Positions 1-6,638 are shown, counted from the first letter of the stretch. The stretch: 6,638 nt of DNA from Candidatus Wukongarchaeum yapensis (GCA_016840425.1 JAEOSI010000127.1:1-6638); one strand, 5' to 3'. Program-made: numbers and translations. The notes: generated from the sequence alone by a model not told the origin.

Positions 1-1
1 T

Positions 2-397
2 GCGTCCGTGGTTGCTGTGCAGTTTCTCTTTCAAGGAACCGACTTGACTTTGGCGAGTTTAGGCACGTGGGCTCCCTGGATCGCACTGGCTGTGCTGTCT
101 AGTGCACCGAAGGAGGAACTGCAGTTTAGGGGTTTATTCCTAAAAAGATATGAGAAGCTTATGGGCCTAGACCTAGCGAACCTTCTTCAAGCGTTGATAT
201 TCATTTCAACGGGTTTCAGAGAGGAATACTTGGCTTTCATACCTTCAAACTTTCTGCCGCCGTTTCTCCTCATGATCTTCATATTGGGCTTAGCTTTAGG
301 CGCCTTAATGCAGAAAACCGACAGTCTCCTCGGCTCGGTGCTTATCCGCGCGGGGGCAAGCATACCTGTGGTAATAGGCATATTCGCCAGCCTGTAA
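2..397 (+). CDS. CPBP (CAAX prenyl protease 2/Abi) family intramembrane protein, C-terminal part; frame open to the left window edge
   Basis: Hydrophobic multi-TM translation with EELQFRG (CPBP motif 1, EExxxR) and a C-terminal KTDSLLGSVLIRAGASIP segment at the motif-4 position. No stop between nt 2 and TAA 395-397. The GTG at 8 is probably internal. Confidence 0.8.
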   Translation, partial: ASVVAVQFLFQGTDLTLASLGTWAPWIALAVLSSAPKEELQFRGLFLKRYEKLMGLDLANLLQALIFISTGFREEYLAFIPSNFLPPFLLMIFILGLALGALMQKTDSLLGSVLIRAGASIPVVIGIFASL

Positions 398-401
398 AAT
401 T

Positions 402-439
402 CTTGTAGAAATAAATACAACTAACATCTTCTAATTATT
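402..439 (+). repeat. 38-bp direct repeat, left copy (CTTGTAGAAATAAATACAACTAACATCTTCTAATTATT)
   Basis: 37/38 identical to 3202-3239; the only mismatch is A424 vs G3224. Starts 4 nt after the CPBP stop and ends 12 nt from the R-M stop codon. Confidence 0.97.
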
Positions 440-451
440 TGCATTGGCGAA

Positions 452-3136
452 CTAGTCAGAACTTTTTTCCATCATTCCTCTATATCTAGAATCTTTAGGA
501 AAACCGTATAATTTGAAAACTAAATCATTGATTTCATCATCAGTTCTTTGAATTTGCTTCTTAATTTTTTCTCTTTCTTCATGCATATCATAATATTTTT
601 GCTCAAGTTTAGTTGTTTTTTCCATCCTCTTGTTTAGTTCATTCAATTTTTTGTTTAAATCAAGAATTTTATCGACTTTTGAAATTACTAGTTTTTGATC
701 TTCTGATTTCACTTGTTTAATAGGGAATTTCTTCACATAACTCAAGTTAATTCGTGGATAAATATTTTCACCCATCAATTTTTTATAATAATACATCATC
801 AATTTAGAATTAATCAAGCCAAGCAAATATCTTAGATCATATTTGCTATCTTTCATGGGACATAAACATAAAACACTTTTAAGACCGTAGTATTGTTCCG
901 TATCTAATGTAGCAATTATATTCCTTCCTATATACCTCATAATTATTTTCTCTTTCGCCAAAAAGAAGCGTTCTTCTCTAGCTCTTTCAAGTAATTTTTT
1001 ATCGTATAAGACATACTTTTTATCAAAATTAAAACCATAGCGATAAATGTCTCTACCATCTAAAACTTTTTTATATTTTTTGTTTGTGCGTTTATCTAAT
1101 AAGTACTCTTTATGTTTTTTCATATCTGATTTAGTAGACCATATCTGTATTCCACACGATGGTTCAACTATGTCCTCCAAAGGTACGGTATTATCTAAAA
1201 TTTTGTCAAGTAATTTAGCTTCTGCCTTTGTTTTTTCTGTAAATATAAACCTCTTTTTGGGAGTATTATAGAATTCGCTTTGAGTAACATAATATTCTCC
1301 CATAACTTTACCATCTTCATCAATACCTTTTCCTATTGTAACAGTATTGTTGTTTCTTTTCTTAGAGTCGGTTTCTTTTTTTAAGATAATTATCGCTGTG
1401 TCTACTGTTGCTTCATCGAATACTCCAGTTCCCAACCATACAATTTCTTTAATTAAACATGTATCCAAGACATACTTTCTTATATTTTCAAGATAGTCAT
1501 TAGAGAGAAATGTATTAGATACTATAAATCCCAACATCCCACTATTGTTAAGGAAAGTTATTCCTCTTTCAATAAATAGTGAAAACAAATCAAATCGGCC
1601 TTTAGCAGTTTTTAAAAACTTTTTATAAACTTTTATTTTGTCTTTCCTGATATTCCTAATCTGAACATAAGGCGGATTGCTAACAACAACATCAAATTTT
1701 TTGGGAAAATCTTCTTCTATTATTATTTTTTCTTTTATGTTATTAATGTTCTTTCTTTCAATTTCCGCCCATCTTATTAAGCTTGAGATTAGACTATCTC
1801 CTTCTACAACATTTATAAAATTAGTCTTATATTCAATTCCTCTTAACGCTAAGTTCATTCCAGACAATTGAACAGCAAATGGATTTATATCAATTCCATA
1901 AATATTGTTCTTCAAAATCTGCTCATGAATTACATCTACTGCCCAATCCTCTTTTTTGTATTGCTTTTTTAATCTATCATAAACCCTTATTAGAAATCCT
2001 CCAGAACCACAAGCAGGGTCTAAAATTTTTTTATCTGTTGTAATCTTTAATTGGTCTAAAATATGATTAATAACCCATTCAGGAGTATAGAATTGCCCCA
2101 ACTCCTTTCTTTCCTTTTCGTCAATGTGCAATTCATAGACTTTGCCTAGAATATCACTGTCTATATTTTTGAAATTATATTCTGATAATTGAATAATGAT
2201 TTTTTCTATGTTGCTTTCTTCAAATTCTATTTTATCAAAAAATTTTTGTTCGAAAATTGCTCTATAATCGACTTTCAAAATTTCTCTAAAACCAGACTCT
2301 ACTAATTCTCTTAGACTAAAAGACCTCTGCAAAACATTTATGACTCCCCTAGTTAATTTCGGTTTTACTATTCCCCTATCTTCCGCAATCCTATAAAAAT
2401 AAAGTTTGTTAACAAATGAGTACGCGACCTCTTTACTAAGTTTGTCTATCCATTCTTTTTCATTGTTAATATCCAAACCCGTATTTTTGATCCATTCTTC
2501 AAGGTCTTTCTTAAATTTTATATCTTCCTTATACTTTATCTTAATTTTGGGTTTGCAATCAGTAACCAACAATCTTTTTGCTTTCTTCAGATTGTCTATC
2601 AAAGTGGCAGCAGTAACACTTTCTCTAATAATTTTTTCTTTTTCTTCAGTTAATTTATCTAATTTTTTTGTAGTTAGACTTTCTTTTGAAATCCAGTTAT
2701 ATAACTCACTGAATTGTGTTTCTAACTTCCTTAATTCCACTTTTAGTAACAATCTATCCTTCGGATTAATTACGTTTTCAATAAAGGTTTTATACAATCG
2801 TATTTCTTTACCATTAGTCAATACAAAATAACCCACTTGTTTAGCAGAGGCATAGCCGTATGCCTGCTCTACAAAATCATCTAAATTCATTTCCAAGCTT
2901 TTGGCTTCGACAATAACTTTTGGTTTTCCATTAACAAGTAAGGCATAATCCGCAAACCCTTTCGCTTTAAACTCTAAATCAACATCTCTAGCACTTGTAT
3001 ATCCTAATTCCTCAAGGATGGGTTCAACAATAAATTTCTTTACATTCGCCTCAATTCCAGTTCTTCGAGTCTTTCTTAAGTCATCGAAATCAATATTCTG
3101 AAGTTCTAAGATTTTCCTCCTGTCCATAATCTTCAA
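452..3136 (-). CDS. Type IIG/IIL (Eco57I-like) fused restriction endonuclease / N6-adenine methyltransferase / target-recognition protein, about 891-894 aa
   Basis: N-terminal HsdR_N-like PD-(D/E)xK nuclease (EANVKKFIVEPILEELGY...ADY...VEAK...YFVLTNG); motif X GQFYTP; motif I ILDPACGSGGFL; motif IV NPPY (gamma-class order); TaqI-C-like TRD (EKIIMRYIG...YLLGLINSKL); helical C-terminus ending INDLVFKLYG. Start is TTG 3136 or ATG 3127. Confidence 0.9.
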   Translation of the reverse strand: MKIMDRRKILELQNIDFDDLRKTRRTGIEANVKKFIVEPILEELGYTSARDVDLEFKAKGFADYALLVNGKPKVIVEAKSLEMNLDDFVEQAYGYASAKQVGYFVLTNGKEIRLYKTFIENVINPKDRLLLKVELRKLETQFSELYNWISKESLTTKKLDKLTEEKEKIIRESVTAATLIDNLKKAKRLLVTDCKPKIKIKYKEDIKFKKDLEEWIKNTGLDINNEKEWIDKLSKEVAYSFVNKLYFYRIAEDRGIVKPKLTRGVINVLQRSFSLRELVESGFREILKVDYRAIFEQKFFDKIEFEESNIEKIIIQLSEYNFKNIDSDILGKVYELHIDEKERKELGQFYTPEWVINHILDQLKITTDKKILDPACGSGGFLIRVYDRLKKQYKKEDWAVDVIHEQILKNNIYGIDINPFAVQLSGMNLALRGIEYKTNFINVVEGDSLISSLIRWAEIERKNINNIKEKIIIEEDFPKKFDVVVSNPPYVQIRNIRKDKIKVYKKFLKTAKGRFDLFSLFIERGITFLNNSGMLGFIVSNTFLSNDYLENIRKYVLDTCLIKEIVWLGTGVFDEATVDTAIIILKKETDSKKRNNNTVTIGKGIDEDGKVMGEYYVTQSEFYNTPKKRFIFTEKTKAEAKLLDKILDNTVPLEDIVEPSCGIQIWSTKSDMKKHKEYLLDKRTNKKYKKVLDGRDIYRYGFNFDKKYVLYDKKLLERAREERFFLAKEKIIMRYIGRNIIATLDTEQYYGLKSVLCLCPMKDSKYDLRYLLGLINSKLMMYYYKKLMGENIYPRINLSYVKKFPIKQVKSEDQKLVISKVDKILDLNKKLNELNKRMEKTTKLEQKYYDMHEEREKIKKQIQRTDDEINDLVFKLYGFPKDSRYRGMMEKSSD

Positions 3137-3160
3137 CCAAAATAATGATAAGAATTAAAT

Positions 3161-3172
3161 CTTTTAAAAGTT
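3161..3172 (-). promoter_or_regulatory. Putative TATA box of the R-M gene (minus strand AACTTTTAAAAG; 3161-3170 is a perfect palindrome, CTTTTAAAAG)
   Basis: TTTTAAAA lies about 25 nt upstream of the TTG at 3136, matching archaeal TATA-to-TSS spacing for a near-leaderless mRNA. Confidence 0.45.
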
Positions 3173-3201
3173 ACCATGTATCTCATAACCTATAACATCC
3201 A

Positions 3202-3239
3202 CTTGTAGAAATAAATACAACTAGCATCTTCTAATTATT
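3202..3239 (+). repeat. 38-bp direct repeat, right copy (CTTGTAGAAATAAATACAACTAGCATCTTCTAATTATT)
   Basis: 37/38 identical to 402-439, offset exactly 2800 nt. After a 2-nt indel both copies continue with TGCA. Confidence 0.97.
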
Positions 3240-3250
3240 GGTGCAAAAAA

Positions 3251-3321
3251 TTGGGTGTAAACTTAAGTGTTTTACGTCTAAAAGTATAAACTGTGGCTGT
3301 TAAGGACACTTGAAAAGAAAG
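3251..3321 (+). pseudogene. Possible eroded duplicate of the fen 5' end (MGVNLSVLRLKV*TVAVKD..LKRK)
   Basis: 3254-3274 matches fen 3723-3743 at 16/21 nt; GVNL is identical with three synonymous changes. TTG start preceded by GGTG at 3240-3243. Short, so chance cannot be excluded. Confidence 0.35.
3279..3290 (+). promoter_or_regulatory. Candidate BRE/TATA (TAAAAG-TATAAA) for a long-leader csp transcript
   Basis: Purine-rich BRE-like run directly before TATAAA 3285-3290. Predicted TSS near 3312-3315, where the purine tract begins. Confidence 0.4.
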
Positions 3322-3358
3322 AAGGGGAAGAAAAGAAGAAAGAGAGAAAAGAGAAGAA
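3312..3358 (+). repeat. 47-nt uninterrupted polypurine tract with an internal 16-nt mirror repeat (3318-3333, AAAGAAGGGGAAGAAA)
   Basis: Read directly: only A/G from 3312 to 3358. Confidence 0.9.
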
Positions 3359-3392
3359 TTAAACGGAGAAAGCGCCATTACAAATGAAGGCA

Positions 3393-3399
3393 TATATAA
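3393..3399 (+). promoter_or_regulatory. Alternative TATA box (TATATAA) for a short-leader csp transcript
   Basis: TATATAA 47 nt upstream of ATG 3446; predicted TSS near 3420, upstream of the RBS. Confidence 0.4.
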
Positions 3400-3433
3400 T
3401 CCAAAGAGGAAGTAAAGGTAAAAACGAACAAAA

Positions 3434-3440
3434 GAGGTGA
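3434..3440 (+). promoter_or_regulatory. Ribosome-binding site GAGGTGA for csp
   Basis: Strong archaeal SD 5 nt before ATG 3446; it overlaps the GTG that the ORF track used as start. Confidence 0.8.
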
Positions 3441-3445
3441 AAGGC

Positions 3446-3646
3446 ATGACAAAGGGTACAGTGACGAGATGGCTCGGCACGAGAGGCTACGGCTTCATTA
3501 AATGCGAGGATGGCAAAGAAGTCTTTGTTCATAACTCGGACATCCAGGGCAAAAGCAGCCTCGTAGAAGGAGAAAAAGTAGAGTTCGAAGTGAAAGACAC
3601 AGGTAGAGGACCGAGAGCCGTCAAAGTTAAACCGATTGCTGAATGA
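3446..3646 (+). CDS. csp: Cold-shock domain protein (CspA family), 66 aa
   Basis: MTKGTVTRW...RGYGFI (RNP1)...VFVH (RNP2)...EGEKVEFEV...GRGPRAVKV; typical length; start set by the SD. Confidence 0.93.
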   Translation: MTKGTVTRWLGTRGYGFIKCEDGKEVFVHNSDIQGKSSLVEGEKVEFEVKDTGRGPRAVKVKPIAE

Positions 3647-3702
3647 AATAATCATTCAACATTGATCACACCATTCAAGTTTGGTCGTAAGTAAATAAAA
3701 AA

Positions 3703-3707
3703 GGAGG
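3703..3707 (+). promoter_or_regulatory. GGAGG ribosome-binding site upstream of fen
   Basis: 12 nt before ATT 3720 and 4 nt before an out-of-frame ATG at 3712. Confidence 0.6.
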
Positions 3708-3719
3708 GTTGATGCTACT

Positions 3720-4763
3720 ATTGGTGTCAATCTAAGGGGTTTAATGCCTAAGACCACGGTTACTCTGGACTACCTGAAGGGCAAATCCGTTGCCATCGAT
3801 GCTTACAACGCGTTATATCAGTTTCTCGCCATCATCCGTCAACCGGACGGAACACCTCTAAAGGACCGAACCGGCAGAATAACCAGTCACCTAAGCGGTT
3901 TACTCTACCGAACCTCCAACCTCATGGAACGCGAAATCAAAGTCATCTACGTTTTCGACGGTAAGCCTCCCGCCCTCAAAGAGACTGAAATTAAGCGCCG
4001 AAAACGGGTGAAAGAAGAAGCTCTGGTAAAGTATGAGCAAGCCCTGCAGAAAGGCGACTTGGAGGAAGCGCGCGTTTACGCGCAGGCAACTTCCCGCCTG
4101 AAAGACTACATGGAAGACGACGCCAAAAGGCTTCTGACGCTCATGGGCATCCCGTGGGTGCAAGCCCCCTCGGAAGGCGAAGCCCAAGCCGCTTACATCA
4201 CAAAACGCGGCGACTCCGACTATTGCGCCAGCCAAGACTACGATTCGCTTCTGTTCGGAGCGCCTCAGCTTGCAAGAAACATCGCCATAACGGGACGAAG
4301 GAAAATTCCGAGAAAAAACGTTTACATTCAAGTGGAACCTGAAATCGTGAGTCTGGATAAAGCCTTAAAGGAGTTAGACATAACCCACGAACAGCTCGTG
4401 GACATAGGCATCCTCATTGGAACAGACTTTAACCCAGACGGCGTGAAGGGCATAGGACCAAAAACCGCGCTCAAACTCATAAAACAACACGGAACTCTAG
4501 AAGACGTGCTACCGACCTTAAAGGAAGCTGAATTCCCCGTGGAACCCCAAAAAATTCGCGAAGTCTTTCTAGAACCAAAAGTCACAGACAACTACCAGAT
4601 TCAATGGATGGAACCCAACGTGGAAGAAGCCGTGGAGTTTCTGTGCGAGCAAAGGGACTTCAGCGAAGAACGCGTAAGAAAAGCACTGAAAAAAGTAACT
4701 GAAGGCATGAAGAAAATCAAAAGCAAAACAACGCTGGAAGCGTGGTTCACGAAACCGAGTTAG
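3720..4763 (+). CDS. fen: Flap endonuclease 1 (archaeal FEN-1), 347 aa if initiated at ATT 3720 (339 aa from ATG 3744)
   Basis: In-frame (I)GVNL N-terminus, AIDAYN, VFDGKPP, EGEAQAA, SQDYDSLLFG, GTDFN, GIGPKTA (H2TH) and C-terminal PIP-like TTLEAWF. All catalytic acidic residues present. Confidence 0.96.
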   Translation: MGVNLRGLMPKTTVTLDYLKGKSVAIDAYNALYQFLAIIRQPDGTPLKDRTGRITSHLSGLLYRTSNLMEREIKVIYVFDGKPPALKETEIKRRKRVKEEALVKYEQALQKGDLEEARVYAQATSRLKDYMEDDAKRLLTLMGIPWVQAPSEGEAQAAYITKRGDSDYCASQDYDSLLFGAPQLARNIAITGRRKIPRKNVYIQVEPEIVSLDKALKELDITHEQLVDIGILIGTDFNPDGVKGIGPKTALKLIKQHGTLEDVLPTLKEAEFPVEPQKIREVFLEPKVTDNYQIQWMEPNVEEAVEFLCEQRDFSEERVRKALKKVTEGMKKIKSKTTLEAWFTKPS

Positions 4764-5479
4764 AACCTGTGCCCATATTTCCCGGTCAAAGGCACGAAGG
4801 CCACTCCGCCCAAATTCTCCTGAAAAAGCTTATCGTCCTTCTTTCTCACGCGCATTAAAGTCTGATAAAAACGAACGCCGCCAACAGGAATAACCAAAAC
4901 CCCGCCGGTTTTAAGCTGATCCGTCAAAGGCTCAGGCACACAAGGAGCCGCTGCCGTAACCAAAACCCGATCGTAAGGAGCCTCCTCGGCGTATCCAAGC
5001 GACCCGTCCCCGCAGACAACCGTAATGCGGTCACCGTAACCCGCCCTCTCAATATTGTTTTTCGCAAAAGCAGCCAATTCAGAGATGACCTCTACCGTGT
5101 AAACATGCCCCCATTTTTTCTTCGGCGCGTCTGTGGGAGCCACAATCTCAGCTACTGTGGAGGCATGCCACCCAGAGCCCGCCCCAACCTCTAGAACTTT
5201 GTGCCCCGCTTCCAACTCGAGGGCTTCATCCATGATGGAAACCATGTTTCGCCCGGCTGACCGCGTGGATCAACCGAGAGGCGCAGAAATGGTCTGCCCA
5301 TACCCTATGGAAAGCGGGGTGTCCACAGCCGCATACGCTCGTACTTGCTCAGGAACAAACTGATCCCTGCAGACTCGACGCAACGCCCTGATAACCTGAG
5401 GCGACTTAAGTATGCCTTCCGCGGTCAACCGCTTAACTAAGCCTTCCCACTTTTGCCCAGACTTATTCAGCTCTACCAT
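4760..5479 (-). CDS. pcm: Protein-L-isoaspartate O-methyltransferase, join(5479..5278, 5247..4760), 229 aa after removal of a 30-nt intron
   Basis: Exon 1 has RDQFVP...DTPLSIGYGQTISAP. Exon 2 has MVSIM, motif I VLEVGAGSG, GDGSLGYAEEAPYDRVLVTAAAP and LKTGGVLVIPVG. Both ORF-track pieces are in the same frame, separated by 33 nt where homologues have one His codon. Confidence 0.93.
5248..5277 (-). other. Putative BHB (tRNA-endonuclease-type) intron in pcm mRNA, 30 nt: UCGGUUGAUCCACGCGGUCAGCCGGGCGAA
   Basis: Central helix CGCC(5283-5280)/GGCG(5253-5250); 3-nt bulges UCU(5279-5277) and AAA(5249-5247); 9-bp intron stem with a 5-nt loop; exon-side pairs G5284-C5246 and U5285-A5245. Cutting after the 2nd nt of each bulge yields CCU C|AC AUG = Pro-His-Met. 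Confidence 0.88.
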
Positions 5480-5491
5480 CGTGCGGTCCCT

Positions 5492-5498
5492 TCACTCC
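5492..5498 (-). promoter_or_regulatory. RBS GGAGTGA upstream of pcm
   Basis: SD-like heptamer 12 nt upstream of ATG 5479. Confidence 0.5.
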
Positions 5499-5563
5499 AG
5501 ATTGGAACAAAAGAAATGTTAGCATAACTGAGTAAAAAGCCTGTTCTTTCAGCTCGATGGGAT

Positions 5564-6637
5564 TTATTGAAAGTTTGTTTGGAATCTTGCTTTCTGCACT
5601 CCCGCTGCTCGTCTATCTTTGGCAGTCATCTCAAACAGTCTCTTCAGCAGTTCAATGTCCTCTTTAGTCTGCTTCACTTCTCTCCGAGCCATCATCCTCT
5701 TCTGCGTCTTAATGGCTGACTCTAAATAAAGCTCCACAGGATCCCATCCTAAGCTCTTCGCCCAAATAGTGAAGGACGGAATGTCCTCAGCTATGAATCC
5801 ATGCATTTGCGATGCTATGCCTATTTTCTTTCCAGCATAAATCTTCGTGCCTATCGAAGTTTTCGCGTAGTCGCCGATGAAACATCCCATCTTCATTTGA
5901 CCTGAATCCACAGTTTTTCCATCCAATGACACCCTTATGGTTCCGTAGGTGTTCTTGATGTCTGAGGTTGTGGTGTCCGCCGCTATGTTCACCCATTCTC
6001 CGATATAGGCGTGCCCCACGAATCCCGTGTGATACTTGTTCGCGTATCCATGAATGATTGTTTCCTCCACTTCTCCGCCAATGCGGCACACATCACCGAT
6101 GTTGCAGCCTTCCCGTATGAGCCCACTAACAATCCTTGTGTTGTCCCCTATATAGGTTGGACCGGTAATCCTTGAACCCCCATGCACTTCTGTTCCTTCA
6201 CCTATGTAGATCGGACCGTCCCGAGCGTCAAGCGTAACGTTAGCTTCAACAAACGAGTCCTTACCCACATACACGTTTTCTTCCTCGCCGTATATGGCGG
6301 CTCTTTCGTCTATTGTTCCTTCGCTTTTCTTTTTTCCTAGTGCCTTAAAGTCTTCTTTGATTAACTCTGTGTTTTCGTTGATTAGGTCCCAAGGATAACT
6401 GCACAAAGGCGAATTTTGTGTTTCCAATTTTTTGCACTCTCTCATCAAGTTTTTCGTCGAAAAAGGAGTGAGAGGTTCACATAAGACCTCGCCGTATTTC
6501 CTAGCGGTTTTTTCCTTCAAATGAGCTAGTACTGTTCTGTGGTGGCACGAAATCAGAGTGTTTTTGGAGAGCTTTTCCTCAACTAACCGCCTTATTTCTC
6601 CGTTTGCCATAAGCATTCCATTGACTAAGAGCACATC
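5564..6637 (-). CDS. GlmU-like sugar nucleotidyltransferase / hexapeptide-repeat acetyltransferase ('alternative GlmU' type), 5'-truncated by the window edge
   Basis: LLVNG, YPWDLI, left-handed beta-helix hexapeptide repeats (GPIYIGEGTEVHGGSRITGPTYIGDNT), GGEVEETII and NKYHTGFVGHAYIGEWVN...DIKNTYG. Frame open to 6637. Confidence 0.8.
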   Translation of the reverse strand, partial: DVLLVNGMLMANGEIRRLVEEKLSKNTLISCHHRTVLAHLKEKTARKYGEVLCEPLTPFSTKNLMRECKKLETQNSPLCSYPWDLINENTELIKEDFKALGKKKSEGTIDERAAIYGEEENVYVGKDSFVEANVTLDARDGPIYIGEGTEVHGGSRITGPTYIGDNTRIVSGLIREGCNIGDVCRIGGEVEETIIHGYANKYHTGFVGHAYIGEWVNIAADTTTSDIKNTYGTIRVSLDGKTVDSGQMKMGCFIGDYAKTSIGTKIYAGKKIGIASQMHGFIAEDIPSFTIWAKSLGWDPVELYLESAIKTQKRMMARREVKQTKEDIELLKRLFEMTAKDRRAAGVQKARFQTNFQ

Positions 6638-6638
6638 G

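What the first reader, a model, noticed from the sequence alone, without database searches (positions are those of the whole stretch)
5248..5277. Candidate bulge-helix-bulge mRNA intron interrupting pcm inside its conserved TISAPH motif
Seen: the minus strand reads ACC AUU UCU GCG CCU C[UCGGUUGAUCCACGCGGUCAGCCGGGCGAA]AC AUG GUU. The bracket carries an in-frame UGA (5272-5270). The RNA folds into a strict hBHBh': 4-bp helix CGCC/GGCG, two opposite 3-nt bulges (UCU, AAA), a 9-bp intron stem CGGUUGAUC/GGUCAGCCG closing a CACGC loop, and an exon stem (UG/CA, then ACCA/UGGU). Established: archaeal splicing endonuclease EndA cuts after the 2nd nt of each bulge; PIMT enzymes conserve (Q/A)TISAPHM; the well-known archaeal protein-gene intron is in crenarchaeal cbf5. 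Applying the cleavage rule, with no free parameter, gives CAC and restores QTISAPHMV in a 229-aa ORF. The two G-U pairs in the stem pair only on the pcm sense strand, which points to selection at RNA level. Inference: pcm here depends on the tRNA-splicing machinery, so mRNA splicing may extend beyond cbf5 and many 'split' genes in such genomes may be intron-containing. A 30-nt excised, possibly circular, RNA is expected. I cannot check whether this case has been published.
Basis: partly seen in the sequence, partly recalled or inferred. Interest (0 to 1): 0.95.

Follow-up and report, generated by a model that had tools for sequence, protein, structure and literature searches.

The report
tRNA-type intron splitting archaeal pcm gene
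The protein-repair gene pcm on this contig is interrupted by a 30-base insert shaped like a tRNA intron, kept at the same codon in most Bathyarchaeia and in five Asgard families, so the mRNA is very probably spliced by the tRNA-splicing enzymes, which is published for the coding region of only one other archaeal gene (cbf5).

Summary
On the minus strand, pcm (PF01135) is split into 5479-5278 and 5247-4760 by 30 nt (5277-5248) that carry an in-frame UGA. The RNA forms a 4-bp helix CGCC/GGCG, two 3-nt bulges and a 9-bp intron stem. Cutting after the second base of each bulge rebuilds the His codon and gives a 229-aa QTISAPHMV protein.

The comparative evidence is strong:
- 84 of 92 related loci carry a 28-34 nt insert at the same nucleotide, and 70 of those lengths are not multiples of 3.
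- All 84 give QT[IVA]SAPHM under the same cutting rule.
- The central helix pairs in 84/84, with compensatory CACC/GGTG variants, and all nine stem pairs covary.
- Intron-less alleles carry exactly the predicted junction.
- dN/dS is 0.14.
- DNA contigs from two studies bridge the insert.

- The contig is a Bathyarchaeia contig mis-binned into an Asgard MAG.
- The same intron also occurs in five Asgard families.
- In the four intron-bearing genomes checked, three of them closed or near-closed, it is the only pcm.

Limits: splicing itself was not observed, because no RNA run was listed. 'Strict hBHBh'' is overstated. A genome-wide scan does not support 'many' such introns (121 hits against 116 decoys).

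This scan had already reported the pcm intron on other Bathyarchaeia genomes. I found no published description.

The parts
5278..5479 (-). pcm exon 1 (Met1 to the first base of the His68 codon)
   Evidence: ORF 5270-5479 translates to ...GQTISAPLG*. Pfam PF01135 covers profile positions 4-59, E = 7e-12.
5248..5277 (-). 30-nt BHB intron, from the third base of the 5' bulge to the second base of the 3' bulge. It carries the in-frame UGA at 5272-5270.
   Evidence: An identical intron occurs in the Bathyarchaeia MAG locus L033. DNA contigs of two studies bridge it.
4760..5247 (-). pcm exon 2 (last two bases of the His68 codon to the stop codon), with the SAM-binding VLEVGAGSG motif
   Evidence: Pfam PF01135 covers profile positions 61-208, E = 5e-43.
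5280..5283 (-). Central 4-bp helix, 5' strand CGCC (exon 1, codons Ala-Pro)
   Evidence: Pairs with 5250-5253. Paired in 84/84 homologues: 79 CGCC/GGCG, 4 CACC/GGTG, 1 CGCC/GGTG.
5250..5253 (-). Central 4-bp helix, 3' strand GGCG (intron)
5277..5279 (-). 5' bulge UCU; predicted cut between C5278 and U5277
   Evidence: The second bulge base is C in 84/84 (first base of the His codon).
5247..5249 (-). 3' bulge AAA; predicted cut between A5248 and A5247
   Evidence: The third bulge base is A in 84/84, followed by C (82) or U (2), giving His CAY.
5254..5276 (-). Intron hairpin: 9-bp stem 5276-5268 / 5262-5254 (two G-U pairs) closing the loop CACGC at 5267-5263
   Evidence: MFE fold. All 9 pairs show double-sided changes across relatives. 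The population variant at 5257 turns U5273-G5257 into U-A.
5245..5246 (-). 3' half of the exon-side helix: C5246 pairs with G5284 and A5245 with U5285
   Evidence: The closing pair is G-C in 82 and G-U in 2 of 84. The second pair is not conserved.
5284..5285 (-). 5' half of the exon-side helix (U5285, G5284)

Best explanation
**What it is.** The 30 nt at 5277-5248 are an archaeal splicing-endonuclease (bulge-helix-bulge) intron inside the coding sequence of pcm, the gene for protein-L-isoaspartate O-methyltransferase.

**How it works.**
1. The pre-mRNA folds so that exon-1 bases CGCC pair with intron bases GGCG.
2. A 3-nt bulge lies on each strand, and a 9-bp intron hairpin sits on one side.
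3. EndA, the tRNA-splicing endonuclease, probably a crenarchaeal-type (alpha-beta)2 enzyme in this lineage, cuts after the second base of each bulge.
4. RtcB joins the exons. This recreates the His codon CAC and the conserved motif TISAPHM.
5. The 30-nt intron is released, probably as a circle.
6. Unspliced mRNA stops at UGA after 69 residues.

**Shown here:** the structure, its conservation and covariation, the exact match of the predicted junction to intron-less alleles, purifying selection on the spliced frame, and the presence of the machinery in the closest relative genome.

**Inferred:** the cleavage and ligation themselves, the identity of the enzymes, and circularisation.

**Source organism.** It is a Bathyarchaeia archaeon. 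The contig was binned by mistake into an Asgard MAG.
For: **1. Same site, many lineages.**
- 84 of 92 related pcm loci carry an insert at exactly this nucleotide. There are 81 distinct sequences, 28-34 nt long.
- 70 of the 84 lengths are not multiples of 3, so the insert cannot be translated through.
- A signature DNA pattern hits 17 of 399 other Asgard genomes and 30 of 251 evenly drawn Thermoproteota genomes, one of those hits probably chance. The reversed-pattern control gives 0 hits.

**2. One cutting rule fits all.** It gives QT[IVA]SAPHM in 84/84.
- In the 19 introns whose 5' bulge does not end in A, this window included, only the cut after the second bulge base yields His (direct reading of the sequence).

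**3. RNA structure is under selection**.
- 90% of cells are paired, against 33-40% when the 3' partner is slid by 1-3 columns.
- 9 of 9 stem pairs show double-sided changes.
- The central helix is 100% paired, with a G-C to A-U compensation.
- Sense-only G-U pairs number 71 against 25 A-C.

**4. Precise losses.** Seven intron-less Bathyarchaeia alleles are nested at several places inside intron-bearing clades (quick tree). They read CAC/CAT at the junction and align without gaps.

**5. The gene is functional.**
- dN/dS is 0.14 against the closest relative, with dS 0.43.
- In all four intron-bearing genomes checked the intron-bearing gene is the only real PCMT. These are G061 and three Asgard genomes: G013 and G037 (single contigs) and G007 (8 contigs).

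**6. The machinery is present in the nearest genome, G061.**
- There are two EndA paralogs.
- One is best matched by the crenarchaeal alpha chains 3p1z_B, 2cv8 and 2zyz_B.
- The other has no His after the conserved Tyr.
- RtcB is also present.
- (alpha-beta)2 EndA with the L1 insert is reported as shared by TACK and Asgard and as able to cut relaxed BHB motifs (PMC5829648).

**7. It is not an assembly artefact.** Contigs from two studies bridge 5248-5277 with no gaps, and no joined form is seen in DNA.
Against: - No RNA evidence: no RNA run was available, so neither the spliced junction nor the excised intron was seen.
- The exon-side helix is minimal: 2 bp here and 1 bp in most homologues. 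The substrate is therefore not a textbook hBHBh', and cleavage at the 3' site depends on a broad-specificity enzyme.
- BHB-like geometry alone is common by chance.
- The window's own organism is represented only by this 6.6-kb contig. Its EndA and RtcB were inferred from a relative with 85% nucleotide identity.
- The sequences compared are related to one another, so shuffle-based statistics overstate significance.
Confidence: 0.9

Rival explanations
1. Split gene. The two pieces are translated separately, as a 69-aa N-fragment ending at the UGA and a 161-aa C-fragment starting at ATG 5245. They then assemble into an active enzyme, and the hairpin serves some other role, for example as a transcript-stability element.
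For: An ATG (Met69 of the spliced protein) lies 2 nt after the insert, and the downstream frame is open for 161 aa.
Against: - The invariant His of SAPHM would be lost, because its codon is divided between the two sides.
- This reading gives no reason for the exact 4-bp helix and 3-nt bulge geometry to be kept in 84/84, or for bulge base 2 to be C and bulge base 3 to be A.
- Intron-less alleles are single uninterrupted ORFs with the predicted junction.
Confidence: 0.04
2. Programmed translational bypassing. The ribosome hops over the structured 28-34 nt, as in phage T4 gene 60.
For: There is a stable hairpin directly after a stop codon in the coding gap, and gap lengths are variable.
Against: - A hop cannot produce His, because no intact CAY codon exists on either side. 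C comes from the 5' side and AY from the 3' side.
- No matched take-off and landing codons are visible.
- 24 of the 84 introns have no in-frame stop in the stretch I read through (insert plus 12 nt).
- The conserved features are those of an EndA substrate.
Confidence: 0.03
3. Inactivated gene. The insert is a palindromic insertion or a small mobile element that broke pcm, or an assembly or sequencing artefact.
For: The gene is formally interrupted by a stop codon. The bin holds other pcm paralogs, on C90 and C62.
Against: - dN/dS is 0.14.
- The insert is kept at one nucleotide position across two phyla while its sequence diverges.
- It is the only PCMT in the four intron-bearing genomes checked, three of them closed or near-closed.
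- The paralogs on C90 and C62 belong to the Asgard host of the bin, not to this contig's organism.
- Independent DNA contigs bridge the insert.
Confidence: 0.01

Closest known systems
cbf5 pre-mRNA intron of Crenarchaeota (Watanabe 2002; Yoshinari 2006; Yokobori 2009, PMC2738675)
   Same: - It is a BHB-type intron inside a protein-coding sequence.
- It interrupts the codon of a functionally critical residue.
- It occurs in lineages with hetero-oligomeric EndA.
- Its distribution is patchy, with secondary precise losses, for which PMC2738675 proposes replacement by reverse-transcribed spliced mRNA.
   Different: - The gene family differs: a PIMT methyltransferase, not a pseudouridine synthase.
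- The lineages differ: Bathyarchaeia and five Asgard families, not Desulfurococcales/Sulfolobales.
- Splicing of cbf5 was shown experimentally. Here it is inferred.
BHB intron in the 5' UTR of Haloferax volcanii HVO_1309 mRNA (PMC7714728)
   Same: It is an mRNA substrate of the splicing endonuclease outside tRNA and rRNA.
   Different: It lies in the untranslated leader, so it does not interrupt the reading frame. It was found in a euryarchaeon with a homodimeric alpha'2-type enzyme.
Archaeal pre-tRNA BHB introns
   Same: It has the same motif (two 3-nt bulges separated by 4 bp), the same predicted cut positions, the same presumed enzymes (EndA, RtcB) and a similar small size.
   Different: The host RNA is an mRNA, and there is no tRNA body to help recognition. 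[quoted passage not shown] His-Met).
IRE1/RtcB unconventional splicing of HAC1/XBP1 mRNA in eukaryotes
   Same: A short intron is removed from a coding sequence by an endonuclease and an RtcB-type ligase, without a spliceosome, and removal changes the protein made.
   Different: The endonuclease and the recognition motif differ. That system has a documented regulatory role, and none is shown here. The comparison rests on my own knowledge.

Membership tests
Archaeal bulge-helix-bulge (splicing-endonuclease) intron | [quoted passage not shown] | tested here: met
   CGCC/GGCG with bulges UCU and AAA. The helix is paired in 84/84 homologues with one compensatory variant type.
Archaeal bulge-helix-bulge (splicing-endonuclease) intron | Flanking helices on both sides (strict hBHBh' form) | tested here: inconclusive
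   The intron-side helix is 9 bp. The exon-side helix is 2 bp here (G5284-C5246, U5285-A5245), and the MFE does not form the second pair. In the family it is 1 bp in 55/84. This fits a relaxed form better than the strict one.
Archaeal bulge-helix-bulge (splicing-endonuclease) intron | Cutting at the canonical bulge positions yields a functional joined RNA | tested here: met
   In silico only. It gives a 229-aa ORF with QTISAPHMV. The same rule works in 84/84. The junction equals that of the intron-less alleles.
Archaeal bulge-helix-bulge (splicing-endonuclease) intron | Cleavage by EndA and ligation by RtcB actually occur | not testable with these tools
   No RNA run was listed.
Archaeal bulge-helix-bulge (splicing-endonuclease) intron | The host encodes EndA and RtcB | tested here: met
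   Tested in the nearest genome, G061: two EndA paralogs, one of crenarchaeal alpha type, plus RtcB. The window's own organism is known only from this contig.
Protein-L-isoaspartate O-methyltransferase (PCMT, PF01135) | Pfam match above the gathering score over the whole domain | tested here: met
   The two pieces cover profile positions 4-59 and 61-208, at 46 and 148 bits against a cut-off of 20.3.
Protein-L-isoaspartate O-methyltransferase (PCMT, PF01135) | Conserved TISAPHM and SAM-binding VLEVGxGSG motifs | tested here: met
   TISAPHM is present only after excision. VLEVGAGSG is in exon 2.
Group I / group II self-splicing introns | Ribozyme core recognisable by covariance models; size of hundreds of nt | tested here: not met
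   The insert is 30 nt, and the window has no Rfam match at gathering thresholds.

The most novel reading that the evidence does not exclude
The pcm intron is ancient. On this reading it was present before Bathyarchaeia (TACK) and Asgard archaea diverged, was kept for billions of years in the sole pcm copy of many lineages, and was lost precisely many times. It would persist because it makes production of the protein-repair enzyme depend on the EndA/RtcB RNA-splicing and repair system. That would be an archaeal counterpart of IRE1/RtcB-controlled mRNA splicing. A recent independent gain in aIF2-alpha in the Asgard bin would show that such introns still arise in protein genes. The alternative, that an intron-bearing pcm moved horizontally between the two phyla, is not excluded by the unresolved tree.
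Probability: 0.15. Interest if true: 0.88.

Novelty: new member of a known kind. Interest (0 to 1): 0.74.

Why it matters
- **Current textbook view.** Archaeal protein genes are taught as intron-free, with one exception inside a coding region (cbf5). A 2020 study of EndA substrates still lists only cbf5 plus one 5'-UTR case (PMC7714728).
- **What a second case shows.** This case is widespread, under selection, and found in Bathyarchaeia and in five Asgard families. It means the tRNA-splicing machinery serves mRNAs more broadly than thought.
- **Practical consequence.** Gene callers split or truncate such genes, so pcm will look 'broken' or absent in many MAG annotations.
- **Evolutionary value.** The case gives a tractable system for studying intron gain, precise loss and possible regulation in lineages close to the origin of eukaryotes.
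- **Testability.** It can be tested with a small RNA substrate and recombinant EndA, or with sediment metatranscriptomes.
- **MAG hygiene.** The window's 40% average GC hid a roughly 50%-GC foreign contig, because a 29%-GC restriction-modification gene pulled the average down.

Tried and rejected
- **RNA evidence.** No RNA holder was listed for the pcm gene or for window 3700-6638, so expression and splicing could not be examined.
- **Whole-contig composition.** It did not flag the contig (GC z = 1.2, tetranucleotide distance about the 88th percentile). Per-gene GC, synteny, a duplicated FEN1 and phylogeny did.
- **Rfam and tRNA scans of the window.** Nothing was found.
- **Profilin as an Asgard marker.** It hit only 2 of 5 genomes, so actin was used instead.
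- **Genome-wide BHB plus ORF-fusion scans of G000.** They were not discriminating: 72 against 63 decoys, then 121 against 116. They also missed the radical-SAM candidate noted by another reader, so they neither list all introns nor support 'many'.
- **Careful maximum-likelihood tree.** It did not finish, so the quick tree with SH-aLRT support was used. Deep branches are unresolved, and I draw no conclusion on ancient origin versus transfer.
- **Thermoproteota survey.** The tool gave no kinship labels, so I cannot say which classes other than Bathyarchaeia hold the intron.
- **Literature.** Six searches found no description of a pcm/PIMT intron. Subscription-only papers are not covered.

Full report
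**1. The observation**

- The upstream pcm frame (5479-5270) ends ...GQTISAPLG* at the UGA 5272-5270.
- The downstream frame runs from ATG 5245 to the stop at 4760.
- Pfam PCMT (PF01135) covers profile positions 4-59 in the first piece and 61-208 in the second, so one position is missing at the break.
- Removing 5277-5248 gives a 690-nt ORF of 229 aa with QTISAPHMV.
- The RNA folds at -25.3 kcal/mol (z = -3.3). The fold has the helix CGCC/GGCG, the 5' bulge UCU and a 9-bp stem closing CACGC.

**2. Is it more than chance?**

A BHB-like geometry alone is not rare. A scan of the 2.16-Mb genome found 9,492 such motifs against 9,141 for a decoy geometry. The weight therefore comes from comparison with relatives.
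- A tblastn of the spliced protein against pcm loci of relatives showed interruptions at exactly residue 68, in different frame offsets.
- With a general parser, 84 of 92 loci carry an insert at this nucleotide. Seven are intron-less and one is cut by a contig end.
- The inserts are 28-34 nt long. There are 81 distinct sequences, and 70 of 84 are not multiples of three.
- One rule, cutting after the second base of each bulge, gives QT[IVA]SAPHM in all 84.
- The second base of the 5' bulge is always C. The third base of the 3' bulge is always A, followed by C or U. Together these make the split His codon.
- In the 19 introns whose 5' bulge does not end in A, this window included, only that cut position yields His. 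This is a direct reading of the sequences.

**3. RNA-level selection**

On a 12-sequence alignment (A1), 90% of cells pair, against 33-40% when the 3' partner is slid by 1-3 columns.
- All nine intron-stem pairs show double-sided changes.
- The central helix is 100% paired, with a G-C to A-U compensation.
- The closing G-C pair is kept throughout.
- The farther exon helix is not conserved (78% paired).

Across all 84 introns the central helix pairs in 84/84: 79 CGCC/GGCG, 4 CACC/GGTG and 1 CGCC/GGTG. More CACC/GGTG cases appear in the wider survey. The exon-side helix is 1 bp in 55 of 84 loci, so 'strict hBHBh'' does not describe the family.

**4. The gene is alive and needs the excision**
- dN/dS against the closest relative is 0.14, at dS 0.43.
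- The spliced product aligns without gaps across the junction to intron-less alleles.
- In all four intron-bearing genomes checked, the intron-bearing gene is the only strong PCMT hit. These are the nearest Bathyarchaeia genome (G061) and the Asgard genomes G013, G037 (single contigs) and G007 (8 contigs). Every other hit is at most 47 bits and covers only the generic SAM-binding region.

**5. Not an artefact**

Contigs from DNA runs of two different studies bridge 5248-5277 with no gaps, and no joined form was seen in DNA. One of the two may be the source sample. A population variant at 5257 turns the U5273-G5257 wobble into U-A. Two other variants lie in the loop.

**6. Where the contig comes from**

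Earlier notes describe the surrounding genome as Asgard, and it does encode profilin. The window does not fit that origin.
- Positions 3723-6445 (FEN1, pcm and a nucleotidyl-transferase gene) align colinearly at 85% nucleotide identity to a 114-kb contig of a Bathyarchaeia MAG (L033).
- Its housekeeping genes have 46-54% GC, against 38 +/- 1.6% for the genome. Only a 29%-GC type IIG restriction-modification gene brings the contig average to 40%.
- The bin holds a second FEN1, 57% identical, on C210.
- In the pcm tree the window pairs with L033 (support 98) inside a Bathyarchaeia clade (support 99). The bin's other pcm (C90) pairs with the same-genus genome (support 95).

The contig is therefore a Bathyarchaeia contaminant of an Asgard bin. 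The EndA and RtcB found in that bin are not the cognate enzymes.

In the nearest true relative (G061) there are two EndA paralogs.
- One is best matched by the crenarchaeal catalytic alpha chains 3p1z_B, 3ajv_B, 2cv8 and 2zyz_B.
- The other has no His after the conserved Tyr.
- RtcB is also present.

This is the layout of an (alpha-beta)2 enzyme. PMC5829648 reports that type, with its L1 insert, as shared by TACK and Asgard and as able to cut relaxed motifs.

**7. Distribution**

All 80 best named relatives are Bathyarchaeia/Bathyarchaeota MAGs. 72 of them carry the intron, seven are intron-less and one is cut by a contig end.

The 'same phylum' genomes of the bin that carry the intron all encode a eukaryote-type actin at 391-466 bits. 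In one genome the actin gene lies on the same contig as the split pcm. In three others both genes lie on the same single-contig chromosome or the same large contig. They are therefore Asgard archaea.

A DNA pattern for the split-gene signature gave these results:
- It hit 17 of 399 other Asgard genomes, confined to five families (5/5, 6/6, 3/4, 2/3, 1/1).
- It hit none of 135, 31 and 22 genomes in three of the larger families.
- It hit 30 of 251 evenly drawn Thermoproteota genomes. One of those hits is probably chance.
- The reversed-pattern control gave 0 hits in both surveys.

The seven intron-less Bathyarchaeia alleles sit at several places inside intron-bearing clades, which implies repeated precise loss. 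The deep branching between the Asgard groups and the Bathyarchaeia clade is unresolved. I cannot decide between ancient origin and transfer.

**8. The wider claim**

Two scans of the bin for BHB motifs whose excision fuses two open frames gave 72 against 63 decoys, and 121 against 116. 'Many split genes are intron-containing' is not supported.

One further hit is convincing by eye: 30 nt in aIF2-alpha on a genuinely Asgard contig (C70:1451-1480).
- It has a UCGG/CCGA helix, AAA bulges and an 8-bp stem.
- The downstream piece holds the EIF_2_alpha domain.
- All 29 relatives are uninterrupted.
- The same-genus allele aligns gap-free to the predicted spliced form.

It has no covariation support, and its fold z-score is only -1.6. 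Its 3' part is also a near-copy of the upstream exon, so a fold-back duplication or an assembly artefact remains possible.

**9. What is known**

Published BHB introns in mRNAs are cbf5 in Crenarchaeota (inside the coding region) and the 5' UTR of Haloferax HVO_1309 (PMC2738675, PMC7714728, PMC5829648). A 2026 preprint on Asgard tRNA introns does not mention mRNA. Six literature searches found no pcm intron.

This scan had already reported the pcm intron in at least 14 other genomes, mostly Bathyarchaeia, also without RNA evidence. I tested the claim independently here and agree with it.

**10. Verdict**

This is a real BHB intron in pcm, conserved and under selection, and very probably spliced (confidence 0.9). 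It is a new member of a known kind, and it is unpublished as far as I could search. Splicing itself still has to be shown.

Noticed in passing
window 1-6638 (= G000 contig C126): The contig is Bathyarchaeia DNA binned into an Asgard MAG. It shows 85% nucleotide synteny with a 114-kb Bathyarchaeia contig. Its housekeeping genes have 46-54% GC against 38% for the genome. A second FEN1 lies on C210, and the pcm phylogeny agrees. Whole-contig GC (40%) and tetranucleotide distance did not reveal this.
   Followed up: yes
window 452-3136 (-): An 894-aa type IIG-like restriction-modification fusion (N6_Mtase, Eco57I, TaqI_C and HSDR_N domains) has only 29% GC inside a roughly 50%-GC neighbourhood. 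The colinear alignment to L033 starts only at 3723, but L033 holds just 1.2 kb on that side of pcm, so this does not test whether the gene is absent there. It is probably a recently acquired island.
   Followed up: partly
window 4760-4763: FEN1 (3744-4763, +) and pcm (4760-5479, -) converge and overlap by 4 nt at their stop codons. The FEN1-pcm arrangement is shared by many Bathyarchaeia loci.
   Followed up: partly
G000:C70:1451-1480 (-), locus L117: A second candidate BHB intron (30 nt; UCGG/CCGA helix, AAA/AAA bulges, 8-bp stem) splits the S1 domain of aIF2-alpha on a genuinely Asgard contig. All 29 relatives are intact, and the same-genus allele equals the predicted spliced form. The insert's 3' part is a near-copy of the upstream exon and its 5' part is the reverse complement of that exon. 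This suggests origin by fold-back duplication, or an assembly artefact.
   Followed up: partly
G000:C69:533-557 (+) and G000:C178:309-333 (-): Two near-identical 25-nt BHB-like inserts (GAAC/GTTC helix, stem ATCCTC/GAGGAT) lie in copies of a repeated gene. Excision fuses the frames (junction ...KKLERVLEIRG...). The gene was not identified.
   Followed up: no
loci L062, L078, L083, L090, L098, L106, L111: These intron-less Bathyarchaeia pcm alleles are nested inside intron-bearing clades, which implies several independent precise losses. Two 'Candidatus Bathyarchaeum sp.' MAGs differ: L067 has the intron and L083 lacks it.
   Followed up: partly
G000:C90:2678-3151 and G000:C62:2017-2460: The Asgard host of the bin has two uninterrupted pcm paralogs. 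The C90 copy is the orthologue of the same-genus genome's pcm.
   Followed up: partly
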